Below, piece by piece: positions 1 through 64,000 of a stretch of 64,000 nt of DNA. The translations under genes and the position numbers were made by a program. A model generated the notes under the pieces. The model did not search any database, was not told the DNA's origin, and saw nothing but the letters and a program-made list of their open reading frames with translations. How positions within the stretch are numbered: position 1 is the first letter of the stretch; each line of letters starts with the position of its first letter. Source of the stretch: Candidatus Foliamicus sp. (GTDB lineage Bacteria; Pseudomonadota; Gammaproteobacteria; Steroidobacterales; Foliamicaceae); assembly GCA_965238055.1 (NCBI GenBank), contig OZ250178.1, positions 3,304,874-3,368,873 on the forward strand. The letters are read 5' to 3'.

Positions 1-1712
1 AGTGAACGAGGCCCAAGCTCGATCCGCGACGCCTGCTTCAGTATCCATCCATCGTCTACGTCTCCAACCTCCACTCCGTATCGAGCCGCAAATTCCTCCA
101 CATCCGCAGACTCCGGCCTGTGTGGAGCGAACTGCATCGCGAATCTATTGTGATCCCACAAGCGTGCGGTCAATCTCCGCACGTCTGCAGCCTCAGGCGC
201 CCGCCCCAGGACCTGCAGGGGCTTGATCGCATGAAATGCCACGAGAAACCAGGTCTGGACGGCCTTGTCCGCGGTATTGAACGACTGGATATCCGCCTCG
301 GCGTCCCAAACGCTTAGCTTGAGTTCCTTGCATCGCTCGGTGATCCAGTCCGACACATCCACTTTTCCGGCTCTCAACACTAGACACGTCGCCAAACCCT
401 CGATCCATTCTCGGTATTGATAGTCATCCAAATTCACGAATACTTGGTTCTGACACACCTGCTCACCGATTGCCTTGTAACTGGTATTCAGAACCCACTG
501 CGCCAGATACGTCACCCGCTCCGGATCGTCATCACGAATCGACCACGCGACCTTCGCCACGTGCCGGACCCATGCGCTTCCTCTTGCCGGATGCAGGCCC
601 GCACACAGCTCGGGAATCAGCTCATCCGACCACGAATCGTTCGTAATCCGTGACAGCAGCTTTGTGCACTGCTCTTCCAGCTCCTCCACTCTGCGCGGCG
701 TTTCGCCCGTTTGAGTGCGATTGAGAATTAACGGCGCCCCTCGCAGCAACTCCCCGATCCAGCGCACACAGACAAGTGGGTCCAACACGCCCAACCGTTG
801 CACCAAACCGGCCAGGAGATCGCTGGCCGCCCTGTCCAGATCATTCTCCGGAGGTCTCAGTTCGGTGCTCCAACTACTCCGATCCGGGTATACTTGCCAG
901 TTGATTCCGAGATCGCGGTCCAGGCCGTTCACCGTAAGCAGCGAATACAGGATGGCGATAGCCACTAGCGCATCGTTCGAACTCTCGCCGATCCAATTCA
1001 GCGTCACCCTATGTTTGCTGCCAACCACCCCCGCGATCATGTGTTCGGCCGCTCGAGCCTGCACCACCGGATGATCCAGCCTGCTGACAACCTTTTTGAA
1101 CTCGTCCGGCCGTAGTCGAACGACGATTTCAATCACGTGTCCTGCCGCATGATGCAGGCCCCTGTGAACCAGTTCCCGACCCCGTGCCTCCAGTTCCCGG
1201 AACGTCTCCAGTCTCCCTTTGCCAACCCACTCGTCCAGGGCAATAGTGGTTGACTTCGGACTCAGCCCTGTAAGTCGCTCCACATCCAGTACACGTTCGT
1301 CAACGCATAGCTTTTCGAGCACTTCAACCGCCAGCGATACAAACGAATCAATCTCTTCTTGCGACCACAGTTCATCGATCAACCGGAGCGCCAGCTCCGG
1401 CTCCATCGAACCCACAGCCCACACAGCAGTATCCGAGCGCTCTCCTCTAACCCCCTCCAAGATCGACCGGGCGACCGGCTCTCTCAGTTCGGACCGCAAC
1501 CAGTTATGCGCTCCATGATGCTCAAACCAGTCTTCCACCTCGCCTATGATCTCAGTGTGATCACCAGGTCCGAGTGACTTGCCCATGACAGGTTTGATCA
1601 ACTCGCACGCGGAGATGCGCTTGTACGGAGATGCCCCGCGACCAAATATGCGCCACACAACACCCCGTACGCGCTCGGGCAACGAATCCGGCATGCGAAC
1701 GCTCTCGTCCAT
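1..1712 (-). CDS. Large hypothetical helix-rich protein, 3'-partial (continues past window start); not in supplied ORF track
   Basis: I checked the minus-strand frame codon by codon and found no stop in 570 codons from ATG(1712-1710) down to position 3. It starts 'MDESVRMPDSLPERVRGVVWRIFGRG...'. The ATG shares one base with the TGA of the upstream ORF (TGATG), which suggests translational coupling. The track probably omits it because its stop lies outside the window. No family recognised. Confidence 0.65.
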   Translation of the reverse strand, partial: MDESVRMPDSLPERVRGVVWRIFGRGASPYKRISACELIKPVMGKSLGPGDHTEIIGEVEDWFEHHGAHNWLRSELREPVARSILEGVRGERSDTAVWAVGSMEPELALRLIDELWSQEEIDSFVSLAVEVLEKLCVDERVLDVERLTGLSPKSTTIALDEWVGKGRLETFRELEARGRELVHRGLHHAAGHVIEIVVRLRPDEFKKVVSRLDHPVVQARAAEHMIAGVVGSKHRVTLNWIGESSNDALVAIAILYSLLTVNGLDRDLGINWQVYPDRSSWSTELRPPENDLDRAASDLLAGLVQRLGVLDPLVCVRWIGELLRGAPLILNRTQTGETPRRVEELEEQCTKLLSRITNDSWSDELIPELCAGLHPARGSAWVRHVAKVAWSIRDDDPERVTYLAQWVLNTSYKAIGEQVCQNQVFVNLDDYQYREWIEGLATCLVLRAGKVDVSDWITERCKELKLSVWDAEADIQSFNTADKAVQTWFLVAFHAIKPLQVLGRAPEAADVRRLTARLWDHNRFAMQFAPHRPESADVEEFAARYGVEVGDVDDGWILKQASRIELGPRS

Positions 1713-2125
1713 CAGCCCAACGCTCGTGCGAAAAGTGGGCTTTTCGCGGAGATAAGATTCATCGACCACAGGTACTCCGCTTCTGCGCGATAAACGCCGT
1801 AGTCCACGCTGGCAAAAGTGACGCCTTCCTTTTCCCATCCGCTGATTGAGTTTGTAATGATCAATTCGCGCTGCGGCGTAATCAAAAAGCGGTCATGAAA
1901 TCCGGGCTTTTCCGTTCCCTGCTGCAGGAACGAGCGGACGCTGACGTGCTTCCTGATTTGCCGTGGCAAACGCAACCACCATGCCTTAGCTGCGTCCGTC
2001 AGCCGTTCACCGCAGAGGATCCTCAGCGATCCGTCGCTGGTCGACGCGAACATATCCAGGTACAGCCGCGCACCACGCTGCCCCTTTAATCTGTCGCCCG
2101 TTCCACTCTGAAGTGCAACACTCAA
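1712..2125 (-). CDS. Small protein with PLD/MIT_C-like 'FHDRFLIT' motif; annotated 5' end lies inside the IS30 repeat, so it may be truncated
   Basis: ORF-track protein (137 aa). The segment 'GFHDRFLITPQRELIITNSISGW' resembles the degenerate H-x-K core of PLD-superfamily folds (weak, from memory). Codons 1-8 (2125-2102) lie inside the left IS30 inverted repeat, so the start is IS-derived. Confidence 0.4.
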   Translation of the reverse strand: MSVALQSGTGDRLKGQRGARLYLDMFASTSDGSLRILCGERLTDAAKAWWLRLPRQIRKHVSVRSFLQQGTEKPGFHDRFLITPQRELIITNSISGWEKEGVTFASVDYGVYRAEAEYLWSMNLISAKSPLFARALG

Positions 2126-3504
2126 CGATGGTTGGCTAGCCTGGAAGCAAACGGGACTGTCGCCGAGTGTTGAGAAGCGGCCAGGTGACGGCGATACTCT
2201 CTGAAATTACAGAAGGAGGGTATCCGATGGCCAAGGGCTACCATCACCTGACCTACGGGTCACGATGCCAGATTTACGCGCTGAAGAAAAGCGGGATGTC
2301 GATCCGGGGCGTAGCGCATGCGCTTGAGGTATCGGCCTCGACGGTGAGCCGCGAGTTGCGCCGCAACCGTGGGCGGCGGGGTTACCGGATGAGGCAGTCG
2401 CAGCGGATGGCCCAGTCTCGCCGGCGTTTGGCGTCATCGCGCCCGCGCAAGCTGACGGCGGCGTTGTGGGGCCGGATTGAAGGGTGGCTGGGCTGGCAGT
2501 GGAGTCCCCAGCAGATTGCCGGCCGGTTGCGTCTTGAAGGTGGGGTGTCGGTCGGCAAGACGTGGATTTACCGTCAGGTGTGGATGGACCGTGCGGCGGG
2601 CGGGACGCTGTATACGCATTTGCGCCGGCGCGGCAAGAAGGCCAACCGGCGCGGCCGCGGTGGTGCGGGCCGTGGGTTGATACCGGGCCGTGTAGACATT
2701 AGCGCGCGTCCGGCGGTGGTGGAGTTAAAGCGCCGGGCGGGTGATTGGGAGTTGGACACGATCATCGGCGCCCGGCATCGGGGTGCGCTGGTCTCGGTGG
2801 TGGACCGGTGTTCGAAGTTCACGTTTCTACAGCGGGTGATGAACCAGACGGCGGCGGCGGTTGGGGGCGCGATCCTGGCGCGTCTGGGTCCGGTATCGGC
2901 GCTGACGCACACCCTGACGGCGGACAACGGCAAGGAGTTTGCCGGCCACCGGGCGATGGCGGCCGGATTGTCGGCGGGGTTTTACTTTGCCACGCCGTAC
3001 CATTCCTGGGAGCGTGGTTTGAACGAGCATACCAACGGTCTGGTTCGGCAGTACTTTCCGAAGGCGACGGACTTCACCACCCTCGGCGATGTTCAGGTTG
3101 GGCGGGTGCAGGATCTTCTCAACGGCCGGCCCCGCCGGATTCTGGGTTACCGCACGCCGGCGGAAGTGTTTGCCGAGGCCCTGGACGCCGCGGGGCTCTC
3201 CGGTGCGGTTCTCCGCGCTCCGGTGCTGGCGGGGCCGGACCCGCCGGCAGCGGTTGCTTGACCGCCCTGCCGGTCTCGTCCGTGGCCTTGACAGGCGGCG
3301 GGCGGGTTTACTGTGTCCGGGTGACGGGCTGGCCGCTCAGCCGGACGGCGGCGGTGGCGAAAATGGGTCCCGGGCGGTGCGGTTCTCCGTTCCGGCTACG
3401 CCCTCACTCCGAAAAGCACCGCCCGAACTCCACCGGATGCTATGCTGAGCTCCAACAAAGGAGAGGAATCACCGCCCTGACAGGTGTTGCACTTCAGAGT
3501 GGAA
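2101..3504 (+). mobile_element. IS30-family insertion sequence (1404 bp)
   Basis: There are perfect 21-bp terminal inverted repeats: TTCCACTCTGAAGTGCAACAC at 2101-2121 and its reverse complement at 3484-3504. They enclose a single IS30-type transposase gene. The flanks (..CCG / GCG..) show no clean target-site duplication. Confidence 0.85.
2167..3261 (+). CDS. IS30 family transposase
   Basis: N-terminal HTH ('LTYGSRCQIYALKKSGMSIRGVAHALEVSASTVSRELRRN'). DDE core blocks 'WELDTI', 'LTADNGKEF' and 'YFATPYHSWERGLNEHTNGLVRQYFPK' are typical of IS30. The start could be the internal ATG at 2227 (MAKGYHHL). Confidence 0.9.
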   Translation: MLRSGQVTAILSEITEGGYPMAKGYHHLTYGSRCQIYALKKSGMSIRGVAHALEVSASTVSRELRRNRGRRGYRMRQSQRMAQSRRRLASSRPRKLTAALWGRIEGWLGWQWSPQQIAGRLRLEGGVSVGKTWIYRQVWMDRAAGGTLYTHLRRRGKKANRRGRGGAGRGLIPGRVDISARPAVVELKRRAGDWELDTIIGARHRGALVSVVDRCSKFTFLQRVMNQTAAAVGGAILARLGPVSALTHTLTADNGKEFAGHRAMAAGLSAGFYFATPYHSWERGLNEHTNGLVRQYFPKATDFTTLGDVQVGRVQDLLNGRPRRILGYRTPAEVFAEALDAAGLSGAVLRAPVLAGPDPPAAVA

Positions 3505-3542
3505 GCGGCGTCATTTATTTACAATATCTTATAAAGGTATGT

Positions 3543-3633
3543 TGGCGGAGAGGGTGGGATTCGAACCCACGATACGGGAATACCGTATACCTGATCTCCA
3601 ATCAGGCGCCTTCGTCCACTCGGCCACCTCTCC
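3543..3633 (-). tRNA. tRNA-Ser (anticodon GGA)
   Basis: The reverse complement reads GGAGAGGTGGCCGAGTGGACGAAGGCGCCTGATTGGAGATCAGGTATACGGTATTCCCGTATCGTGGGTTCGAATCCCACCCTCTCCGCCA (91 nt). It has a 7-bp acceptor stem, anticodon loop TTGGAGA, a long variable arm, a GGTTCGAATCC T-loop and an encoded CCA. Confidence 0.92.
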
Positions 3634-3645
3634 CCTGTGCCGGAA

Positions 3646-3924
3646 TTATCGGGATTCCGGTTTATCGATCTCCGGCGGCTCCTCCAGGCAGTCACCGTTA
3701 CTGCGCCGGGGCTGTCCCTTGCCGATTTCTCCTTCAGGAATCTCGAGATTTCCGAAGGCCTGCGGGGTTCCCAGCCCTTCAGACGCGACCAGCGCATCGG
3801 CGGCCTCGGCATTCTGATACATCTGCGGCTTCTCGCAGGGGGCTGTTCCGCCGCCGAACAGCGCGCAGCCCTGCAAGGCAAAGGCAATTGCCGCCACGCC
3901 GGCAGCGCTTAGCCTGCGCTTCAC
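3646..3924 (-). CDS. Small lipoprotein downstream of dapA (the position occupied by bamC/nlpB in enterics, but much shorter)
   Basis: A GTG start at 3924 overlaps the dapA stop (GTGA). The N-terminus 'VKRRLSAAGVAAIAFALQGC' is a signal peptide with an LQGC lipobox. The longer ORF-track version (to 3987) would overlap dapA. Confidence 0.55.
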   Translation of the reverse strand: MKRRLSAAGVAAIAFALQGCALFGGGTAPCEKPQMYQNAEAADALVASEGLGTPQAFGNLEIPEGEIGKGQPRRSNGDCLEEPPEIDKPESR

Positions 3925-4796
3925 GACAGCACCCCTGCTTGCGCCATGGCGCTCTCCACGCGTTCCTGATGCGGCTGGGAAAGCCACGTCAATGGCAAAC
4001 GGATGCCGGTTGCGATTCTATTCATGCGGTGCAGAGCCCATTTCACGGGAATTGGATTGGATTCTACGAACAAGGCGTCGTGCAAAGCGGACAAAGGCGC
4101 GTCCAGCCGCTCGGCGTCCGCCGTTTCGCCGGCAAGCGCCGCAGTGCTCATGCGCGCCATTCCCACGGGCGCCACGTTGGCGCTGACCGAAATCACACCG
4201 TCGCCTCCCTCAAGCATGAAGGATCTGGATGTCGCATCATCACCACTGTACAAGGCAAACTCATCTCCACATAGCTCACGCAGGCGACCTACCCGCTCAA
4301 CCTCTCCGGTCGCTTCCTTGCAGGCCTTGACCCGCGGGTGCTCGGCCAGGCGACCGACGGTTTCCGGCAACAGGTCCACTCCGGTACGGCCAGGCACATT
4401 GTAGAGGATCAGCGGCTGTTCAACGGCGTTGGCAATGGCCGTGAAGTGCCGGACCATGCCCTCCTGGGTTGGCTTGTTGTAATACGGCGTCACGACCAGG
4501 TAGGCAACGATTTCAGACTCGGCGACGGCCTGCGACAACGCGATTGTCTGTGCCGTGGAATTGGACCCTGTCCCCGCAACTATCGGTATCCTCCCACCAG
4601 CCTGCCTGGCCGCATGACAAATCAACTCCGAGTGCTCCTCGCGAGTCAACGTGGCTGCCTCGCCTGTGGTTCCGGCAATGACCAGGGCACTGGTTCCTGA
4701 TTCGACATGCCAATCGATCAGCCGGTCCACGGCCGGGTAGTCCACGGCGCCGTCGGCGTCCATGGGCGTTACCAGTGCTACGAGGCTTCCACGCAT
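3921..4796 (-). CDS. dapA: 4-hydroxy-tetrahydrodipicolinate synthase
   Basis: 291 aa. 'GSLVALVTPM...DWHVESGTSALVIAGTTGEAATL', 'YNVPGRTG' and 'GVISVSANV' are typical DapA blocks. Confidence 0.93.
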   Translation of the reverse strand: MRGSLVALVTPMDADGAVDYPAVDRLIDWHVESGTSALVIAGTTGEAATLTREEHSELICHAARQAGGRIPIVAGTGSNSTAQTIALSQAVAESEIVAYLVVTPYYNKPTQEGMVRHFTAIANAVEQPLILYNVPGRTGVDLLPETVGRLAEHPRVKACKEATGEVERVGRLRELCGDEFALYSGDDATSRSFMLEGGDGVISVSANVAPVGMARMSTAALAGETADAERLDAPLSALHDALFVESNPIPVKWALHRMNRIATGIRLPLTWLSQPHQERVESAMAQAGVLS

Positions 4797-4934
4797 GACG
4801 GCGCGGAATTTTATCGCCCCCGTGCGCCAAAAAGAACAAGGGCGGCGCGCGCGCCATGATCAATCGCCTTCTCCATCGGACAAGCCATGCCGTTTTCCGG
4901 CCTGCAACAGGCGTTCGTGTAAGCTAGCCGGAGC

Positions 4935-5465
4935 ATGGCAAAACTATTGGCAATTTCCGCTTTGGGCAAGCTTGGAGAGGCTTCTGCACGCGAATTGAGT
5001 GAAGTGGTCAGCGAGGCCGGCGGAGACATTCGCGACGCCCGCATGACCCAGTTGGGGAACAGCTTCGGCGCCCTGTTGCTGGTGGAAGGAAACTGGCACG
5101 CGATGAACAAGGTGCGCACGGCTCTCGAGCGCTTCGGCAAGCGGACCGGCTGCCAGATTTCGCTTGGCGACACGGAAACAAGGGAAACAGAATCGCCGGC
5201 GGCCCCGTATCACGTGGAGGCCGTTGCGCTGGAGCGGGAGAACCTGGTCCTGGCGCTGGTCAGCTTTTTTTCGAGACGCGAGCTGGCCGTCGCTGAGGTT
5301 CATGCCCGGCGCTACAATGCCCCTAGCACGGGTGCTGCGATGCTGGCAGTCCGCCTGGAGGTTCACGTCCCGCGCGACGTCGGTATCGCCATGCTGCGCG
5401 AAGAGTTTCATGATTTCTGCGACAAGAACAACCTGGACGCAGTTATCGAACCGATACACGGCTAG
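4935..5465 (+). CDS. gcvR: Glycine cleavage system transcriptional repressor-like ACT-domain protein
   Basis: 176 aa with a two-ACT-domain pattern. The conserved neighbourhood gcvR-bcp divergent from dapA matches E. coli. Confidence 0.75.
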   Translation: MAKLLAISALGKLGEASARELSEVVSEAGGDIRDARMTQLGNSFGALLLVEGNWHAMNKVRTALERFGKRTGCQISLGDTETRETESPAAPYHVEAVALERENLVLALVSFFSRRELAVAEVHARRYNAPSTGAAMLAVRLEVHVPRDVGIAMLREEFHDFCDKNNLDAVIEPIHG

Positions 5466-5488
5466 TAAGATTTGCAAAGAGGAAGTGA

Positions 5489-5956
5489 ATGAGTACGACT
5501 GAAATTGGTGCACCGGCGCCGGACTTTGATTCGGCCAGCACGTCCGGCGGCCAGCAGACACTGGGCGCTCTGAAGGGGCAAAAGCTGGTGCTGTATTTCT
5601 ACCCCAAGGACAGCACCCCCGGGTGCACGCTGGAAGGCCGGAACTTTGGCGATCTGCATGATGACTTCAGCGCGGCCAACGCCGTCATACTGGGCGTATC
5701 GCGCGAGACCATCCGTTCTCACAACAACTTTCGCGGCAAGTTCGACTTCCCGTTCGACCTGCTGTCGGATCCTGATGAAACGCTGTGCAATGCCTACGGC
5801 GTGATCAAGGAAAAGAGCATGTATGGCCGAAAATACATGGGTATAGAACGCAGCACCTTCCTGATCGACGAGGAAGGCGTATTGCGGCGCGAGTGGCGAA
5901 AGGTCAAGGTAAAGGGACACGCCGGCGAAGTACTGGAGGCGGTCCGCTCCTTGTGA
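5489..5956 (+). CDS. bcp: Thioredoxin-dependent peroxiredoxin Bcp
   Basis: 155 aa. 'LVLYFYPKDSTPGCTLE' carries the peroxidatic Cys motif and the rest is Bcp-like. Confidence 0.9.
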   Translation: MSTTEIGAPAPDFDSASTSGGQQTLGALKGQKLVLYFYPKDSTPGCTLEGRNFGDLHDDFSAANAVILGVSRETIRSHNNFRGKFDFPFDLLSDPDETLCNAYGVIKEKSMYGRKYMGIERSTFLIDEEGVLRREWRKVKVKGHAGEVLEAVRSL

Positions 5957-7485
5957 ACAAGACTCCGCACTCAGCAGCAAAACGCGCCGCCTGTACGGCG
6001 TTGTTGGTGCTGTTCAGTGCGCAGACCTTGCCCGCTGCCGCCCAGTCCCAGGCCGGACAGGACCTTCCCGACATGGGCAGCCTCGCTGACTCGATCCTGA
6101 CGCGCGAAGAAGAAAGGGAGCTCGCTCTCGGCGTAATCGAGCAGATTCGCCGCGCCGGCATGATCGTCACGGATCCCGAGATCAATGAATACGTGGCCGA
6201 CGTAGGCCGCCGGCTGGCCTTTCTGGCACAGAGCGGGGAGCATAGTTTCCACTTCTTCGTGGTCAAGGACCCGTCCATCAACGCGTTTGCCTTGCCGGGG
6301 GGCTATATCGGCGTTCACACCGGGCTTATCGTGGCCACCGCCAACGAGAGCGAACTGGCCGGGGTACTGGCGCATGAAGTCGCTCACGTGACACAGCAGC
6401 ATATTTCCCGGCAGTTCCAGGCCATGCGTGGCACCGGGATCATGTCCATGGCGATGCTGGTGGGCGCCTTGTTGGTGGGAAGCTTGCTCGGCGGTGGTAG
6501 CGACGTAATGCAGGGTGCGCTGATGGCCAGCTCGGGCATGGCCATGCAACAGCGGATCAACTTCACCCGGGCGCACGAATATGAAGCCGACCGTATAGGA
6601 ATCGGCACGCTCTACGCTGCGGATTTTGACCCGCGCGGGTTGCCTTCGTTCTTCGAGACCATGTCACGCAAGGAACCCCTTTCAGCCGCTGCGATTCCTG
6701 AAATCCTTCGAACGCATCCGGTCAGCGTCAACCGCATCGCCGAGGCCCGTGGCCGAATTGGACCCCACATGATGCGCGACGTCGACAGCAGCCTCAGTTA
6801 CTACCTGGCGCGCGCGCAAGCACGATTGCTCGGCAGCAGCAGTCCGGAAGAAGCCCTGCGACGGTTCCGTTCCGAGCCCCTGCAGGAGACATTGGCGGAC
6901 GTCGGCAGGTTTTACGGCGAAGGCCTTGCCCTGATGGCAGCCGGCCGCCCGGATGAGGCACTGGCGAGCTTTCGAACTCTCCTGGCGGAGTACCCGAATT
7001 CCATACCCATTCGTATCGCCGTTGCGCGCGCCCAAGCGGCCGCCGGCAACGCTACGGATGCCCGCCAGGCCTTCGATGAGTCGCTGGCGCTGTTTCCCGG
7101 CAATATCAGCCTCGCCCATCGGTATGCGGAGGTTCTGCTGTCCGAAGGCCAGGCTCCTCAGGCCCGCGAACTTCTGATAAAGTTCCTGATCGGCGACAAG
7201 CTCGACCTGGAGACAACACGATTGCTTGCCCAGGCCAGCGGCGAATCCGGCCAGGTTGCCGATGCGCATTATTTCATGGCGGAATACGCACTCATGCGCC
7301 GCAACCTGAACGAAGCCCACACCCAGTTACAGCTCGCGCTGCAGGCCGCGGAACATGCCGATGACGTGCGCCGCAGCCGCATCGAGGCCCGCCTGGAACA
7401 GGTGGAAATGATGGCGGAGAAAGGCAGCCGGCGCGAAAGGAAAGATGAGGAATCCGATGAGGAGTCTTCGGATCGGCGGGGATAG
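5953..7485 (+). CDS. bepA: M48 metalloprotease with TPR C-terminus (BepA/YfgC-like)
   Basis: A GTG at 5953 overlaps the bcp stop and gives the signal-peptide N-terminus 'VNKTPHSAAKRAACTALLVLFSAQTLPAAAQ'. It has the HEXXH motif 'LAHEVAHVTQQH' and a TPR-like C-terminal half. The ORF-track start at 5785 would overlap bcp. Confidence 0.8.
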   Translation: MNKTPHSAAKRAACTALLVLFSAQTLPAAAQSQAGQDLPDMGSLADSILTREEERELALGVIEQIRRAGMIVTDPEINEYVADVGRRLAFLAQSGEHSFHFFVVKDPSINAFALPGGYIGVHTGLIVATANESELAGVLAHEVAHVTQQHISRQFQAMRGTGIMSMAMLVGALLVGSLLGGGSDVMQGALMASSGMAMQQRINFTRAHEYEADRIGIGTLYAADFDPRGLPSFFETMSRKEPLSAAAIPEILRTHPVSVNRIAEARGRIGPHMMRDVDSSLSYYLARAQARLLGSSSPEEALRRFRSEPLQETLADVGRFYGEGLALMAAGRPDEALASFRTLLAEYPNSIPIRIAVARAQAAAGNATDARQAFDESLALFPGNISLAHRYAEVLLSEGQAPQARELLIKFLIGDKLDLETTRLLAQASGESGQVADAHYFMAEYALMRRNLNEAHTQLQLALQAAEHADDVRRSRIEARLEQVEMMAEKGSRRERKDEESDEESSDRRG

Positions 7486-7501
7486 AGAGGGATCCGCAGA
7501 A

Positions 7502-8812
7502 ATGGCAAATCGACTACAGGAATGGTGGACCTTAAAGCCCGAGGAGGAGCAGCAAAGCGCGGACAATCCGCTCACGCCGCTCAGCGACAGCCAGCGGCGC
7601 AACACCCTTCCGTTATTGACGCTGGCCTTCGGCTGGGGCTTTTTGGTCACCGGGCTTTTAACAGGCGGCGCACTGGGCAAGGGCATGACCTTCTGGCCCG
7701 ACGCTGTCCAGGCATCCTTCTATGGAAACCTGGCCAACTTCGCCATCGGGGCCGTGGTCGGCTACATGGGCTACAAGACCGCTTGTAACAGCGGCCTGCT
7801 GTATCGGTTGGTCTACGGCCGGTTCGGCGCCTATCTGCCGGTACTGTTCATAGCTCTTCTGACCATCGGCTGGCAGGGCATCGTAGTGGGCGCGTTCGGC
7901 TTTGCCTGGGCGCAGGACTTCGATTCTCCGCAGTTCTACACGATTGCGCTGCTTGCGGGCATCCTTTTCACTGTCACCACTTACTTCGGCGTCAAAGCGC
8001 TCGAATGGGTCAGCGTTCCCTCGGTTGTCGTGCTGGTGGCGGTGGGGCTTTATTCCATCGACCTCAATGTAGGACAGGCGGGAGGCTGGGACGCTTTCCT
8101 GGCGCTTTCCTTTGACAAGGCCGCCAATTCGGATACCCCGATGACTGTTCTTGGTGGCGTTAACGCCGTTATCGGTTCCTGGATCGTCGGTGCGGTGGTG
8201 ATGGCCGAATACACGCGTTTCGCCAAGCGCGCGTGGGTCGCGATCGCTATTCCATTCATCGTTCTGATCATCGCCCAGTGGTTCCTGCAGATTGTGGGCG
8301 CGATGGGAAGTGTTGTTTATGGCGGCAGTGGCGACTTCACTTCGTACCTTCTGGAACAGGCCGGCTGGATTGCTTTGCTGGGCGTAATCGGCATGAGCGT
8401 GGCGCTTTGGACCACGGGCGATGCGAATCTCTACCTCCCGGTTATCCAGACGTCCAGCATCATGCGCCGGCCGCGCCGGGTCATGACCGTGATCTGCGGG
8501 CTGCTGGGAACCATTTTGGGGCTGGGCATTTACGAGTATTTCCTGGCCTGGATCGGAACGCTGTCGATTATCGTGCCGCCGCTGATCGGACCGGTCATTG
8601 CACACTACTATTTTGTCGAGCGCGGACGAATGGATGCCGGCGACGATTCCCGGTTACCCATGGTGAACTGGGCCGCGCTACTCGCCTACCCCCTGGGACT
8701 GTTGGGCTACTTCTTCGCGCCTGAGTGGCTGGTGCCGGCACTCGCCGGCCTGGCCGGCTCGATAGTGGCCTACCTGCTCCTGTACTACGCGATACGCGCA
8801 GCGCGGCGCTAG
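7502..8812 (+). CDS. NCS1 family (cytosine/purine/allantoin-type) permease
   Basis: Polytopic membrane protein. The N-terminus 'SDSQRRNTLPLLTLAFGWGFLVTGLLTGGALG' and overall pattern are CodB/NCS1-like. Start chosen at 'MANRLQEW'. Confidence 0.75.
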   Translation: MANRLQEWWTLKPEEEQQSADNPLTPLSDSQRRNTLPLLTLAFGWGFLVTGLLTGGALGKGMTFWPDAVQASFYGNLANFAIGAVVGYMGYKTACNSGLLYRLVYGRFGAYLPVLFIALLTIGWQGIVVGAFGFAWAQDFDSPQFYTIALLAGILFTVTTYFGVKALEWVSVPSVVVLVAVGLYSIDLNVGQAGGWDAFLALSFDKAANSDTPMTVLGGVNAVIGSWIVGAVVMAEYTRFAKRAWVAIAIPFIVLIIAQWFLQIVGAMGSVVYGGSGDFTSYLLEQAGWIALLGVIGMSVALWTTGDANLYLPVIQTSSIMRRPRRVMTVICGLLGTILGLGIYEYFLAWIGTLSIIVPPLIGPVIAHYYFVERGRMDAGDDSRLPMVNWAALLAYPLGLLGYFFAPEWLVPALAGLAGSIVAYLLLYYAIRAARR

Positions 8813-8817
8813 CCCCC

Positions 8818-8872
8818 CCTGGGAGAGAGGGCGTCCCGTCCTCGTCGAGGGCGGGACGCCCTCTCTCCCAGG
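8818..8872. terminator. REP-like perfect palindrome between convergent genes (likely bidirectional terminator); member of the window's repeat family
   Basis: CCTGGGAGAGAGGGCGTCCCGTCCTCG/TCGAGGGCGGGACGCCCTCTCTCCCAGG forms a long hairpin. It lies between the permease stop and the aldolase stop. Confidence 0.7.
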
Positions 8873-9889
8873 TTACGCCGCCTCCAGCTCCGGGCGATAT
8901 TCCCCGCTCCGGGCCAATCCGTTTAACCGCGCCCGTTTCCCTAACGCCCTTTGCGCATCGCCCAGCTGATCCGCCCTGCCCCCCCAGGCCGCAAGAGCCG
9001 GCGCCTGCAGCGCCCGGCCATAGGAGAAGGAAACCTGCCAGGGATGCGGCCCCCGCGCATTCATCGCGCTTAGATGGGCAGTGGCGTCTTCGGCCGATTG
9101 ACCACCGGACAGGAAGGCGATTCCCGGAACCGCTGCCGGCACATAGGCCTTGAGCGTCCGCAGCGTCGCTTCCGCCACCTCATCCACGCCGGCCTGTGCG
9201 GGGCATTCCGTTCCCGAAACCACCATGTTGGGCTTGAGAACAATGCCTTCCAACTCAACCCGGTGACGCTCCAGCTCATCGAAGACATGTTCAAGCACCG
9301 CGCCCGTGACCTGTTCGCACCGGGAAATGGGATGTGGCCCGTCCATCAGCACCTCAGGCTCCACGATCGGGACGAGGCCCGCTTCCTGGCACAGGGCCGC
9401 GTAGCGCGCCAGCGCATGAGCGTTGGTGTGAACGCAGCAGTCGCTGGGCGCACCTTCGCCGATGGCGATGACAGCCCGCCACTTTGCGAATTGAGCCCCC
9501 AGGCCGCGATACTCGGCAAGGCGCTCGCGCAGCCCGTCCAGTCCTTCGGTGACCTTTTCCCCGGGGCAACCGGCCAGCGCCTTGGCGCCCGTGTCTACCT
9601 TGATGCCCGGAAACATGCCCCGCCCCGCCAGGTATTGCGGGATGGGCTCGCCGTCCGGCATGGATTGCCGCAGAGTCTCGTCAAAGAGAATTACGCCGCT
9701 GATGTATTGCTCCGCCGACGGTGTGGAAAACAGCATCGAGCGGTAGTCACGGCGCAAGGACTCGGTGGCTTCCACCCCGATGCCCGCAAAACGCTTGCCG
9801 ATAGTGGGAGTGCTCTCGTCGGCAGCCAGAATGCCCTTGCCGGGCGATACCATGGCTTGTGCTGTTTCGGTCAGATTGGCGTTTGTCAT
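8873..9889 (-). CDS. fba: Class I fructose-bisphosphate aldolase
   Basis: From ATG 9889: 'MTNANLTETAQAMVSPGKGILAADESTPTIGKRF...', 'KPNMV' and 'FLSGGQS' are hallmarks of class I FBA. The upstream 146 codons of the ORF-track entry are treated as spurious extension. Confidence 0.9.
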   Translation of the reverse strand: MTNANLTETAQAMVSPGKGILAADESTPTIGKRFAGIGVEATESLRRDYRSMLFSTPSAEQYISGVILFDETLRQSMPDGEPIPQYLAGRGMFPGIKVDTGAKALAGCPGEKVTEGLDGLRERLAEYRGLGAQFAKWRAVIAIGEGAPSDCCVHTNAHALARYAALCQEAGLVPIVEPEVLMDGPHPISRCEQVTGAVLEHVFDELERHRVELEGIVLKPNMVVSGTECPAQAGVDEVAEATLRTLKAYVPAAVPGIAFLSGGQSAEDATAHLSAMNARGPHPWQVSFSYGRALQAPALAAWGGRADQLGDAQRALGKRARLNGLARSGEYRPELEAA

Positions 9890-10033
9890 CTGCTGATTTC
9901 CCCTGTTGCGGTCGTCTTTGGCGTGTAGTGTATTCCTACCTTTGCATGGCCGCCACCGCAAAGGCTTCTGGGCGATAATCTGTGCTGCCCAACGCCATCC
10001 GCACCGGGTTGATTTATTGAGCGGAGTAGTCCC

Positions 10034-11272
10034 ATGACCATTACGACATTCGAAAACTGCCGCATCTTCGACGGCCATGGCCCTGAATACATCGAAGACC
10101 ATCGAGTGGTGATTGCGGATGGCCGGATACAGGGGTTGGAGCCCATGAGCAGCAAAGGCCCCAAGGCTGCGGAAGTCGTCAATTGCGGAGGACGGGTCCT
10201 GATGCCGGGGCTGATCGATTGCCATTTTCACGCCTACGGGGTGAGCTTCAGCTTCTACGAACTCGACCGCATGCCGCGCGAGTTGCTGGCGCAGCACGGT
10301 GCAAAAACCATGCGCGACACGCTGCATCGCGGCTTCACCACCATTCGTGACGCGGCCGGCGCCGACATCGGGCTATGGCTGGCGCTGGAACAGGGATTGA
10401 TCGAAGGGCCGCGCCTGTTCTATCCGGGCCGCGCGCTTTCCCAAACCGGCGGCCATGGCGACATGCGCCCCGGAGACCAGATCGAAGCAACCGCCTGCGC
10501 CTGCGGCTACATGGGCAGCCTCACCGTCACTGCAGACGGTCCGGACGAAGTGCGCAAAGCGGTGCGAGAGGAACTGCGCAAGGGAGCGCACCAGATCAAG
10601 ATCTTCATTTCCGGCGGCGTGGTTTCGCCAACCGATCCGCTGTGGATGCCGCAATACTCCGACGAGGAGGTGCTCGCGGCTGTCGAAGAGGCCGCTTCGC
10701 GCCGCACCTACGTGATGGCGCACTGCCACACCGATGACGGCGCCCGCCGCTGCGTCGATCTCGGTGTGCGAACCATCGAGCACGGCTCGGAGATTCTCGA
10801 CGACACGGCCGCCGCCATCGTCGAGAAAAATGCCTATGTAGTTCCCACCCTTTCCGTGATGCACGTCATCCGCGATTTTTCCGATGATCTTGGCTTGCCT
10901 TCAACCAGTTACGGCAAGATTCTGCGAGTGCACGAGACCATGCTGACCGCCATGGAGACCTGTACGCGCCACGGCGTAAAGCTCGGATTGGGTTCCGACC
11001 TCCTGGGCCACGAATACATGAAGCTTCAGGGCGCGGAACTGGAATACCGCGGCGAAGTCCATTCGCCACTGGAAGTCCTGCGCTCAGCCACCTCCATCAA
11101 TGCCGAGATCCTTCGGGAGCAAGGCAACCTCGGTTGCATCGCCCCGGAAGCGCACGCCGATTTGCTGGTACTGGATGATGACCCGATGAAGAACCTTGGC
11201 CTGTTCCGAGATGTGAACAACATTCCAATCATCATGAAAGCCGGCGAATTTGTCCGCCGCACTTCTATCTAG
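10034..11272 (+). CDS. Amidohydrolase-superfamily metal-dependent hydrolase
   Basis: 412 aa. 'GGRVLMPGLIDCHFHAYG' is the HxH metal motif, with 'KIFISGG' and 'AHCH' following. The TAG stop lies inside the IS target duplication. Confidence 0.8.
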   Translation: MTITTFENCRIFDGHGPEYIEDHRVVIADGRIQGLEPMSSKGPKAAEVVNCGGRVLMPGLIDCHFHAYGVSFSFYELDRMPRELLAQHGAKTMRDTLHRGFTTIRDAAGADIGLWLALEQGLIEGPRLFYPGRALSQTGGHGDMRPGDQIEATACACGYMGSLTVTADGPDEVRKAVREELRKGAHQIKIFISGGVVSPTDPLWMPQYSDEEVLAAVEEAASRRTYVMAHCHTDDGARRCVDLGVRTIEHGSEILDDTAAAIVEKNAYVVPTLSVMHVIRDFSDDLGLPSTSYGKILRVHETMLTAMETCTRHGVKLGLGSDLLGHEYMKLQGAELEYRGEVHSPLEVLRSATSINAEILREQGNLGCIAPEAHADLLVLDDDPMKNLGLFRDVNNIPIIMKAGEFVRRTSI

Positions 11273-13052
11273 TGTCTGCCCGAAAATCCCTAACTATTTG
11301 AAAGATAGAGTGAAAGGGTGATTTTCGGTGGCGAAGATATATCTTCTGGAGCGGTAATCGGGGAAAATAGGGCTGGTTTGGCCCGATTGGGGGCGATCTT
11401 CGAGGAATGACGCATGCGTGAAGTGCAGAAGCGGCAGTTTCAATTCGGTCAAGTTGCGATCGAGGACATCTGGCTGGACCCGAAGTCCCGCGACGACATA
11501 CCGGCGGTGCTGAAGGGGCTTCAGCACCTGCACAAGGAGCGGCGCGAGGAGTTGTTTTCGCTGCTGGAGCGGCACATCCGGCCGGGGACCGACCGCAAGG
11601 TGGGTCGTCCGGGCATGGACCTTTGGCGGATTCTGGTGCTGGGCGTGCTGAAGCAAGGTCTGGGCTGTGATTTCGACCGTTTGCACGATCTGGCGAACAA
11701 CCACCGCACGGTGCGGGCGATGCTGGCGCATGGCGATTTCGCCGATGGCCGCCGCTACGAGTTACAGACGCTGATCGACAACGTATCGTTGCTGACGCCG
11801 GAGTTGTTGTCGGCGGTGGGGCAGTTGGTGGTGGCCAGCGGTCATGCGGTGGGCAGAAAAAAGCCTGGCGAGCCGTTGCGCGGGCGCTGTGACTCGTTCG
11901 CGGTGGAGACGGACGTGCATTACCCGACGGACGTGAACCTGTTGTGGGACGCGATGCGGTGTTTGATCCGGGAGACGGCGCGGTTGGCGAAGCAGCGCGA
12001 GGTGGGCGGCTGGCGTCAGTGGCGTCATTGGTCCGGGTGCGTTCGCACGTTGTTTCACCGGGTGCGCTCGACGCGCCGGGCGAAGGGGCGTCCGGAGCGG
12101 GTGGAGGCGTATCTGGCGCGTTGCGGGGAGCTGGTCGAGCGCGTTGAGGGGACGCTCGGGGCGTTGGCGGCGAAAGGCGTCTCGGAGTCGGAATTGGCGT
12201 CCATCCGGGGCTATGTGGGCCACGCTCGGCGGCAGATGGACCAGGTGGAGCGGCGTTTGCTGAAGGGCGAGACGATCCCGCACGAGGAGAAGGTGTTTTC
12301 GATCTTCGAGGGGCACACGCGTTGGGTGTCGAAGGGCAAGGCGGGCACGCCGGTGGAACTGGGGGTGCCGGTGTGCGTGATGGAGGACCAATTTCAGTTC
12401 ATCCTGCACCACAAGATCCTGTGGGCGGGCGGCGATGTGGACTTGGCGGCGCCGATGGTGGAGGAGACGCAAGCCCTTCACCCCGACCTGCGGGTGTGCA
12501 GCTTCGATCGCGGTTTTCACAGCTCGGCGAACCGCGTCCGTCTCGACGAGTTGCTCGACTTGAACGTGCTGCCGCGCAAGGGACGGCTGAACCGGGCCGA
12601 GCGCGAACGCGAGTCGGACGAGGCGTTTGCGGCCGCGCGCCGGCAACATCCGGCGGTGGAGTCGGCGATCAATCATCTTGAGCACCGCGGTCTGGACCGC
12701 GTGCGCACCCGTGGCGCCGACGGGTTCGCGCGCACCGTGGCGCTGTCGGTGCTGGCCGCCAACCTGCATCGGCTGGGCCGGCTCCTGCGCCAGCGCGAGC
12801 GCAAGCGACGACGACGCGCGGCCTGAGCGGCCGCATCCCGCCATGGTATCGCCGCGCCCGGCCCGTCGAGAGACCGGAACGGGCTTCCATGCCCGCACAC
12901 CGCAAATCCGGGCCGATTGCTCGCCTTCGGGGCCGATGGCCCCTCGTCGCACGTCAAACGCCACCGCCGCCGATACCAAGGCGCGATCCACACCCCAATT
13001 ACTGTTGATTTACACAGCCCTATCGCCAGAAAGAGGGGTTTTCTGGCAGACA
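11273..13052 (+). mobile_element. IS element (1780 bp), IS4/IS5-superfamily DDE transposase ('ISNCY-like' by memory)
   Basis: Terminal IRs are TGTCTGCCCGAAAATCCCT (11273-) and, on the reverse complement, TGTCTGCCAGAAAACCCCT (-13052), matching at 17/19 positions. It is flanked by a perfect 8-bp direct repeat CTATCTAG (11265-11272 and 13053-13060). Confidence 0.85.
11414..12826 (+). CDS. DDE transposase
   Basis: 470 aa. 'DSFAVETDVHYPTD', 'CSFDRGFHS' and the C-terminal 'HPAVESAINHLEHRGLDR' fit the D, D, E/Y-R-E-K pattern of IS4/IS5-type transposases. The N-terminus 'MREVQKRQFQFGQVAIEDIWLDPKSRDDIP' resembles proteins labelled ISNCY in databases (unverified). Confidence 0.75.
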   Translation: MREVQKRQFQFGQVAIEDIWLDPKSRDDIPAVLKGLQHLHKERREELFSLLERHIRPGTDRKVGRPGMDLWRILVLGVLKQGLGCDFDRLHDLANNHRTVRAMLAHGDFADGRRYELQTLIDNVSLLTPELLSAVGQLVVASGHAVGRKKPGEPLRGRCDSFAVETDVHYPTDVNLLWDAMRCLIRETARLAKQREVGGWRQWRHWSGCVRTLFHRVRSTRRAKGRPERVEAYLARCGELVERVEGTLGALAAKGVSESELASIRGYVGHARRQMDQVERRLLKGETIPHEEKVFSIFEGHTRWVSKGKAGTPVELGVPVCVMEDQFQFILHHKILWAGGDVDLAAPMVEETQALHPDLRVCSFDRGFHSSANRVRLDELLDLNVLPRKGRLNRAERERESDEAFAAARRQHPAVESAINHLEHRGLDRVRTRGADGFARTVALSVLAANLHRLGRLLRQRERKRRRRAA

Positions 13053-13114
13053 CTATCTAGCATCGTGATCATCTCACTAATCCCTGCCGCCCGAGTAGAG
13101 GAGCATCCTCGCCG

Positions 13115-14548
13115 ATGACATGCCGGGCTGTGCGTGCCTTCTTTGCGGGAGTCCTGGCACTTTCGATCGGCCTTACGTCTGCCGCCGCCGCGGCTTCCGC
13201 GCCTGAAGCTCCGCAATCCAAAAAAGAGGATTCCCCTGAGACACGCGCCGTTAAACGAATCGCCTCCGCTACGTTCGAGGGAGCTCGCACGATTGCTGTT
13301 GAAGTACATCGGAACTGGCCGTATCCCGACTGGCTGGACCTTGACCTCCTTGATCGGGGCGATTCGGTTGTGGTCTCAATCGTCGAGGAAAGCAATCCTG
13401 ATTCACGATGGGAGATTGTGGCCATCCCTCGGCTTGTGCTCCTACGGCATGGAGATGTGCAAGCGATCAACGTCAAGGCAATTCATGCGGACTCCGTCGT
13501 GCTCGAACTTTGCGACGCGATGTATCGGATCTATTGCACTTCCATAAAGACCTTCTTCGATGCCAAAGCCAGGAAAGCACTCGGGCGCGTGGAATTTGAG
13601 CTGCTCGACAAGAGCAGACTTCTGGAGATCGGCAACGCCGTTTATGCAGTTACCGAGCGGGAACGGTTCGGCAGGAGTCCGGATAACGCCATTGTGGCGC
13701 GATACGCACCGGGCGAGCCCGTGCTGGTGTCCGGCGCCGAAAGCAAGGCGGCTATCGCCACCCTGCCAAGACCACCGGCCGAATGCCAGACCCTAAGAGG
13801 AAATCTGATCCGCGAAGACGGCCGGCTTGTTCCGTCGAAAACACCTTTGACCCGACCATCGTGCTTCGAACAAGCCGCCTCCTCGCCTCCTCTGTGGACA
13901 TTTGATTTTCCTTTAGGTAGTTTCGATGCCCGCGAAGGCTACGAGTACCCTTCCGGAATCGCCGTGCAGGACGGTGAATCCTATCTGGCCTACCCCCTCC
14001 CCCAGTCCACGCCGGAAGATCTGGGACGGTATAGACGGGGTTTTGAAGAGAGGCACGCGGCGTACACTCGGGATGTCAACAGTTACACAATTCGGGAATC
14101 GATCGACGCTTTCGCGCTAGAAGCCGATCGCCTGTGGTTCGGCAAAAGCTTCTATGACGGCGAAGGGTATACCGGAGTGGGATCGTTAGGTTATTTCGAT
14201 ATTGAGCGGCGCAATTATGTATTTGTCAGTCTTCCCGAAATCACAGATTGGTCCACGTCGGCGATCCTCGTTGAGGAAGGCGCCGTCTGGATCGGACTTA
14301 CCGACCACCCGGAAGGAGCAGCCCGCAGTGGCGGCCTGCTTCGCTACGATCGAACATCCGGCGAGACACGCATCTATCCCATTGAGGACGTGACTACACA
14401 ACTTCTCGGTCACAACGGCCTGATTTATGTGGGAGCAGAAAAAGGGCGAGTCTATGTAATCAAAGAAGACTCCATCGTTTCGCGCTATTCTGTCGAACCC
14501 GCCCTCGAAGGAGGATTCGAGATCCGCTCGCTGCCACTGCCACGTTAG
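13115..14548 (+). CDS. Secreted hypothetical protein, possibly beta-propeller-like C-terminus
   Basis: 477 aa with signal peptide 'MTCRAVRAFFAGVLALSIGLTSAAAAASA'. The C-terminal segments 'GAVWIGLTDHPEG..GGLLRYDRTSGETRIYP' and 'GLIYVGAEKGRVYVI' look like propeller blades. The region looks AT-richer by eye. Confidence 0.55.
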   Translation: MTCRAVRAFFAGVLALSIGLTSAAAAASAPEAPQSKKEDSPETRAVKRIASATFEGARTIAVEVHRNWPYPDWLDLDLLDRGDSVVVSIVEESNPDSRWEIVAIPRLVLLRHGDVQAINVKAIHADSVVLELCDAMYRIYCTSIKTFFDAKARKALGRVEFELLDKSRLLEIGNAVYAVTERERFGRSPDNAIVARYAPGEPVLVSGAESKAAIATLPRPPAECQTLRGNLIREDGRLVPSKTPLTRPSCFEQAASSPPLWTFDFPLGSFDAREGYEYPSGIAVQDGESYLAYPLPQSTPEDLGRYRRGFEERHAAYTRDVNSYTIRESIDAFALEADRLWFGKSFYDGEGYTGVGSLGYFDIERRNYVFVSLPEITDWSTSAILVEEGAVWIGLTDHPEGAARSGGLLRYDRTSGETRIYPIEDVTTQLLGHNGLIYVGAEKGRVYVIKEDSIVSRYSVEPALEGGFEIRSLPLPR

Positions 14549-14604
14549 CGCCGACACTGCCCGACCTGCTTGATAGGCAGGAATAGCGCCGAGTTTCAAG
14601 CACG

Positions 14605-14622
14605 GTATAACTCGGGTTATAC
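14605..14622. promoter_or_regulatory. Palindromic candidate operator/-10 region upstream of the mazE-like gene
   Basis: GTATAAC-tcgg-GTTATAC has perfect 7-bp arms and ends 9 nt before the ATG at 14631. Confidence 0.4.
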
Positions 14623-14630
14623 TTGGGTGC

Positions 14631-14876
14631 ATGAAGACCGCTATTTCCATTCAGGACCATATCTTCGAAGCAGCCGAGGAAACAGCCCGCCAACTGCGTA
14701 TTTCCCGAAGTGAGCTGTATGCCCGGGCTGTGCGCGAATTCGTGGCGCGGCACACCGGCAAGAACGTAACCGAGCGGCTCAATCTGATCTATGGGGATGA
14801 AGGGGAAGCATCCGAAATGGATGCCCGATTGGCTGAAATGCAGTCTCGCTCGCTCGATACGGAGAAATGGAAGTAA
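14631..14876 (+). CDS. Ribbon-helix-helix antitoxin (MazE/CopG-type)
   Basis: 81 aa. 'MKTAISIQDHIFEAAEETARQLRISRSELYARAVREFV' is an RHH pattern. It overlaps the downstream MazF gene by 10 nt. Confidence 0.8.
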   Translation: MKTAISIQDHIFEAAEETARQLRISRSELYARAVREFVARHTGKNVTERLNLIYGDEGEASEMDARLAEMQSRSLDTEKWK

Positions 14877-15226
14877 GGCGTGGTGAAGTCTGGTGGGCGG
14901 AGCCGGGAGTTCCCGCCGGTTCCGAGCCCGGTTACCGGCGCCCCGTCCTGGTGGTGCAATCCGACGCCTTCAACCGCAGCCGCATAGGGACAATCGTAGC
15001 GGCCGCTATCACATCCAACCTGAATCTGGCCGAAGCGCCCGGCAACGTGCGACTGCCCACCAGAGCTTCTTCGCTTCCTGACGACTCCGTAGTCAACGTC
15101 TCACAACTCGTCACACTGGACCGAAAATTTCTCTCTGAACGCGCGGGCCGAGTTCCGGCAATTCTCCTTCGCAGAGTGGACAACGGTTTGCGGCTTCTCC
15201 TGGATCTGCAAGACCCAACTCCATAG
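14867..15226 (+). CDS. mazF: MazF/PemK family endoribonuclease toxin
   Basis: 119 aa. 'RRGEVWWAEPG...GYRRPVLVVQSDAFN' and 'AAAITSN' give the typical PemK/MazF signature. Confidence 0.88.
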   Translation: MEVRRGEVWWAEPGVPAGSEPGYRRPVLVVQSDAFNRSRIGTIVAAAITSNLNLAEAPGNVRLPTRASSLPDDSVVNVSQLVTLDRKFLSERAGRVPAILLRRVDNGLRLLLDLQDPTP

Positions 15227-15348
15227 CTTCAACACTATTCAAACAGCTCACACGCCAGCTTGAATTACCAGCCACCCATGCAATCTCTTAACCTGCCACT
15301 GAACAACGTGGCGGGTTTACACAGTTAGCCTGCCCTCCCGGCTTGCGA

Positions 15349-15774
15349 TCACCTGGCGTTATCCCGTTTCATGAGCACGGTGAATCCTTCCTGTTCAAAA
15401 TGACGGTCGTTGGTCAGAATTTCCGTAATCGACTGGGCCTCCATAACATTCATCGACACGCAATCCTGGAGACTGTATCCCTTGTCGCCGCGCGCCTCGT
15501 AGCGATCCAGCGCCTTACGAAAGGACGCTCTGGACTGGGCCATAACGTGCACGTTGGAATCAAACAGCAGCGCCCGTACCGCATCCACTGCGGCCAGACG
15601 AAGCCGTGGTCCTCCGCGTGAGAAAGCCGCGAGAAACTCGGTCAGCACCTCGTCGGTGGTCACGATCTCGATTTGCCCAAGCCGCTGCTTCGCGTCCCGG
15701 GCCGCTGCGCGCCATTGATCGTCCGGCCGGGCGGTGGCAATCCAATAGACCGTGTCGGCGAATACGGTCTTCAT
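15349..15774 (-). CDS. PIN-domain (VapC-like) ribonuclease toxin
   Basis: 141 aa. The acidic quartet is in the expected positions: 'VFADTVYW', 'TTDEVLTEF', 'LQDCVS' and 'TNDRHF'. Confidence 0.85.
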   Translation of the reverse strand: MKTVFADTVYWIATARPDDQWRAAARDAKQRLGQIEIVTTDEVLTEFLAAFSRGGPRLRLAAVDAVRALLFDSNVHVMAQSRASFRKALDRYEARGDKGYSLQDCVSMNVMEAQSITEILTNDRHFEQEGFTVLMKRDNAR

Positions 15775-16601
15775 CGAAGACAGCCGTACAGGTGCTCGTC
15801 AAGGCGGTCCGTCAAGTCCAAGGGAAGCTGCGCCCAATCATCGGCCGTCACATCGTTGAATGCGGCTGCAATGATGTCTTCCGCCTCAGGTACGTTTGCG
15901 CCGCGGCCTGAAGAATCTTCCCCCATCAGGTTACGAATTGCTTCTTCAATCTCGCCTGGATTGGTATGGAACCATTCGTTCCCCGAAACCTCCTCGAGCT
16001 TTTGCCCGCGGCTTGCGAACCATGCGTGCAGGAGCATCTCCCTCCTGCGCGCTTCCACATCGTCGGCGCAGCCTAGCCGCAGAAGGTAGCGGGGCCGTTC
16101 CGGAAGGTTTTCCTGAAAGTCCCGCAACCGCCGTTTGAATCCTTCCGTTCCGGCCTTGCCGATTTTTATCGGCCACCGCGTGCCGGCAGTTGTCTGATAC
16201 CAGGGCAGACACCACGCGTACACCTCACAAGGGCCCTGGGCAAATTCACGCTCGGGAATTAGCCCGTCATCCATGGGGGCATCATTTATGGAATTAATCC
16301 GACCTTCCGTGACAGGTTCTTGCTTAGCCTCTCCCTCATAACCAAGGAACCGGTAACGCCCGCGCATTTCTCTCTGAAAGGGGCTGGCAGACCCAAAAAG
16401 CCACTTTTTCAACACCGTAGCCACGTCGGCGGTTGTGGTGCTGGAGTCCCCACCATGACCAACAAATTCTCTTCTTAGCGTCTCGCTGATTTCGATGCGC
16501 CTATAGAGCCTGCCTGGTTCGAAAAGTCCGCTCTTGCGGCACAGCTCCCGGGCTGCATCGGCGCCGAACGGTTCCTTTGTGAGATCATCTAACAGGTCCA
16601 T
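15771..16601 (-). CDS. T5orf172/MUG113 (GIY-YIG-like) domain protein occupying the antitoxin slot of the PIN gene
   Basis: 276 aa. The core 'VYAWCLP...WPIKIGKAGTEGFKRRLRDFQ...RYLLRL...EARRREMLLHAWF...GNEWFHTNPGEIEEAI' matches the T5orf172 pattern from memory. The acidic C-terminal tail is '..DDWAQLPLDLTDRLDEHLYG'. Its stop overlaps the PIN start (ATGA, 15771-15774). Confidence 0.6.
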   Translation of the reverse strand: MDLLDDLTKEPFGADAARELCRKSGLFEPGRLYRRIEISETLRREFVGHGGDSSTTTADVATVLKKWLFGSASPFQREMRGRYRFLGYEGEAKQEPVTEGRINSINDAPMDDGLIPEREFAQGPCEVYAWCLPWYQTTAGTRWPIKIGKAGTEGFKRRLRDFQENLPERPRYLLRLGCADDVEARRREMLLHAWFASRGQKLEEVSGNEWFHTNPGEIEEAIRNLMGEDSSGRGANVPEAEDIIAAAFNDVTADDWAQLPLDLTDRLDEHLYGCLR

Positions 16602-16702
16602 TATTCCTTTTCTCCCCTAATAAGGGTCTTATGGTCCTACTTTACTATATAAGGACCGTTAGTCAACAAGGAATATGATTGCTCGCCGGGAAGCCTGTGA
16701 GC

Positions 16703-16969
16703 TAGTGTCGTGTCACGCCTGTATCGTCCCATCAGAGCGGGCGGGGCGGGCCAATGCAAGGCGCAGTCCGCAGAGAATACTGCCCGTATTGCCCAGGGCT
16801 GCAACGCCGCAGTGGCGCGCCCCGCCCGCTCCCAAAGGGCGCGGGCCCCAGAGCCTGTGGCGGCGTTGCGCCCCTGGGCAATGGGAGGCGCCATTCCCGG
16901 CGGGGACGCGCCTTGCCACAAGCCATGGGGAACGCGCTGATGCGACGATACAGGCGTGACACGACACTA
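16703..16969. repeat. 267-bp MITE-like / long imperfect palindromic element
   Basis: The terminal inverted repeats are 33 nt with one mismatch: TAGTGTCGTGTCACGCCTGTATCGTC[C/G]CATCAG at 16703- and its reverse complement ending at 16969. Further symmetric internal blocks include ATTGCCCAGGG..GCAACGCCGC on both arms. The mirrored short ORFs on both strands ('MSRLYR..') are a side effect of this symmetry. Confidence 0.75.
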
Positions 16970-17036
16970 ACAAAAGGAGGTTCCTGGGCACGTTAGCAAT
17001 ATCCGCAAAATAATTCCGGGCTCTAGAATCTATTTT

Positions 17037-17051
17037 GGACTAAAATAGTCC
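17037..17051. promoter_or_regulatory. Candidate Rrf2/IscR-type operator upstream of the suf regulator
   Basis: The palindrome GGACTA-AAA-TAGTCC sits 23 nt upstream of the Rrf2 gene start, in an AT-rich leader. Confidence 0.4.
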
Positions 17052-17073
17052 TGTTTCGATCAGGAGCTCGACA

Positions 17074-17528
17074 ATGCTCAAAGTCAGCAGGCTTACCGAC
17101 TACGGGACCATGATCCTCGGTTGCCTGGCGCAAGCCGAGGGACAATCAATGTCGGCCAAACGAATTGCCGAGGTCACGCACCTCAGGCTGCCCACGGCCC
17201 AGAAGCTGCTCAAGCAGTTGAACGGGCGTGGCCTGGTGCGCTCCGAGCGTGGCGCACTGGGCGGCTACCGCCTGGCGCGCAAGGCAGGCGAAATTAACGC
17301 CATCGAGATTCTCGAAGCGCTGGAAGGACCGATGGCGCTAACTGAATGCAGCCACTCCGAAGGACAATGCGAGCTTGAGTCGTTCTGCAGCGTGGGCGGC
17401 GCCTGGCGGCAGATCAATGGCGCCATTCGGGGAGCGCTCACTGAGGTGACGCTCAGCGACCTGCGGCGTTCGGCCCCGAGCTTTCGCACTCCGAAACTGG
17501 CGGCCGACATGACGGCAAGGATGGGGCG

Positions 17529-17532
<4 letters not shown>
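17074..17532 (+). CDS. Rrf2 family transcriptional regulator (IscR/SufR-like role)
   Basis: 152 aa. '[19 protein letters not shown]' and '[10 protein letters not shown]' are Rrf2 signatures, with Cys residues '[14 protein letters not shown]'. It overlaps the sufB start. Confidence 0.88.
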
Positions 17533-18982
<1,450 letters not shown>

Positions 18983-18986
<4 letters not shown>

Positions 18987-19744
18987 GCACGCCGCTGCTT
19001 GAAATCCGCGATCTCAGGGTTAGCGTCGAGGACAAGGAAATCCTGAGCGGACTGTCCCTTGAGGTCGGAGCCGGGGAAGTCCACGCCATCATGGGACCCA
19101 ATGGGGCCGGCAAGAGCACGCTGGCGCAAGCGCTGGCCGGGCGGGACGGTTATGAGATCACCAGCGGCAGCGTTCGGCTGGACGGCGAGGACCTGCTGGA
19201 AATGAGCCCCGAGGAACGCGCCTGCAAGGGGCTGTTCCTTGGTTTTCAATACCCGGTAGAGATTCCGGGCGTTAGCAATATGTACTTGCTGCGTTCTGCC
19301 GTGAACGCTCAGCGCAAGGCGGCCGGACAATCCGAAATCAATGCGGCAGCCTTCCTGAAGCAAGCCCGCCAGGAGGCCGCGCGGCTGAAGCTCAAGCCCG
19401 AGTTGCTCAAGCGTGGCGTCAATGAAGGCTTCTCCGGGGGCGAGAAAAAGCGTAATGAAATCCTCCAGCTTGCCGTGCTGCGGCCACGGCTGGCCGTGCT
19501 GGACGAGACCGACTCGGGGTTGGACATCGACGCTCTCAAGGTAGTGGCGTCGGGCATCCGGGCGTTGCGGGACGGAAAACGGGCCTTTGTGCTGATTACG
19601 CACTACGAACGAATCCTCAACCTCGTCTCCCCCGACCAGGTGCATGTACTGGCGGGCGGGCGAATCGCCCGGTCGGGCGGGGCGGAACTGGTCAGCAAGC
19701 TGGAAGCTTCGGGATACGAAGCTTTTTTGCCGGAGGCCGCATGA
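18983..19744 (+). CDS. sufC: Fe-S cluster assembly ATPase SufC
   Basis: 253 aa with Walker A 'GPNGAGKST', '[13 protein letters not shown]' and '[13 protein letters not shown]'. Confidence 0.95.
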
Positions 19745-20601
19745 CCGCCAGGAATTCGGAAATCATCGTTGCCGCCGGCGAGCGGCGCTCGGAGGTGATC
19801 CGTATCGCCCATCGGGCGGGAGACCGGTACACGCATGCCCTGCATGTGCAGCTCGGGGCCGGCAGTTCGCTGAAGCTTCAGGAACTTCATGAGGGCAGCG
19901 GCGCCTGCGAGGTGCGCTTGCAGGTAGACCTGGACCTGGCGGCCGGCGCCTCCATGCGCCATATCACCGTGGTGGACGACGGCGGAAACGGTCGATTCCA
20001 GATGGATCGAAATGCACGCCTTGCAGATCAGGCGGAGCTGAAATACACGCGTGTCGGATCGGGCGCCGCAAGCGACTGCGAAGTCCTGCGGATCCGAATG
20101 GAAGGTGCGCGGTCCCGCTTCCGGCATGGCGCCCTGATGATGGCGGAATCGGGCCAGCACGCCGAATTGGACCTGGAAATCGCCCACCATGCCCGGCACG
20201 CGGAAAGCGACAGTCTCTGCCGCTGTGTTTTGGGGCCTGAAGGCAACGGCCGGTTTACAGGAAAGATCCTGATCTCCCCGGAAGGGCAAGGCGCCGACGC
20301 CCGATTGCGGAACGACAACCTCCTCCTGGACGAGTCCGCGCACATGGAAACACGTCCGGAACTCGAGGTATACGCAGACGAGGTGCAATGCGCTCACGGC
20401 GCCGCCACCGGCGCGCTGGACGAAGCCGCCTTGTTCTACCTGAGGACCCGCGGCATGTCGCCTGAGCAGGCCCGCGCGATGCTGGTCCGGGCGTTCGCGT
20501 CTCGAATCAGCGGCGCCATCCAGCCGGCGGAAGCGGCGGAAATGGCCGGCGCCATGCTTAACCGCGCCCTCAAGGACGACGTGGCAAAGCTGGCTGCGTG
20601 A
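19741..20601 (+). CDS. sufD: Fe-S cluster assembly protein SufD (short form)
   Basis: 286 aa. It lies between sufC and sufS and has the C-terminal SufB/D block 'ELEVYADEVQCAHGAATGALDEAALFYLRTRGM'. It is shorter than enteric SufD. Confidence 0.8.
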   Translation: MTARNSEIIVAAGERRSEVIRIAHRAGDRYTHALHVQLGAGSSLKLQELHEGSGACEVRLQVDLDLAAGASMRHITVVDDGGNGRFQMDRNARLADQAELKYTRVGSGAASDCEVLRIRMEGARSRFRHGALMMAESGQHAELDLEIAHHARHAESDSLCRCVLGPEGNGRFTGKILISPEGQGADARLRNDNLLLDESAHMETRPELEVYADEVQCAHGAATGALDEAALFYLRTRGMSPEQARAMLVRAFASRISGAIQPAEAAEMAGAMLNRALKDDVAKLAA

Positions 20602-21866
20602 CCGGCATGAGCAGCGTCACCGCCCGCCTGGCCACGGCCCCGGTCCGGGAGCAGCTCCCGGCCGACAGTCTGCGCGCTGATTTTCCCAGCCTGGCTACCC
20701 GCGTACACGGCAAGCGACTGGCCTACCTTGACAACGCCGCCTCCACCCAGCGGCCGCAGCGGGTGATGGACGCCATTAACGAATACGAAACCGAGATGCA
20801 CGCCAACGTGCACCGCGGCGTGCATGCGCGTTCCGACAAGGCCACTGCGGCTTTTGAGGGTGCGCGCGAGCGAACCCGGGCCTGGCTCAATGCCGGCTCA
20901 GGCAAGGAAATCGTCTTTACCCGCGGCGCCACAGAGTCCATCAACCTGGTGGCGCGCTGCCTGGACGATCAAATGGATTCGGACTCCGTGATCCTGCTGA
21001 CCGAGATGGAGCACCACTCCAATATCGTGCCGTGGCAGCAACTTTGCCAGCGCACCGGCGCGCAAATCCAGATCGCCCCAGTGCTGGACACCGGTGAGCT
21101 TGATCTTGCCGCCTTCCGCGGGCTGATCAGCCGCAAACTCAAGCTGATTGCGGTGACCCATGTTTCCAATGCAATGGGCGTCATCAACCCGGTGGCGGAA
21201 ATTTGTCGCATGGCACGCAATTCGGGTGTCCCCATTCTGATTGACGGCGCCCAGGCCGCGGGACACATTCCGTTGGACATGCGGGAGATCGACTGCGACT
21301 TCTACGCCCTGTCCGGACACAAGATGTACGCACCCACCGGGATCGGAGCGCTTTACGCGCGTGAACCCTGGCTTGATGAGCTGCCCCCGTTTCTCGGAGG
21401 CGGCGAAATGATCCTCGAAGTACGTTTCGATGCCACGACCTACAACGATCCACCACACAAGTTCGAGGCCGGCACGCCCAATATCTCCGGCGCCATCGGC
21501 CTCGGGGCTGCCATGGATTACCTTTCCGCACATGGCCTGGCCCGCCTGGCGGCGCTGGAGCACGAACTGCTGGAATACGCCACGGAGCGCCTGCAAGGTA
21601 TTGAAGGCCTGCGGATCATCGGCACGGCATCGCCGAAATCGGCGGTTGTGTCTTTCGTCATTGAGGACATCCACCCGCACGACCTCGGGACGATACTGGA
21701 TCACGAAGGTGTGGCCATACGAGCGGGACACCATTGCGCCATGCCACTCATGGAACGCTTCGGCCTTCCGGGCACCGCGCGTGCGTCCTTTGCCTTCTAC
21801 AACACCCATGACGAGATCGATCGCCTTGCCGACGGGATCGAAACCGCCCGCAAGCTTTTTGCCTGA
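20598..21866 (+). CDS. sufS: Cysteine desulfurase SufS
   Basis: 422 aa with 'YLDNAASTQRP', 'SGHKMYAPTGIGALY' (PLP Lys) and 'RAGHHCAMPL' (active-site Cys loop). Confidence 0.93.
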   Translation: MTGMSSVTARLATAPVREQLPADSLRADFPSLATRVHGKRLAYLDNAASTQRPQRVMDAINEYETEMHANVHRGVHARSDKATAAFEGARERTRAWLNAGSGKEIVFTRGATESINLVARCLDDQMDSDSVILLTEMEHHSNIVPWQQLCQRTGAQIQIAPVLDTGELDLAAFRGLISRKLKLIAVTHVSNAMGVINPVAEICRMARNSGVPILIDGAQAAGHIPLDMREIDCDFYALSGHKMYAPTGIGALYAREPWLDELPPFLGGGEMILEVRFDATTYNDPPHKFEAGTPNISGAIGLGAAMDYLSAHGLARLAALEHELLEYATERLQGIEGLRIIGTASPKSAVVSFVIEDIHPHDLGTILDHEGVAIRAGHHCAMPLMERFGLPGTARASFAFYNTHDEIDRLADGIETARKLFA

Positions 21867-21870
21867 CGCA

Positions 21871-22395
21871 ATGAACGCAGACCTGCAAAGCCTCTACCAG
21901 CGCACCGTGCTCGAGCACTGCCGTTCACCGCGGAATTTCCACGCGATTGAAGAAGCGGACCGTGTGGCAAAGGGCTTCAATCCCCTGTGCGGCGACAAAG
22001 TAACGATTTACCTCCGCGAATCCCCTGGGAACGAGGGCGTCCTCGCCCTCGCCGCGGGCGTCCCGCCCTCACCTGGGAACGAGGGCGTCCCGCCCTCGCC
22101 TCCGGCCATCACCGAAATAACCTTTGAAGCCGCAGGCTGCGCCATCTGTCTGGCCTCGGCATCCATGATGACGGAATTACTCGGTGGCGAAACGTCCGAG
22201 ACTGCCCGCCGACGCGCCGAACAGGTGCTCGCCGCATTCGAACCCGGCGTCGAGAACGGGTTGAGCGACCTGGGCGACATCGTGGCCCTGGGCAGCGTAC
22301 GCGCCTACCCGTCCCGAATTCGCTGCGTCACATTGCCGTGGCGGACATTCACCGCGGCGCTGGAAGGCGACTCCGGCACCGTGAGCACCGAGTAG
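21871..22395 (+). CDS. sufU: SUF-type NifU/IscU-like scaffold (SufU) carrying an in-frame REP-derived insertion
   Basis: From ATG 21871: 'MNADLQSLYQRTVLEHCRSPRNF...NPLCGDKVTIYL' and 'ITFEAAGCAICLASASMM' are SufU hallmarks. Between them lies 'RESPGNEGVLALAAGVPPSPGNEGVPPSPP', which is encoded by repeat DNA. Confidence 0.8.
   Translation: MNADLQSLYQRTVLEHCRSPRNFHAIEEADRVAKGFNPLCGDKVTIYLRESPGNEGVLALAAGVPPSPGNEGVPPSPPAITEITFEAAGCAICLASASMMTELLGGETSETARRRAEQVLAAFEPGVENGLSDLGDIVALGSVRAYPSRIRCVTLPWRTFTAALEGDSGTVSTE
22024..22098. repeat. Two REP-family copies inside the sufU coding sequence
   Basis: CCTGGGAACGAGGGCGTCCTCGCCCTCG (22024-22051) and CCTGGGAACGAGGGCGTCCCGCCCTCG (22072-22098) share the core found at 8818, 22958, 26486 and 52437. 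Confidence 0.8.
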
Positions 22396-22400
22396 ATAGC

Positions 22401-22952
22401 ATGTTTGGAAACCAGAGCGAACCGGTAACGCTGACCCGCGACTGCAAGGCGGTGATCATCCCCGCCGGCGAGGGAGCACAGTTGAGGGCGGGACAGCTGG
22501 TGTTCATTACCCAATCCCTGGGAGGCAGCTTTACGGTCTACGTGGACGGCTGGCTTTATCGCATTGCCGGGGCGGACGCCGACGCCCTTGGCAAGAAGCC
22601 CGTAGAACCTCCGAAACTTCCGGCTGACGCGGCCGATTCGGACGTGGAGGCGGTGGTCTGGGAGCAGATGAAGACCTGCTTCGACCCGGAAATCCCGCTC
22701 AATATCGTGGACCTGGGCCTGGTGTATTTCTGCGAGGTTACGGCAAGGAACGATGGCGAACGCGACGTTGCCGTGGAAATGACGCTGACCGCGCCGGGCT
22801 GCGGCATGGGCGAAATCCTCGTAGAGGACGTTCGAGAGAAGATCGGGATAATTCCAACGATCAACGAGGTGGCGGTGGAGTTGGTATTCGATCCTCCCTG
22901 GAACCAGAGCATGATGTCCGAAGCCGCGCAACTCGAAGCAGGGCTCCTGTAA
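22401..22952 (+). CDS. sufT: SufT-like Fe-S assembly protein (DUF59/MIP18 C-terminal domain)
   Basis: From ATG 22401, 183 aa. 'VWEQMKTCFDPEIPLNIVDLGLVY' and 'MTLTAPGCGMG' are the DUF59 signature. Confidence 0.8.
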   Translation: MFGNQSEPVTLTRDCKAVIIPAGEGAQLRAGQLVFITQSLGGSFTVYVDGWLYRIAGADADALGKKPVEPPKLPADAADSDVEAVVWEQMKTCFDPEIPLNIVDLGLVYFCEVTARNDGERDVAVEMTLTAPGCGMGEILVEDVREKIGIIPTINEVAVELVFDPPWNQSMMSEAAQLEAGLL

Positions 22953-22957
22953 CCCCC

Positions 22958-23025
22958 CGGGAACGAGGGCGTCCCCGCCCTCGACAAAGTGAGCCCCCGG
23001 GAACCAGGGCGTCCCCGCCCTCGAC
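22958..23025. repeat. Two direct REP-family half-copies downstream of sufT
   Basis: CCGGGAACGAGGGCGTCCCCGCCCTCGAC (22958-) and CCGGGAACCAGGGCGTCCCCGCCCTCGAC (22998-). Confidence 0.75.
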
Positions 23026-23188
23026 ACCGAAACCAAGGCCTTGCCCAATGTGGAAACCTTGACCTTAAAGCGGGGGTGGCTCCGCCTCCAGCGGGAGTCG
23101 TTAACTCACAATGTAATGAATGTAAATTGGTCTGCTAGGATATGGAAATGATTAGAGAGAGTATGGGTGGGTATATGAAGGTGAGAAC

Positions 23189-26100
23189 ATGGATACACAC
23201 GCAGAATCCGGAACAAGACAAGGCGTAAGACGCGCTTCCAAAAGACAACGCTTCCCGCTTCGATTCGTAACCGCCGCGAGCCTGTTCGACGGCCATGACG
23301 CCGCGATCAACGTCGTACGCCGGCTTCTGCAGGCCGCCGGCGCCGAAGTTGTCCACCTCGCCCACAATCGATCCGTTGACGAGGTCGTAACCGCCGCCAT
23401 CCACGAAGACGCGCACGCAATCGCGCTCAGTTCCTACCAGGGCGGTCACCTGGAGTACTTCCGCTATACCCTCGACATGCTTCGAGAGCGTGGCGCCGGC
23501 CATATCCGGGTATTCGGGGGTGGGGGCGGCGTCATCATCCCCGAAGAAGTGCGGGAACTGCACGACTACGGGATAACCCGCATCTATACGCCGGAAGACG
23601 GCCAGAAGATGGGCCTGAAGGGCATGGTCGTCGATGTTTTCCGCAAGGCCCGCCGCGCCTTGAGCAAGGACATGCTCCAGGTATCCATGGACGGGCTCCA
23701 ATCAGGCGATTTCAGTGCACTCAGTCGCTCCATCACTTGCATCGAGCGCGGATTGACTGATCCCGGCGACTGGCCGCAAGCAGCTCGCAATGCGCCGGTT
23801 CTGGGCATCACGGGAACCGGCGGGGCCGGCAAGTCTTCACTGACCGACGAACTGGTGCGGCGGTTTCGCCTTTGTTTCGACAACCGCCTGCGGATCGCAC
23901 TCATTGCCGTTGACCCCACTCGCCGGCGTACCGGAGGCGCGCTGCTCGGCGACCGTATCCGCATGAATGCAATCGGTCATCCACAAATCTACATGCGCTC
24001 GCTGGGAACCCGCACCTCAGGCCGGGAAATCCCCCAGTCCTTGCCTGAGATTCTTACCGCCACCCAGCTCGCGGGCTTCGACCTGATCATCGTGGAGACT
24101 TCCGGCATCGGCCAGGGCGACGCGGCCATTACGCCATATGTGGACGCCAGCCTGTACGTAATGACGCCGGAGTTCGGCGCCGCGACCCAGCTGGAGAAGA
24201 TCGACATGCTGGATTTCGCCGACGTCGTTGCGATCAACAAGTTCGACCGCAAGGGAGCGCCGGATGCCCTGCGTGACGTTCGCAAGCAGATGATCCGCAA
24301 TTGGGAGGCCTTCGGAACCGCCCCCGAGGCGATGCCGGTCTACGGAGCGGTTGCGTCAAGGGTCAATGACGACGGAGTCACGGCCCTGTTCCACGGCCTG
24401 CTCGACACGCTGAAGAAAAAGGGCTTCAAGGCCATGATGGATGCATGGGGCGAACCTTTGCTTGCCCCCGTGCAGACCCGGGTGTCATCGCAAGCGGCCG
24501 CGGTGATTCCGGGTCAGCGAGTCCGTTATCTGGCCGAGATTGCCGAAACGCTTCGTTCCTACCATGATCGGGTGACCCGGCAGAGCAAAGTGGCGCGCGA
24601 AAGGCAGAGGCTTCAGGAAGCCATCCGCATGCTGGACGACGCCGGCAAGGGCGATGGTGGAGATACTCGGGCCGGCCTGGAATCGTTGGCGCGCGAGCGC
24701 GATGCTGCGTTGAACGATGATGCGCGTACGCTGCTCGACGAATGGCCGGCGGTGCGCGACAACTACGCGGGCAAGGAACACCTTGAAGTCTCGAAACACG
24801 GCGAGGTGCGCACTTCGCTCGTGTACACCACGCTTTCCGGGAGCGAAATGCGTAAAGTCGCCCTGCCCCGCTACAGCGACAACGGCGACCTCCTGCACTG
24901 GCTAATGCGCGAGAACCTTCCCGGCCGCTTCCCGTTCACCGCCGGCGTGTTTCCCTTCAAGCGCAGCGGCGAAGAACCTTTGCGCATGTTCGCAGGCGAA
25001 GGCGATGCGGCGCGCACCAACCGGCGGTTCCACTATCTCTCGCGGCACTCCGAGGCAAAGCGGCTTTCCACCGCCTTCGACTCGGTGACCTTGTATGGCT
25101 TCGACCCCGACCACCGTCCCGACATCTACGGAAAGGTCGGCAATTCGGGCGTTTCGATCGCAACGCTGGAAGACATGAAGGTGCTTTACCGGGGATTCGA
25201 ACTGTGTAACCCGTCCACCTCGGTTTCCATGACCATTAACGGCCCGGCGCCCACCATCCTGGCCATGTTCCTGAACACGGCGATCGATCAGCAGCTTGAC
25301 GCGTTCGCGTCCGACAACGGGCGTCCGCCGAACCAGCGCGAGTCTGCCGAAATCAAGGCTGATGCCTTGCGCCGCGTGCGCGGAACGGTGCAGGCGGACA
25401 TTCTCAAGGAAGACCAGGGCCAGAATACCTGCATCTTCTCCACCGAGTTCAGTTTGCGGATGATGGGGGACGTCCAGGAATACTTCACCCGCAATCAGGT
25501 CCGGCACTTCTACTCCGTATCAATATCCGGCTACCACATCGCCGAGGCCGGCGCCAATCCGCTCAGTCAATTGGCGTTTACGCTGGCGAACGGCTTCACG
25601 TACGTGGAGGCGTACCTGGCACGGGGGATGAAGGTCGATGAGTTCGCCGGGAACTTCTCGTTCTTCTTCTCCAATGGTATGGACCCGGAATACTCCGTAC
25701 TCGGCCGGATAGCCCGGCGCATCTGGGCGGTGGCGATGCGCGACCGTTACGGCGCCAATGAGCGCAGCCAGAAACTCAAGTATCACGTGCAGACTTCGGG
25801 ACGGTCGCTGCATGCCCAGGAAATCGAATTCAATGACATTCGCACCACGCTACAAGCGCTGATCGGCGCCTACGACAACTGCAACAGCCAGCACACCAAC
25901 GCCTACGACGAGGCCATCACCACGCCCACCGAAGAAAGCGTGCGCCGGGCCGTGGCGATTCAGCTCATCATCAACCGCGAATGGGGCCTGGCAAGGAGCG
26001 AGAACCCCAACCAGGGTTCCTTCATCATCGAAGAACTCACGGACCTGGTCGAGGAACAGGTGCTTCGGGAGTTCGAGCGCCTTTCAGAACGGGGCGGCGT

Positions 26101-26482
26101 GCTTGGGGCCATGGAGACCGGCTACCAGCGGGGCAGGATCCAGGACGAGTCCCTGGAGTACGAGCAACGCAAGCATGACGGCAGCCTGCCCATTATCGGC
26201 GTGAACACGTTCCTGCCCGACGAGTCCGCGGACGCCGACTCAACCACGATTCCACTGGCTCGGTCCACTACGGAAGAAAAGGAGGGTCAGATTCGCCGCC
26301 TCGAGGAGTTTCAACGCGCCCACGCTGGTGAGGCGCCGGCCATGCTGGAGCGGCTCAGGCAAGCCGTGATGAGTGGCGAGAACGTCTTCGAAGTCCTGAT
26401 GGAAGCGGTGCGCTGCTGTTCCCTGGGACAGATTACCGATGCCCTGTTCGAAGTCGGAGGCCAGTACCGCCGCAACATGTAA
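23189..26482 (+). CDS. icmF: Fused isobutyryl-CoA mutase (IcmF: B12-binding domain + MeaB-like GTPase + mutase catalytic domain)
   Basis: 1097 aa. It has an N-terminal B12 domain ('SLFDGHDAAINVV'), a P-loop 'GTGGAGKSS' with 'INKFD', and a C-terminal mutase TIM barrel ('FTAGVFPFKR', 'RMFAGEGDAARTNRRF'). Confidence 0.9.
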   Translation: MDTHAESGTRQGVRRASKRQRFPLRFVTAASLFDGHDAAINVVRRLLQAAGAEVVHLAHNRSVDEVVTAAIHEDAHAIALSSYQGGHLEYFRYTLDMLRERGAGHIRVFGGGGGVIIPEEVRELHDYGITRIYTPEDGQKMGLKGMVVDVFRKARRALSKDMLQVSMDGLQSGDFSALSRSITCIERGLTDPGDWPQAARNAPVLGITGTGGAGKSSLTDELVRRFRLCFDNRLRIALIAVDPTRRRTGGALLGDRIRMNAIGHPQIYMRSLGTRTSGREIPQSLPEILTATQLAGFDLIIVETSGIGQGDAAITPYVDASLYVMTPEFGAATQLEKIDMLDFADVVAINKFDRKGAPDALRDVRKQMIRNWEAFGTAPEAMPVYGAVASRVNDDGVTALFHGLLDTLKKKGFKAMMDAWGEPLLAPVQTRVSSQAAAVIPGQRVRYLAEIAETLRSYHDRVTRQSKVARERQRLQEAIRMLDDAGKGDGGDTRAGLESLARERDAALNDDARTLLDEWPAVRDNYAGKEHLEVSKHGEVRTSLVYTTLSGSEMRKVALPRYSDNGDLLHWLMRENLPGRFPFTAGVFPFKRSGEEPLRMFAGEGDAARTNRRFHYLSRHSEAKRLSTAFDSVTLYGFDPDHRPDIYGKVGNSGVSIATLEDMKVLYRGFELCNPSTSVSMTINGPAPTILAMFLNTAIDQQLDAFASDNGRPPNQRESAEIKADALRRVRGTVQADILKEDQGQNTCIFSTEFSLRMMGDVQEYFTRNQVRHFYSVSISGYHIAEAGANPLSQLAFTLANGFTYVEAYLARGMKVDEFAGNFSFFFSNGMDPEYSVLGRIARRIWAVAMRDRYGANERSQKLKYHVQTSGRSLHAQEIEFNDIRTTLQALIGAYDNCNSQHTNAYDEAITTPTEESVRRAVAIQLIINREWGLARSENPNQGSFIIEELTDLVEEQVLREFERLSERGGVLGAMETGYQRGRIQDESLEYEQRKHDGSLPIIGVNTFLPDESADADSTTIPLARSTTEEKEGQIRRLEEFQRAHAGEAPAMLERLRQAVMSGENVFEVLMEAVRCCSLGQITDALFEVGGQYRRNM

Positions 26483-26485
26483 CTG

Positions 26486-26538
26486 CTGGGAACGAGGGCG
26501 TCCCGCCCTCGACGAAGGCGAGACGCCCTCGTTCCCGG
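26486..26538. terminator. REP-family palindrome between convergent icmF and the hydrolase gene
   Basis: CTGGGAACGAGGGCGTC-(loop)-GACGCCCTCGTTCCCGG forms a hairpin. Confidence 0.7.
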
Positions 26539-26544
26539 AAGTTC

Positions 26545-27282
26545 CTAAGAACGTGCGGCGGCCAGGAACAGATCGGCGCAGGCCTGGGGGGCAGTCACCA
26601 TGGCGTCGTGACCGGTCTTCAGTTCCTCATACCCCCATTGGGGGTCCTCCTTCGCGTACATCGCGTGATCCTTTATTCCGCTGAAGGGCATTTCCGGGTC
26701 GGTACAACGGATGAACGTTCTCGGTACGCCGTTTTCTCCGCCGTTCTCGAACCGCACGGGATCGAGCCAGCTCTTGAGGGGATGTGGGGTCAGCCTTCGG
26801 TCCACCCAGGCAAGGACCTCCGCCGGCTCGGGCGGGATCCCGTAGATCTCTCCCGAACGGGCCACAATGTACTTTCCGTCCGGTGACATGCGCCGCCGGC
26901 GTTCGATATCGGCATCTCGTTCAGCAGCACTCATCTGCCTTCGAGACCCAACCAGGCTCTCGCCGTCACTCAAGACCACCGTATCGAGGTACACCAGGTG
27001 CCGCAGCCTGTCCTTGGCTCGATCCGCAACGCCTGAAATCACGCAGCCGCCGTAGGAATGGCCTGCCAGGACCACGTCCTCCAATTCTTCCCATTCAAGC
27101 ACGTTCACGATGTCCGTGATGTGAGTCTCAAGCCCGATGCCGGGGTGAAGCAGGTGTGAGCGTTCCCCGCAGCCGGTCAGCGTTGGCGTATACACACAAT
27201 GTCCTTGCTCTTCAAGGATGTCCCGAACGAATTTCCAGCACCAGCCCCCGTGGCCTGTGCCGTGGACAAGGACGAATGTCAT
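26545..27282 (-). CDS. Alpha/beta hydrolase (cytoplasmic paralog)
   Basis: 245 aa. 'FVLVHGTGHGGWCWKFV' and the nucleophile elbow 'GHSYGG'. It is strongly similar in protein sequence to 32628-33470. Confidence 0.85.
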   Translation of the reverse strand: MTFVLVHGTGHGGWCWKFVRDILEEQGHCVYTPTLTGCGERSHLLHPGIGLETHITDIVNVLEWEELEDVVLAGHSYGGCVISGVADRAKDRLRHLVYLDTVVLSDGESLVGSRRQMSAAERDADIERRRRMSPDGKYIVARSGEIYGIPPEPAEVLAWVDRRLTPHPLKSWLDPVRFENGGENGVPRTFIRCTDPEMPFSGIKDHAMYAKEDPQWGYEELKTGHDAMVTAPQACADLFLAAARS

Positions 27283-27360
27283 TTTTCCAGGGGTTCAGTT
27301 ATGAGTGACACAGGTAGTTCGGCATTCCAAATCGTGACGGCCCTTGCTGCTAGTTAGACT

Positions 27361-29382
27361 GAACTTCACGCGCCGTATGGGCAGATAAGTCCATGCATTC
27401 AGGGGGTTAGCGCTATTCGGCCTGGACGTGTACTGGGAACATTTTGGCGGGGTCGATGTCGAGCAGTTCGAAGGCCCGGCGCTGCCCGGGCGTGGGCTGG
27501 GTGTTGACGGTGAAGGGGCGGTCTGGGTTGCCCGGCAGCTCTATGACGTTGACGGCGAGGGTTGCCAAGTCATCGAGGAGGGTCGGCAGGCTGTGCACCG
27601 GTAGGCCGTCGGCGCTGGTTTTGGTGTTGGTTTTGTGCCGTGCCCGTTGGGAGGGTTGGGCCTTGTGCACGGGTGAAGCCCGCTGAGCTTGTGCGCCTTC
27701 GGGATCGTCGTCCTCGAACAGGATTGGCGCGAGGCGGCGGCGCAGGCGCCATTCCACGTAGCAGGCCAAGGTGCACAGGAACACATGGGCGCGCACCCGC
27801 TCGGCGCTGTAGACGTAGACCGGGCGCACCTTGAGCCGGGCGCTCTTGAGGGTTCGGAAGGCGCGCTCGACGCGCGACAGCGATTTGTAGGCTGCGACGG
27901 CCTGATGAGCGCCGATCGCGGTGTCGTCGAGGCTGGTGCGCACGATGTAGATGCCGTCGAGCTGGGCCTCGGCGGTGATTTTCTCTACGTTGCGGGTGAA
28001 GGTGAGATCGTCGTCCTGCACGCGGATATCGAAGTGTTTTTCGACCTTGCGGCGGTTGGCTTCGCGTCCGACCCGGCGGTTGATCCGATCGCGCCCGCGC
28101 AGCCGGGAGCCCGGACGGCGGACGATCTCAGCGATGCGCTCCAGGATGGCCTCGGTGGCCTGAAGGAGGTCTTCGCGTTTGCGCGCCCGCTCCTCGTGCA
28201 AGCGGGGATTGAAGCACACCATCAACCGCTCGCCCGGGAAGTCGGGGCTGACGATCTCGGCGACCGCGTCGGGTTGCAACGCCGCCGGCTGCAGCGGCGC
28301 GGGCCGGCCGTCATCGAGCGGCTTCAGCAGCTTGCGCAGGTCCGCGCTCTTCAACGCCGAGATCCAGTCCAGCCCCGCAGGCGCCACCGACTCGCGCAGC
28401 CGCGCCGTGGTCAACATGCCCCGATCGCCCACCAGGGCGATGCGCCGCACCCCGAAGCGGCCTTGGAGCTTCGCCACCTGCGCCGCCACCGTCGTCGGGT
28501 CCGCGGTATTGCCGGCGAACACCTCCACGGCGATCGGGCAGCCCTCGCGGGTGCACAGCAGACCGATGACGATCTGTTTTTTGCCCCGCTTGCCGTCGCG
28601 GTTGTGACCGAACTTCGCCAGCGGGCAACACCGCCCCTCCAGGTAGCTGGAGGTCATGTCGTACAGCACCAGGGTACCGCCCTTGAGATGGCGCCGGGCC
28701 AGGCTCTTCTCGATCCACGGCTGGCGTTTGAGCAACCAATCGAGCATGTTCAGCAGCTCGTTGCCCGATACCGCGCCCAGGCCCAGTACCGCCCCCAGGC
28801 TGGAGGCCGCCGTGTCCGGGGACAGGCGCCGGGCGGTGGCCAGCTTGGACTCCGGCGCCAGCACCCGCTCGACCAGCGCCGCCAGGGCCAGATCGCGCAT
28901 CCGGCTGCGGGTGCGGTGCAGCAGGCGCGGCAGTCCCAACTGCCGGCAGGTCCCCAAGACCGCGGCCACATGGCCGTGGGGCCAGGTCCGGCGCACGATG
29001 AACGCCTCGTCGGGCGAGTTGAAGACCACACCGCCCTTGAGCAGGCGGCGGATGCCTTCGACCAGATGCGGCGGCAGGTGGGAGAGGTTGGCGAGGGTTT
29101 GTTTGCGGATCCGTTTGCCGTCGCGCCAGGCCTTGCGCAGCAGGATAGCGGGCGGGCTGTTGCGGTTGGGGATGACTTCGACGTGGTAGGACAGGGGGCG
29201 GCCATTACATGGAAACAATATTTAAGGATCATATACCTATACCAAGCGATATGCAACTCTTATAATGGGGCTATTACATGGAAACTATAATACACATGCA
29301 AACCACCAGCCCGGCACCACATTCCACCGTAAAATCAAAGACTTGGAACAATCACACCGCCTCGGCGCGCCGTGAAGCTCGG
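27361..29382 (-). mobile_element. IS1634-family insertion sequence (~2.0 kb)
   Basis: An 8-bp direct repeat GTTAGACT lies at 27353-27360 and 29383-29390. Imperfect terminal IRs are GAACTTCACGCGCCG (27361-) and GAGCTTCACGGCGCGCCG (reverse complement, ending ~29380). There is a single IS1634-type transposase. The exact right end is uncertain by 2 nt. Confidence 0.75.
27413..29218 (-). CDS. IS1634 family transposase
   Basis: 601 aa. The N-terminus 'HVEVIPNRNSPPAILLRKAWRDGKRIRKQTLANLS' is characteristic of IS1634-group transposases. DDE blocks are 'VLYDMTSSY' and 'VGDRGM'. Confidence 0.88.
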   Translation of the reverse strand: MFPCNGRPLSYHVEVIPNRNSPPAILLRKAWRDGKRIRKQTLANLSHLPPHLVEGIRRLLKGGVVFNSPDEAFIVRRTWPHGHVAAVLGTCRQLGLPRLLHRTRSRMRDLALAALVERVLAPESKLATARRLSPDTAASSLGAVLGLGAVSGNELLNMLDWLLKRQPWIEKSLARRHLKGGTLVLYDMTSSYLEGRCCPLAKFGHNRDGKRGKKQIVIGLLCTREGCPIAVEVFAGNTADPTTVAAQVAKLQGRFGVRRIALVGDRGMLTTARLRESVAPAGLDWISALKSADLRKLLKPLDDGRPAPLQPAALQPDAVAEIVSPDFPGERLMVCFNPRLHEERARKREDLLQATEAILERIAEIVRRPGSRLRGRDRINRRVGREANRRKVEKHFDIRVQDDDLTFTRNVEKITAEAQLDGIYIVRTSLDDTAIGAHQAVAAYKSLSRVERAFRTLKSARLKVRPVYVYSAERVRAHVFLCTLACYVEWRLRRRLAPILFEDDDPEGAQAQRASPVHKAQPSQRARHKTNTKTSADGLPVHSLPTLLDDLATLAVNVIELPGNPDRPFTVNTQPTPGQRRAFELLDIDPAKMFPVHVQAE

Positions 29383-29629
29383 GTTAGACTCAGAATGACT
29401 AGAGCGCGTTGATAAAGGGGCAATTGAGACATCTTGGCCGAAGAGTATTCTTGGAGGGTTCGTAGTACGTTGGATTGGAAATACCGGGAAGTTCGGGATT
29501 GCTTCGAGATGGTTACTTCAGGACTCGTTTACTCGGCGTGGACTGCGCATAACTTTATGACTCAGGCAGGGCAATTAGGGTACATAGTAGAGCAAGATTA
29601 ATTATGGCTGGATTCCGGCATAGTAGGCA

Positions 29630-30241
29630 TCACGGCGACGTTTGGACAGATGTCTCAAGCCATGAGCCAATATCCCTCCAAAGTTTGTCGAATGATGGTG
29701 AAAGCCGCCTCGCGCAATCAAGATCAAAGACGTTCGTTAGCGCGGGCTGATGAAGCGTTGCGCGGTAAGCTTGACCCTTTGGCATGCGAGAACTCAACCA
29801 ACCCTTCGCGTTCTTAATTGACTCTGGATCAGACGGCTCAAGGACAGAATTCCCTATGCCATGACTTCCAGCAAGCGAGCTAGCTGCTGCCAGAAACCAA
29901 GCTTCATATTCGACTTTTGCTAACACGACCCTAATTTCCCGGTCTGAACGAGCCTTGGAGGCTCGCCCCATTAATTTTGGAGCCAGCTTCTTGGGGCAAT
30001 CACTATTGGCATCGAGAAGAATCAGAATGCACCCACACTTTCCACATCGCCGGGCCGCGAGATTCACTGCGCGTTCCAACTCTCCCTCTTTTACGATCTT
30101 GTGGCGCCTCACTCTGATCGGCCGAACGTGATCGACCGGCTGTTCCGGGGATATTCGTTGGACAATTCGCCGCAGCAAGATCGGAACAGCCTCTACTTCA
30201 CCGTGCCCTTCAACTATTGCAGCAATCCGGCGCATAGTCAC
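29630..30241 (-). CDS. DUF4276-like protein (predicted Toprim-like fold), gene 4 of the candidate system
   Basis: 203 aa. The N-terminal 'IAAIVEGHGEVEAVPILL' carries the conserved Glu, 'CILILLDANSDC' is a DxD-like acidic strand, and 'KVEYEAWFLA' follows. The pattern matches DUF4276/RloB/Toprim-type proteins from memory. The GTG start (30241) overlaps the ATPase stop (GTGA). Confidence 0.65.
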   Translation of the reverse strand: MTMRRIAAIVEGHGEVEAVPILLRRIVQRISPEQPVDHVRPIRVRRHKIVKEGELERAVNLAARRCGKCGCILILLDANSDCPKKLAPKLMGRASKARSDREIRVVLAKVEYEAWFLAAASSLAGSHGIGNSVLEPSDPESIKNAKGWLSSRMPKGQAYRATLHQPALTNVFDLDCARRLSPSFDKLWRDIGSWLETSVQTSP

Positions 30242-31446
30242 GGATCGGGTCCAAATAACGTAAGCTGGCTGGGCTTCAAGATCGAGAGTTCCGGATCGGG
30301 ACTGAGTTGGTCCATTCGGAGAAGCTCGCCTGGCGTATAGAGATGCTCACGCAAAACTGAGCGTCCAGCTTCATCCAATGGTCCAATACGGGTCTCTCCG
30401 TGCTCTGCTACAACTGCAAAAATTGACTCATCTGGAATGTCGTCGCTATCCAGCAAATCAGGACTGTGACTCGTCACCAAAATCTGGGCCTGCTCTGCCG
30501 CGTCACGCAGGCTGTCAATTAAAACTCCGGCCGCTGCAGGATGGAGCGCAGCCTCTGGTTCCTCGATACCTACCAAGCGGCGAATCGACTCACTATTGCC
30601 CGCGCTTTGAAAAAGGGCAACAAGCACCCCGAGAGCGCGTAGGGTACCGTCCGACATGTTGCTTGCAAAAAATCGCCAAGGATACTGCGCACCTCGAACT
30701 TCTTGGCGAAATTCAATAGTCTCTCTCGGACCAACTACCCGTCTGTTGACACCTTCTAATCCGGGCACTACTTTCCCAAGGTAGGCTTCAATCCGCTTCT
30801 TGAAATCGGGTGAACGAGACCCAAGGGTAGTCAAAACACTAGCAATATTGCTCCCATCGCGCTTAAGCAGTTCACCTGGATCTGGAAGCTGCAGGTCTCG
30901 AATCGCGTTCGGATTCAAGTTGTACACACCCGTGCTTGAGAGTGCGTCATAGACAAGGCGAAATTCCTTCACTCCTGATACATTGACTAAGTACAAACGA
31001 TCCTTTGCGGCGGCCAAAGGCGGAACTACGGTGCTTTTGGTGACCCGCCCTCGATCTACCTTGTAGAAGAAATATTCGCTAGCTTGCTTCGGCTTGACAA
31101 GGCATTCTTCGCACTGGATCTCGTAGCCCCCTTGCCTCTTGGCGCCAACCGTAAACGCGTAACGGCCGCGATAGTCTCCAAGATCAAACCCCAAGCGAAT
31201 ACCGAAGTGGGTGGGATGACCGCCGGAGCGCCTGCGAACCTCGTTAACTCCTCCCCTATCACGTAGCGCATGATCAATCGAGAAGCGGAGTGAGTCGGCC
31301 ACAAAGCGAAGCGCGTCGAGAAAATTGCTTTTCCCTGAACCGTTGGGGCCGACAAGAAACGAAAGCTGGGCTGGTGAAACATCACACGCAGCAATACTCT
31401 TGTAGTTTCTCAGAACCACACGCGTCAGTAATCGGCGTTCGTTCAT
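30238..31446 (-). CDS. ABC-type AAA ATPase (AAA_21/AAA_15-like, OLD/AbiL/PARIS-type ATPase), gene 3 of the candidate system
   Basis: It has Walker A 'LVGPNGSGKSNFLDAL', a signature-like 'MSDGTLRALGVLVALF', Walker B/D-loop 'LVGIEEPEAALHP' and H-loop 'LVTSHSPDLL'. The ATG at 31446 lies 4 nt after the TIR-like stop and is preceded by GAAGG. An alternative ATG at 31464 would overlap the TIR gene by 14 nt. Confidence 0.8.
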   Translation of the reverse strand: MNERRLLTRVVLRNYKSIAACDVSPAQLSFLVGPNGSGKSNFLDALRFVADSLRFSIDHALRDRGGVNEVRRRSGGHPTHFGIRLGFDLGDYRGRYAFTVGAKRQGGYEIQCEECLVKPKQASEYFFYKVDRGRVTKSTVVPPLAAAKDRLYLVNVSGVKEFRLVYDALSSTGVYNLNPNAIRDLQLPDPGELLKRDGSNIASVLTTLGSRSPDFKKRIEAYLGKVVPGLEGVNRRVVGPRETIEFRQEVRGAQYPWRFFASNMSDGTLRALGVLVALFQSAGNSESIRRLVGIEEPEAALHPAAAGVLIDSLRDAAEQAQILVTSHSPDLLDSDDIPDESIFAVVAEHGETRIGPLDEAGRSVLREHLYTPGELLRMDQLSPDPELSILKPSQLTLFGPDP

Positions 31447-31450
31447 GCCT

Positions 31451-31894
31451 TCATCGACCTGCATCCCTGGCCGCTTTCTCTATCCATTGCCCCATGTTCT
31501 TGTGGCCGTCTTGGCGGTCCCACAGATAGAACGGATAGCCCTCCGGGATCTGACCGCACCTGTACGTAGTATTTCCTTGAAGATCTTTTATCTTGCTGAT
31601 ATCGATCCCGAGCAGGCCGTTGCCTCTCTCTATGCTCTGGTCAATTTCATACTGGACGTACTTGCTAGAGCAGGTACGGGACCCGACAAACACCACGGTT
31701 ACGGAAGTGCCTTGGAGCTGGTCTCTGATCCACCTCTTGATGGCGGCGTCACCGCCTCTCTTGACAGCCTCAAATTTCGCGGCATCCACGAAGCCCGCTG
31801 CTTCCTTTCCTTGAGTGACCCAGCTATTGCGTACTACCATGGCGCGAGACACGTCGTGCCTATATTCAAAGCTAAAAAAGACTCTGTGTGCCAT
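31451..31894 (-). CDS. TIR-like domain protein (DUF1863 / ThsB-like), gene 2 of the candidate system
   Basis: 147 aa. 'HRVFFSFEYRHDVSRAMVVRNSW', then 'VTVVFVGSRTCSSKYVQYEIDQSI' with the candidate catalytic Glu in 'QYEID', then 'GLLGIDI'. The pattern matches the MTH538/DUF1863 TIR-like family from memory. A GGGAGAAG RBS precedes the ATG. Confidence 0.7.
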   Translation of the reverse strand: MAHRVFFSFEYRHDVSRAMVVRNSWVTQGKEAAGFVDAAKFEAVKRGGDAAIKRWIRDQLQGTSVTVVFVGSRTCSSKYVQYEIDQSIERGNGLLGIDISKIKDLQGNTTYRCGQIPEGYPFYLWDRQDGHKNMGQWIEKAARDAGR

Positions 31895-31906
31895 CGTTTC
31901 TTCTCC

Positions 31907-32311
31907 CTAGTGTTTGTTGAGAATCGAGGCTAAAACGAGCGCGATAACTAGAGCGCCATGAAAGAACACCAGTGTCTTCGAGCATGTGGCACCCAGCCAA
32001 GTTCGTGCACGAGTATGCATGAAGGGGCTAACATTCATGGAAAAGTCAATGTCAGCGTCCGGCAATTGACGGACATGGTCGTAGAGTGCGCGAAATAGAC
32101 GTTCCTGCCAAAGAAAGTAGCCGTCTAGTCCCCAAAAGATTATCACGGGCACCAGACCGATTGGAGCAAATTCGATGTGGCCTTCCCTTGCTAGGACGGC
32201 CAACAGAGCTGCAATCAGCAGCACGCTCCAGCCCTTCATACGGAACGAATTGGAGGCGAGGCGGTTGACCACACCCTGGATAAATTCGAGATGCTTAAAT
32301 TTGCGTTCCAT
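31907..32311 (-). CDS. Small 3-TM membrane protein (possible SLATT-like effector), gene 1 of the candidate system
   Basis: 134 aa from ATG 32311, with an AGGA RBS 5 nt upstream. It has an amphipathic N-terminus 'LEFIQGVVNRLASNSFRMKGW'. Hydrophobic spans are 'SVLLIAALLAVLA', 'FAPIGLVPVIIFWGLDGYFLW' and 'TLVFFHGALVIALVLASIL'. The ORF-track start at 32377 is an alternative. Confidence 0.6.
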   Translation of the reverse strand: MERKFKHLEFIQGVVNRLASNSFRMKGWSVLLIAALLAVLAREGHIEFAPIGLVPVIIFWGLDGYFLWQERLFRALYDHVRQLPDADIDFSMNVSPFMHTRARTWLGATCSKTLVFFHGALVIALVLASILNKH

Positions 32312-32326
32312 CAATCCTAACCTTCC

Positions 32327-32356
32327 GGGTCGATTGACCCAAGGGAACGGGTTCCC
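32327..32356. promoter_or_regulatory. Two adjacent short palindromes just upstream of the 4-gene operon (candidate operator)
   Basis: GGGTC-gatt-GACCC (32327-32340) and GGGAAC-gg-GTTCCC (32343-32356) lie 16-45 nt upstream of ATG 32311 on the minus strand. Confidence 0.25.
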
Positions 32357-32627
32357 ATAGCGTACTCGACACGGCAACTGCGGTGGAAGTGGTCGCCAGA
32401 TGAAACGGACAAACTACCATCAGCGACACGACAACTTCCGCATGCGGACTTAGGCTAGTCTCGGGCCAAAAAAGCTGCCGAATTCAAGGTAGCGAGCAAC
32501 GATTCCATTTCATGTTTCTTCAAGCCCGCGCTGTCCACTGTCCAATGAGACGATCTGCAATTTGCCGAGAATCGTTCTGAGAGGGCAATAGCCGCGAGAG
32601 CGTATGCGGAAAGCAGTGCGCGCCAAA

Positions 32628-33470
32628 CTATTGCGCAGGTCCCGATCGAGCAGCCGCCAGGAACAGGTCGGCGCAGGCTTGTGGCTCGGTCACCATGGCG
32701 TCATGGCCGGTCTTCAGCTCCACGTATCGCCAATCAGGATGGTTCTTCGCGTGCGTGGCGTGATTGTTCAGTCCAGCGCCGGGCATTGGCGGTTCGGTGC
32801 AGTTAATGAAAGTACACGGAACACCTTCTTCGCCTCCGTTTTCAAATTTGACCGGATCCAGCCAACTCTTCAAGGGGTGAGGGGTGAGCCTTCGGGTCAC
32901 CCATGCCAGAACATCAGCCGGTTCCGGCGGAATTCCAAAGCGTTCACCAGAAAAACCCACCACATAGTTACCGTCCGGCGCGATCCGGCGCAACTGTTCC
33001 TTGTTCGCAGCCATTGCCTCCACGCTAACGTCCCGGCGCGCCGTTAGCAGACTCTCTCCGTCGCGCGGGACGATTGCATCCAGGTAAACAAGGTGTCTCA
33101 GACGCGCCTTTGCCCTGTCCGCCACGCCGGAAATTACCAGGCCACCGTAGGAATGCCCCACCAGGACGACGTCTTCGAGTTCTTCCCACTCCAACACGTT
33201 GACGATGTCCATGATGTGGGTCTCGAGCCCAATATCAGGCTCAAGCAGGTGCGCGCGCTCGCCACAACCGGTCATCGTGGGCGTATACACACGATGTCCT
33301 TGCTCTTGCAGAATGTCTCGAACGAATTTCCAGCACCAGCCGCCGTGGCCCGTTCCATGAACCAGGACGAATAGAACAGGGTCATCCGTGCGTTCATGCG
33401 CCTTCGCGCCCTGAATTCCTGCCGCCGCAACGGCCCCACCGATAAAAGCTCTACGTGTTGCAGGTGGCAT
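32628..33470 (-). CDS. Alpha/beta hydrolase with Tat-type signal peptide (exported paralog of 26545-27282)
   Basis: 280 aa. 'MPPATRRAFIGGAVAAAGIQGAKA' is twin-arginine-like, followed by 'FVLVHGTGHGGWCWKFV' and 'GHSYGG'. Its start lies 5 nt from the stop of the upstream permease gene. Confidence 0.85.
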   Translation of the reverse strand: MPPATRRAFIGGAVAAAGIQGAKAHERTDDPVLFVLVHGTGHGGWCWKFVRDILQEQGHRVYTPTMTGCGERAHLLEPDIGLETHIMDIVNVLEWEELEDVVLVGHSYGGLVISGVADRAKARLRHLVYLDAIVPRDGESLLTARRDVSVEAMAANKEQLRRIAPDGNYVVGFSGERFGIPPEPADVLAWVTRRLTPHPLKSWLDPVKFENGGEEGVPCTFINCTEPPMPGAGLNNHATHAKNHPDWRYVELKTGHDAMVTEPQACADLFLAAARSGPAQ

Positions 33471-33474
33471 ATCC

Positions 33475-34917
33475 CTACCTCCCCTCAGCCTCGCGGCGCG
33501 AAAAAAGCCAAAATACCATCAGTCCGGCCTGCACCCAAGCTGATATTGCGCCCAGCACCAGGTCCCCGCTCTCCGCGCCCAAAGCTACGGGAGTAAACAG
33601 TGTGTAGAGCTGAAAACCTCCCACTACCGCATTGACTCCGGTCAGTGCCGCCGGCAGGAACAGACCCAGGAACAGCCATGACACCAGCGCGACCAGTTCA
33701 GGCCAGCGCCGAATCCGCCCCGCGAGAACCAGGAACAGAATGCCCATGTCCCGCACCATGAAGCCAAGCAGGGATACCGCCCAGAAGTTCTGTTGCACAA
33801 AGTCGTATTCGTCCGAGCGAGAGAACACGCCCAAAACGAGGCGGACCGCCAATGCCGCCGCCATGAGCAGCAATATCAGCAGCCAGGCGGGCGCAGCGTG
33901 AAAGCTGGGCGCCGCAAGGAATTCCCCAGCACGCCGCCGGTCCACACGCTCGGCCAGGCCCCACAGGTAAGCGATCGCCGCCAGCACAAGCAGCAACGCG
34001 GCGGTAGCGAGCATACCGGCGCTGTATTCGCCTTCGAGCTGAATCAGTTGCGGTACGCCGCCTGCCGCGGCCGCCGTTCCTGCCCACCACAGCCCTACGC
34101 CAAGACTCACCACAACGGCTTCGGAGGCAAAGCGCCCCGTGCTCAAGGTCTCGCGGGCGGTACACCAGCACCAGAACCAGGACAGCATCACGAATACCAG
34201 GCCGCTCACCGCCCAGAAACTGTCATGGTTCATCGGCAGCAGACCAAACCAGAACGGAACGCTGTCCATTGCAGCCATGACCTGCGGTGCAAACGTTCCC
34301 CGCATAGCGGTAAGCGGAATGCTTAGCAAAAGCGCCAGCAGGATCGCAACGACAAACGATCGGCCGCGGGCCGCCCTGGAGCGATCGCAGTTACGGATCG
34401 CCAGGGCCAGTGCGATAAAACGCGCAAAAAGGTTGGTGCACACCATCAACCAGGCATTCAGCGGAAAGGCCGCCTGCTTCTGCTCCATCATTCGCTGGAC
34501 AAACCCCGGATCCATTCCCCTGGCCTGAGCAATCAGGTCTTCGGTGGGCAGGTATACGCCCAGGGCCCAGCACACAAGGGCGCAAAGTGCCACCAGGTCG
34601 GTCAATGCGGCGCCGCCGAAGGCCTTGCCCAGCATTAACTGGGTCGGACTCAATGCGCTCATGCGCTGGCGCTGCCAGGTATGCCGGTTGTGTTCTTCGG
34701 TTATCGCACCGACTACGCGGATCGGAGTGACCACGAAACTCAAAACGCCGAAGGCAATCAGAGCGGCAGTGCCCAGGACCGACCAGTCCCAGGCGAGCTG
34801 AATGCACAAGGCCACGCCAGCCGACAGGAACACGGCGACCGCCAACCGCAATGGCGTGCATTCCGCGCGCCAACCGCGCAAAAGTTCCGGATTCAGGCGC
34901 ACCAGTAGTTCAGTCAT
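33475..34917 (-). CDS. Polytopic membrane protein, probable ABC-transporter permease partner
   Basis: ~480 aa and very hydrophobic with many TM spans. The ATG at 34917 overlaps the upstream ABC ATPase stop (ATGACTGA). No specific family recognised. Confidence 0.6.
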   Translation of the reverse strand: MTELLVRLNPELLRGWRAECTPLRLAVAVFLSAGVALCIQLAWDWSVLGTAALIAFGVLSFVVTPIRVVGAITEEHNRHTWQRQRMSALSPTQLMLGKAFGGAALTDLVALCALVCWALGVYLPTEDLIAQARGMDPGFVQRMMEQKQAAFPLNAWLMVCTNLFARFIALALAIRNCDRSRAARGRSFVVAILLALLLSIPLTAMRGTFAPQVMAAMDSVPFWFGLLPMNHDSFWAVSGLVFVMLSWFWCWCTARETLSTGRFASEAVVVSLGVGLWWAGTAAAAGGVPQLIQLEGEYSAGMLATAALLLVLAAIAYLWGLAERVDRRRAGEFLAAPSFHAAPAWLLILLLMAAALAVRLVLGVFSRSDEYDFVQQNFWAVSLLGFMVRDMGILFLVLAGRIRRWPELVALVSWLFLGLFLPAALTGVNAVVGGFQLYTLFTPVALGAESGDLVLGAISAWVQAGLMVFWLFSRREAEGR

Positions 34918-35653
34918 GATGCGCCGACCGCGCCTGTTCGCGCACTTCGTGGTACACCGCACGCAGACTGCCCGCGGTCAGCCCGCTCTTCTGGGGCAGT
35001 GTGGCTCCTTCCTGCATGACCACCAGGTCGGTGGCATATTCCTCAAGTTCTGACAGGATGTGGGAGGAGACCAGGATTGCCCTGCCCTGCTCGCGCAATT
35101 GCCCCAATCTGGCGGCCAATTGCTCGCGGTGGTCCGGATCAAGACCGGATGCCGGCTCGTCCAGCAACAGCAGCGGTGGACGGGACACCTCGACTTCCGC
35201 GATGGCCAGAAGTTGGCGTTGGCCGCGCGAGAGTGAATCCAGATCCTTGTCCAGCAGGTTAGCCACCATGCACTCTTTCGCCACCTGCTCTATGGCTTCC
35301 GTACGGGCCACCGCAGACAGCAGCCCGGGGAACGCCCGCGCCCGGGATTGGGCCGCGTACTCCATGCTCTGACGAGCGGTCAGGCCCGAATACAGTCCAT
35401 AGTGTTCCGACAGAAAGCCGCAGCCTGCGCGGTGCCGCCGAAGGTCGGCGCGAATGTCCTCGCCTTTCCTTAGAACTGCGCCTTCATGCGGCTCCATCAA
35501 CCCGGCGAGGCACTGAATCAGCGTGGTCTTTCCGGCGCCGTTGGGTCCCACCAGCGCGACGATACTGCCGGGCGCAACCGTTACGCTCGCCCGGTTGACG
35601 GCTGGCTGATCCTGCCCCCAATAGCTGTATGTAATTTTCTCGGCTACCAGCAA
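34910..35653 (-). CDS. ABC transporter ATP-binding protein
   Basis: 247 aa with Walker A 'GPNGAGKTT', signature 'LSRGQRQ' and Walker B 'LLLLDEPASGLD'. Confidence 0.9.
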   Translation of the reverse strand: MLVAEKITYSYWGQDQPAVNRASVTVAPGSIVALVGPNGAGKTTLIQCLAGLMEPHEGAVLRKGEDIRADLRRHRAGCGFLSEHYGLYSGLTARQSMEYAAQSRARAFPGLLSAVARTEAIEQVAKECMVANLLDKDLDSLSRGQRQLLAIAEVEVSRPPLLLLDEPASGLDPDHREQLAARLGQLREQGRAILVSSHILSELEEYATDLVVMQEGATLPQKSGLTAGSLRAVYHEVREQARSAHHD

Positions 35654-35704
35654 GCAGGGATACTCCGAAATCTGCGTCTTCCTGCAAGCGAACCGGGCAA
35701 CCGA

Positions 35705-37573
35705 TCAGTTAACCGTACACTCTCCGCACAGGTAGTAGTAGCCTCGCGGATCATTCAACAACGCTAACCGATCCAGCTCGCTGTTGATGGTTCGGCGCGC
35801 ATGCTGCACGGCGTCCATGAACCGGTCCGGCTCGGAATGAAAGCCAAGGCGGTACTTCAGCCTTGCCAGGCGCACCTGCAGGAACTCATTGAAGCCGGTA
35901 AAGAAGGGCCGCTTGCGCCGCATCCGCTTAACGCCGTATTCCTCCTCCTGAAGATCGGCCAGCGACGCCGCGCTCTTGATCGCATCGTCCAGGGCGCCCA
36001 GTTGATCAACCAGGTTCACGCCGGCCGCATCAGTACCGATCCAGACCCGTCCCCGGCCGACTGCGTCCACTTCATCAAAAGTCAATGCCCGGCCCTTGGA
36101 GACGTGATCCACAAATCGCTCGTACACGTAACGAACCTGCGCGTCCATTTGCTTGCGCGTGTCCTCACCCATATCCCTGCCCAGCAGAAAGTTATCCGCC
36201 AGCGGCGTCGTTCCCAGCCCATCTTCGGCAAGGCCCAGACGTTCAAACAATCGCGGCGCAGTAAAAAGGACGGCTCCCACGCCAATGGACCCGGTAATGG
36301 TGCTGGGGTAGGCCCACATTTCATCGGCTTCGGCGCCGACATAGTAGCCCCCTGACGCCGCCACGCTGCTCATGGAGACCACGACGGGTTTACCGGCTTC
36401 GGAAACGGTCGAAACGGCCGCCGAGATCACCTCGGACGCAAAGGCGCTGCCACCCCCACTGTCGACTTGCAACACAAGGGCCTTGACGGAGTCATCTTCT
36501 CCCGCATTACGCACCAGTTTGGCGATGCTGTCACCGCCGGCGGTGCCGGGCGGCGCACTGCCGTCAACAATGCTTCCTACCACAGAAACCACGGCAACCT
36601 TGTCATCGTGATCGGTCTTGCGGGAACGCTCCCGGTCCGTCGCCGCAAGGTAGTCGGTCAAGGAAACACTGTTGTACTCCTCGTCTTCGGATGATCCGAA
36701 GCGTTCCTCCATGTGTTTCGAAAACGTGTCGTCGTTGTAGAGCGCGTCAACCAATCCAGCCTCCAGGTTGACTTGCGCCAGGTGGCCACCGGCTTCCTCC
36801 ACCGCTTGCGTGAAGCCGGCCGCGTACTCATCCAGCGCATCCGCGGGCAATCCACGCGCCTCGGTAACTTCACTCTGATACGCGCCCCACAGGGCCCCCA
36901 GCCACTGTTCCGCCATTTCGCGGTCCTCATCCGACATGCTGTTGCGGAAATACGGCTCCACAAACGACTTGTACTCGCCGATGCGGAACACGTGCGCATC
37001 AATGTCGAGTTTCTTTAATGCTTCGGCGTGATAGATGCGCCAGCGGCCGAAACCACGGATGTCCACGCCCGAAAGGTCATGCACATACACTTCGTCCGCC
37101 TGCGCAGCCAGCATGTAATCGCTCTGGCTGTAGCCCCGGGCATAGCTGATGACGGGCTTTCCGGAAGTCCGGAATTCACGGATCGCCGCGGTGATGTCCT
37201 GTAGCTTGGTGAATCCGCCTCCGGCAAGGTCTTGGGTATCCAGCAGCACGGCCACAATACGCTCGTCCTCGGCGGCCTTCTCAAGCGCCCGGACAACATC
37301 GCGCACCAGCGTCTCAGGCGCCGGGTCCCCGCTCATCTTCTGCAATTCCAGATCAAGCTCTCCGGCCTGAAGCTCATGGACCAACACGCCCGAGGGATTC
37401 AACCGCAGTACGCTGTCCGGCTCGATCTTCACAGGCGTGCCACCCGAACCCAATGCCGCCAGCATCGCCACAAACACCAGAACCATCAGAACCAGGTGGA
37501 CAATCTTGCGGAAACCATCTACGCCGGTCCACAGGACACGGAAAAACTTCTTCACCATTGACGCATACTCCAT
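35705..37573 (-). CDS. sppA: Signal peptide peptidase SppA (67K type, protease IV)
   Basis: 622 aa with an N-terminal TM segment and duplicated ClpP/crotonase-like halves. 'SMSSVAASGGYYV' is the catalytic Ser region. Confidence 0.88.
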   Translation of the reverse strand: MEYASMVKKFFRVLWTGVDGFRKIVHLVLMVLVFVAMLAALGSGGTPVKIEPDSVLRLNPSGVLVHELQAGELDLELQKMSGDPAPETLVRDVVRALEKAAEDERIVAVLLDTQDLAGGGFTKLQDITAAIREFRTSGKPVISYARGYSQSDYMLAAQADEVYVHDLSGVDIRGFGRWRIYHAEALKKLDIDAHVFRIGEYKSFVEPYFRNSMSDEDREMAEQWLGALWGAYQSEVTEARGLPADALDEYAAGFTQAVEEAGGHLAQVNLEAGLVDALYNDDTFSKHMEERFGSSEDEEYNSVSLTDYLAATDRERSRKTDHDDKVAVVSVVGSIVDGSAPPGTAGGDSIAKLVRNAGEDDSVKALVLQVDSGGGSAFASEVISAAVSTVSEAGKPVVVSMSSVAASGGYYVGAEADEMWAYPSTITGSIGVGAVLFTAPRLFERLGLAEDGLGTTPLADNFLLGRDMGEDTRKQMDAQVRYVYERFVDHVSKGRALTFDEVDAVGRGRVWIGTDAAGVNLVDQLGALDDAIKSAASLADLQEEEYGVKRMRRKRPFFTGFNEFLQVRLARLKYRLGFHSEPDRFMDAVQHARRTINSELDRLALLNDPRGYYYLCGECTVN

Positions 37574-37623
37574 GCTTTTTTTGGGGGAGGCCTAGTGTAC
37601 TCCGCACAACAAGGCAAGAGAAC

Positions 37624-39026
37624 TCGTGCGCGGTGTTAGGAACAAATAGACTGTCCGCATTTGTAACACGTGATCTGTCCGGTTTTACTCCTGCCTTGTT
37701 TTTGCTTGGGGTGGAGAAGGATGAGACGGACTCAATGGTTACAGGAGGTCAGGCGGATGCGTTTTGAAGAGGCTTATTCGGGATGGGGGGAGCGGCGGTT
37801 GACGCAGGTTCAGGCGGCGGAGTTGCTGGGGGTTTGTACGCGGACCTTTCGGCGCTACATTCACCGCTACGAGTCCGACGGACTGGACGGTTTGCTGGAC
37901 CGGCGCATGAGTCAGATTTCGCATCGCCGAGCGCCGGTGGATGAGGTTGTAAGGATGGTGGACCGGTATCGCCGCCGGCACGAGGGTTGGAGTGTCAAGC
38001 ACTACTACGCCTGGTATCGGCGCGACGGGGGCCAGCGCAGTTACAACTGGGTCCGCACGCATCTTCAGGCCTGTGGTGCGGTGGAGCCCTCGGTGCGCAA
38101 GGGAGCGCACCGCAAGCGCCGGGAGCGTTCGCCATGGCCGGGGATGATGCTGCATCAGGATGGGAGCAGCCACGAGTGGGTGTCTGGCCGGATGTGGGAC
38201 TTGATTGTGACCATGGACGACGCCACTTCTGAGCATTACTCGATGTTCTTTTGTAACGAGGAAGGCACGCACAGCAGTCTTGTGGGAGTTCGCGAGGTGA
38301 TCGAGCAGCGCGGTTTGTTTTGCTCGTTGTATACGGACCGCGGTTCGCACTATTGGCTCACGCCGGAAGCCGGCGGCAAGGTGGACAAGGACAACCTCAC
38401 CCAGTTCGGACGGGCGATGAAGCAGTTGGGGGTGGAGATGATCCCCGGGTATTCGCCCGAAGCGCGGGGCCGTTCGGAGCGGGCGTTCCGGACCCACCAG
38501 GGGCGCTTGCCCAAGGAGCTTGAAGCCGCCGGGATCACGACTATGGCCGCGGCCAACCGGTATATTGCTGAAGTCTATCTGCCGGCGTTCAACGAGGAGT
38601 TTATGCAGCCGGCCCAAGAAGACGGGGCCGCCTTTGTCGCGCTGCGGGATCCAGGTGTGCTCGATGACATCCTCTGCCAGGAATATGAGCGGGTGGTTCG
38701 CCGCGACAACTGCGTACGTTTTGACGGCCTGACGTTACAGATCCCACCGGATCGGCATCGCTGTCACTACATCAAGGCCAAGGTCAAGGTGCGCCGCCAC
38801 ATGGATGGCGCGATCTCGATCAGTCATGGCCCCCGGCGCCTGGCGCGCTACGACGCCACAGGCGAGGTATTGAATGATGAATTACCGGCCGCCGCGTAAG
38901 GTCCGAGCGCCCGGCCGGCGCTGTGAAGCCCCCTTCGGACTCCGTCCTTCGGGAGCTTCACAGCGCCATACCCAAACCGGACAGATCATTTGTTCCAATA
39001 CCGGACAGTTCTATTTGTTGACAACA
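37624..39026 (+). mobile_element. IS1202-group (ISNCY) insertion sequence (1403 bp)
   Basis: It has ~50-bp imperfect terminal IRs: TGTTAGGAACAAATAGACTGTCCG...TGATCTGTCCGGTTT at the left, and on the reverse complement TGTTGTCAACAAATAGAACTGTCCG...TGATCTGTCCGGTTT at the right. A perfect 16-bp direct repeat GAGAACTCGTGCGCGG lies at 37608-37623 and 39027-39042. Confidence 0.85.
37721..38899 (+). CDS. ISNCY/IS1202-group transposase (HTH + rve-like DDE core)
   Basis: 'LTQVQAAELLGVCTRTFRRYIHRY' is the HTH. 'MLHQDGSSHEW', 'LYTDRGSHYW' and 'TQFGRAMKQLGVEMIPGYSPEARGRSERAFRTHQGRLPKEL' match IS1202-group transposases from memory. The ORF-track start at 37670 is an alternative. Confidence 0.8.
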   Translation: MRRTQWLQEVRRMRFEEAYSGWGERRLTQVQAAELLGVCTRTFRRYIHRYESDGLDGLLDRRMSQISHRRAPVDEVVRMVDRYRRRHEGWSVKHYYAWYRRDGGQRSYNWVRTHLQACGAVEPSVRKGAHRKRRERSPWPGMMLHQDGSSHEWVSGRMWDLIVTMDDATSEHYSMFFCNEEGTHSSLVGVREVIEQRGLFCSLYTDRGSHYWLTPEAGGKVDKDNLTQFGRAMKQLGVEMIPGYSPEARGRSERAFRTHQGRLPKELEAAGITTMAAANRYIAEVYLPAFNEEFMQPAQEDGAAFVALRDPGVLDDILCQEYERVVRRDNCVRFDGLTLQIPPDRHRCHYIKAKVKVRRHMDGAISISHGPRRLARYDATGEVLNDELPAAA

Positions 39027-39063
39027 GAGAACTCGTGCGCGGGGGGCCGGGAGGCCCTTCAGG

Positions 39064-40179
39064 CTAACTACCGGTATAGCGAACCTTGTAAATGACACCA
39101 CGGTCATCATCGCTGATCAACAGGCTGCCGTCGCGATCCACCAGGACGTAAGACGGCCGGCCGAGAGTTTCCTCGCCCCGCAACCAACCCTCGGCAAACG
39201 GTTCATAACTCACCACCTTGTCGCCATGAAGCTCAAGCATCATGACCCGGTAGCCGATCTTGCTGCTGCGATTCCAGCTTCCATGCTCGGCAATGAACAG
39301 GCGTCCCCGGTATTCCTCAGGAAATGCATCGCCCGTGTAGAAAGCAAGACCCACGGGCGCCACGTGCGGCCCCAATTCCTGTGCGGGAGGCGTTGCTGAC
39401 GCACAATCCCCAAGGCGGGCCCACTTCGGATCCGGGTCGGCGATATCGGCGCCGTGGCAGAAAGGGAAGCCGAAGTGCATTCCGGCGCGCGGCGCATGAT
39501 TGAGCTCGCAGGGCGGAATGTCATCACCCATCAAGTCCCGTCCGTTCTCCGTAAACCACAACTCCCCCGTTTCCGGATGCCAGGTCAGCCCCACACTGTT
39601 GCGCACTCCGCGCGCCCAGGTCTCGCGTTTGCCGCCCTGTGGCGGTATCCGGTCAATTGTGGCGAAGGTGTCGCAAATGTTGCAGGGCGCGCCCTGGGCG
39701 ACATAGAGCCAGCCATCGGGCGCAAAGCCGATCGCGCGCCAGCCATGATGCCGGTCGGTGGGCATTCCGTCATGAAAAACCTTCGGAGAATTGGCCTGCC
39801 CCAGGCGTTCCTCGACGTTCTCGTACTCCAGGATGCGGTGAATCTCCGCCACGAAGAGCGATGAACCGCGCACGGCAATACCATTCGGTGAAATAAGGCG
39901 GGAAGCCAGCGTCATGACTTCCTGGTCCGGGGCACCCGGATTACGCACCGCGTAGACATTGCCGACGTTGCGGGTGCCGATGAACAGCGTGCCGTTCTCG
40001 CCGATTGCCATGCCCCGGGCGTTTCGCACTCCGGTTACATATTCTTCGATCTCGAAGCCTTCCGGCAAACGGATCTCATCAAGGTCAAAGTCCGCCTTTG
40101 CCCCGACGGCGCCGCCGAGCAGCGACGCGGATAGAAAGAGAGCCGGGATAGGTTTCAGTTTCATGTTCAAGTCATCCAA
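39064..40179 (-). CDS. PQQ-dependent sugar (aldose/sorbosone) dehydrogenase, periplasmic
   Basis: 371 aa with a signal peptide. 'LPEGFEIEEY', 'HHGWRAIGFAPDGWLYV' and 'ENGRDLMGDDIPPCELN' are propeller blocks typical of the YliI/sGDH family. Confidence 0.8.
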   Translation of the reverse strand: MDDLNMKLKPIPALFLSASLLGGAVGAKADFDLDEIRLPEGFEIEEYVTGVRNARGMAIGENGTLFIGTRNVGNVYAVRNPGAPDQEVMTLASRLISPNGIAVRGSSLFVAEIHRILEYENVEERLGQANSPKVFHDGMPTDRHHGWRAIGFAPDGWLYVAQGAPCNICDTFATIDRIPPQGGKRETWARGVRNSVGLTWHPETGELWFTENGRDLMGDDIPPCELNHAPRAGMHFGFPFCHGADIADPDPKWARLGDCASATPPAQELGPHVAPVGLAFYTGDAFPEEYRGRLFIAEHGSWNRSSKIGYRVMMLELHGDKVVSYEPFAEGWLRGEETLGRPSYVLVDRDGSLLISDDDRGVIYKVRYTGS

Positions 40180-41414
40180 AGAGAAAGCGAAGGCCAGAAA
40201 GCGATCAAGAGTACCGCAACCAGCAGCACCAGCAGGAACGGCAGGCTCGCCAGGTACACCCGAACGATCGGTTGTTCGAAACGGTAGCTCGCAATAAACA
40301 GGTTAAGGCCCACCGGGGGCGTGAGGTAACCCAGCTGCATGGTAGCAAGAAAAACGATGCCCAGATGCACCGGGTGGACGCCGAATTGGGAAGCGATCGG
40401 CAGGATCAACGGCACAACCAGGACAAGGGCCGAGAAAATGTCCAAAAAGGCGCCGAGGATCAGCAGAAATACCAGCAAGGCCAGCATGAATGAGAGTGGC
40501 CCGCCCACATAGTCACCAATCACTCCCAACAGGCGCTGAGGTACTTCGGAGTCGATCATCAGGTTGGTGGACGCCAGGGAAACCGCCAGAATCAGCAGGA
40601 TTCCCCCCACCAGCGTCATGGAATCACGCATGATCAAGGGCAGCCTGGACAATGGAATTGCGCGGCGGATAAAGACTTCGACCACAACTACGTAAAGAGC
40701 CGTCACCGCGGCTGCTTCGGAGATCGCAAAATAGCCGGAATAGATGCCACCCAGCACAATAAACGGCAGCGGCAGTTCCCACCCGGCCGCCTTGAGGGCG
40801 CCCCCTACCTCTCGCCAGCTGAAGCTGGCCAGCGGCTGGCGGTCGCCGCGATTGACCCAGAGACAATAGGCGGACAGCAGAACGATCATGGTGAGTCCGG
40901 GCAGGACGCCGGCGCGGAACAGGGAATCGATTCTTGTTTCCGACACCACGCCGTACAGGATCAACGGCAATGATGGTGCAAACAGCAACCCCAGGCTGCC
41001 ACCGGTCGTCACCAGTCCCAGAGAGAATCGCTCCGAATAGCGCGCCTGTTTCAAGGCCGGATACAACAATGCGCCCATGGCAATGATAGTGATGCCGGAG
41101 GCGCCGGTAAACGCGGTAAACAGCGCGCATACGGCCAGTGCAAAAATTGCCAGGCCACCCGGCATCCAACCGATAAGGGCTTCGCTGAGCCGCACCAACA
41201 GCTTCGGCGCAGGGCTTTCGGCCAGGATGTAGCCGGCAAAGCAGAACAGCGGAATGGCAACCAGCGCCGGGAGCGTGGCCACTCCCAGTATTTCGACTGC
41301 GATTGCAGCCAGCGGAATATCGGCCTGAATGTAGCCCAGCATTGCGCCTGAGGCAATGACCGCAAACAGCGGCACGCCGATCACGGCCAGCAGGGCAAGA
41401 ATGATCCAGTGCAT
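40167..41414 (-). CDS. dctM: TRAP transporter large permease
   Basis: 415 aa, polytopic and DctM-like throughout. It is adjacent to the DctQ and DctP genes. Confidence 0.88.
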   Translation of the reverse strand: MHWIILALLAVIGVPLFAVIASGAMLGYIQADIPLAAIAVEILGVATLPALVAIPLFCFAGYILAESPAPKLLVRLSEALIGWMPGGLAIFALAVCALFTAFTGASGITIIAMGALLYPALKQARYSERFSLGLVTTGGSLGLLFAPSLPLILYGVVSETRIDSLFRAGVLPGLTMIVLLSAYCLWVNRGDRQPLASFSWREVGGALKAAGWELPLPFIVLGGIYSGYFAISEAAAVTALYVVVVEVFIRRAIPLSRLPLIMRDSMTLVGGILLILAVSLASTNLMIDSEVPQRLLGVIGDYVGGPLSFMLALLVFLLILGAFLDIFSALVLVVPLILPIASQFGVHPVHLGIVFLATMQLGYLTPPVGLNLFIASYRFEQPIVRVYLASLPFLLVLLVAVLLIAFWPSLSLWMT

Positions 41415-41419
41415 GCCGC

Positions 41420-41947
41420 TTACGGCCCCTTCGACAATGGCCCGGCAGCGAGGTCACGTCCCCCGGCCAATTGACCGCGTCGCCAAAGCGAAACCACGTG
41501 GCGCAAGTGCGCGCCGGCCATGATGGCAAAGGCCAGGGGCAGAACGGCTTCCAACATCCACCGCGGAACATCCCAAAGCGCTGTCTCGCCAAAGCCCATG
41601 GTGTCCAGCCAGTAGGACCCCGAAATGAGAAACAGCGCCACACAAGCAGACATCGCAAAGAACTGGGCCGCAATTCCGGCCCATCGGCGCGCGGCGTGAG
41701 AAAGCACATGCGACAAGGCATCAATGGTGATGTGGCGGCTCTCGATGCTGGCCGCCATGGCGCCCAGCATCGCGATCCACAACACCAGCCATTCCAGCAG
41801 TTCTTCGCTATGCGGAATGGACAGGCTGAATACATTGCGCCAGAGAATCTGGGCAGTGGCCAGCACCAGCATGCCGGCAAGGCACAGGGCCAGCAGAACC
41901 GTCAGCGCCCGGCCCGCAACCCTTCCCGCCTTGCGCAGCCCGGGCAA
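41420..41947 (-). CDS. dctQ: TRAP transporter small permease
   Basis: 175 aa with 4 TM spans, lying between the DctP and DctM genes. Confidence 0.8.
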   Translation of the reverse strand: MPGLRKAGRVAGRALTVLLALCLAGMLVLATAQILWRNVFSLSIPHSEELLEWLVLWIAMLGAMAASIESRHITIDALSHVLSHAARRWAGIAAQFFAMSACVALFLISGSYWLDTMGFGETALWDVPRWMLEAVLPLAFAIMAGAHLRHVVSLWRRGQLAGGRDLAAGPLSKGP

Positions 41948-42006
41948 GTCTCGTTAGCCTGATTGAGCCACAGGACTGCGCAAGCGGCTTGACCCCAGGT
42001 CAATCA

Positions 42007-43038
42007 TCAGCCGGTTCCGTTCTCGGCGCGATACTGCTTCAGCAGTTGAATGATCTCGGCATGCAAATTCGGTGACATGCGGGCTTCGCTGACCAGCTGC
42101 GGATAGATTCCCTCAAAGGCATCGCGCCATCTCTCAGCCTCCGGCACGGAAAGTTCAAGAAACTCAAGGCCCGATTTCTTCAGCGCCCTGACTGCATCCA
42201 GGTTGTCCTGCGCATCACGGTGATCCAATTGCATACCCATTTCAGAGAACACTTCGCGCAGGATCGCCTGGTTGGGCTCCGAGACCTTGTCAAACGCTCG
42301 ATTGTCCATGGCCAGAAGGCCGAAGGCGAAAACCACCGGGAAATCCGTTACATAACGCAGGCGCGTGTGCCATTGCAGAATGATTGCGCCCGACGGCGGC
42401 GTGACGATCACTTCCACCAGGCCCGACTGCAATCCGGTCAGAACGTCGGAAATCGGCTTGGACACTGGAGCAAGGCCGACAGAGCGCATCGTGCGCAAAC
42501 CAATTTTGTCGCCGTCGGGAACCCAGACCTTCAAGCCTCTGGCGTCCTCAAGCCGTACCACCGGCTTTTTGCTTGACATGATCCTCGCGAAACCCAGGCT
42601 GCTGAAGCCGAATGACTCGTAGCCTTTCTCACGAAGCCCGTCAGTGAGTATCGGATCAATGCGCTCACGCACGTAGAGCATCTCTTCCCTTGACCGGAAC
42701 AACAGCGGCAGCCCGTACTGCAGCATGCCCGGATAGACGCTGGCCATGGCGCTGGAGGTCATGACAGCGCCGTGCAACTGGCCTATGCGAATCTTACGCA
42801 GCACCCGCAAGTCGTCGCCCATGACACCGCCGCCGTAGAATTTCACCGTCACCTGTCCGTCGGTGCGTTCCTTGATCTCAGCCGCGGCCGAGCGCATGTC
42901 CTGCATCCACTCCGAACCTTCCGGCGTAACAGTTGCGATCTTCAGCGTCTGCGCCCAGCACGGGGCTGCCGCCAGCAATGCGCCCAGCAGAAGTGCGCCG
43001 CGACGCATGAATCCGAACTCAGAAGTAGTCATCGGCAC
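42007..43038 (-). CDS. dctP: TRAP transporter substrate-binding protein
   Basis: 343 aa with signal peptide 'MRRGALLLGALLAAAPCWA' and a DctP-type fold pattern. The start is possibly the ATG at 43008. Confidence 0.85.
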   Translation of the reverse strand: MPMTTSEFGFMRRGALLLGALLAAAPCWAQTLKIATVTPEGSEWMQDMRSAAAEIKERTDGQVTVKFYGGGVMGDDLRVLRKIRIGQLHGAVMTSSAMASVYPGMLQYGLPLLFRSREEMLYVRERIDPILTDGLREKGYESFGFSSLGFARIMSSKKPVVRLEDARGLKVWVPDGDKIGLRTMRSVGLAPVSKPISDVLTGLQSGLVEVIVTPPSGAIILQWHTRLRYVTDFPVVFAFGLLAMDNRAFDKVSEPNQAILREVFSEMGMQLDHRDAQDNLDAVRALKKSGLEFLELSVPEAERWRDAFEGIYPQLVSEARMSPNLHAEIIQLLKQYRAENGTG

Positions 43039-43876
43039 TGTTCAGAAGGTCGCGTGCGTCTGCCTTGGCGAGATTGTTGAAAAGCGTAAGGCCCGGCTGA
43101 TCGGCCTCGGCGCTCAGCACTTCCTCCAGCAATCCATCATGCAACTCGCGATCATGGAGCAGACGGGCGCAGTTGCGCGCATATTCCACATGCACACTGA
43201 GGTCCTTGCGCCCGGTCATGCGCAAGGCTTGTTCAAAATGCTCGATACCACCTTCCGGATCACCACCCAGGGATGCCGGACGCAGGCAGTTCAGTGTGCC
43301 CATGTACATATGGGCCCGCCCCCGGATTTCCGCCGGGGCAACGGCGAGCAGGCGCTGTAACGCCACCTGCAGGCGCGGAAGTTGCGCCAGCGCGTCATAG
43401 TCGGCGCGGGCCTGGATCCAGGCCAGGTAGCCAATCGCATAGTCATAGAGAGCCTGCGCCTTTGCGGAGGGGTATTCGGCGATTCGAGCCTCGTAATCCG
43501 CGAAACCCAGCATTTCCACGCCGCAACCGGCGCGATGCGCGACGCACAGTGCCCGCGCGCCATAGTCGTAGGCGCGCTGAGTGAGCTTTTGCGCGCGTGA
43601 CGCGTCGTTGACAAACACAACCCCGTAGGCCGCGTAAAGCTGGGCCGCCGATCCCAGCACGGCCGGACTTGCATCCTCGTCAGCCAGGCTGTCGATCAGA
43701 ATCAGCAATGTTGGGGTGGCTTCGCGGACCAGCTCCGGGTCGTCGTGCCCCAGGACCGCCTCACCCAGTTGCTTGGTAAGCCCGCTGGTGGCGGATTCAA
43801 TCAGCGAGCCGCAACCCGCCAGGCCGATCGCCGCAATGGCTAGGGCCAGGCGGACGGGGCGCGCCACTTGCCTCAC
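43019..43876 (-). CDS. tatT: TRAP-associated TatT-like TPR lipoprotein
   Basis: 285 aa with lipobox 'IGLAGCGS' and helical TPR-like content. It lies immediately upstream of dctPQM, as in TPAT-type TRAP systems. Confidence 0.7.
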
Positions 43877-44217
43877 AGCTTCTCGCGAATTCTCGCGCTC
43901 CGCCCGCGCCGTTCCCGGAGGTAATAAAGTTTGGCCCGCCGGACATCGCCGCGCCGCTTGACCGTCACTCCGGCGATCATCGGGCTGTGGGTCTGAAATA
44001 CACGCTCAACCCCTTCGCCGTGCGAAATCTTGCGCACGGTGAACGAGGAATTGAGTCCACGGTTGCGCTTGGCGATCACGACGCCCTCGAAGGCCTGAAA
44101 ACGCTGGCGCTGGCCCTCGCGCACCCGCACCTGCACCACGACCGTGTCGCCCGGCGAAAATTCCGGAAGATCCACACGAAGCTGTTCCGCTTCCAACTCT
44201 TGAATAATGTTGCTCAT
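43873..44217 (-). CDS. rplS: 50S ribosomal protein L19
   Basis: 114 aa. '[13 protein letters not shown]...[29 protein letters not shown]' is canonical L19. Confidence 0.97.
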
Positions 44218-44233
44218 CGCTGGGTCTCGTATT

Positions 44234-45019
44234 CTAATGTTCCTTGAGGTCCGCCGCCGAACCGGCAGGATGTCCGTAGCCGGAATCCATTTCGGACTGA
44301 AATTCCTTCAGCAGACGGCTTTCCTGTTCGTTCAGGCGGCGCCGTGAAAGCAATTCCGGGCGGCGAATCCAGGTCCGTCCCAACGACTGCTTCAGCCGCC
44401 AGGTTCGTACGCGCTCATGATCGCCGCCGAGGAGAACTTCAGGCGCTGCCCGGCCTTCAACCACGGAAGGCCGAGTGTACTGCGGAAAATCAAGAAGGCC
44501 AGAGGAAAACGAATCTTCCTTGGCCGATCGCTCGTCGCCGAGCGCCCCGGGCAGCAGGCGCACGACAGCGTCGATCACGACGCAAGCCGCCAACTCGCCC
44601 CCGCTCAGGACAAAATCTCCAAGAGACAACTCCCGGTCGGCCTCCATCTCCACCACTCGCTCGTCGAATCCCTCGTAACGCCCGGCCACCAGCAGCATTC
44701 CCGGGCCGTGCGCCAGTTCGTGGGCGTGTTCCTGGGTGAAATGCTCGCCCTGGGGTGTAAGAAAGATGACCGGCGTGTCTTTCGGCGCTTCGGCGCGTGC
44801 CGACCGGATGGCCGCCAGCAGCGGCTGGGGCCTCAGCACCATTCCAGGGCCGCCTCCATAAGGCCGGTCATCCACACTTCGATGCGGCCCGTCGGCGAAG
44901 TCCCGGGGGTTTATGCAATGAAGAGAGGCCACGCCCGATTCGAGAGCGCGTCCGCAAACACCGCCCCGGAAGGCATCAAGGACCATCTCGGGGTGCAGGC
45001 ATATGGCCGTGATCTGCAT
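44234..45019 (-). CDS. trmD: tRNA (guanine37-N1)-methyltransferase
   Basis: 261 aa with '[13 protein letters not shown]' and '[13 protein letters not shown]'. Confidence 0.95.
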
Positions 45020-45032
45020 GCGCTATTCCCGC

Positions 45033-45596
45033 CTAATCCGCCGCGTCCCAATCCACAACCAGGCTACGCTCGCTGAGGTTGACTTCCCGTACCCGGCTGC
45101 CGAACGGGATCAGCCGTTTCCGGTCCCCCTGCACAATCAATACATCGTTGGCGCCCGTGGCCATCAGACCGCTGACGTCCCCCAGATCCTCGCCGTCAAG
45201 ATTGCGGACCTTCAGTCCCTCAAGGTCGGCCCAGTACCACTCATCCTCCGCGGCTGGCGGAAGCGCGTCCCGCGGCACGTGAATTTCCGCTCCGTTCAGC
45301 GCCTCGGCCGCCTCGCGCGAATCAACGTCCGCGATATGGCAAACAAGACCGTTGCCGGCCGCTCTCAGGCGCCGCAAGGTCACCTGCTCCTGCCGGCCGT
45401 TTATGTCCAGCGTCCACTGACGGTAGTTCTGGAGTTGTTCCGGCGGGTCGGAATAGGAAAACACCCGCAACCAACCCGACAGTCCTCGGGCCGCGCCGAG
45501 GCGGCCCATGGGGATCAGGTTCGCTTCGCGGGAAGCGCTCTCGGGCCGTTTGGGTTCAGCCTGAGTCCTTTTCGGTTTCGGTGGCGTCTTCGCCAT
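45033..45596 (-). CDS. rimM: Ribosome maturation factor RimM
   Basis: '[21 protein letters not shown]' aligns with E. coli RimM '[20 protein letters not shown]'. The start is uncertain: 45614, 45596 or 45509. The upstream candidates overlap the rpsP 3' end. Confidence 0.85.
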
Positions 45597-46224
45597 CTTC
45601 TTGCGCGCCGTCATCGGAGGGCGCGGCCTCTTCGGTTTCTCCGCCGGTTTCCGCGGCAGCCTTTGCTTCAGGTTCTTCGGTTTCCGCTTCGTCTGCGGCG
45701 GCAGCTTCTTCAGGCGCCTCTTCAGCTTCCGGCTGATCTGCGGCAGCGGCGGCTTCCTCGGATGCCCCTTCTTCTGCGGCGGCAGCTTCTTCAGGCGTCT
45801 CTTCGGCTGCCGGCTGATCTGCGGCGGCGGTCTCTTCAGGCGCCTCTTCTGCTTCTGCTTCAGCCTCCGCCGGAGCCGCCTCTTCGGGCGCCACTACCTC
45901 TTCTGCTTTAGCTTCAGCTTCCTCGGGAGCCACCTCTGCCTCAACAGCGGCTTCCTGCGGAGCGTCCGGCGTCTCGCTTCCTGCCATGCGGCGGCGGCGG
46001 ATCAGTTGCCGAACGCGCTCGGAGGGCTGTGCGCCCTGTCCCAACCAGTAGTCAACGCGATCCAGGGAAAGCTTCAGGGGCTGCTCGCCCCCGACTGCGA
46101 TCGGGTTGTAGAAACCCAGCCGCTCAATGAAACGCCCGTTGCGCTTATTGCGCGTGTCGGTGACTACGATGTGGTAAAAGGGCCTTTTCTTGGCCCCATG
46201 ACGGGAAAGCCGTATGCCTACCAT
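45556..46224 (-). CDS. rpsP: 30S ribosomal protein S16 with ~140-aa acidic Ala/Glu/Pro-rich C-terminal extension
   Basis: The N-terminal '[41 protein letters not shown]' is canonical S16. The tail is low-complexity '[21 protein letters not shown]...'. Confidence 0.9.
45693..45825. repeat. 81-bp-period tandem repeat within the rpsP tail
   Basis: CTGCGGCGGCAGCTTCTTCAGGCG[C/T]CTCTTC[A/G]GCT[T/G]CCGGCTGATCTGCGGC occurs at 45693- and again at 45774-. The period is 81 nt (27 codons), so it is in frame. Confidence 0.75.
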
Positions 46225-46301
46225 GGAATGTGTTCCCGCGGCCGAGCCGCTTGTCTCTCAAACCCGCGGATTGTATCAAAATTCGCTGCTCTACCGATAC
46301 T

Positions 46302-49300
46302 TCAGGCGCGGCCGAGCCGGGGAGTGAAACGCGCCGTATGTGGCGCGGCAATCGGCGCCGGACCCAATGTTCCCAGCAGGTCCGAAAGGTTTTCCATACG
46401 CCGGGCCACCAGGTGAATGACGTCATTCTCGCGTTGCACTTCACCACGCACACCCAGCAGAACAGAGGACATCAGCGTGTCGCGATAGCGCTTGAAGACG
46501 CTTGGCCAGGTCACCACGTTCACGATGCCGGCCTCGTCCTCAAGGGTGAGAAACACGACGCCCTCGGCGCTTTGCGGCGCTTGCCGCACCAGTACCAGGC
46601 CGGCCGCGGCGCATAGCTCTCCGGCGGCCGCCTCGGCAATCATGCTTGCGGTCCAATACCCCAGTGCTCCCAGCTGCGCCCGCGCAAATGCCAGCGGGTG
46701 CCCCTTGAGGCTTAAGCCCAGTGCCCCGTAATCCCGCAAGACGCGTTCGCCGGGCGCTTCCAACGGCAGCGAGGCCGGTTGCTCGCCGGGAAGGTCCTCC
46801 AGGCCGGCCGAGGTGAACAGTGGCAGAGGGCGTCCCACGGGCAGCCGCTCCACTTCCCACAAGGCCTGCCGTCCAGTCAAACTCATGGAAGCAAAGGCAT
46901 CGGCGCGCGCAAGACAGCGCAGCGCGCCCTTGTCCAGTACGGCGCGCCGGCGCAATGCCGGGATATCCGTGTATCCATCGTCGCGCTCGGCGACCAGGCG
47001 GCCCCCAGCCGCGCCGCTCAAACCGCGCACCTGGCGCAAACCCAGCCGCACGGCGAACTGTTTCCCCTCGTGTGACTCCAGCTTCGCGTCCACATCGCTC
47101 TTGTTCACGTCGACCGGCAGGACAGGCACACCGTGCTCGCGAGCATCACGAACGATCTGAGCCGGTGCGTAGAAGCCCATCGGCTGACTGTTAAGCAGGG
47201 CGCAGGCAAACACGTCCGGGTAGTGACGCTTGAACCATGCCGATGCATAGACCAGGATTGCGAACGAAGCGGCATGGCTCTCGGGAAAGCCGTATTCGCC
47301 GAAACCCTCGATCTGGCTGAAGCAACGTTCCGCGAACTGAAGGGGATAACCACGCCGGGTCATGCCCCCGACGAATTTCTCGCGAAACTCCGTCACCGTG
47401 CCGGTATGGCGAAACGTGGCCATGGAGCGGCGCAGGGCATCCGCCTGTGCAGGGCTGAACCCGGCCGCCACCACCGCAATACGCATGGCCTGCTCCTGAA
47501 ACAGCGGCACCCCCAGGGTATTGGCCAGCACCCGCTCCAGTTCCTCCGAGGGATAAGACACTGCCTCCTTGCCATGCCTGCGGCGAAGGTACGGATGCAC
47601 CATGTCGCCCTGTATCGGTCCGGGGCGCACGATGGCCACCTCGATCACCAGGTCGTAGAAGCATCGTGGCCGCATGCGGGGCAGAAAGCTCATCTGTGCC
47701 CGGCTTTCCACCTGGAATACGCCGACCGAATCCGCCTTGCACAGCATGTCGTAGACACCCGGGTCTTCCGCGGGGATGGACGCCAGCGTCAGACGGCGGC
47801 CGTAGCGCCGTTCAAGCAGATCCAGGCACTTTCTGAGGCAGGTCAGCATGCCCAGGGCCAGCACGTCCACCTTCAGCATGCCCAGGTCGTCGAGGTCGTT
47901 CTTGTCCCATTCGATCATGGTGCGCCCGGCCATCGCCGCGTTGGCGATCGGCGCGACCTCGTCCAGGCGCCCGCTGGTCAGCACCATCCCCCCTGGATGC
48001 TGGGACAGATGACGGGGAAACCCGACCAGTTCGGCGGCGATTTCGATCGTCTGGCGCAGCCGTGGGTGTTGCGGGTCCAGGCCCAGTGCCCGCAGCCGCG
48101 CCTCGTCAGGCCAACCCCCTTCGCGTCCCCAGATGCGCCCGGCAAGCGCCTCCTGGGCCGCATGCGGCAGGCCCAGCGCCTTGCCCGCCTCGCGCAATGC
48201 GCTGCGCGGCCGGTAGTGGATGACCGTGGCGGTCAAACCTGCGCGTTCACGCCCATAGCGCTCATACAGGTATTGAATGACCTCCTCGCGCCGTTCATGC
48301 TCGAAGTCCACATCGATGTCCGGCGGCTCTCCACGATCGCTGGAAATAAAGCGCTCGAACAAGAGGTCGACTTTCTCCGGGTCCACCGCGGTAATGCCCA
48401 GGCAAAAGCACACGGCGGAATTGGCGGCACTGCCCCGTCCCTGGCACAGGATGCCCTGTTTCCTCGCGTAACGCACCAGGTCGTAGATCGTCAGGAAATA
48501 CGGGGCGTAGTCCAATTCGCGAATCAGTTCGAGTTCATGCCGGAGCATCTTCTCCACTTGCGGCGGAACGCCCTCCGGGTAGCGCCGGGCGGCCGAGTCC
48601 CAGGTCAGTTTCTCGAGCCATTGCTGGCGCGTGTAGCCCTCCGGCGCCTGCTCGTCGGGGTACTCGTAGCGCAACTCGTCGAGACTGAAGCGGCAACCTT
48701 CCACCAACTCCAGGCTGTGGCCCACGGCCTGTCCATAGTCCTCGTACAAGCGCAACATCTCCCTGCCGCTGCGCAGGTACCGTTCCGCATTGGCCTGCAA
48801 GCGAAGCCCCGCACTGTCGATGTTTACTCCTTCCCGCATGCAAACCAGCACATCGGCCAGGGACTTGCGCTCCGGCGCGTGCATCCAGGCGTCGGCCACC
48901 GCAACCAGAGGCATGGACCATTCTTGCGCCAGGCGCTCAAGACGTTTCAGACGGCCGGCGTCCTCGCCGTCAAACCACAGGGGCGCGGCCAGGCCCACCT
49001 GTTCGGCGCCGGCGTTCGTCAGGCGCCGCAAGCCCGGTATTTCTGCCTGGGAACGAGGTGGCAAGGCAAGCAGCACCTGACCTTTGGCGTGCGCACAGAG
49101 CTCCGTTAAGCTGAAGTCGCACTGGCCTTTCGCGGCACGGCGCTTTCCAAGCGTGAGCAGGCGGCAAAGGCGCCCCCAGGCGGCGCGATCCGATGGGTAG
49201 CAGATGATGTCAGGACCGTCCCGAGGCTGAAGACGCGCACCGGGCAGAAAGCGTATGCCGGCTTCACGCGCGGCAACATGGGCCCTCACCACTCCTGAAA

Positions 49301-49436
49301 CGCTGTTGCAGTCCGCCAGCCCGATTGCCTCAAGGCCCAATTCCGCGGCGCGGGAGACCATTTCTCCCGGATGCGAGGCGCCGCGCAGAAACGAGTAGTT
49401 GCTTACCGCCGCCAGCTCGGCGTAGGCGTGTTTCAT
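46302..49436 (-). CDS. dnaE2: Error-prone DNA polymerase DnaE2 (ImuC)
   Basis: 1044 aa with an N-terminal PHP domain 'YAELAAVSNYSFLRGASHP' and a Pol III alpha core. It is downstream of imuA-imuB. Confidence 0.93.
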   Translation of the reverse strand: MKHAYAELAAVSNYSFLRGASHPGEMVSRAAELGLEAIGLADCNSVSGVVRAHVAAREAGIRFLPGARLQPRDGPDIICYPSDRAAWGRLCRLLTLGKRRAAKGQCDFSLTELCAHAKGQVLLALPPRSQAEIPGLRRLTNAGAEQVGLAAPLWFDGEDAGRLKRLERLAQEWSMPLVAVADAWMHAPERKSLADVLVCMREGVNIDSAGLRLQANAERYLRSGREMLRLYEDYGQAVGHSLELVEGCRFSLDELRYEYPDEQAPEGYTRQQWLEKLTWDSAARRYPEGVPPQVEKMLRHELELIRELDYAPYFLTIYDLVRYARKQGILCQGRGSAANSAVCFCLGITAVDPEKVDLLFERFISSDRGEPPDIDVDFEHERREEVIQYLYERYGRERAGLTATVIHYRPRSALREAGKALGLPHAAQEALAGRIWGREGGWPDEARLRALGLDPQHPRLRQTIEIAAELVGFPRHLSQHPGGMVLTSGRLDEVAPIANAAMAGRTMIEWDKNDLDDLGMLKVDVLALGMLTCLRKCLDLLERRYGRRLTLASIPAEDPGVYDMLCKADSVGVFQVESRAQMSFLPRMRPRCFYDLVIEVAIVRPGPIQGDMVHPYLRRRHGKEAVSYPSEELERVLANTLGVPLFQEQAMRIAVVAAGFSPAQADALRRSMATFRHTGTVTEFREKFVGGMTRRGYPLQFAERCFSQIEGFGEYGFPESHAASFAILVYASAWFKRHYPDVFACALLNSQPMGFYAPAQIVRDAREHGVPVLPVDVNKSDVDAKLESHEGKQFAVRLGLRQVRGLSGAAGGRLVAERDDGYTDIPALRRRAVLDKGALRCLARADAFASMSLTGRQALWEVERLPVGRPLPLFTSAGLEDLPGEQPASLPLEAPGERVLRDYGALGLSLKGHPLAFARAQLGALGYWTASMIAEAAAGELCAAAGLVLVRQAPQSAEGVVFLTLEDEAGIVNVVTWPSVFKRYRDTLMSSVLLGVRGEVQRENDVIHLVARRMENLSDLLGTLGPAPIAAPHTARFTPRLGRA

Positions 49437-49457
49437 CTGGGCCTCAGGCCGGGCGGA

Positions 49458-50840
49458 TCAGGCGGCCAGCGCCTGAACGTACCAGCGTGGCGACTCGCTG
49501 CCGGGCACATGCTTGCGGTACAAACAGACGCACTGGCCCCGCTCATCTTCCGCCAGCCAGTATTCGCGGCCGCCCTGCTCGTCGCTGCGCCACCATTCCG
49601 GCGATACCCGCCGGGGACCCTGTGCGCGCTGCACTGTATAGCGGTTGTGCCGCCAGCGTATCCAGGCGGGCGGACTGCCGGCCGCCGTTGCGGCCGCGTC
49701 CACGGACTCGGCCTCTTCCAGCAACAGCAGAGGCGCGCGGAGTTCCTTGTCCTGCACCTCCGGACAAGACGCTTCGGGCCTGGAATCCAGCGCCGAAATG
49801 AATTGCCAGCGACGCTCCGGCAGATAGCTGGCCTCCAGCACGGGGACACGAACCGCGCCGGGACCCAGGCGGCTGCAGAGCCGGTCCACCAGGCGAGCGA
49901 AGTCACCCGTGAGATTGCCCGCCGAAGCACCCGACAGCCAATCGGATTGTTCCGCGGCAACAGTTTCCGTGTCGTAAGCGACCAGGCTGACGGCGTCATA
50001 ACCCACGCCACGGCCCACCTCCGGCGCCTTGCCCTGCAACTTCTCATCCAACAGCTCCGCAAGCTGCGGCGCCGGTTGAATGAGCCGTGCGGTGCGCAGG
50101 CCGTGGGAAATGCACTTGCCGTCCGAGCGGTGCAGGCGCAACTCGAAACGCCGCGAGCCCAAGCCGGCAGCGAACAATTGATCGCACAACTGAACGGTCA
50201 ACTCCACAATTGCCGCATGCAGCGGTTGCTGCAGCACGACGGGACTCTCAAACTCCAGGCGCGCCCTGAATTCCCGGGGCGGCGGAAGAAAGTCCAGCGG
50301 TTCGGAAGCGTGGCCGGCCGCCTGCCTGAGTCGCAATGCCGTCTCGGCGCCGAACCGGGCCTGCAAGGATTCCGGCGGAATGCGCTCCAGGGCGCCGACC
50401 GTATCCAGCCCCAACTCCCGCAAGCAAGCGCATGTCTCCGCTTCCAGCCGCAACGCTTCAATCGGCCAGGCGGCGATGGCCTTGAGGCCGGCGTCGTGCG
50501 GAAGAATGGAGAGCTTTCCTGAAGCAGTGCGCGCACCGCCCCAGGCGGCGCCGGGCGTACCCGCAATACACGCCCGCGGCGGCTCGCCGTTGCGCTCAAG
50601 CTCGGCCAGCAATTCCCTGAGCAAGCCGCGTTCTCCGCCGAATAGGCCAATGGAGCCGGACACATCGAGAAAGATGCAGTCCGGGGGCGCAAGCGCAATC
50701 TTCGGGGTAAATCGCCAACATGCATGCGCCAGGCGCTCGAGGCGCTCAGCGCGCAACCGCCGGGCTGATTCAGCCGGCGGCCCGGACGGCGCCTGCTTCA
50801 GCAGGCGATGCAGCCATACACAGACGATTCTCATGCTCAT
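49458..50840 (-). CDS. imuB: Y-family polymerase-like ImuB
   Basis: 460 aa. It sits in the imuA-imuB-dnaE2 cassette and has the N-terminal palm-like block 'IFLDVSGSIGLFGGE'. Confidence 0.8.
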   Translation of the reverse strand: MSMRIVCVWLHRLLKQAPSGPPAESARRLRAERLERLAHACWRFTPKIALAPPDCIFLDVSGSIGLFGGERGLLRELLAELERNGEPPRACIAGTPGAAWGGARTASGKLSILPHDAGLKAIAAWPIEALRLEAETCACLRELGLDTVGALERIPPESLQARFGAETALRLRQAAGHASEPLDFLPPPREFRARLEFESPVVLQQPLHAAIVELTVQLCDQLFAAGLGSRRFELRLHRSDGKCISHGLRTARLIQPAPQLAELLDEKLQGKAPEVGRGVGYDAVSLVAYDTETVAAEQSDWLSGASAGNLTGDFARLVDRLCSRLGPGAVRVPVLEASYLPERRWQFISALDSRPEASCPEVQDKELRAPLLLLEEAESVDAAATAAGSPPAWIRWRHNRYTVQRAQGPRRVSPEWWRSDEQGGREYWLAEDERGQCVCLYRKHVPGSESPRWYVQALAA

Positions 50841-51534
50841 TCCACTCGATATTCCATGTTCCCGGCGTTCTGCCTGGGGCGCGCAGAAGGCTTAAGCGCC
50901 AGCTGCGCGCGCCGGGTAATTCAGATCCTCGCCAGGTCAAATCCTCAGGCGCGCTCGGCGCCGGTTCCACCCGCCAGCGGGACTGCGCCGCGGTCGCCTC
51001 GCGGATTCGGGCGCCGCGCGCCAGGAAAACTCTCGACCCGTTGCGCAGGGCGCGGAGCGACAGCCGTCGCGAGGGGGTAAAGCTATAGTGCCGCTCCACC
51101 CCGGGCAGACAGCCCACCACTGCGAGCAAGCCGGGGCAATCCAGCGCCTGCTCCAGCGACCACAGCAGTTCGCGCTCGTCCTTCGGCTCGACCAGCAGCA
51201 GGCTGCGGGGATCAAGCCCGATGGCCTTCAGACCATCGCCACAGGGTAATCCCCAGCGGCTCGAGGAGGCTCGGGTCTGCACCCACACCAGGCGTCTTTC
51301 CGCGGCGCCCGGCAACTCCGCGGCGGCGCACAAAAGCAGCGACAACGCCGCCGCCCGCCCGGCGCCGCTCTCTCCCAGAAATTCGTGAACGCCGGGACGT
51401 TCAAGCGCCGCAAGCAGACGGCCGTGATCCGGCTCCGCCCGGGAGCTACCGGCCAGAGGCTTGAGCTGCACACTCAAGCAGCGCCCTCTTCCGGCCATGG
51501 GGCCAGATCTACGGCCTGCTCGCTCCAATTCCAC
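50770..51534 (-). CDS. imuA: Translesion-synthesis protein ImuA (SulA/RecA-like)
   Basis: ~230-254 aa. It lies upstream of imuB and has 'HEFLGESGAGRAAALSLL'. The start is uncertain because the upstream candidates overlap the SDR gene's 3' end. Confidence 0.7.
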   Translation of the reverse strand: MELERAGRRSGPMAGRGRCLSVQLKPLAGSSRAEPDHGRLLAALERPGVHEFLGESGAGRAAALSLLLCAAAELPGAAERRLVWVQTRASSSRWGLPCGDGLKAIGLDPRSLLLVEPKDERELLWSLEQALDCPGLLAVVGCLPGVERHYSFTPSRRLSLRALRNGSRVFLARGARIREATAAQSRWRVEPAPSAPEDLTWRGSELPGARSWRLSLLRAPGRTPGTWNIEWNEHENRLCMAASPAEAGAVRAAG

Positions 51535-52394
51535 AGGCGTTTCATTTCCGAACGGTCGTGGGAAGCCGGAGAACTCTCCTTGGTGGCCAGGTGTTCCCAG
51601 TACTTGCCGGTCTCATTCGCCAGCACCGGGGACGCCACCAGGTACACGTAGGTCCTCACCGAGCGCTCCGGATCAGTGAAGAACGGACGCAGCAGTTTGC
51701 AACCCAGCTTGAACAGCCCGCGCATGTTGTCATACACCGTGGTCCTGACGAAGTAGCCGGGAGAAATCGCGTTGACGGTTACGCCGCTGCCCTCCATGCG
51801 GCGGGCCAGTTCGTAGTTGAACAACAGCATGGCCAGCTTGGACTGCTGGTAGGCGGCAAAGGCGCCCCGGTTGGAGATCGAGCGGCGTCCCCAGGGTTTT
51901 CTGATCTCCATGTCGTCCCAGTTCAGTGGGCCGCCGGCCTTGTGCCCGTCCGAGGAAATCATCACTACGCGCGCCGGGGCCGATTCCCTCATGCGGCCCA
52001 GCAACAGCCGGGTCAGGAGAAAATGACCGAGGTGGTGCGCGGCCATGTGCTGCTCGAACCCGTCTTCGGTGAGCCGGTAGACGGGATTCACGACCCCGGC
52101 GTTGTTGATCAGCACGTGAAGCCGGCCGTAGCGCTCAAGGACATGCGCGGCAAGCGAACGCACCTGCCTGAACGATGAGACGTCGCAGTGCACGAACTCC
52201 AGTTGATCGTTGCCGGTCAGCTCGGCAATCTCGTCGCGCGCCTGGCGCCCTTCTTCGTCCTTGATATCGACCAGAATCAGCGCAGCACCCAACGCTGCCA
52301 GTTCGCGCGCGGCGATCCGGCCCATGCCCCGGGCGGTCCCTGTAATCAGGCAAGTCTTACCGCGCATGCTCTGCTCAACCATCTTCGCACTCAC
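51474..52394 (-). CDS. SDR family oxidoreductase
   Basis: 306 aa with the Rossmann motif 'ITGTARGMGR', 'NNAG' and the catalytic 'YQQSK'. Confidence 0.88.
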   Translation of the reverse strand: MSAKMVEQSMRGKTCLITGTARGMGRIAARELAALGAALILVDIKDEEGRQARDEIAELTGNDQLEFVHCDVSSFRQVRSLAAHVLERYGRLHVLINNAGVVNPVYRLTEDGFEQHMAAHHLGHFLLTRLLLGRMRESAPARVVMISSDGHKAGGPLNWDDMEIRKPWGRRSISNRGAFAAYQQSKLAMLLFNYELARRMEGSGVTVNAISPGYFVRTTVYDNMRGLFKLGCKLLRPFFTDPERSVRTYVYLVASPVLANETGKYWEHLATKESSPASHDRSEMKRLWNWSEQAVDLAPWPEEGAA

Positions 52395-52436
52395 TCAACC
52401 GGACCCTTAAGTTTAGCGCCGTAAAGCGGGTCCGTC

Positions 52437-52511
52437 CCCTGGGAACGAGGTCGTCCCCTGGGAGCGAGGTCGTCCCGACCTCGTCGAGGGCGGGACGCCC
52501 TCGTTCCCAGG
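52437..52511. repeat. REP-family cluster (three units, palindromic)
   Basis: CCTGGGAACGAGGTCGTCC / CCTGGGAGCGAGGTCGTCCCGACCTCG / TCGAGGGCGGGACGCCCTCGTTCCCAGG. Confidence 0.75.
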
Positions 52512-52514
52512 AGC

Positions 52515-53804
52515 CTAAGGGCCGTTGAGGCGCAGTTCCTTGGCGGCGGACAGCAGATAGTTGCGCGCCTGGGGGTTTTCCAGACCTTGCGCAAGGCCTT
52601 CAAGGGCCTGCGCCTTGCGCTCGGCATGACGCTCCTCGTCCGGCTCGATCAGCATCAGCTGGTCCGCAAGATAAGCCGCCCAGCGGTAATCCGTCAGCAA
52701 CAGCGCGCTATCCAGCGCCTCGTCCAGCGAAAAATTGCCCGTCGCCAGCTCATGCAGGCGCCAGGCCAGGGTGCGCGGCGAAAGCGGGACCAGGCTGCCG
52801 GGTTTTCCGTCGAACCAACCCATTTGACGCGCATAAACGGAACGCACAGCCCATTGGAGCGTGCCGTGGGTCTGCGCCAGGACCGGGCTGCCGGCAAGTT
52901 CCCGCGGTAGCCGTATCGCAGCGGCCAGTTCATCGGCCCCCAGGCCCGCGTCAATACCGCGCAAGGTCTCGTCGCGCACAAAGCGAAGCGCGGCCGCATA
53001 GTCGGCCAGCGCACGGTCGATCCTGGCTGCGCCGACCAAAAGTTGCAGGTGCCCCGGGATCAAAACCTCGGCCTTCTCCGCGCGCATCCGATCCAGGCTG
53101 CGCGCCCACTGTTCGAGATCCACGGCGTGGTCGCCGATCCCGTCGAGATCGCCGGGAAAGACCGGGTAGAAGTTGCCGCCTGCAATCAGCACCTTGCGGT
53201 CCGGCAGCCAGACGTAGAGCTGATCGGCGGACTCCCCGGGCGCGGCGACCAGTTCCAGGGCCACCCCGTCGATACGCAGGCGGTAGCGGTCGCCATAAAG
53301 CAGCTTGTCGGGAGGCAGGTAGGGATTCCGCAAATCATCCTCTTCTGGCAAGGGATCGATGACGGTGGCGGCACGTTGCTCTTCACCGAGCAGAATGCCC
53401 TTCTGGCGCTGCCGCCGCAGACGCGCCTCGACGCCGGTGGTGCTGCGGCGCAGCGCGAAATTGGAACGGGCATATACATCGGGAACGAAATACCGGCCGG
53501 TAATCGCTTCTGCGCCGGATACATGGACCCGGTCGCCGTGGGTGTAGATCACTGCCGCGAAAGGCAGCTCCACGCGCTCGCGGTAGGCGGCGGCCGCTTG
53601 TTCCGCCGCCGCGCCCGATGAGTGCGCGTCGACCAGGATCGCCGCGCTCTCGCCTGCGATCACAGTGGAGTTGGACGGGCCGAATCCGGTTGCGACATAT
53701 ACGCCTTCGGCAGCCTCGATGACCTCCCCCGCCAAGCCCTTGGGGACGGCAAAGAAGGCCAGCGCGGCAACAAGCAGCGCCGCCGGCAAAGGACGGCTGA
53801 TCAT
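52515..53804 (-). CDS. Secreted alkyl-sulfatase-like MBL-fold protein with degenerate metal motif, lacking SCP2 tail
   Basis: 429 aa with a signal peptide. 'GVYVATGFGPSNSTVIAG' and the dimerisation-domain-like 'WAVRSVYARQMGWFDG', 'DYRWAAYLADQL' and 'NPQARNYLLSAAKEL' resemble SdsA1/BDS1-type sulfatases. The HxHxDH position instead reads 'YTHGDRVHVSG'. Confidence 0.55.
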   Translation of the reverse strand: MISRPLPAALLVAALAFFAVPKGLAGEVIEAAEGVYVATGFGPSNSTVIAGESAAILVDAHSSGAAAEQAAAAYRERVELPFAAVIYTHGDRVHVSGAEAITGRYFVPDVYARSNFALRRSTTGVEARLRRQRQKGILLGEEQRAATVIDPLPEEDDLRNPYLPPDKLLYGDRYRLRIDGVALELVAAPGESADQLYVWLPDRKVLIAGGNFYPVFPGDLDGIGDHAVDLEQWARSLDRMRAEKAEVLIPGHLQLLVGAARIDRALADYAAALRFVRDETLRGIDAGLGADELAAAIRLPRELAGSPVLAQTHGTLQWAVRSVYARQMGWFDGKPGSLVPLSPRTLAWRLHELATGNFSLDEALDSALLLTDYRWAAYLADQLMLIEPDEERHAERKAQALEGLAQGLENPQARNYLLSAAKELRLNGP

Positions 53805-54451
53805 TCGGGGGCCGGCAGGACCCGCGAAACGGAAAGCCAGGAGCCCACCGGAATGATCATGGATTGCAGCCTTTTCTCGGTTGCGATGCGCTGATTGAAG
53901 ACCTGGATGCCATATGCGGGATGCCCGGGTTCAAGTTCTTCATGGCCTTGACCGAAGCAATTGGTGTTGTCGCCCAGGATCAGGCCGCCGGTCCGGGTAT
54001 GTTCCAGGGCGAAATCCAGGACCTCGCTGTAGATCTCCTTGGCCGTATCGATGAAGACCAGGTCATAGGGCGCATATTCCGCCAGCTCCGGCATCACGTC
54101 CTGGGCGCCGCCCAGGACGATCTTCACCCGGTCCTCCACGCCGGCCCGGCGAAAGTTCTCCCCGGCGACTTCGGCGTGCAAGGGCGCCATTTCGTTGGTA
54201 ACCAGCAGCCCGCCGGGCGGCAGGGCCCGTGCCAGCCAGATTCCCGAATAGCCGCCCAGGGTCCCGAATTCCAGGATTCTGCGCGCCCCGATCATGCGCG
54301 CCAGGAGATTCAGCGCCTGCCCGGTCTCGGCGTTGACGGAAATATCCGGCAGGCCACGCTCGACCGCAGCAGGCATGATCCCGCCGAGCAGTTCGTCCTC
54401 GTAGTTGAACAGGGAACGGCGATAGGTCTCAAGGTCAGGATAGGCAGTCAT
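53801..54451 (-). CDS. Class I SAM-dependent O-methyltransferase (CCoAOMT/COMT-like, family 3)
   Basis: 216 aa with 'ILEFGTLGGYSGIWLA' (motif I) and 'YDLVFIDTAKEIY'. Confidence 0.85.
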   Translation of the reverse strand: MTAYPDLETYRRSLFNYEDELLGGIMPAAVERGLPDISVNAETGQALNLLARMIGARRILEFGTLGGYSGIWLARALPPGGLLVTNEMAPLHAEVAGENFRRAGVEDRVKIVLGGAQDVMPELAEYAPYDLVFIDTAKEIYSEVLDFALEHTRTGGLILGDNTNCFGQGHEELEPGHPAYGIQVFNQRIATEKRLQSMIIPVGSWLSVSRVLPAPE

Positions 54452-54519
54452 AGGCAGTCATAGGCACGCAGATTCGTCAGCACGGCGTAGTATATCGGCC
54501 AAAGCAAACGGAGGACTAC

Positions 54520-54753
54520 ATGGCCACGGCCGATGAGAAAAAGCGCATCGTTGAGGATTTTCTGAAGCGCTGCAACGACTATTCAGACAACATGATCCTG
54601 AAGTACCGCAATTCCCTTGAGGGCGCGGATGCGGAACAGGAACTCGCGCTGCAGGGCAAGATCACCCACTGGGTGGCGTATCGCGCCTTCAACGAGCACG
54701 CCATCATGGAGCTGAACGGCACGGAACTCGACGACTGGTTCGACGATGACTGA
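54520..54753 (+). CDS. Small acidic hypothetical protein translationally coupled to the decarboxylase
   Basis: 77 aa. Its stop overlaps the decarboxylase start (ATGACTGA). No family recognised. Confidence 0.5.
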   Translation: MATADEKKRIVEDFLKRCNDYSDNMILKYRNSLEGADAEQELALQGKITHWVAYRAFNEHAIMELNGTELDDWFDDD

Positions 54754-56161
54754 TTGCCTGGATACCGGGGCCTTCCGCCGTCACGCACACGAAGTGGCAG
54801 ACTGGATCGCCGACTATTTCGAGAACGTGGAGCAATACCCGGTGCGCTCGCAGGCTGAGCCTGGCGATCTCCTTGCTGCCCTGCCGAAGAGCGCACCGGA
54901 GCAGGCCGAACCGATGGGGCGCATCCTGGAGGACTTCCGGCGACTGATCCCGCCGGGCATGACGCACTGGCAGCATCCCTCCTTCTTCGCGTTCTTTCCG
55001 GCCAATTCCAGCCCGCCCTCGGTGCTGGCCGAGATGCTGACGGCCGGAATGGCGGCGCAGTGCATGTTGTGGGAAACCTCTCCGGCCGCCAACGAACTGG
55101 AAGCCCGCATGATGGACTGGCTTCAGGAGATGCTGGGGCTGCCGGCTGGCTGGCGCGGCGTGATCCAGGATTCCGCCTCCGGCGCAACCGTCTGCGCAAT
55201 GCTCGCGGCTCGGGAGAGAGCAAGGAAGTCGGCAAGTCTCGAGAAGCAGGCCTTCTATACCTCCGCGGAAGCCAATTCCTCGGTCCACAAGGGTGCACGG
55301 ATCGCCGGCTTCAGGCTGGATCGCATTCGCAGCATCGAGACCGGCGCGCAGCAGCAGATGCAAGCCGCCGCCCTGGCCCAGGCAATTCAGGCCGACCGCC
55401 AGGCAGGCCTGACACCGGCTTGCGTGGTCATCACGCTCGGCACCACCGGCACCGGCGCCATGGACCCGCTGGCGGAGATCGGCGAAATCTGCCGGCGGGA
55501 GGACATCTATCTCCACGTGGACGCCGCCTGGGCCGGCAGCGCCCTGATGTTGCCGGAATACCGCCACCTGATGGAGGGCATGGAGCAGGCCGATTCCTTC
55601 GTGTTCAATCCCCACAAGTGGATGTTCACCAATTTCGACTGTTCCGCGCACTTTCTCAAGGACCCGGAATCGCTGCAGCGGTCGTTGTCGATCAACCCCG
55701 TTTATCTCAAGAACACCAGCGTTGAGCAGATCACCGAATATCGGGATTTCGGGATTTCGCTCGGCCGGCGCTTTCGCGCTCTCAAGCTCTGGTTCGTGAT
55801 TCGGGCATTCGGCGCCGAAGGGCTACGGGGAAAAATCCGTTCGCATATCCGGTGGGCCCGGGACCTCGCGCAGGAAATCGAGGCCTCGCAGGACTTCGAA
55901 CTGGTGACCGGCCCCAACCTGGCGCTTTTGACCTGGCGCTACGCACCACGCGGAGTCGCACCCGACCTGGCGGACGACCTCAACGAGCGTCTGATTCAGG
56001 CCATAAACGACGACGGAAGAATCTACCTGACACGGGGTTCCGTGGACGGCCGTTTGGTCATACGCTTTTCCATCGGCCAGACCAGGACAGAAGAAAGACA
56101 CGTGAAGAAAGCCTGGACAATCATTCAGGAAATCTCTACAACCTTCTCGTCCATGTCATGA
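54746..56161 (+). CDS. Pyridoxal-dependent aromatic-L-amino-acid decarboxylase (group II)
   Basis: 471 aa with 'MTHWQHPSFFAFFPANSS' and 'SFVFNPHKWMFTNFDCS' (the PLP-Lys 'NPHK'). Confidence 0.9.
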   Translation: MTDCLDTGAFRRHAHEVADWIADYFENVEQYPVRSQAEPGDLLAALPKSAPEQAEPMGRILEDFRRLIPPGMTHWQHPSFFAFFPANSSPPSVLAEMLTAGMAAQCMLWETSPAANELEARMMDWLQEMLGLPAGWRGVIQDSASGATVCAMLAARERARKSASLEKQAFYTSAEANSSVHKGARIAGFRLDRIRSIETGAQQQMQAAALAQAIQADRQAGLTPACVVITLGTTGTGAMDPLAEIGEICRREDIYLHVDAAWAGSALMLPEYRHLMEGMEQADSFVFNPHKWMFTNFDCSAHFLKDPESLQRSLSINPVYLKNTSVEQITEYRDFGISLGRRFRALKLWFVIRAFGAEGLRGKIRSHIRWARDLAQEIEASQDFELVTGPNLALLTWRYAPRGVAPDLADDLNERLIQAINDDGRIYLTRGSVDGRLVIRFSIGQTRTEERHVKKAWTIIQEISTTFSSMS

Positions 56162-56246
56162 CGCCAAGCGCGGGGCGTTTTCAACACAAAATTAGTCCGA
56201 CAACTAAATTTAGTTTTCCAACTAACGACGACTAAAATTACCCAAA

Positions 56247-56268
56247 GCGGCTGCATTGAAGCAGCCGC
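56247..56268 (+). terminator. Hairpin downstream of the decarboxylase
   Basis: GCGGCTGC-attgaa-GCAGCCGC, with no strong T-tract. Confidence 0.35.
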
Positions 56269-56330
56269 ATTGTCGGCCGCTCTTACGCTCGTGGGCGTAC
56301 TTTAGAGTCGGTATCCATTTCAGGGCGTTT

Positions 56331-57305
56331 CTACAACGTATTGACCCTGAGACTAAGGCTGAAGCGCGCCGGGTCCATACCCATGTGACGGATTACGCAT
56401 TCCGTATTCTTGACCATCGTCATACTGCTGCCGTGGGTTGAAATATGAAAAGAACCGACCTGCGCGGGAATGGTAAATCCTTTGCCCGAAGGATGAAAAG
56501 GTTTAATGTCTACCAAAGATCTCTTGGTAGCTCCAGGGAGAGAGATCGGACATGAATGCTCTTTCAAATGGCCGTTCTGAGCGAGCCAGCGCACTGTCTC
56601 GCGTAGCAAGTGCCACCAATACTGTATTTCCACCGTTGACTCGTCGGGAAAATGAATGGCTAGGAGACGAACCTTCTCCCCGTTCTTCATCTTCCTGATC
56701 AGGACAGGCAACGACGTGAATCCTTCATCGTCACCCCTTTTTGAAGCCGCAGGCGGAAGCGGTTCATTTTGCTCAGCACGCGACTGCGGCTGATTGACGG
56801 CCCTGGAAAGCTGCGGTGCGGACTGCAAGCGCTTCTCTATAACGCCGGGGCGCCAAAGCGCGAGCGCGTTCCGGCAAGCTTCGGAAATAGATCTCCGCAG
56901 GTCAAATGAAACGATGCGTTTTTCTTCCAAGGGCACGGGCTTATGCGTTTCGTATACGTGCCAGCGCTGGCCATCTGTAACTACAAAATAAAGGACGCCT
57001 TTCTGCAATGTGTACTGAATTCCCTGCGTCGCGGCCTTTTCAAGAGGTTCGCCCAATTTCTTCGCCTCGACCATAATCACCGGCTTTCCACTGCCATCCA
57101 GCAGCGCATAGTCGGCACGTCCTCCGGTGGCCGGATATTCCGGCGCGACCATGGACGGGTCCTCCGTGTTCCAGTCCAACGCTCGCAAAAGCGGGTCTAT
57201 TAACGCATAGCGCGTAAGCGGCTCGCTCTTCCTAAGCGCATCGCGATGTTTGTCAATGCGACTACTTAGTGTATGGGCGAGTTGTAATAGGTCGTTCAGA
57301 GCCAC
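56331..57305 (-). CDS. Orphan HsdR_N-like PD-(D/E)xK nuclease-fold protein with unknown C-terminal domain
   Basis: 324 aa. 'EPLTRYALIDPLLRALDW', 'GGRADYALLDGSGKPVIMVEAKKLG' (D...EAK) and 'QGIQYTLQKGVLYFVVTDGQRWHVY' match the type I restriction-enzyme R-subunit N-terminal domain pattern. The gene looks AT-richer by eye. Confidence 0.6.
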   Translation of the reverse strand: MALNDLLQLAHTLSSRIDKHRDALRKSEPLTRYALIDPLLRALDWNTEDPSMVAPEYPATGGRADYALLDGSGKPVIMVEAKKLGEPLEKAATQGIQYTLQKGVLYFVVTDGQRWHVYETHKPVPLEEKRIVSFDLRRSISEACRNALALWRPGVIEKRLQSAPQLSRAVNQPQSRAEQNEPLPPAASKRGDDEGFTSLPVLIRKMKNGEKVRLLAIHFPDESTVEIQYWWHLLRETVRWLAQNGHLKEHSCPISLPGATKRSLVDIKPFHPSGKGFTIPAQVGSFHISTHGSSMTMVKNTECVIRHMGMDPARFSLSLRVNTL

Positions 57306-57343
57306 AGGCTAGCTAGGCAGATAAACAGGCAGGCGGGGCGGAG

Positions 57344-59263
57344 TTAGTGCTGTTCCGCCGGTTTGCTGATGTCGGCAGCGGGCGGGCGCTTGCGTTTCTT
57401 GCGCGCCTTCTTCTTCTTCTCCTGGCCCCAACCGGCAGGCGGGCTGGGCTCCTCGCCGTCCATGATTTCCTTGATCTGCACCTGCTCAAGGGTCTCGTAC
57501 TTCAAGAGCGCCTCGGCCATGGCATGCAGGATTTCCTCGTTGCTGGTGAGGATGTCCCTGGCCTGGCCGTAGGCCGCATCGATGAGCTCGCGCACTTCCT
57601 TGTCGATGGCGTGCACGGTCGCGTCGGACACCTGCTTGTGCTGGGTCACCGTGCGTCCAAGGAATACTTCCCCGTCTTCTTCGGTGTAGGTCAACGGGCC
57701 CAACCGCCTTGACAGGCCCCACTTGGTGACCATGTTGCGCGCGATTGCCGTGGCGCGTTCGATATCGTTGGCCGCGCCGGTCGTGACCGCATCTTTGCCG
57801 AACACCAGTTCCTCCGCCACCCGGCCGCCGAACAGGCTGGTGACCTGGCTGATCAGGCGTTGCCTGGAGTGGCTGTGGCGATCCACTTCCGGCAGAAACA
57901 TCGTGACGCCCAGCGCCCGGCCGCGCGGGATGATGGTGACCTTGTGCACGGGATCGTGCTCGGGCACGCTCAGGCCCACGATGGCATGCCCGGACTCGTG
58001 ATAGGCCGTCAGCTTGCGCTCCTCGGGGCTCATCACCATGGACTTGCGCTCGGTGCCCATCAGGATCTTGTCCTTGGCTTTCTCGAATTGCTCCATGGTC
58101 ACCGAACGGTCCCCTGTTCGTCCGGCCAGCAAGGCCGCTTCGTTGACCAGGTTGGCGAGATCGGCGCCCGAGAACCCGGGCGTGCCGCGCGCCAGGGTGC
58201 TGGCGGAAACACCGTCGTGTACCGGAACCTTGCGCATATGGACCTTCAGGATCAATTCGCGTCCGCGAATGTCCGGCAGCGGCACCACCACCTGCCGGTC
58301 GAAACGCCCGGGACGCAGCAGCGCGGGATCCAGCACGTCCGGGCGATTGGTGGCGGCGATGACGATAGTTCCCTCGCTACCCGCGAACCCGTCCATCTCG
58401 ACCAGCAGCTGATTGAGCGTCTGTTCGCGTTCGTCGTGGCCGCCGCCCAGGCCGGCGCCGCGATGGCGTCCTACCGCGTCGATCTCGTCGATGAAGATGA
58501 TGCAGGGCGCCTGTTTCTTGGCCTGCTCGAACATGTCGCGCACCCGCGATGCGCCCACACCGACAAACATCTCAACGAAATCGGAGCCGGAAATGGTGAA
58601 GAACGGCGCCTCGGCCTCGCCCGCGATCGCGCGCGCCAGCAGGGTCTTGCCGGTTCCCGGCGGGCCTATCATCAGCACGCCCTTGGGGATCTTGCCGCCC
58701 AGGCGCTGGAACTTCGAAGGGTCCTTCAGGAATTCCACGACTTCGGCCACTTCCTCCTTGGCCTCTTCCACGCCGGCAACGTCTTCAAAGGTCACCGACG
58801 TCTGGTCCGGGTTAAGCAGGCGCGCACGGCTGCGGCCAAACGACATGGCGCCGCCCCGGCCGCCAACGCCGCCCTGCATCTGGCGCATGAAATACAGCCA
58901 GATGCCGATCAACAGCAGAAACGGCAGGAGGTTCAGCAGGAAGGAAAGCCAGGCGCTCTCGGACTTGGGCTTGGGAGAACTCACGACCGCGCCGTTCTCG
59001 GTCAGCTCCCGCACCAGCTCGGAGTTGTCCGTCGACGGCGGGCTGTAGGTTACGAATTCCTGCCCGCTGGTCTGTTGTCCCTGAATCGTGCGGTCTTCGA
59101 GGATTTCCACCTTCTCCACGCCGCCATTGCGCACCAATTCCAGGAATTGCGAGAAATTGATCTCCTCGACCTGATCGGTGCGGTCGTTCAAAGGCCGGAG
59201 CAGCATCATCAGGGCCAGTGCAATTACCAGCCACAAAAGGAGGTTCTTGGTGAACTTGTTCAT
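57344..59263 (-). CDS. ftsH: ATP-dependent zinc metalloprotease FtsH
   Basis: 639 aa with '[11 protein letters not shown]', the SRH region and the zinc motif 'HESGHA'. Confidence 0.97.
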
Positions 59264-59380
59264 ACTTCGGACGCGCAGGCGTTCCTCTTTCAGCCCCCAA
59301 CCTTACACGAACAAGCGCCGGCCACGCCGGGGAATGCCCGCAGTGGATGGCGCTTCAGCATGTTCTGACGGCCCTGGGGC

Positions 59381-60040
59381 TCACTTCGGCTGCGGAACAA
59401 TGCGCAGGTAGGGCTTGGGAGCGTCCCAGCCGCCGGGGAACTTTTCCTTGGCCTGCTCGTTTGAGACCGCCGGAACGATGATCACGTTCTCGCCCCATTT
59501 CCAGTTCACCGGCGTCGCCACCTGGTGAGCCGCGGTCAACTGGCATGAATCCAGCAGCCGCAGCACCTCGTCGAAGTTGCGGCCGGTGCTCATCGGGTAG
59601 GTCAGCATCGCCTTGATCCGCTTGTCCGGCCCGATAATGAACACGGAACGCACGGTGAGGTTGTCCACCGCGGTCCGGCCTTCGGACTGATCACCCTCGG
59701 ATGCCGGCAACATGTCGTACAACTTGGCGACCATGAGGTTGGAATCGCCGATCAGCGGATAGGTAACGGCGTGTCCCTGCGTTTCTTCGATGTCCTTGAC
59801 CCATTCGCGGTGATCGCTCACCGGGTCGACGCTCAGCCCAACCACTTTGGCGTTGCGCTGCTCAAATTCCGGCATCAGCCCGGCCATGTAGCCGAGCTCG
59901 GTGGTGCATACCGGCGTGAAGTCCTTGGGGTGAGAGAACAGAATGGCCCAGCCGTCGCCGATCCAGTCGTGGAAACGAATTTCGCCTTCCGTGGTGTCGA
60001 TCGTGAAGTCCGGCGCCACATCGTTGATTCTCAAGCTCAT
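59381..60040 (-). CDS. 1-Cys peroxiredoxin (Prx6-like)
   Basis: From ATG 60040: 'MSLRINDVAPDFTIDTTEGEIRFHDWIGDGWAILFSHPKDFTPVCTTE'. Confidence 0.9.
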   Translation of the reverse strand: MSLRINDVAPDFTIDTTEGEIRFHDWIGDGWAILFSHPKDFTPVCTTELGYMAGLMPEFEQRNAKVVGLSVDPVSDHREWVKDIEETQGHAVTYPLIGDSNLMVAKLYDMLPASEGDQSEGRTAVDNLTVRSVFIIGPDKRIKAMLTYPMSTGRNFDEVLRLLDSCQLTAAHQVATPVNWKWGENVIIVPAVSNEQAKEKFPGGWDAPKPYLRIVPQPK

Positions 60041-60134
60041 CAGCCAACTCCTTGATTCTTGCGGACTGTTGTTCTCAAGCCCTGCATGGGCTGGAATTGT
60101 ACCAAAGCACACCTTCGCCGCCGCCAATTCTTGG

Positions 60135-61004
60135 TCAGGACTTGAGGGTGTTCAAGGGAATCTTCAAGTAGCGGCTGCCGTTGGATTCCGAGGCGGGCAG
60201 CCGCCCGGCCCGTATGTTGACCTGCAGGGCGTAGAACATCAGCCTTGGAGTCATCAGTCCCGCATCGCGCGCCTGGCGCCGGGCAATGTAATCGTCGCGC
60301 GAAATACCGTCACGGCAATAGATGTTCTTGAGACGCTGCTCGGCAACCGTGCTCTCCCAGGCCACCTCGCGTTTGCCGCCCACCCCGTCGTCGTGCCCGG
60401 CAAACAATCGCGTAGCCGGGTCCAGGGCCAGAATCCGCTTCAATGAATCGTAAAGAGCGGCCGCCGAACCGCCCGGGAAATCGCAACGCCCGGTCCCGGC
60501 GTCGGGCATCAGCAGCGTGTCGCCGGTAAAAGCCGTATCGCCGAAGATGTAGCAAGCGCAGGACGCCGTGTGTCCCGGCGTATGCAGGACCGTAGCCTCG
60601 ACTTCGCCTAAGGTGAACCGCTCGCCATCGGAGAACAGGTGATCGAAATCGGAACCGGCGGCGGAAAATTCGTCCTTGAGGTTGAAAACACCGGCAAAGT
60701 GCCGTTGCACGGCCACAACACCGCTGGAAATCGCCACTCGCCCTCCCAGCCGGTCCTTGACGTAGGGCGCTGCGCTCAGATGGTCCGCATGGACATGCGT
60801 TTCAATGATCCAATCCAGCGTCAGCCCGGCCTCTTCGACTGCCGCAATGACAGGTTCCACCGGCCGGTAGCTGGTCTGTCCCGACGCACGATCAAACTCG
60901 AGCACGGGATCGAGCAGCGCGGCTCGGCCGGATGCCGGGTCACTGACGAGGTAGGAAACGGAGTGGGACACGGGGTCCCAGAATACCTGGAGGGAGGGAT
61001 TCAT
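60135..61004 (-). CDS. MBL-fold metallo-hydrolase (glyoxalase II / persulfide-dioxygenase-like)
   Basis: 289 aa with 'IIETHVHADHLS' and 'TPGHT'. Confidence 0.8.
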   Translation of the reverse strand: MNPSLQVFWDPVSHSVSYLVSDPASGRAALLDPVLEFDRASGQTSYRPVEPVIAAVEEAGLTLDWIIETHVHADHLSAAPYVKDRLGGRVAISSGVVAVQRHFAGVFNLKDEFSAAGSDFDHLFSDGERFTLGEVEATVLHTPGHTASCACYIFGDTAFTGDTLLMPDAGTGRCDFPGGSAAALYDSLKRILALDPATRLFAGHDDGVGGKREVAWESTVAEQRLKNIYCRDGISRDDYIARRQARDAGLMTPRLMFYALQVNIRAGRLPASESNGSRYLKIPLNTLKS

Positions 61005-61582
61005 GCGTGCGCCACCAGGTAGGTCTCGCGGCTGGCCCGCCGGGAGGCCGCCGGCGTGCGAAGGCGCACCTTGCGAAAGCTGGCGCGAGCCTGGGCGACG
61101 AATTCCTCAAAACCCGCGCCCTGAAAAAGCTTGGTAACAAACACTCCGCCCGGCTGCAGCAAGTCAAGCGCCGCTCCAAGGGCCATTTCCGCCAGGTCCA
61201 TGGACAAGGCCTGGTCGCGGTCCCGGTTTCCACTCAGTCTGGGCGCCAGGTCTGAAATGACCGCATCGGCCGGCCCGCGCAGGGCATCACGCAGTCCCTC
61301 GAGCGTTTCGGGGTCGGTAATGTCTCCCTGAACCAGGGCAACACCCTTGAGCGGCTCCATTGGTTCGACGTCTATGGCCACCACCAATCCGCCCGGCGCC
61401 ACCTTGCGCGCGGCGTACTGGCTCCACCCGCCGGGAGCCGCGCCCAGATCAACTACCTGGCCACCGCGACTGAACAGCCGTTCCCTGCGATCCAGTTCCT
61501 GCAGCTTGTACGCAGCCCTCGACCGCCAGCCTTCGGCCTTTGCGCGCCGTGTCCAATGATCCGCCCAAGAGCCCCTCTTCAT
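61001..61582 (-). CDS. rlmE: 23S rRNA (uridine2552-2'-O)-methyltransferase
   Basis: 193 aa. 'SRAAYKLQELD' and 'VVDLGAAPGGWSQ' are typical of FtsJ/RlmE. Confidence 0.92.
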   Translation of the reverse strand: MKRGSWADHWTRRAKAEGWRSRAAYKLQELDRRERLFSRGGQVVDLGAAPGGWSQYAARKVAPGGLVVAIDVEPMEPLKGVALVQGDITDPETLEGLRDALRGPADAVISDLAPRLSGNRDRDQALSMDLAEMALGAALDLLQPGGVFVTKLFQGAGFEEFVAQARASFRKVRLRTPAASRRASRETYLVAHA

Positions 61583-61641
61583 AATAATGGTATTTCTAGA
61601 TTTTTATACGAAGATATTGATATATTGTATTAATATTCCGA

Positions 61642-62114
61642 CTATTCGTAATTCACAGCCAGAATTTCATAGCGACGCACTCCCCCCGGCGCGCTCAGTG
61701 AAATCTCGTCACCCTGGTATTTTCCGATCAGCGAACGGGCCATGGGGGACACGAAGGAGATCGCGTCTTCACGCACCCTGGCCTCATCCTCACCGACAAT
61801 CTGGTAGCTCACGCGGTTCTCACCTTCGAGGCTCTTGAGCTCCACGGTCACACCGAAAACCACACGCCCGTCGTGCGGTATGCGAGCAAGATCAATGACC
61901 CGGGCGTGCCCCAGACGGCCTTCGATATCGCGGATGCGGGCCTCCACCAGCCCCTGCTGCTCCTTGGCGGCGTGGTACTCGGCGTTCTCGCGCAAGTCGC
62001 CGTGTTCACGCGCTTCGCCGATGGCGCGCGCCAGGCTCGGACGTTCCTGGTTCTTGAGCCGCTTCAATTCCTCGCGCAGCGCGTGCTCACCGGCCCGGGT
62101 CATGGGAACCTGCG

Positions 62115-62118
<4 letters not shown>
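61642..62118 (-). CDS. greA: Transcription elongation factor GreA
   Basis: 158 aa. '[18 protein letters not shown]' and '[19 protein letters not shown]' are canonical GreA. Confidence 0.96.

Positions 62119-64000
<1,882 letters not shown>

What the first reader, a model, noticed from the sequence alone, without database searches (positions are those of the whole stretch)
22021..22100. REP-family repeat pair inserted in frame inside the Fe-S scaffold gene sufU
The DNA between the conserved SufU blocks 'CGDKVTIYL' and 'ITFEAAGCAICLASASMM' consists of two copies of the intergenic repeat core CCTGGGAACGAGGGCGTCC(C/T)GCCCTCG. It is translated as 'SPGNEGVLALAAGVPPSPGNEGVPPSPP', and the reading frame is preserved through to the normal C-terminus. 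REP-like elements are normally extragenic. An in-frame insertion into a loop of a housekeeping scaffold protein is unusual. It raises the question of whether the protein tolerates the insert, or whether this sufU is decaying while SufBCD/SufT carry the function.
Basis: partly seen in the sequence, partly recalled or inferred. Interest (0 to 1): 0.55.

Follow-up and report, generated by a model that had tools for sequence, protein, structure and literature searches.

The report
Palindromic repeat translated inside sufU
A short selfish palindromic DNA repeat (REP type) sits in frame in a surface loop of the iron-sulfur protein SufU; it has stayed there, growing, shrinking and decaying, in a whole group of uncultured gammaproteobacteria, and the gene still looks functional, so this is a clear new example of a known phenomenon.

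Summary
Window 22021-22104 (28 codons of sufU, 21871-22395) consists of two same-strand arms of a repeat, CCTGGGAAC-GAGGGCG-TCC-CGCCCTC-G, plus one headless hairpin. The same repeat forms intergenic inverted doublets at 8818, 26485 and 52457 and a direct pair at 22956.

The insert lies at the tip of a beta-hairpin (strands 42-51 and 79-88, pLDDT <50), away from the conserved Cys40/Asp42/Cys90/Cys152. Solved SufU structures and orthologues at <=45% identity have a 4-6 residue turn there.

About 115 orthologues of Candidatus Foliamicus-like bacteria (59-86% identity) are 147-232 aa long, and all the length variation lies at this site. It comprises full inverted doublets, single arms, in-frame tandem arrays (21-, 24- and 48-nt periods; 29 nt outside genes), decayed remnants and clean deletions. 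Near-identical strains differ by 24 codons.

Amino acids covary as the DNA hairpin dictates (V-P, I-L, F-Q). Stem codons are identical where synonymous sites elsewhere have diverged.

The same arms occur in frame in alaS, valS, a ygfZ-like gene and a methylase gene of metagenome contigs, some demonstrably of this clade. They flank a RAYT transposase on two metagenome contigs.

SufU is not decaying. Intragenic REPs are already published, so this is a new member of a known kind.

The parts
21871..22395 (+). sufU coding sequence (174 aa), host of the insert
   Evidence: TIGR01994 SufU 104.2 bits, cut-off 92.5. Matches PDB SufU/IscU chains. The AF2 model matches the SufU/IscU fold with TM 0.82 normalised to 2qq4.
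22021..22104 (+). Repeat-derived in-frame insert, codons S51-P78 (SPGNEGVLALAAGVPPSPGNEGVPPSPP)
   Evidence: Absent from solved homologues and from outgroup orthologues. Modelled as coil between strands 42-51 and 79-88, with pLDDT <50 at residues 55-72.
22024..22051 (+). REP arm 1: head CCTGGGAAC, stem GAGGGCG, 4-nt loop TCCT, stem CGCCCTC, then G
   Evidence: nhmmer E=1.5e-5. Perfect 7-bp stem.
22054..22070 (+). Headless hairpin GCGGGCG-TCC-CGCCCTC (one stem mismatch)
22072..22098 (+). REP arm 2, an exact match to the family consensus CCTGGGAACGAGGGCGTCCCGCCCTCG
   Evidence: 0 mismatches. nhmmer E=8.7e-8.
8818..8872 (.). Intergenic inverted REP doublet between convergent ORFs (7445-8812 + and 8873-10327 -)
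   Evidence: Folds at -61.1 kcal/mol, z=-9.2.
22956..23023 (+). Intergenic direct pair of REP arms (4-nt loops), starting 4 nt after the sufT stop codon
   Evidence: REPs occupy the same intergenic position in relatives L002, L003, L004, L006 and L087.
26485..26539 (.). Intergenic inverted REP doublet, starting 3 nt after the stop of the 1097-aa fused B12 mutase gene
   Evidence: Folds at -48.1 kcal/mol, z=-8.1. The orthologous site holds 4 arms in L002 and 9 in L003.
52438..52511 (.). Intergenic partial arm plus inverted REP doublet; one arm has the compensated stem GAGGTCG/CGACCTC
20598..21866 (+). sufS (context: cysteine desulfurase, partner of SufU)
   Evidence: TIGR01979 552.8 bits.
22401..22952 (+). 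sufT (context)
   Evidence: TIGR03406 254.7 bits.

Best explanation
A REP/REPIN-type palindromic element inserted into the codons for the beta2-beta3 hairpin turn of SufU in an ancestor of the Candidatus Foliamicus-like gammaproteobacteria. Its canonical form is two 27-nt arms in inverted orientation. Each arm has a 9-nt head plus a 7-bp/3-nt stem-loop.

The insertion survived for three reasons. All six frames of the element are free of stop codons. The frame in use encodes a flexible Pro/Gly/Ser/Glu-rich peptide. The site is the tip of a hairpin at the far end of the sheet from the Cys/Asp ligand site. (The first two are shown; the third is inferred from the model.)

Since then the intragenic copy has behaved like the extragenic copies. 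Each inner stem-loop is itself a palindrome, so inverted arms also act as direct repeats. Slippage or recombination between them duplicates or deletes arms. Inside the gene only changes in multiples of 3 nt survive. The results are 21-, 24- and 48-nt tandem units, single-arm forms, decayed remnants and clean losses. (The pattern is shown; slippage as its cause is inferred.)

The window's version is one such derivative: two direct arms plus a headless hairpin, with no inverted partner.

The hairpin sequence is kept at the nucleic-acid level, so the loop's amino acids covary as base pairs. The cause is either homogenisation with the genome's REP pool or selection on the stem-loop. SufU itself remains a working sulfur-transfer protein that carries a disordered, hypervariable passenger loop. 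(Function is inferred from conservation, not shown.)
For: Repeat family and insert.

Extra segment relative to solved SufU.

Host gene intact:
- Above the SufU cut-off; ligands and 51 columns invariant.
- SufU fold with a low-confidence coil at residues 52-78, between strands that start right after Cys40 and end right before Cys90.

Clade-wide occupancy of the same site:
- 120 homologues are 113-232 aa long, and all length variation lies here.
- L004 and L086 hold complete inverted doublets in frame. L004 reads CCTGGGAAAGAGGGCTTCCAGCCCTCG-TC-GAGGGCGGGGACGCCCTCGTTCCCAG.
- L089 holds only the right arm. L005 and L007 hold remnants.
- Outgroups at <=45% identity have none.

Rapid turnover:
- L002 and L003 show 1 mismatch in 840 nt downstream of the insert but differ by 72 nt inside it, and by 5 arms in an intergenic array.
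- P0080 (151 aa) is 97% identical in the core to P0056 (165 aa). P0095 (147 aa, no insert) is 89.6% identical to forms with the insert.

Frame filter: tandem periods are 24 nt x7 and 21 nt x4.8 inside the gene, against 29 nt x7.9 outside genes.

Nucleic-acid-level conservation:
- The stem variants G:C, A:T and T:A appear as V-P (26), I-L (39) and F-Q (1), against 2 I-P. In the right arm D..S/G..P account for 48 (including 3 W-K arms) against 10 mismatched.
- The stem codons GAG, GGC and CCC are identical in six lineages. Only 26 of 88 core columns keep one codon (E 0/4, P 0/5, G 2/8). The Ser third base just outside the stem varies.
- The insert evolves faster than the core overall (74% versus 91% identity), with the changes concentrated at linker positions.

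Generality: arms in the same reading frame occur in alaS, valS, a ygfZ-like gene and a DUF1156 methylase gene of metagenome contigs carrying the same arm.

REP nature: a RAYT gene is flanked by arms of this family on L111 and L097.

Precedent: intragenic REP dimers and clusters encoding 20-82 aa are documented (PMC3733652; PMC10969869).
Against: No expression, protein or activity data exist. Function is inferred only from conservation.

The conservation of stem bases at synonymous sites, and a perfect doublet in L086 with no other REP in 20 kb, go beyond what a purely neutral passenger predicts. They leave room for a nucleic-acid-level function.

A single ancestral insertion is the parsimonious reading, because the junctions are shared. 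It is not proven: the NJ tree of a 145-aa core is weakly resolved, and re-insertion or gene conversion at the same site cannot be excluded.

No RAYT was found in the window or in the flanks of close relatives. The two RAYT-bearing contigs cannot be assigned to this clade.

The covariation counts are not corrected for phylogeny.

One relative (L087) has a 1-nt deletion in a repeat that splits sufU. It is either a sequencing error or a real inactivation.
Confidence: 0.8

Rival explanations
1. The intragenic stem-loops are kept by selection because they act as a nucleic-acid element inside the suf operon. Candidate roles are an mRNA stabiliser or processing site between sufBCDS-U and sufT, a translational pause site, or a binding site for gyrase or a RAYT-like protein. 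On this view the peptide is a by-product.
For: Compensatory stem changes appear at the orthologous intragenic arm in different lineages.

Stem codons are invariant at synonymous positions, while the first base outside the stem varies.

Stem-coded residues are conserved and linker residues are variable in the 21-aa forms.

L086 and L089 keep intragenic arms although no other arm lies within 20 kb.

Intergenic copies sit just after stop codons, as for REPs thought to act in RNA (PMC3733652).
Against: Many lineages have let the element decay (L005, L007, L008, L009), lose one arm (L089) or vanish (L085, P0080), while sufU stays conserved.

The window's own copy lacks the inverted partner and folds only modestly better than shuffles (z=-2.6, against -6 to -9 for intergenic doublets).

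Gene conversion from the genome's REP pool would give the same covariation without any function.
Confidence: 0.12
2. The site is a hot spot that the repeat has invaded repeatedly and independently, rather than one ancestral insertion that then evolved in place.
For: Different lineages carry different stem variants, and these resemble the variants among their own intergenic copies. The window has G:C both in the gene and outside it. L004 has T:A in the gene and nearby.

Insert-free forms (P0095) and nearly insert-free forms (P0080) exist within the clade.
Against: The left junction (after R49 plus one residue) and the right junction (before [AV]I[AT]E) are the same in all forms. Remnants occur in every sub-branch down to 59% identity.

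The insert-free P0095 is nested among insert-bearing sequences by core identity, which fits loss.
Confidence: 0.12
3. The variable loop is adaptive at the protein level, for example a flexible spacer or interaction surface whose length is tuned between strains.
For: Strain-level length polymorphism in steps of whole codons.

The same peptide frame is used in five unrelated genes although all six frames are open.
Against: The residues change as base pairs, not as conservative amino-acid replacements. V-P to I-L to F-Q and G-T to W-K are chemically radical.

The loop is predicted to be disordered.

Lengths from 3 to 88 residues are all compatible with a conserved core.

The shared frame is explained as well by a filter against the Arg/Trp-rich alternative frames.
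Confidence: 0.05
4. sufU is a decaying gene or pseudogene, or the insert is an assembly artefact.
For: One relative (L087) has a frameshift inside the repeat. Repeats are error-prone in long-read assemblies.
Against: The frame is intact, the protein scores above the curated SufU cut-off, and the ligands are invariant.

The same protein is recovered from two assemblies.

More than 100 independent assemblies from several sources carry inserts at the same site.

Core identity is 74-97% across the clade.
Confidence: 0.02

Closest known systems
Intragenic REPs (GTAG- and CGTC-tagged palindromic repeats; Di Nocera et al. 2013, PMC3733652)
   Same: Both are short stem-loop repeats. They are mostly extragenic, lie just downstream of ORFs, and are often paired head-to-head.

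In both, a minority lie entirely within ORFs of known proteins as single units, dimers (20-30 aa) or clusters (43-82 aa), without inactivating the gene.
   Different: Neither a GTAG nor a clear unpaired CGTC tag could be assigned to these arms. Stems here are 7 bp with 3-nt loops, preceded by a 9-nt head that pairs between arms.

The host gene (sufU) and the lineage are new.

This case also documents order-level persistence at one codon position, strain-level length polymorphism, and codon-compatible tandem periods.
Rickettsia palindromic elements (RPE; Ogata et al. 2000, as summarised in PMC10969869)
   Same: A selfish palindromic repeat is inserted in frame into unrelated housekeeping genes and yields a translated extra peptide compatible with function. 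From my own recollection of the original work, RPE-1 copies also share one reading frame and sit on protein surfaces.
   Different: RPEs are about 100-150 bp and belong to a reduced intracellular alphaproteobacterium. These units are 27-nt arms (a doublet of about 56 nt) in apparently free-living gammaproteobacteria with 3-4 Mb genomes. No sequence relationship was tested. I do not know of intragenic tandem amplification being reported for RPEs.
REPIN-RAYT systems (Bertels & Rainey 2011, PMC3116915; listed)
   Same: The replicative unit is an inverted doublet of REPs. The repeats form within-genome populations with stem variants. A Y1 (IS200-like) RAYT gene is flanked by the repeats, seen here on L111 and L097.
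   Different: REPINs are described as extragenic. RAYT linkage in the window's own genome is untested. Long direct tandem arrays (29-nt period) are prominent here.

Membership tests
SufU (Fe-S cluster sulfur-transfer protein, TIGR01994) - host gene | Scores above the curated equivalog cut-off | tested here: met
   104.2 bits against a cut-off of 92.5, in two stretches interrupted by the insert.
SufU (Fe-S cluster sulfur-transfer protein, TIGR01994) - host gene | Conserved Cys/Asp/Cys/Cys ligand set, and the IscU/SufU fold | tested here: met
   C40, D42, C90 and C152 are invariant in 41 orthologues and align to the ligand motifs of B. subtilis SufU. The AF2 model matches 2qq4 (TM 0.82 normalised to the target) and 6jzv/5xt5.
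SufU (Fe-S cluster sulfur-transfer protein, TIGR01994) - host gene | Encoded next to sufS within a suf operon | tested here: met
   The order Rrf2-sufB-sufC-sufD-sufS-sufU-sufT is seen in the window and in relatives.
REP / REPIN (repetitive extragenic palindromes) | Short (20-40 nt) imperfect palindrome forming a stem-loop, with stem variants that keep pairing | tested here: met
   The stem is 7 bp with a 3-nt loop. Variants are GAGGGCG/CGCCCTC, GAGGGCA/TGCCCTC, GAGGGCT/AGCCCTC, GAGGACG/CGTCCTC and GAGGTCG/CGACCTC.
REP / REPIN (repetitive extragenic palindromes) | Multi-copy and predominantly extragenic, close to the 3' ends of ORFs | tested here: met
   Four intergenic sites in 64 kb, 3-6 nt after stop codons where this was checked. 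REP-rich relatives have up to about 18 arms outside sufU per 20 kb.
REP / REPIN (repetitive extragenic palindromes) | Inverted doublets able to fold into a long hairpin | tested here: met
   Doublets at 8818-8872, 26485-26539 and 52457-52511 fold at -48 to -61 kcal/mol, z=-6.4 to -9.2.
REP / REPIN (repetitive extragenic palindromes) | A RAYT (Y1 transposase) gene flanked by the same repeats in the same genome | tested here: inconclusive
   A PF01797 ORF with an HVHVL motif is flanked by arms of this family on metagenome contigs L111 and L097. Its homologues are named RayT by their sources. None was found in the window or in about 200 kb of relatives' flanks.
REP / REPIN (repetitive extragenic palindromes) | Terminal unpaired GTAG or CGTC tag (super-family assignment of PMC3733652) | tested here: inconclusive
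   There is no GTAG at the arm ends. The string CGTC occurs only across the stem/spacer junction (CCCTCG-TC-GAGGG) in some doublets. The published consensus figures are not held, so no comparison could be made.
Rickettsia palindromic elements (RPE) | In-frame insertion into several unrelated protein-coding genes, tolerated by the host protein | tested here: met
   The genes are sufU (clade-wide), alaS, valS, a ygfZ-like gene and a DUF1156 methylase gene. All are Pfam-confirmed, with the arm read as PG.EGVPPS or EGGTPSFP.
Rickettsia palindromic elements (RPE) | Sequence and size of RPE families (about 100-150 bp) | tested here: not met
   The arms are 27 nt and a doublet is about 56 nt. The size criterion alone excludes membership. 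The case works like an RPE but is not filed as one.
MITE | Terminal inverted repeats plus a target-site duplication | tested here: inconclusive
   The outer heads CCTGGGAAC/GTTCCCAGG are inverted. No duplication could be recognised when the filled sites (L004, L086) were compared with the empty site (L085). The empty site is probably a secondary deletion.

The most novel reading that the evidence does not exclude
The intragenic REP is not a mere passenger. Its stem-loops are maintained by selection as a functional DNA/RNA element embedded in the sufU coding sequence. It could be an intra-operon processing or stability signal, or a protein-binding site. On this reading a nucleic-acid structure has dictated the amino-acid sequence of a protein loop across an order of bacteria, while array length acts as a fast-mutating tuning knob.
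Probability: 0.12. Interest if true: 0.75.

Novelty: new member of a known kind. Interest (0 to 1): 0.45.

Why it matters
This is an unusually well-documented natural experiment on what a protein loop and a selfish repeat can tolerate from each other. One codon position of an essential-pathway gene has hosted a REP element across a whole clade, and more than 100 independent snapshots of its fate are available: full doublet, tandem expansion, single arm, decay and loss.

It shows three things directly:
- Amino-acid covariation imposed by DNA base pairing.
- A frame filter on repeat periods (21, 24 and 48 nt inside the gene, 29 nt outside).
- Strain-level length polymorphism inside a housekeeping protein.

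Practical consequences:
- Such inserts split HMM matches and can be mistaken for pseudogenes or assembly errors in metagenome-assembled genomes.
- The site could serve as a fine-scale strain marker for this uncultured group.
- Intragenic copies offer a way to separate selection on REP hairpins from copying by the transposase.

Tried and rejected
1. A search of the protein database with a 54-aa concatenate of REP-encoded peptides, meant to census other decorated proteins, found 7 candidates and none scored.

2. I tried to tie a RAYT to the window's genome by matching the 'longest contig' sizes of RAYT homologues to the sizes of Foliamicus-like genomes. None of the best 120 of 6106 hits matched.

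3. tblastn of the L111 RAYT against the window and all fetched loci hit only L111 and L097.

4. Weak nhmmer hits inside sufC (L002 7554 and others) turned out to be the ABC signature motif [10 protein letters not shown], not REP arms.

5. Several metagenome arms inside long open frames were not counted as intragenic:
- L090, L104/L108, L110 (glnE), L134 and L109 trpE: the arm lies upstream of the Pfam-matched part, so the true start codon may be downstream.
- L100, L103, L118 and L124: the frames have atypical codon-position GC or no Pfam match.

6. For valS the REP-coded stretch replaces a variable loop of similar length in one solved homologue, so a net insertion is not shown there. The solved E. 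coli AlaRS fragment ends before the site.

7. Rfam has no family at the site; the only hit in the window is a tRNA.

8. TRF finds no array in the window's own insert, which has only two arms 48 nt apart.

9. No paper in the library mentions Foliamicus.

10. My first two calls on sufU used a start coordinate one base off.
Full report
**1. The observation**

The window carries a suf operon: sufS (20598-21866), sufU (21871-22395) and sufT (22401-22952). All three score above their NCBIfam cut-offs.

Between the conserved blocks CGDKVTIYLRE and AITEITFEAAGCAICLASASMM, sufU reads SPGNEGVLALAAGVPPSPGNEGVPPSPP. This is S51-P78, nt 22021-22104.

The DNA holds three repeat pieces:
- Arm 1, 22024-22051: CCTGGGAAC-GAGGGCG-TCCT-CGCCCTC-G.
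- Arm 2, 22072-22098: the same with loop TCC, an exact consensus copy.
- A headless hairpin between them, 22054-22070: GCGGGCGTCCCGCCCTC.

The 27-mer has 6 matches in the window at <=3 mismatches, against 0.00 expected. The 16-nt head has 13 matches against 1.5 expected.

The other copies are intergenic and lie 3-6 nt after stop codons:
- Inverted doublets at 8818-8872 (between convergent ORFs), 26485-26539 and 52457-52511, the last preceded by a partial arm at 52438.
- A direct pair at 22956-23023, just after sufT.

The inverted doublets fold into very stable hairpins (-48 to -61 kcal/mol, z -6.4 to -9.2). The sufU segment has no inverted partner and is only modestly structured (z -2.6).

**2. 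It is an insertion in an intact SufU**

HMMER aligns the protein to solved SufU/IscU chains (2qq4, 1xjs, 5xt5) in two pieces, query 1-48 and 79-165. About 30 query residues stand where the chains have about 6.

An AlphaFold model built on 41 orthologues has mean pLDDT 78 and pTM 0.76. It shows strands 42-51 and 79-88 with coil between them, and pLDDT below 50 at residues 55-72. It matches the SufU/IscU fold, with TM 0.82 normalised to 2qq4 and hits to 6jzv and 5xt5.

Cys40 lies just before the first strand and Cys90 just after the second. I therefore infer that the insert sits at the tip of the hairpin, the far end of the sheet from the ligand site.

C40, D42, C90 and C152 and 47 other columns are invariant across the alignment. 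The identical protein is on record from two assemblies.

**3. The site is occupied across a whole clade**

The 120 best homologues are nearly all unnamed gammaproteobacterial MAGs. One is named Candidatus Foliamicus (order Candidatus Foliamicales). They are 113-232 aa long (147-232 for the full-length ones), and all the length variation falls at this one site.

Two forms are most frequent:
- A 21-aa insert, TPG[KRS]EGVPPS.EDGTSSLPGV.
- A 10-aa insert, EDGTSSLPEL.

The DNA shows what these are:
- L086: CCAGGGAGTGAGGGCGTCCCGCCCTC-CGTT-GAGGACGGGACGTCCTCGCTCCCAGG.
- L004: CCTGGGAAAGAGGGCTTCCAGCCCTCG-TC-GAGGGCGGGGACGCCCTCGTTCCCAG.

Both are complete inverted doublets of the intergenic type, translated as PG.EG..PS + E.GT.S.PG. 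L089 keeps only the right arm.

Other lineages show:
- Tandem amplification of the left arm. L002 has 24 nt x 7.0 copies and L088 has 21 nt x 4.8. The window and L006 have 48-nt or 24-nt spacing.
- Decayed remnants: L005 SPGKEGIPH, L007 VGREGRPAS, and L008 and L009.
- Clean loss. P0095/L085 (147 aa, 'DPL') is 89.6% identical in the core to 165-aa forms. P0080 (151 aa) is 97.2% identical to the 165-aa P0056.

Orthologues outside the clade (<=45% identity; L010-L012) have a 4-6-residue turn and no arms in their flanks. Remnants occur in every branch of a rough NJ tree down to 59% identity, and the junctions are shared. One ancient insertion followed by evolution in place is therefore the most economical reading.

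**4. Turnover is fast and filtered by reading frame**

L002 and L003 have identical gene coordinates around the operon and 1 mismatch in 840 nt downstream of the insert. Their SufU proteins are 232 and 208 aa. The intergenic array after the mutase gene has 3+1 arms in L002 and 8+1 in L003. Other near-identical pairs differ by 20-55 residues.

Intergenic arrays have a 29-nt period (x7.9 in L003). All intragenic periods are multiples of three.

All six frames of the arm are free of stop codons (read directly from the sequence). Frame is therefore the only constraint an insertion has to satisfy.

Each inner stem-loop is a palindrome, so the two arms of an inverted doublet are also direct repeats of GAGGGCG...CGCCCTC. 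I infer that slippage or recombination between them produces both the direct arrays and the single-arm forms. The ygfZ-like genes of L109 (doublet) and L137 (single arm, 9 codons shorter) show the same step.

**5. The hairpin, not the peptide, is what is conserved**

The family has stem variants that keep pairing: G:C, A:T or T:A at stem position 7, and GAGGACG/CGTCCTC and GAGGTCG/CGACCTC.

In the frame used, position 7 is the first base of codon x1 (NTC) and its partner is the second base of x2 (CNG). Watson-Crick pairs therefore appear as V-P, I-L and F-Q. Among EG..P[SP] motifs in 120 homologues these occur 26, 39 and 1 times, against 2 for the mismatched I-P.

In the right arm G-T (G:C) and W-K (T:A) occur. 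The position-5 pair appears as D...S or G...P in 48 arms (including 3 W-K arms), against 10 mismatched. These counts are not corrected for phylogeny.

At the DNA level, only 26 of 88 core columns that hold the same degenerate amino acid in six lineages also keep the same codon (E 0/4, P 0/5, G 2/8). The stem codons GAG, GGC and CCC are identical in all six, while the Ser third base just outside the stem varies.

Overall the insert evolves faster than the core (74% versus 91% identity among the 21-aa forms). The changes are concentrated at linker positions.

Homogenisation with the genome's REP pool or selection on the stem-loop would each explain this, and I cannot separate them. L086 and L089 keep intragenic arms with no other arm in 20 kb, which keeps the second option alive.

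**6. It is not unique to sufU, and the family is RAYT-associated somewhere**

A scan of metagenome contigs for GGGAANGAGGGCNTCCNGCCCTC gave 49 stretches. Several lie on contig sets that also carry clade SufU proteins (MKWU01000007.1 for P0097, LXNI01000099.1 for P0109).

Arms lie in frame in these Pfam-confirmed genes:
- alaS (L126).
- valS (L132).
- A ygfZ-like GCV_T gene (L109, L137).
- A DUF1156 methylase gene (L097).

In every case the arm is read as G.EGVPPS or EGGTPSFP, the same frames as in sufU. For valS no net gain in length is shown.

On L111, a PF01797 (IS200-like Y1) ORF with an HVHVL motif is flanked by arms of this family on both sides. L097 has a 62%-identical copy. Homologues are named 'REP element-mobilizing transposase RayT' by their sources and are spread over several phyla.

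No RAYT lies in the window or in the flanks fetched from relatives. Linkage in this genome is therefore untested.

**7. Comparison with what is known**

Intragenic REPs are published. Di Nocera et al. 2013 report GTAG and CGTC REPs entirely within ORFs of known proteins. More than half are dimers or groups encoding 20-30 aa, and clusters encode 43-82 aa. The authors argue that there is no functional constraint (PMC3733652). The Rickettsia RPEs are the classic extreme (PMC10969869).

The present case works like these. By size it is not an RPE. It meets the structural and distributional criteria of a REP/REPIN family, with the RAYT and tag criteria inconclusive.

New here are the host gene, the lineage, and the depth of the record at one site. 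I rate it a new member of a known kind.

**8. Verdict**

The 'decaying sufU' alternative is rejected.

Best explanation (confidence 0.8): an ancient REP doublet insertion tolerated in a distal surface loop, which now evolves by in-frame expansion, contraction and decay, with the hairpin sequence kept at the nucleic-acid level.

Interest is 0.45. It is a very clean and instructive example, but the phenomenon is known and no function is demonstrated.

Noticed in passing
L111 3-2585 (+) (metagenome contig Ga0180429_10009129); also L097 3310-5388: A DUF1156-type DNA methylase gene is interrupted by a complete REPtron. The order is: REP arm, a 15-nt tandem repeat (GTAGCCGAACCCCCC-like, read as VAEPP repeats), REP arm, RAYT ORF (PF01797), then a REP doublet. 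One 861-codon frame stays open through all of it. L097 has the same arrangement, with an in-frame stop in the RAYT. Many RAYT homologues are named 'putative DNA methylase' by JGI, which suggests that this nesting is common.
   Followed up: partly
L087 10070-10085 (ENA ERZ21829498 contig_4): A 1-nt deletion in one repeat unit (GGAGGCATCC instead of GGAGGGCATCC) shifts the frame and splits sufU. The gene caller reports a 185-aa product (P0118) that starts in another frame of the repeat. It could be a homopolymer sequencing error or a real slippage-type inactivation.
   Followed up: partly
L002 14739-14851 versus L003 14667-14924: Two nearly identical strains differ in the intergenic REP array after the fused B12 mutase gene: 3 direct + 1 inverted arm against 8 direct + 1 inverted (29-nt period). 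This parallels their 72-nt difference inside sufU.
   Followed up: yes
L126 8291-8316, L132 5776-5800, L109 10455-10481, L137 6021-6046: REP arms of the same family lie in frame in alaS, valS and a ygfZ-like folate-binding gene of related metagenome contigs, always in the same peptide frame as in sufU. L109 has a doublet where L137 has a single arm, a 9-codon difference.
   Followed up: partly
L093, L099, L102, L107, L115, L119, L121, L125, L127, L131, L138: Eleven metagenome contigs share one conserved locus in two close variants: ...CCTGGGGTAAC(A/G)...GCGCCTGGGAACGAGGGCGTCCCGCCCTC...GCTCCCAGGAGA.ATG. The left arm is an exact match to the family. The organism and the neighbouring genes were not examined.
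   Followed up: no
L008 6001-6597 (P0113 and P0101; also P0107, P0086): In one sub-branch the same SufU loop holds a degenerate left arm (EGKAEGILLSGKAG) followed by a different Arg/Gln/Glu-rich unit (GRARQEES). That unit is duplicated in P0113 (202 aa) relative to P0101 (182 aa). No REP arms were detected in 12 kb of flank.
   Followed up: no
L100 298-669 and L092 2972-3154: Long intergenic direct arrays of the same arm (13 arms in L100) have spacings of about 31-32 nt, again not a multiple of three. They create spurious long open frames.
   Followed up: no
window 3546-3633 (-): The only Rfam gathering-level hit in the 64-kb window is a tRNA gene.
   Followed up: no
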